From NCBI GenBank assembly GCA_016840465.1, contig JAEOSH010000066.1:1-10867 (forward strand): a stretch of 10,867 nucleotides of DNA, given 5' to 3'. Origin of the DNA: Candidatus Baldrarchaeum yapensis. GTDB lineage: Archaea > Asgardarchaeota > Baldrarchaeia > Baldrarchaeales > Baldrarchaeaceae. Position numbers and translations under genes: made by a program. The notes below the pieces were generated by a model. The model made no database searches. It saw only the letters and a list, made by a program, of their open reading frames with translations, and was not told where the DNA came from. How positions within the stretch are numbered: position 1 is the first letter of the stretch; every line of letters starts with the position of its first letter. Shown one piece after another: positions 1 to 10,867 of this stretch.

Positions 1-18
1 TGTTAGGATGGGGCCCTC

Positions 19-489
19 ATGAAAATTGTGAAAATTATGGAAGAAGAAGATCTACACGATTTTTTCTTTCAACATCCATACATCTTAATTGGATCTGAAA
101 CCCCCATCCTAGAAAAATCTCATGAACGGAGGATAAGCCCCTCATCTATCGCCGACCTTTATCTAAAAACCCCCACAAGTGAATATATTATCGAAATAAA
201 GGACAATAAGATAAGAACCGCAGACATATTACAGGCGCTAAGATACAAAATGGAATTACTCAAAGAAAATCTGAAAATCCTTATTATCGGATATGGAATC
301 TCTGCAGATGCTCTTGCTCTCGCCAGAAAGCAAAAGATACAAGTGAAGATCATAGGAAAGGACATACCATCAGTACTAGCTATATGCGATCATTGCAGAA
401 GATCTTATGATGCAAATAAAAATTCTTGCCCATACTGCGGTCATTCACGAAAAATATTAATCGTAGACCTCCGGAAAATCTCCAAATAA
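19..489 (+). CDS. PD-(D/E)XK nuclease, NucS/EndoMS catalytic-domain-like, with C-terminal zinc ribbon
   Basis: EEDLHDFFFQHP N-terminal helix, ADL...IIEIK (D..ExK) and QALRY motifs resemble the NucS C-terminal/Mrr-like domain. The C-terminus carries CDHC-x10-CPYC. An in-frame TAG at 4-6 shows the N-terminus is complete in the window. Confidence 0.75.
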   Translation: MKIVKIMEEEDLHDFFFQHPYILIGSETPILEKSHERRISPSSIADLYLKTPTSEYIIEIKDNKIRTADILQALRYKMELLKENLKILIIGYGISADALALARKQKIQVKIIGKDIPSVLAICDHCRRSYDANKNSCPYCGHSRKILIVDLRKISK

Positions 490-780
490 GGATTTTTAGA
501 CCTTCGTAAGCAAACCTGTAATAAATATCTTCAATCAAGTGATAAAGTACATTAAAACAACAATAACAGCAACCTATATTTTCTCATTGAATATGCACAA
601 ATATCGCCAGAAAAACCGACCTCCCAGAGGATTAGTAATAAAGATGCTGTGTACGTCCCCAACCCTATCACCCCCACTCCTGCATATTCTTCTTATCGCC
701 TGCCGATAATGTAATCATAATACACCTGGTATGAAACCACTCGATGATCACTTACGTGCGCTGATACGCCTTACTATCTC

Positions 781-792
781 TCAAGTATATAG
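781..792 (+). promoter_or_regulatory. Putative archaeal BRE/TATA promoter for the DUF6884-GIY-YIG operon
   Basis: TCAAG-TATATAG lies about 25 nt upstream of a short leader that contains GGAGGT (817-822). Confidence 0.45.
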
Positions 793-830
793 CTACCTAT
801 CTGTCTATGCTATGGCGGAGGTTGAACGCA

Positions 831-1295
831 TTGAGCGTACTCTGCATCGTACAATGTAGCGATAGGAAAATCTGGGATAAGCACCCAGATATGGGGGCGG
901 TGAGAGCTAGAGACGCCTACACGGGCCTTTTAACGAAAACGGCTATTATATACGCAGAAAAATTTCACAAGAACTCGTGGGTTATACTATCAGCAAAATA
1001 CGGCTTCCTAAAACCAGATGACATCGTTCCCGGACCCTATAACGTCACCTTCAAAAGAAAGAGTACCGGCCCGATCAATGTAGAAGAACTGATAAGACAG
1101 GCGCAAGAGAAAAATCTCTATAGATACGACATAATAGTGGTACTCGGAGGTAAAGAGTATGCCGAGGTCGTGAAGAGGGTGTTCCCGAATAAGAAGATCA
1201 TAGAACCACTAAAAGGCCTCAGGTACGGTGAGAAAGTTAAGAAATTAAAAGAAGCTCTACTGGCGGAAAAACCACTCGTCGAGGAAAATTTATGA
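831..1295 (+). CDS. DUF6884-like protein (YaaA/DUF328-related family as I recall it), 154 aa
   Basis: Motifs CIVQCSxxK, A-x-D-A-Y-x-G, WVILSAKYGFL, YNVTF and VVLGGKEY match the DUF6884 pattern. Start moved from ATG 807 to in-frame TTG 831 because GGAGGT (817-822) lies 8 nt upstream. Confidence 0.7.
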   Translation: MSVLCIVQCSDRKIWDKHPDMGAVRARDAYTGLLTKTAIIYAEKFHKNSWVILSAKYGFLKPDDIVPGPYNVTFKRKSTGPINVEELIRQAQEKNLYRYDIIVVLGGKEYAEVVKRVFPNKKIIEPLKGLRYGEKVKKLKEALLAEKPLVEENL

Positions 1296-2179
1296 GCTAT
1301 AGAAGTAAATATGACAAATACTGGATTCAAAAAGTGGACGAGCTGATTAAAGCCGTTAATATAGCAAATACTAACGGCATCTCCATAATCAATATTAGTG
1401 ATATAGTAACCTACGGCGAACGAAAACCGGAAAGCTGGTGCGGCAAAATAATCCTGTGTAAAGATACTATAATAAGGGATAGCGCGCTGACGCATCTAAA
1501 GTCTCTCGGCAGGATTCTCCTTACTTACAGGGTCTTGAAAAACTACAATTCCTACTTCAGCTTCAAAATCTCAAGGGACCTTAAATTGGAAATAAAAAGG
1601 ATGAGCATAGACGTCATGACGAATCATCGTAGCTCTTCAGCGGCTGGAAAAGAACACAAAGAGCATCCAGTGATAAACAGAAAAACCAAATTTCGAGAAA
1701 CTCCATTAGGTGTGAACTGTAAATGCGACACGCTGTTCTGCGGCTTCCTGTGGCATGAATTATCCACACTAAAAGCCCATGACCTACCCAAAGAACCAGG
1801 TGTCTACGTGATAAGAATTATCAAGAAAGGTGAAGAAACCGAGAAAGCTAAACACAAATTAGAGGATGTTATCTCAAAAACAAACTGGAAAGAACTAATA
1901 AGCTATGTTAATTCAAGATTAAACAGAATCACCCGTATCGAGAACTGCCCAGTTATATACATCGGCTCCACATCCGATATCCGTACTAGATATAGGGATT
2001 TAGCTGGTATAAGACACACCGCGTTCTTCCCAATTTTGGCATTACTGCTCTGCGGGTGGGAACTTGATTATGGATTCAAAACAGTACCGTCGAAAAAAGA
2101 TGCAAAACATTTAGAGGACGAACTGAAAAGAAAATATGAAGACCTCCATGGAATGCTACCTGCACTTGTAGAGGAGTAA
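1292..2179 (+). CDS. GIY-YIG superfamily nuclease with an unrecognised ~100-aa N-terminal domain
   Basis: PGVY (G codon 1799), VIYIGST (Y codon 1958), downstream RxR and a C-terminal LEDELK...HGMLP helix. Start overlaps the upstream stop (ATGA, 1292-1295) and is preceded by GAGGA. Confidence 0.75.
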   Translation: MSYRSKYDKYWIQKVDELIKAVNIANTNGISIINISDIVTYGERKPESWCGKIILCKDTIIRDSALTHLKSLGRILLTYRVLKNYNSYFSFKISRDLKLEIKRMSIDVMTNHRSSSAAGKEHKEHPVINRKTKFRETPLGVNCKCDTLFCGFLWHELSTLKAHDLPKEPGVYVIRIIKKGEETEKAKHKLEDVISKTNWKELISYVNSRLNRITRIENCPVIYIGSTSDIRTRYRDLAGIRHTAFFPILALLLCGWELDYGFKTVPSKKDAKHLEDELKRKYEDLHGMLPALVEE

Positions 2180-2342
2180 CAATGTAATTTGGAAAACGAA
2201 GGAATTAGGGAAAGCATTAAAAGGTTGGAGGATTCTTGAGACTCCAAATGGCCATAAACTTGGCGCTTAAGTATTTCAAAAATGCGAAAATACTGACTTA
2301 ACATCCAGAGAGATTCTCCACGGATGGTTCTCTCTTTACCAC

Positions 2343-2777
2343 TTATCCTAAAGCCCTCTCTATCAATTCGTAGTCTTCCTTCGGAATCTCCACCATTGCT
2401 CTCCTCAGGTATCCGCTCCACCTCTGCTTATTCTTTATGAAGGATAATTTCGGAACCAGTTCCTTAAAAAACACCGGTTTCTCGGCTATCTTTATCGGTT
2501 TTAGACGGACTCTGTTCGGAAATGAGTGCGTCCCCTTATAGGCCTTGAATATCGGGGTCGAGTCCTTATACACCTCCGATGTCGCCTCAAAGATGCCCAC
2601 AATGCGCGACGGAATAACCTCCTTGTCCATCTTCGTCTGCATAACGTAGAAGATCAGTCTGTCCCCCGGCCTCACCCTCTCTATCGTGCCCCTGAACCTG
2701 TCACTCACTCCCCAAACGTTGTGCTTCCGCACGACCTCCCAGTTCGCCTGCGTCGTCACGCAAATCCAGTACCTCAC
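2343..2777 (-). CDS. EVE domain protein (PUA-like, archaeal UPF0310 type)
   Basis: RYWICVT..NW....VWGV, VRPGDRLIFY, RIVGIFEATS, FPNRVRL and SFIKNKQRWSGYLRRAMVEI..EDYELI are hallmark EVE motifs. Likely start is GTG 2777 with a GGTGGGG site upstream (track start 2786). Confidence 0.9.
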   Translation of the reverse strand: MRYWICVTTQANWEVVRKHNVWGVSDRFRGTIERVRPGDRLIFYVMQTKMDKEVIPSRIVGIFEATSEVYKDSTPIFKAYKGTHSFPNRVRLKPIKIAEKPVFFKELVPKLSFIKNKQRWSGYLRRAMVEIPKEDYELIERALG

Positions 2778-2809
2778 ACACCCCACCCATCCCTATATCG
2801 CCCCCGCAG

Positions 2810-2818
2810 TATTTAAAT
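2810..2818. promoter_or_regulatory. Candidate bidirectional TATA box between EVE and DUF365
   Basis: Palindromic ATTTAAAT (2811-2818) is the only clear TATA-like element in the ~100-bp divergent gap. Confidence 0.45.
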
Positions 2819-2875
2819 CTGAAGAACACCACTTCCTCCTAAGAAGCATGAACACCAACCCCGCGGGGAGGAAAC

Positions 2876-3325
2876 ATGACTAAAATAGCCGGCGCAATAT
2901 TCCCCGTGCCCAGCAACCTCATCGGAAGAATACTGGACGAAAAGCGCGACGTCTTCATCAAACACCCCACCCTCTTCAAGGAACTGAAACCCGGAGACAA
3001 AATACTGTTCTACGCATCCGGAGAAATAAGAGCAATAGTTGGGGAGGCAACAATAAAGAAAATAGAGTTCATGACGGGAAAAGAGGCCCTCGAAAAGTAC
3101 GGAAGACGTCTGTTTATAGACGAGAAGGAGTTAAGAGACTACTCCAAGCCGCTGAGCGCAAGGAAGGGAAGAGGCGGCGCCCCGAGGGAAATAAAATACC
3201 TGGTCCTGGAACTCGAAAACATAAGAAGATACAAGAAACCGTACAAGCCCAAGCGGTTCATAACCGTCGGAGGAAAGTACCTCACCGAGAGCGAGTACAA
3301 AAACATCCTGTCACAGGTGGAATAA
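2876..3325 (+). CDS. DUF365 family protein (ASCH/PUA-like fold)
   Basis: GAIFPVP...RILDEKRDVFIK, LKPGDKILFYAS, IVGEATI, KYGRRLFIDEKEL and ITVGGKYLT match archaeal DUF365. GGGGAGG site at 2865-2871. Confidence 0.85.
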   Translation: MTKIAGAIFPVPSNLIGRILDEKRDVFIKHPTLFKELKPGDKILFYASGEIRAIVGEATIKKIEFMTGKEALEKYGRRLFIDEKELRDYSKPLSARKGRGGAPREIKYLVLELENIRRYKKPYKPKRFITVGGKYLTESEYKNILSQVE

Positions 3326-3493
3326 CGCCCCTAGGGTAGTATAACCTCGACTCTTTCATCCTTTTACATTTCTGGTGTTTCTCTGCATGAAATAGTTCAT
3401 TGAAAAGATATCTCACTATTCGGCATCTATTAATGACACGGAGGTTTCTCTTATAAAGCCAAAAACTCCCAGAAATATAGAAAAGGTCGACGG

Positions 3494-3505
3494 AAGAAAA
3501 AAGAA
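3494..3505 (-). terminator. Putative oligo-T terminator of the ATPase/PD-(D/E)XK operon
   Basis: TTCTTTTTTCTT on the minus strand begins 4 nt after the TAA ending at 3510. Confidence 0.45.
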
Positions 3506-3509
3506 CGTA

Positions 3510-3962
3510 TTAAACGGCCTCAAGAATCAATGATCCACCCGTTTCGAATCTTCTCAGATATTCTGTGAAGATATCCCCTCGAATTTTCTTTCTAACAAGT
3601 TTAATGTTATGAGATACCATCGATGATAACTTTTTGGCATAAAGTATCCTCTTCACCATAGCCGTTATTCCCATCCTTCTTAGAAAATCCTCAACGTTGT
3701 CGAACTTCTCTCTCACTTCCTCCTCATCCCCAGGCCGTACAGTTCCGCACTTCAGTTCGAGCAAATAGATGGTATTTTGGGAGATTATTAAGTAATCGCA
3801 CACTTTCCTCATCTGTAAGTCCTTTACTCTCTTGTTCAAGCACCTATCGACTTTTACAACATATAACTCCCCAGACTCCGAAAATACCCTTACACCACAA
3901 CCTTCCTCCTCTTCCACACACAAATTTCCCTCAATTAAGCACTCCCTAAGAACTTCCGGCAC
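3510..3962 (-). CDS. Small PD-(D/E)XK-like nuclease, partner of the upstream ABC-type ATPase
   Basis: KVCDYLII...IYLLELKCG gives D..ExK. Probable start is GTG 3962, overlapping the ATPase stop by 17 nt. The track start (4028) reads through ATPase codons. Exact start uncertain. Confidence 0.65.
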   Translation of the reverse strand: MPEVLRECLIEGNLCVEEEEGCGVRVFSESGELYVVKVDRCLNKRVKDLQMRKVCDYLIISQNTIYLLELKCGTVRPGDEEEVREKFDNVEDFLRRMGITAMVKRILYAKKLSSMVSHNIKLVRKKIRGDIFTEYLRRFETGGSLILEAV

Positions 3963-5346
3963 CTGAGGATAAATGTGAGAGGGTGATGAGTCTTGCCTCC
4001 TCCCCGTAGAGGTCCTCGGCAACCTCATCCATCTCCGGAAGCTTTTCTATAGACGGTGGAGTGACCTTCACCTGTTCGGTAACGCTACCATCACCGTCCC
4101 ACCGCATCCAGTAAATCGCAAGATCCTCTGGCCTTAATTCGTATTCTCGACTAAGACCTAGTTCTTTTAATTTCTCGTCCGGTATCTTCCCCAGAGAGCA
4201 AAGATGTGCAAACACGGTCGGAAATATCATGCTATGAGTCGTTATCAGAATGCTAATATTCCTCCTCGCAACTTTGGCAAATAACTTTGCTAACAGCACT
4301 TGCGCCTTCGGATGAACATGCGCCTCCGGCTCCTCCATAATGAGAGACCGACCCGGGGTGATCTTGCGTAAGGCAAGGTATAAGGGGGCGAGCTCGGCTA
4401 TCAGTGATGATGCTTTATCCAAGGGCAACGAGATGCCTTCTCTCTTATAAATCAGCCTAAGATCCCTCGTTACCTCCACTGTTCCCTCCAACACTTGTTC
4501 AAGGTCCCTAACTTCATCAATACCCACTTGCTTGCTGGGCATCTCCGGTTCCATCAGCAACTCGGTGAGCATATCCGCCGTTATCCTCGATATGTGAAAG
4601 CTTTCTCTTGATATCTCCTCAATCAACTGCTTAAAGCTCCTCGGTAAACTTAAAAGCTCTGGCAAGCTGGCTTTTATATAAGAGGTCAGTAGTGGCCTAT
4701 AAGCCCTGAAAAGCCCCGCTCGCTCGGCTAACAAGTATATTGGATCCTTAAATGTGAATCTTTCAGAAATTTTTTGTAGTATTTGCTCTAAATTGCCCAT
4801 GGATAAGATTAAAGACGTCACAGTCCTTGCGGCCGTTTCCGTATCCCCCTCTTCCGTACCGACAGCCTCAATTATCTTCTTTATTGACTCACAACCCTGC
4901 AATATCTCCCTTTCAATATCACTCGAGAATTTAATATCAACCTCGACATCCTCTCGTGTACCCCTAATTAGCACCTTAACGGGCTCGCTATCGAGCCTTA
5001 TCAAAAAATTATTAGACCCCCACCTCACAGCAGCATCTAGCGGCGTGAATACGCGAAGAACCTCCTCCTTCACAACCTCCTCGTAAGATTTTACGATTGT
5101 CTCCACCACATCCCCTGCAAATGCACTAACCCCGGAACCACCACCCGAAATTCTCAATGCAAGCTTCATCAGCAACTGTAAGACCGCTTTTTGAGAAAAA
5201 CTCCTCCCCAAGGCGTAAATTACCGACGCCAGATATGACTTCCCCACATTGTTTCTCCCTAATAGAACAACAATGCGACGAAGTTCGATTTCTGCGGATT
5301 TTATGGGACCCAGATCCTTAACTTCCAACAACGCCCCTGCAGACAT
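3946..5346 (-). CDS. ABC-type ATPase (AAA_15/AAA_21-like), defence-associated
   Basis: Walker A GRNNVGKS, YLLAERAGL, degenerate signature ASSLIAELAP, Walker B/D-loop LIMEEPEAHVHP, H-loop ITTHS. GGTGA site at 5355-5351. Confidence 0.9.
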   Translation of the reverse strand: MSAGALLEVKDLGPIKSAEIELRRIVVLLGRNNVGKSYLASVIYALGRSFSQKAVLQLLMKLALRISGGGSGVSAFAGDVVETIVKSYEEVVKEEVLRVFTPLDAAVRWGSNNFLIRLDSEPVKVLIRGTREDVEVDIKFSSDIEREILQGCESIKKIIEAVGTEEGDTETAARTVTSLILSMGNLEQILQKISERFTFKDPIYLLAERAGLFRAYRPLLTSYIKASLPELLSLPRSFKQLIEEISRESFHISRITADMLTELLMEPEMPSKQVGIDEVRDLEQVLEGTVEVTRDLRLIYKREGISLPLDKASSLIAELAPLYLALRKITPGRSLIMEEPEAHVHPKAQVLLAKLFAKVARRNISILITTHSMIFPTVFAHLCSLGKIPDEKLKELGLSREYELRPEDLAIYWMRWDGDGSVTEQVKVTPPSIEKLPEMDEVAEDLYGEEARLITLSHLSSGAGSS

Positions 5347-5404
5347 TCTCTCACCAGACCCTTCCGTTGCTATTCTCGCTTTAACTACATTTTACTAAAC
5401 TGCT

Positions 5405-5420
5405 CATATATACTTTTTAG
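5405..5420 (-). promoter_or_regulatory. Archaeal BRE/TATA promoter for the ATPase 1 operon
   Basis: CTAAAAAG followed directly by TATATATG on the minus strand, about 60 nt upstream of ATG 5346. Confidence 0.6.
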
Positions 5421-5573
5421 AGCAGAACAATCCTCGACGACAGGCCTCACCTTACATCACATCATGAAATGCATCACTCGAACATCTCTGCTGGAAATAC
5501 TCCTATAGGAAGAGCTTTCTTATAATACCAGCACCCGAGTTCACTGCCTTATCGACGCTTTTTAGGGATATTA

Positions 5574-5786
5574 TCACCTATTAGTAGTTTCAATCGTCTT
5601 CCTTGCGTATTTGATCGCTGCAATGACATCCTCCCTTGTCAACCCGTATTCCTCACATATCTCATCGATGCTCCATCCATTCTCCAGAAGCTTGAGTATA
5701 AACTCCACAGAGATCCTCGTGCCCTTAATAACCGGTTTTCCCCCGAGAATATTAGGATCTCTTACTATTCTCTCCTCGGCGGTCAT
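5574..5786 (-). CDS. DUF433 family HTH antitoxin
   Basis: RIVRDPNILGGKPVIKGTRISVEFIL...GWSIDEICEEYGLTREDVIAAIKYA is the canonical DUF433 pattern. Confidence 0.92.
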   Translation of the reverse strand: MTAEERIVRDPNILGGKPVIKGTRISVEFILKLLENGWSIDEICEEYGLTREDVIAAIKYARKTIETTNR

Positions 5787-5998
5787 TACAACCCACCAAC
5801 TCTGCCGGGTAAGTCGGAATATGGATCATATGCGGATGCGGAATAAAATATTAGGTTGATACTATGAAACCCCATCGGTTTTTCTTAGAAAATACTCAAT
5901 ATCGTCCAACTTTTCCCTTAACTCCTACACCTTTAACCGATCCTTTAAAATGTTTCACTACCCCTATTAATTCTGACGAACAATTTGGAGGCGTAGCG

Positions 5999-6247
5999 AT
6001 GAAGATCAAGATCTCCGTGGAGATTCCCAAGGCAATCGCGGATATGCTCGGTGAGGATCCTCGTAACATCCTCCTTAGAGCAATTGTGGAGCGCGCCCTC
6101 ATAAATCAACTCCTCTTCGGGGAAAAAGTAACCTCCAGACCCGAAGCCGATGAGGAAATGATGAATGTGGTATTGGAAATAGATAGAAAGGTGAAGGAGG
6201 AAATTGCCAGGAGATATGGTAGGTCTGGAGATACTCGATGTAATTAA
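5999..6247 (+). CDS. Small antitoxin-like protein, possibly ribbon-helix-helix, 82 aa
   Basis: Start moved to ATG 5999 with GGAGG at 5987-5991. The N-terminal alternating strand MKIKISVEIP followed by helices is RHH/CopG-like. The family assignment is an inference. Confidence 0.55.
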   Translation: MKIKISVEIPKAIADMLGEDPRNILLRAIVERALINQLLFGEKVTSRPEADEEMMNVVLEIDRKVKEEIARRYGRSGDTRCN

Positions 6248-6557
6248 AAATACCCTAAAAAGATACCTCGGAGATAAACTAATCTGTTGCGACCTCGAAT
6301 ACGACGAAAAGTACGGAAATTGCATAAGAGTCCTAGTCTCCGATAACGCAAGCAACGCCGTGAAAATATGGTTACAAGTTCTGGATGGCGTAAAACACCT
6401 CGGAGTTCCCATATTCTTCGAGTGGCTCGGAGAAAACGACCTGAGTCCAGAAGAACTTGGCATGCACGTCGCCAACGCACTCACTAAAATGGAATTACAT
6501 CCCGCAACAGAAAAACCCATAGACATCCTGAAAATACTGAAGGAGGAGAGGGAGTAA
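6216..6557 (+). CDS. Hypothetical protein, 113 aa, overlapping the upstream antitoxin-like gene
   Basis: ATG 6216 with AGGAG at 6209-6213, a 32-nt overlap with the upstream gene, native codon usage and an acidic alpha/beta-looking sequence. I cannot name a family. Confidence 0.65.
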   Translation: MVGLEILDVIKNTLKRYLGDKLICCDLEYDEKYGNCIRVLVSDNASNAVKIWLQVLDGVKHLGVPIFFEWLGENDLSPEELGMHVANALTKMELHPATEKPIDILKILKEERE

Positions 6558-6572
6558 GAGAGGGACCCATCC

Positions 6573-7010
6573 TTGGGGAGAAAACTCATAAGAACTCTCC
6601 AGGCACTCCTCAATAATATACATCGACCCTTCGAAAAGTGCAGATCCGTAACCTCTCTGGTCTTAAACTTCCCGTTCAAGAAACTACCTATCAGATTCGT
6701 AGACTCCGAAAACTTCTATAATCTCGAGCAAATTGCCATTCCCAGCATAAATGCGCCAAAGATCTTTAAACTGGCCATTGACACATTACCATATATCAGA
6801 ATAAGGACTCTGGAAGCATTGGTCGTACTTAAATTACGGTTTTTCCAGCAGACTCGACATTAAGAAACTTAAAGGATAAAGGAGTTAGTACAGGTTAATA
6901 GTTGGAAAATGGAGATCATTGAAGAAAAATTCACAAGATTCTTAAATACTCTCAACAATTCTACAATCTTTCTATCCGCTCTTTCCAAAAATGGGACAGA
7001 AGATTATTAA
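6573..7010 (+). pseudogene. Possible decayed gene (ORF 6573-6863 plus in-frame continuation)
   Basis: The same frame stays protein-like after two close stops (6861, 6870), up to TAA 7008-7010. IRTLEALVVLKL loosely recalls nucleotidyltransferase-like C-terminal motifs. Weak. Confidence 0.2.
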
Positions 7011-7042
7011 GAACCAACGGCATCATTACTGTGAACTATATA

Positions 7043-7420
7043 TTAACGTGCTTTCCATTTGAGCAGTAACATGGAAATTTCATCGAGTACTTCTAGGAGC
7101 GATATAGGATATGCTTCTATCACTCTGCCATCTGCCAAATGCTTATGATGGGGATAGCTACTCAGTTCTTTATGGTGAGGCGCATTATCATATCTAAAAA
7201 TTAGGTTGTTATCGCGATCTGTATAATGAAATCTGTAGGAGATTCTTTCAAGTTTTTCTTCTTCGGAAACTATGTACTCTAGGAATGTGAGCTTTGAGCC
7301 ATCAATGAATACTATGGTTCCCCGTAGGACTAGACGTGTTGGAGCCCGTCGCTCTATGCTGATAGATGATAGTGATATTAACGGCTTGAGCAACCTTAGT
7401 TTTTCCTCAACTCTTCCCAC
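7043..7420 (-). CDS. DUF6516/TumE-family putative toxin
   Basis: FIDGSKL..LE, SYRFHY...NLIFRYDNAPHH..LSSYPHHKH is the characteristic DUF6516 motif set. GTG start with GAGGAG upstream, overlapping the antitoxin stop by 14 nt. Confidence 0.85.
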   Translation of the reverse strand: MGRVEEKLRLLKPLISLSSISIERRAPTRLVLRGTIVFIDGSKLTFLEYIVSEEEKLERISYRFHYTDRDNNLIFRYDNAPHHKELSSYPHHKHLADGRVIEAYPISLLEVLDEISMLLLKWKAR

Positions 7421-7715
7421 GTACTCCTCTAATGCTATCTCTGATCACCTTTCTGAGTTCCTCATATTCCTCCTTAGCCTTCTCGAGAAAAACAAGCTCC
7501 CCGTACCACGCCATATAGTCCTCATTATCACCCAGTAGTCCCTGACGATACTTCTCCATGAACTCACGGGAACTCATGCCGTACTTTGACTCGTACTTTC
7601 TGATTTTCTCCTCCGTGGCGGAAATCTCCATCGCGAGTCTTCTGAGGGAGTCTTCAAGCGCCCTGACAACCATCGGGAGAATTTTCCTAGGCACCCTTAC
7701 CTCCGCGTAAGACAC
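7407..7715 (-). CDS. Putative antitoxin of the DUF6516/TumE toxin
   Basis: YESKYGMSSREF..KY..G.LGD..DY..W pattern of small helical proteins found upstream of DUF6516 genes. GTG 7715 has GGAGGT 7 nt upstream. ATG 7730 is an alternative leaderless start. Confidence 0.75.
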   Translation of the reverse strand: MSYAEVRVPRKILPMVVRALEDSLRRLAMEISATEEKIRKYESKYGMSSREFMEKYRQGLLGDNEDYMAWYGELVFLEKAKEEYEELRKVIRDSIRGVRGKS

Positions 7716-7744
7716 GCCAATAACCTCCATCACTATAACGCCCA

Positions 7745-7768
7745 CTTAGGCTTATAAACTCCCCTAAG
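7745..7768 (-). promoter_or_regulatory. TATA box flanked by an inverted repeat (candidate autoregulatory operator)
   Basis: TTTATAAG (7758-7751, minus strand) lies inside CTTAGG-N12-CCTAAG. Confidence 0.5.
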
Positions 7769-7811
7769 AAGATATCAAGAAGAGACTCTCATAACGCCAA
7801 GAACGCACTTA

Positions 7812-7832
7812 TTAGGGAATAATTATTCCTAA
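7812..7832. repeat. Palindrome / second candidate operator box
   Basis: Perfect 14-bp palindrome GGAATAATTATTCC (7816-7829) within TTAGG-N11-CCTAA. Confidence 0.45.
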
Positions 7833-7881
7833 CTCCAAAAATTTGTTAACTAACTTGATGATGGCCTCCTTGCTTAGACGG

Positions 7882-8132
7882 TCAGGTGGCGGTCTCTTCA
7901 CAAGACGCAAATACACTAGTTAATCTTTCAGATGGCTCATGAACAAGATCTCTCGTGTACATAATCCAACTAAGTTGCCGATAACCATCATCGATCCTCC
8001 TGAACAGCACCCCTAAATTCCTGCACGCTTGCTTTAAACATAATCCCTTTCTCCCTAACTTTAGCTCAAAATCTGCAGAAGAGCAGAAAGTTGTCACAAT
8101 TTTGTCTCGATGTCTAACCGCCGATGTTCCAT
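7882..8132 (-). pseudogene. Possible small pseudogene, weakly HEPN-like
   Basis: GGGGGAG + 6 nt + ATG 8132, a premature TGA at 8096-8094, and a one-base shift at the T4 run (8071-8068) joining into the open frame that ends at 7882. Confidence 0.3.
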
Positions 8133-8183
8133 GGCACACTCCCCCATACAATTTGAATTCTCCCCACTATGTACCGTCCTAAT

Positions 8184-8195
8184 GGAAATTTAAAA
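8184..8195 (+). promoter_or_regulatory. Putative BRE/TATA promoter for the ATPase 2-TOPRIM operon
   Basis: GGAAA-TTTAAAA about 45 nt upstream of ATG 8237. Confidence 0.4.
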
Positions 8196-8236
8196 GACCG
8201 AAAAACAATTATTGCTAGTAGTCCTGAATTCGAAGA

Positions 8237-9499
8237 ATGAGGGTGGCATATTTGCCTCTGCTAAGAAATATTGAAATCAAAGATTTTAGAGCGATAGCGG
8301 ATGTGAAATTGGAACTAAATAGGGTGAATGTCATCGTAGGGCGAAATAACACCGGAAAAACCTCCATACTTGAAGCCTTGGCTCTCCTCCTCACCTCATA
8401 CAATGATTATAAGGACGCCCTCGGAAACGATGTCCTAAAATTAGTAGCGAGTAGAGGGGGATACACGTACCTTAAAAGGATTAACGCCGAGATGGCAGTA
8501 ATAAAAGCCCAGACCACTAATGGTGAGGAACTCTCTCTTTACTTCGTAACGGACAAAAACGGGCTTGAGAAGTTAAGTGACATTCCAATACTACAGAAAG
8601 CTGTCCATATCACCATAAGTAGGATTGTTGATGAGGAAATTGAGAAAAAAATTCGAGATTTGGAAGCAAAAATAGATGAACTGAAACGAAGGACTACACC
8701 TTTTTCTAGAACTTTCTTAACTTTTACACCAACGGGCCCTTACGATGAGGAATTAAATGAAACACAAAGACTTTTAAAATTGTATAAGGAGTCAAGAGAC
8801 GTCGCAGCAGAAAAAACTCGCCAAGAACTTCTCAGAAAATTCAGTTTCCTATCAATAGCACTCATTAATAACGAACCCATCGGGGCACACCTAACTATAA
8901 AGTCCGAATTCTATGAAGAAACGAAATCTGCCAAGTTTAAGGAGTATAAACCTCCTGTTTTGGTCAACGTTGGGCTGCAAAGAGATGCTCCAAATAAAAG
9001 TAGTATTTTAGATAAGTTGCCCGTCGACGTACTGATAGACGCACTGGAAAAACTAAAAAACATAATACCCTACTTCTATGACTACAGGAATGGAATGATA
9101 ATTTTTAACTACGCGGGTAGACGTGAAATCGTGCCACTGTCATCCGTTGGCGCCGGCTTTCTCACTTTCCTAGATACCCTCATAACAGCGATCTTAGGCA
9201 TCAATGTCAATATCATAGAAGAGCCGGAGATGCATATGCACCCAAGCTTTCTAGAACAGTTCTGCAGAGAGTTGCTCAACATAATCGACACCTACGATAT
9301 ACAATATATCATGACAACCCATAGCATTGAGTTCCTCCAATATCTCTTCGAATACGCGAAAGACTTGAGAAAACTCGATATCATTAACGTGATCAGAATG
9401 TACAGACTGCCAAATGGCGAAATAGACTACGAAGTCCTCAACGGAAAAGCCGCAATTGAGGAACTCGAAGACATAAAGGGCGATCTGCGTGGCCCGTAA
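8237..9499 (+). CDS. ABC-type ATPase (AAA_15/AAA_21-like) with a coiled-coil insertion
   Basis: IEIKDFRAI, Walker A GRNNTGKT, signature LSSVGAGF, Walker B/D-loop IIEEPEMHMHP, H-loop MTTHS. Heptad-like segment EEIEKKIRDLEAKIDELKRR. Confidence 0.92.
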   Translation: MRVAYLPLLRNIEIKDFRAIADVKLELNRVNVIVGRNNTGKTSILEALALLLTSYNDYKDALGNDVLKLVASRGGYTYLKRINAEMAVIKAQTTNGEELSLYFVTDKNGLEKLSDIPILQKAVHITISRIVDEEIEKKIRDLEAKIDELKRRTTPFSRTFLTFTPTGPYDEELNETQRLLKLYKESRDVAAEKTRQELLRKFSFLSIALINNEPIGAHLTIKSEFYEETKSAKFKEYKPPVLVNVGLQRDAPNKSSILDKLPVDVLIDALEKLKNIIPYFYDYRNGMIIFNYAGRREIVPLSSVGAGFLTFLDTLITAILGINVNIIEEPEMHMHPSFLEQFCRELLNIIDTYDIQYIMTTHSIEFLQYLFEYAKDLRKLDIINVIRMYRLPNGEIDYEVLNGKAAIEELEDIKGDLRGP

Positions 9500-10025
9500 T
9501 CCAGTACTCATCCTGTGCGAAGGTGAAAACGATTACAACTTCCTTAAAAGCATAATAACCGAAAGAACTACACTCTCCAACTACAACGAAAAGGACAGAA
9601 CGATCAGAAAAATGTGGATGAAAATATACCCGACAAACGCGATAATAATCGTGGAAGGAGGTAAAGAAAGACTCCTGCGAAACGCCTCCATACTCGTATC
9701 AAAAATGCGCAGCATCCCTAAAAACCAAAACATTCTCATCATGGTGGACTGCAACCGAAAAACTCCAAAAAGAATGTCAGAAGACATTCATAGAAGAATA
9801 TGTAACATCATAAACGACCCCACGAGATTCCCAACGCACAAACCAACAGCAGAACTCAAACCCCTAGGTTACTTCCACTTTCTGATACAAATTACTTACC
9901 CCACTAGCACCACCCTTTCCATGCATGTCCTAACCGTTCCACACTCGCTGGAATACTGGACAAACAAAGTAAATGACTTTAATCAACTCATACGGGAAAG
10001 ATGGGTCAAGGAACTATCGGAATAA
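9489..10025 (+). CDS. TOPRIM-domain protein (DUF3226/DUF4276/OLD-TOPRIM-like), ATPase partner
   Basis: ILCEGENDYNFL (EGxxD), IIVEGGK, ILIMVDCN (DxD position, codons 9747-9755) and a late SLEYW motif. The GTG start overlaps the ATPase stop by 11 nt. Confidence 0.75.
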   Translation: MARNPVLILCEGENDYNFLKSIITERTTLSNYNEKDRTIRKMWMKIYPTNAIIIVEGGKERLLRNASILVSKMRSIPKNQNILIMVDCNRKTPKRMSEDIHRRICNIINDPTRFPTHKPTAELKPLGYFHFLIQITYPTSTTLSMHVLTVPHSLEYWTNKVNDFNQLIRERWVKELSE

Positions 10026-10506
10026 ACGCTAATAAATGATCGTAGAAGAGTTAATTTGGAGCCGCAAGTTGCAATATGCTCCCAAATAAGCGAACCTCAT
10101 AATTCGCTAGGAAGATAGAACTCACTAAAAACTTTCACCGACTTCTCCGGGATAGATGGAGAGATGGCGCGGCTCTGGATCATAGGAAGTCTAGGAAACG
10201 CGTAATCCTTGCGGTATACGTATCATGGCTGGAAACGAACTCGATGCGCTTCCATGAGGGCGATCGAGAAAGTTAATTAATAACCTCAAACCTCGGAAAC
10301 CTAAACCACAAAAATTAGACAAAAATGCTAATTCTACCCCTAAGCCTTTTTAGCCCTGCCTAGTATAGTATCCCATCAGCCGACTTGCTACACCTCAAAT
10401 TTAAAAAAGACTTAATAACTTTAAAGACTCTACCTGAATGCCAAGTTTTAGGGGAATAAATACTGACAAATCGAAATATTATGATGGTGAAAAAAGGGTG
10501 TACGAT

Positions 10507-10867
10507 ATGCTCACAAATGAGGAAATTTTGCTGACGGTATTGTACTTATGTGGGGGATCAATCCGAGGACTCACCCGATTGCACAAGATAATGTTCCTCC
10601 TCCAGAAAGAACTAAATTTCGGCAATTTCGTCTTTAAACCATCAAATTTCGGCCCATGGTCCGCAAATCTCAACAACCTACTAAGAAGACTCGAAGAAGA
10701 GAATCTAATACGAATAGTAGAAGTTGAGGAAGAGTTCCGCCCACACAGGGAGAACCCCCTCAAAATAATCACTACAACGGCAAGAGGGTTCGAAAAGGGC
10801 AAAGAAATATTTCGTAACCTGGAGAAAAAGGACAGAATTTCCGCAATTTTTCAGCAAGATTGCGGAA
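10507..10867 (+). CDS. Panacea/DUF4065-YwgA-like winged-helix protein, 3' partial and absent from the ORF track
   Basis: Open to the window end: MLTNEEILLTVLYLCGGSIRGLTRLHKIMFLLQKELNFGNFVFKPSNFGPWSANLNNLLRRLEEENLI...ITTTARG. The I-x-G-x-T-R-L-x-K-x-x-F-L and F-x-P-x-x-F-G-P-x-S motifs are typical. Alternative start GTG 10498 with GGTGA at 10486-10490. Confidence 0.75.
   Translation, partial: MLTNEEILLTVLYLCGGSIRGLTRLHKIMFLLQKELNFGNFVFKPSNFGPWSANLNNLLRRLEEENLIRIVEVEEEFRPHRENPLKIITTTARGFEKGKEIFRNLEKKDRISAIFQQDCG

Follow-up and report, generated by a model that had tools for sequence, protein, structure and literature searches.

The window, a stretch of 10,867 nt that covers positions 1 to 10,867 of contig JAEOSH010000066.1 of Candidatus Baldrarchaeum yapensis (GCA_016840465.1), contains two overlapping genes on the forward strand, here called A (154 aa) and B (295 aa). 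Their open reading frames, read from the sequence, are listed in Table 1 together with leader elements, motifs and domains. The initial annotation had described two genes behind one TATA/GGAGGT leader that are joined by an ATGA overlap, and all of these elements lie where it placed them. An in-frame ATG at 807 was rejected as the start of gene A, as it would add 8 residues that are found in no homologue; the TTG codon at 831 marks the position where every homologue starts. The EVE and DUF365 genes downstream (2343-3325) were also considered as parts of the module and dismissed, since they occur in no homologous A+B locus. Besides these 2 genes, the window also holds TumE/TumA, two AAA_15 ATPase systems and a DarG-like fragment.

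Table 1. Features of the A+B locus, with positions in the window.
Feature	Position	Strand	Basis and remarks
TATATA box	786..791	+	Sequence; candidate archaeal promoter element of the A+B operon, 40-45 nt 5' of the TTG start
GGAGGT, Shine-Dalgarno-like	817..822	+	Sequence; 8 nt 5' of the TTG start of gene A
Gene A, DUF6884 protein, YaaA-like fold (predicted)	831..1295	+	Pfam, PADLOC PDC-M57A, AF2 model
C-x3-K motif of gene A (Cys9...Lys13)	855..869	+	Putative active-site or base-contact residues
LSAKYG of gene A (family LSAxxG motif; Leu53-Ser-Ala-Lys-Tyr-Gly58)	987..1004	+	Conservation
ATGA overlap	1292..1295	+	ATG of gene B (1292-1294) overlaps TGA stop of gene A (1293-1295)
Gene B, DUF7664 + GIY-YIG nuclease (predicted)	1292..2179	+	Pfam, AF2 model, homologue alignment
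DUF7664 domain of B, residues 5-104	1304..1603	+	Pfam PF24701, 5.3e-17; proposed adaptor or sensor
GIY-YIG-fold nuclease domain of B, residues ~140-295	1709..2176	+	Fold matches, conserved columns
Helical insertion of B, ~45-50 residues, between GVY and YIG strands	1823..1951	+	AF2 model

Protein A scores 64.7 bits against Pfam DUF6884 (PF21818; cut-off 30, E = 1.2e-17; 64.6 bits in a whole-genome scan), with a weaker match to YaaA, and has 527 homologues. The family is defined by CxxxK and LSAxxG motifs (PMC11701544); across 33 protein A homologues, C9 and K13 of the former and S54, A55, K56 and G58 of the latter are invariant. The AF2 model (pLDDT 95) predicts a YaaA-like alpha/beta ("cantaloupe") fold. 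Its top PDB match is E. coli YaaA (5caj; Foldseek E = 3.5e-4, probability 1.00; VIA Z 8.4, rmsd 3.9 A, 140 residues aligned), the fold of which binds DNA, and the second best is AF0587 (2q07; Z 7.3), while a search of PDB chain sequences with the protein A profile returned nothing useful. Family score, both motifs and top fold match agree with the earlier proposal that the first protein is DUF6884-like and related to YaaA. E. coli YaaA differs from A in being a stand-alone stress protein of 258 aa that lacks the C-x3-K motif context, and neither YaaA nor YfjM is coupled to a nuclease. YfjM, a DUF6884 member from B. subtilis, flips a base into a pocket in an AF3 model (PMC11701544) and was pulled down from B. 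subtilis extracts on abasic-site and ribonucleotide-containing DNA (PMC10220248).

The C-terminal domain of protein B reaches 17.7 bits against Pfam GIY-YIG (PF01541; E = 0.004), which is under the cut-off of 22.6, and the relatives P0134 and P0007 are likewise weak against this family. However, the predicted fold supports a divergent GIY-YIG nuclease. Matches include T4 EndoII (VIA Z 7.4, rmsd 3.4 A, 105 residues), the UvrC N-terminal domain (Z 6.8, rmsd 3.1 A, 85 residues, 24% identity), PD-T4-3 (Z 5.5), I-TevI (Z 4.5), Eco29kI (Z 4.1) and Hpy188I (Z 4.0), and the Foldseek list is headed by GIY-YIG chains (UvrC, Eco29kI) with weak E values of ~0.1; a PDB chain sequence search with protein B gave nothing useful. 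Across 13 sequences, there is no variation at Y172 (GVY), Y223 (IYIG), R233 or H242, and E275 reaches a conservation of at least 90%; these were assigned as the GIY-YIG catalytic residues by order and conservation rather than by residue-level superposition. The spacing from GIY to YIG is ~50 residues, compared to the usual 10-11 or so. In the AF2 model, the insertion forms two helices (183-195 and 200-215) that are flanked by strands 170-178 and 221-227, and its residues W199, Y205, R209 and R212 are again invariant in the 13 sequences.

The N-terminal domain of B is DUF7664, at 62.2 bits (cut-off 27; 1.4e-17 in a whole-genome scan). This domain is patchily distributed, as 4 of 400 genomes from the phylum encode it. 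Its fusion partners in 46 representatives are GIY-YIG, AGOG, HNH, NucS_C, Hjc, caspase, kinase and YaaA/DUF6884 domains. A fold search with DUF7664 returned weak, mixed matches only (Stn1 winged helix with Z 4.2, R3H, MCM N-terminal domain), all Atlas rows have TM < 0.5, and a literature search for the domain found nothing. Homologues of B of near-complete length number only 13 at 90% clustering among 5.8 billion clusters; 158 representatives have a match to either of its domains.

In all 5 distinct contexts of full-length B that we examined, the window included, A lies directly upstream. The A-then-B overlapping pair is thus found in 4 further contexts (L001/L002, L003/L004, L005 and L060), with overlapping junctions in L001-L005 and L060 as well. 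The flanks of the homologous pairs are unrelated to each other (TnpB/PIN-CcdA, pAgo, AspRS/ZnuABC and a Desulfurococcales MAG). Elsewhere, the domains occur in single chains: Pfam detects DUF7664, GIY-YIG and YaaA/DUF6884 in P0192 (= L014), P0206 and P0210, and DUF7664 plus YaaA/DUF6884 in P0195, P0198 and P0235, where the GIY-YIG middle domain comes from a match to PDC-M57B (see below) in P0195 and from alignment only in P0198 and P0235. The DUF7664 domains of B and P0192 match with an hhalign probability of 98.3, and P0274 is a DUF7664 + AGOG + DUF6884 fusion. Given that A is upstream of every full-length B examined, that the flanks are unrelated and that fusions exist elsewhere, the pairing is more than chance, and its expected recurrence in other genomes is confirmed by both the further contexts and the single-chain fusions. 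A and B most likely constitute one functional module, the 2 parts of which would be expected to contact each other physically; a complex prediction of A with B scored 0.00, a result that gives no verdict and counts neither for nor against contact. Stand-alone copies of the B nuclease domain do exist without a nearby DUF6884 gene, indicating that a B-type nuclease is not strictly dependent on A.

The initial annotation knew of no named defence system with this pairing, but PADLOC already lists a DUF6884 + GIY-YIG candidate. In PADLOC-DB v2, PDC-M57 consists of a DUF6884 protein (PDC-M57A) and a GIY-YIG-type protein (PDC-M57B). It stems from a guilt-by-embedding screen that Payne et al. described in a 2024 preprint (10.1101/2024.01.29.577857), which presents 7 systems as validated and the PDCs as predicted only, and reports that this type of pair is found inside loci of BREX, DISARM and RM. 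A literature search for PDC-M57 found nothing, including no report of a functional test. When the locus is compared with PADLOC, as had been suggested, only half of it is recognised: protein A matches PDC-M57A (PDLC04712) at 3.2e-20 over residues 1-142 of 154, whereas gene B matches no PADLOC model at E <= 0.01, neither PDC-M57B model included. One of these, PDLC04713, has no match anywhere in the genome at E <= 10. The nuclease domains of B and PDC-M57B align with an hhalign probability of 1%, and in the DUF7664-GIY-YIG-YaaA/DUF6884 fusions it is the GIY-YIG middle domain that PDC-M57B matches (1e-42). Like PDC-M57, the pair in the window comprises a small DUF6884 protein that adjoins a GIY-YIG-type nuclease. 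Unlike in PDC-M57, its nuclease belongs to another GIY-YIG lineage and carries the helical insertion and DUF7664, and the genes overlap in the order A then B. Judged from sequence comparison, A+B is an unrecognised variant of the PADLOC defence candidate PDC-M57, which the PDC-M57 models miss since a nuclease of another GIY-YIG lineage has taken the partner's place. Both the DUF7664 domain and the position of the B nuclease outside the PDC-M57B lineage had been overlooked in the initial annotation.

What kind of base might such a pair act on? A relation of DUF6884 to 7-deazaguanine chemistry had been suggested earlier, and it holds on 2 counts: DpdC is a DUF328/YaaA-family enzyme (PMC12839542, PMC10164549), and DUF6884 genes of the phylum lie beside DpdA and QueC/QueD. 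DpdC converts preQ0-DNA to ADG-DNA (PMC10164549, PMC12839542), and its substrate is a 7-deazaguanine base that forms part of DNA (PMC10164549). Among the 29 best DUF6884 loci of the phylum, a TGT-like gene abuts the DUF6884 gene in 9, and a representative of these TGT-like genes matches the DNA-guanine transglycosylase DpdA (7ui4) at 3.8e-53; QueC-QueD abut it in 2. In these archaeal clusters, DUF6884 genes occupy a DpdC-like position beside DpdA. Since the DUF6884 genes with DpdA or QueC neighbours belong mostly to clades other than that of the window's A, the base specificity of A is an extrapolation. Protein A shares with DpdC the YaaA/DUF328 fold superfamily and a weak HMM similarity that is local only (E = 1e-4 to 7.5e-4, ~60 residues). 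However, A is half the size of DpdC (about 310 aa) and falls into a different Pfam family; DpdA and DpdB are missing both from its neighbourhood and from the genome as a whole, and A is coupled to a nuclease instead.

A second connection runs via ArcS, which acts on tRNA preQ0 (PMC11298593). AF0587, the second-best structural match of A, is homologous (1e-38) to the C-terminal half of the genome's ArcS-like protein, and the latter carries PC-x3-KPY-x2-S-x2-H, with the same PC-x3-K spacing as A. In hhalign, the DUF6884 profile aligns its C-x3-K and LSAxxG regions with the ArcS-like protein, but not significantly (E = 0.064, probability <1%), so that the link between A and ArcS rests on the AF0587 structural match and the AF0587-ArcS homology. 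A literature search for AF0587 returned unrelated papers only. The genomic context supports a 7-deazaguanine link of A+B, from which we infer the identity of the base.

The nearest relatives of A provide additional information. Their commonest partner is an AGOG-family 8-oxoguanine glycosylase, and the AGOG-paired DUF6884 proteins are 52-57% identical to A (55% for close relatives) and form its sister clade (support 96/93). In this unnamed pair, present in archaea such as Thermococcus piezophilus and Methermicoccus shengliensis, a 4-nt overlap couples the genes, and the AGOG partner may likewise carry DUF7664 (L059, P0204, P0224 and P0280). Unlike B, the AGOG partner is a DNA glycosylase and is encoded upstream of the DUF6884 gene rather than downstream. 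The coupling of close relatives of A to AGOG suggests that the system is directed at a DNA base.

Because the GIY-YIG partner is conserved and elsewhere shares a chain with a YaaA/DUF6884 domain, it is reasonable to infer that A and B jointly have a nuclease function linked to modification. We favour, with a probability of roughly 45%, the reading that A+B is a modification-dependent (type IV-like) restriction module and a PDC-M57 variant, in which the nuclease would be activated and which would serve an anti-viral function. Protein A would scan DNA and flip out a modified base of guanine origin, which its pocket would take up. The likeliest target would be a 7-deazaguanine, e.g., preQ0, ADG or archaeosine, as used in some viral DNA; 7-deazaguanines take the place of guanine in many phages and in some archaeal viruses, as a means of escaping restriction (PMC6884629). 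B would then be recruited or licensed via its N-terminal DUF7664, and its GIY-YIG domain would cut the DNA. As the host has no DpdA, its own DNA would be unmodified and hence spared. A precedent for a GIY-YIG nuclease directed against modified DNA, as proposed for B, is the type IV, 5hmC-specific PD-T4-3 (PDB 9u75). In that type, however, reader and nuclease form one chain with a different reader domain, whereas the locus in the window splits the proposed reader A from B.

The restriction reading is supported by the operon, the co-inheritance and fusions, the PDC-M57A match, the 7-deazaguanine neighbours, a host without DpdA or a true QueC, the AGOG-coupled relatives of A, and the fact that B has kept the Y, Y, R, H and E of GIY-YIG nucleases. 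The conflict context of the window, made up of TumE/TumA, the AAA_15 systems, EVE and DUF365, as well as the patchy occurrence of DUF7664 and the fusions of this domain to caspase, kinase, HNH and NucS_C argue in the same direction. Against it stand the sub-threshold Pfam GIY-YIG score, the abnormal GIY-to-YIG spacing, the nuclease copies without DUF6884, the recovery of YfjM on abasic and ribonucleotide DNA, and the roles of YaaA in stress and of AGOG in repair; a repair function fits much of the evidence.

Rather unlikely is a more specific form of the proposal, in which A+B would be the first restriction system aimed at 7-deazaguanine viral DNA. A would capture the flipped base, possibly via a covalent Cys9 thioimidate with the preQ0 nitrile, and DUF7664 would be a new adaptor or sensor that couples YaaA-fold readers to interchangeable effectors (GIY-YIG, HNH, PD-(D/E)xK, AGOG glycosylase, caspase, kinase). 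QueF forms such a covalent Cys thioimidate with the nitrile of free preQ0, and we know of no characterised host system that specifically attacks 7-deazaguanine DNA. The locus, with its fused and AGOG-paired relatives, makes this a concrete and cheaply testable hypothesis and suggests a working role for 2 domains of unknown function, DUF6884 and DUF7664.

Among the alternatives, DNA repair or genome hygiene survives best, although we consider it unlikely. Here, A would read a damaged or misincorporated base (guanine that has been oxidised, or preQ0 that entered DNA by mistake from the archaeosine pathway) or an abasic site, and B would nick alongside, as UvrC or endonuclease V do, to start excision, with the AGOG-paired relatives doing the same job by base excision. 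The enrichment of YfjM on abasic-site and ribonucleotide DNA (PMC10220248) and the base flipping in its AF3 model (PMC11701544) agree with this, as do the predominance of AGOG as partner, the UvrC nuclease domain among the best fold matches of B, and the location of the L005 pair amid housekeeping genes. However, the scarcity of DUF7664 in the phylum and of B homologues in the clusters searched counts against a repair function, as do the variable flanks, rich in mobile elements or defence genes. Moreover, caspase and protein kinase, to which DUF7664 is fused, are not repair effectors, and pairs of this type lie inside loci of BREX, DISARM and RM (10.1101/2024.01.29.577857). If repair were nonetheless the function, the pair would represent a new archaeal base-surveillance pathway.

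Improbable in our view is an abortive infection or toxin-antitoxin-like system, in which B would be a toxic nuclease restrained by A or by its own DUF7664 and freed on an infection cue, which could be something other than a modified base. The overlapping, tightly coupled genes would suit such a system, the window is rich in systems of this type (TumE/TumA, AAA_15-Toprim, the DarG-like fragment), and the caspase and kinase fusions of DUF7664 recall sensor-effector architectures of abortive infection. The stand-alone nuclease copies L063, L067 and L068 are frameshifted, as expected for a toxic gene. Yet a nuclease and a YaaA/DUF6884 domain in a single chain would be unusual for toxin and antitoxin, and in the sister clade the place of the nuclease is taken by AGOG, which is no toxin. 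The invariant Cys/Lys/Ser motifs of A and its kinship to enzymes acting on nucleic-acid bases favour a catalytic or reading role over that of a mere inhibitor.

A Dpd-type restriction-modification system, with A completing a host self-mark in the manner of DpdC and B restricting unmarked DNA, is more improbable still. The weak matches of A to DpdC models and the location of other DUF6884 genes of the phylum in dpdA clusters would fit, but the genome (96% complete) has neither DpdA nor a true QueC. Its only 2 TGT-family matches, open frames of ~660-700 aa, are ArcTGT-like and ArcS-like, respectively, and the fetched flanks of the L001, L003, L005 and L060 pairs contain no TGT gene. Finally, it is very improbable that a mobile element supplied B as a free-standing homing endonuclease of the GIY-YIG type, with A as unrelated cargo. 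Such enzymes are common, the fold matches of B include I-TevI and the flanks vary between genomes, but full-length B is accompanied by A in every context examined and the two are fused elsewhere, Pfam detects none of the known DNA-binding modules of homing enzymes in B, and neither an intron, intein or phage context nor a relative of B in 2.9 million viral contigs was found.

One further observation concerns P0134, a 551-aa variant. Its N-terminal 267 residues have no similarity to A and no Pfam match; in the Atlas, this region falls into unnamed clusters only, with faint PUA-like and Nmad3 leads.

The arrangement described in the initial annotation, two genes with an ATGA overlap behind a GGAGGT leader, is confirmed on the sequence of the window, which is the entire 10.9-kb contig C33 of an archaeal genome (2.27 Mb, 96% complete). 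Gene A encodes a DUF6884 protein of 154 residues and gene B a protein of 295 residues with DUF7664 and GIY-YIG domains. An in-frame ATG at 807 was rejected as the start of gene A, as the eight extra residues are present in 0 of 33 aligned homologues. No tRNA genes were found in the window.

Annotated features of the window and the matches on which they rest
Feature	Position	Strand	Remarks
TATATA box, possible promoter element	786-791	+	read from sequence
GGAGGT	817-822	+	8 nt ahead of gene A TTG start (831)
Gene A	831-1295	+	TTG start, TGA stop
Gene B	1292-2179	+	ATG start overlapping TGA stop of gene A as ATGA
EVE domain protein	2343-2786	-	6.8e-23; stand-alone PUA-like reader
DUF365/ASCH-like protein	2876-3325	+	DUF365 1.3e-28; stand-alone PUA-like reader
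AAA_15 ATPase (466 aa) and overlapping 172-aa protein	3510-5346	-	best PADLOC match PD-T4-4_A; partner weakly PDC-M29B
TumE-like toxin and upstream TumA-like antitoxin	7043-7745	-	TumE NCBIfam 1.2e-22, under its cut-off; TumA 4.8e-8
AAA_15/AriA-like ATPase (420 aa) and overlapping 178-aa DUF3226/OLD-type Toprim-like protein	8237-10025	+	best PADLOC matches AriA, PDC-M38A/B, AbiLi
Open-ended ORF, runs off contig	10438-10866	+	like DarG C-terminal part; PDC-M19A 1e-7

Protein A had been called DUF6884-like, and this holds: it scores 64.7 bits against the Pfam family (cut-off 30) and carries both defining motifs (PMC11701544), Cys9-x3-Lys13 and Leu53-Ser-Ala-Lys-Tyr-Gly58, with key residues invariant in 33 homologues. 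The PADLOC PDC-M57A model matches it over its full length (3.2e-20); DpdC models (approximately 1e-4), YaaA (weakly) and phrog_5935, a phage family of unknown function, match as well. AlphaFold2 models the protein with very high confidence (pLDDT 95). Among solved structures, the closest is that of E. coli YaaA (5caj; Foldseek E 3.5e-4, VIA Z 8.4, 140 residues), followed by AF0587 (2q07; Z 7.3, 117 residues), which is homologous (1e-38) to the C-terminal half of the ArcS-like protein of the source genome. The latter has a TGT-like N-terminal half and contains PC-x3-KPY-x2-S-x2-H; the substrate of ArcS is preQ0 at tRNA position 15 (PMC11298593). Profile comparison of protein A with this ArcS-like protein aligned both motif regions without significance, and the link, drawn from a predicted model, is structural rather than sequence-based.

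Protein B consists of DUF7664 (residues 5-104; Pfam 62.2 bits, cut-off 27), a disordered linker (110-130) and, in the predicted model, a GIY-YIG fold (approximately 140-295; pLDDT 83). Pfam GIY-YIG gives 17.7 bits, under its threshold of 22.6. Solved GIY-YIG enzymes top both fold searches: T4 EndoII (Z 7.4), the UvrC N-terminal domain (Z 6.8, 24% identity) and the 5hmC-specific PD-T4-3 (Z 5.5), then I-TevI, Eco29kI and Hpy188I. Across 13 homologues, Tyr172, Tyr223, Arg233 and His242 are invariant and Glu275 nearly so, in canonical GIY-YIG order. The GVY and YIG strands lie approximately 50 residues apart, and the inserted segment forms a two-helix hairpin in which Trp199, Tyr205, Arg209 and Arg212 are invariant. 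We predict protein B to be a GIY-YIG nuclease that is atypical yet active. Conserved cysteines border the nuclease core (1709-1726, 1946-1948); Cys219 is invariant and Cys143 and Cys145 are nearly so, and the three could form a small metal site.

Protein B is rare (a search of 5.8 billion clusters gave 13 homologues of nearly its length), and gene A lies directly upstream and overlaps at every full-length B locus with a readable neighbourhood. The flanks differ (TnpB, resolvase and a CcdA-PIN pair at L001/L002; a Piwi protein at L003/L004; AspRS and ZnuABC at L005; L060 is in a Desulfurococcales MAG), which argues that the pair moves as a unit, and its A proteins form one clade of the DUF6884-domain tree (support 99/97). 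The nuclease domain of B also occurs stand-alone (150-190 aa), after a ScoMcrA_N domain (P0013, by precomputed annotation) and, in P0134 (551 aa), after a 267-residue N-terminal region of unknown type and DUF7664. DUF6884 was not found within 3 kb of any of the eight stand-alone loci in GTDB species representatives; in the metagenomic locus L011, a YaaA-like gene lies two genes from the stand-alone domain. Coupling to A thus accompanies DUF7664 at the loci examined. P0134 has no DUF6884 neighbour, and its residues 1-267 (L017:4614-5414) may act as a reader in place of DUF6884. In the Atlas, this region matches only unnamed Bacteroidota clusters of approximately 200 aa, and hints of PUA-like and Nmad3 similarity are faint. 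Piwi/pAgo genes lie a few kb from two B relatives (L008:2641-3969, the P0013 fusion; L003:1-624, the A+B pair P0002), which fits a defence-island setting.

That A and B share a single task is best supported by the DUF7664 fusions, and we consider it very likely that the two act together. DUF7664 was found in 4 of 400 Asgardarchaeota genomes. One of these four encodes P0192 (locus L014), which unites DUF7664, GIY-YIG and YaaA/DUF6884 domains in one 588-aa chain; P0206 and P0210 have the same composition (all three by Pfam), as do P0195 (middle domain by PDC-M57B match) and P0198 and P0235 (middle domain by alignment only). Other chains combine DUF7664 with AGOG and DUF6884 (P0274), AGOG (P0204, P0224, P0280), HNH (P0269), a preceding caspase (P0248) or a kinase (P0157). 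Across 46 DUF7664 representatives, YaaA occurs in nine, DUF6884 in six and AGOG in four, GIY_YIG_2 and GIY-YIG are matched by three each, and HNH_2, NucS_C, Hjc, caspase and protein kinase appear in single examples. At L059, the gene after DUF7664-AGOG starts with a DUF6884 N-terminus including PC-x3-K. This co-occurrence pattern suggests that DUF7664 either serves YaaA-fold domains as an adaptor or senses a ligand; fold and partner predictions gave no support for either role.

In the triple fusions, the central domain matches PADLOC PDC-M57B (approximately 1e-42), has GIY-YIG motifs (GIYFF, RVGT, an Arg, LEERL) and overlaps Pfam GIY_YIG_2 matches. PDC-M57 is therefore a DUF6884 protein plus a GIY-YIG protein, and the initial annotation, which knew of no named system with this pairing, is corrected on that point; its reading as modification-dependent restriction is partly supported, its claim to novelty is not. 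As described by Payne et al. (10.1101/2024.01.29.577857), PDC-M57 is among 145 candidates that are predicted only and were drawn from genes located within BREX, DISARM and type I R-M loci; seven systems were confirmed. We found no functional test of PDC-M57 in the literature. Gene A matches PDC-M57A, whereas protein B matches no PADLOC model, and PDC-M57B has no match anywhere in the source genome. Compared as profiles, the nuclease domains of protein B and PDC-M57B prove unrelated (probability 1%), and in hhalign of the protein B family with P0192, DUF7664 alone aligns. The window thus carries a variant of PDC-M57 with a different nuclease lineage and DUF7664, its pairing already catalogued as a candidate, and current PDC-M57 models would not call it.

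DUF6884 is widespread among Asgardarchaeota genomes (123 of 400). Home-made HMMs were run over its best 29 loci there, and the neighbouring genes were clustered: nine adjoin a TGT-like gene of approximately 400 aa, five of these nine also having a UvrD-type helicase, and a search with one of the TGT-like neighbours gave a match to DpdA, a DNA-guanine transglycosylase (7ui4; 3.8e-53). QueC then QueD follow DUF6884 at two of the 29, a PDC-M57B-type gene adjoins it at two and a diverged AGOG at one. DpdC, a YaaA/DUF328-family protein, converts preQ0-DNA to ADG-DNA (PMC10164549, PMC12839542, PMC5699537). Three independent lines, the DpdC evidence and the ArcS-type structural match included, thus tie the YaaA-type fold to 7-cyano-7-deazaguanine in nucleic acids. 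Because DpdA-linked proteins and window-type A lie in opposite halves of the tree, this base specificity is carried over to protein A by inference, and a 7-deazaguanine as the base read is a tentative proposal. The nearest relatives of protein A (approximately 149 aa, 52-57% identical; Thermococcus, Archaeoglobi, Methermicoccus, Staphylothermus and others) form the sister clade of window-type A (support 96/93), and their genes directly follow, and overlap by 4 nt, one for an AGOG-family glycosylase. The partner of a DUF6884 reader can thus either excise a base or cut a strand. In the source genome, AGOG gives a below-threshold match. Upstream of one DUF6884-QueC-QueD operon in an archaeal MAG (L028:3-1202, + strand; G041 contig C209), an ORF matches animal CD36/LIMP-2 scavenger receptors (6e-40); odd for an archaeon, it may stem from a contaminant or belong to an uncommon prokaryotic family resembling CD36.

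The best explanation, to which we assign a probability of roughly 45%, is that A and B form a split type IV-like restriction system. Protein A would flip and read a modified base, or engage it chemically, and DUF7664 would couple this protein to the nuclease, the weakest step of the proposal. The module probably serves conflict with viruses or plasmids rather than housekeeping repair. A repair module is the foremost alternative, if an unlikely one. An Abi/TA-like pair seems improbable. Stand-alone nuclease copies split over two or three frames (L063:2962-3498, L067:474-944, L068:2936-3407) are pseudogene-like, compatible with a costly or toxic gene. Dpd-like R-M is improbable here: the source genome has no DpdA, only sub-family PP-loop matches to QueC, and one ArcTGT-like and one ArcS-like gene as its only TGT-family members, making a self-marking role for A unlikely. 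A homing endonuclease is very improbable. Under type IV-like restriction, the host would be spared by a nuclease that attacks modified foreign DNA. Fusions, AGOG alternatives, DpdA/QueC neighbours and the ArcS-type fold sharpen this hypothesis to a directly testable form.

None of the conflict genes in the rest of the window recurs beside other A+B pairs, and they are therefore neighbours rather than parts of the module; the TumE/TumA-like genes are likely a toxin-antitoxin pair. The EVE and DUF365 genes lie back to back directly past the A+B operon.
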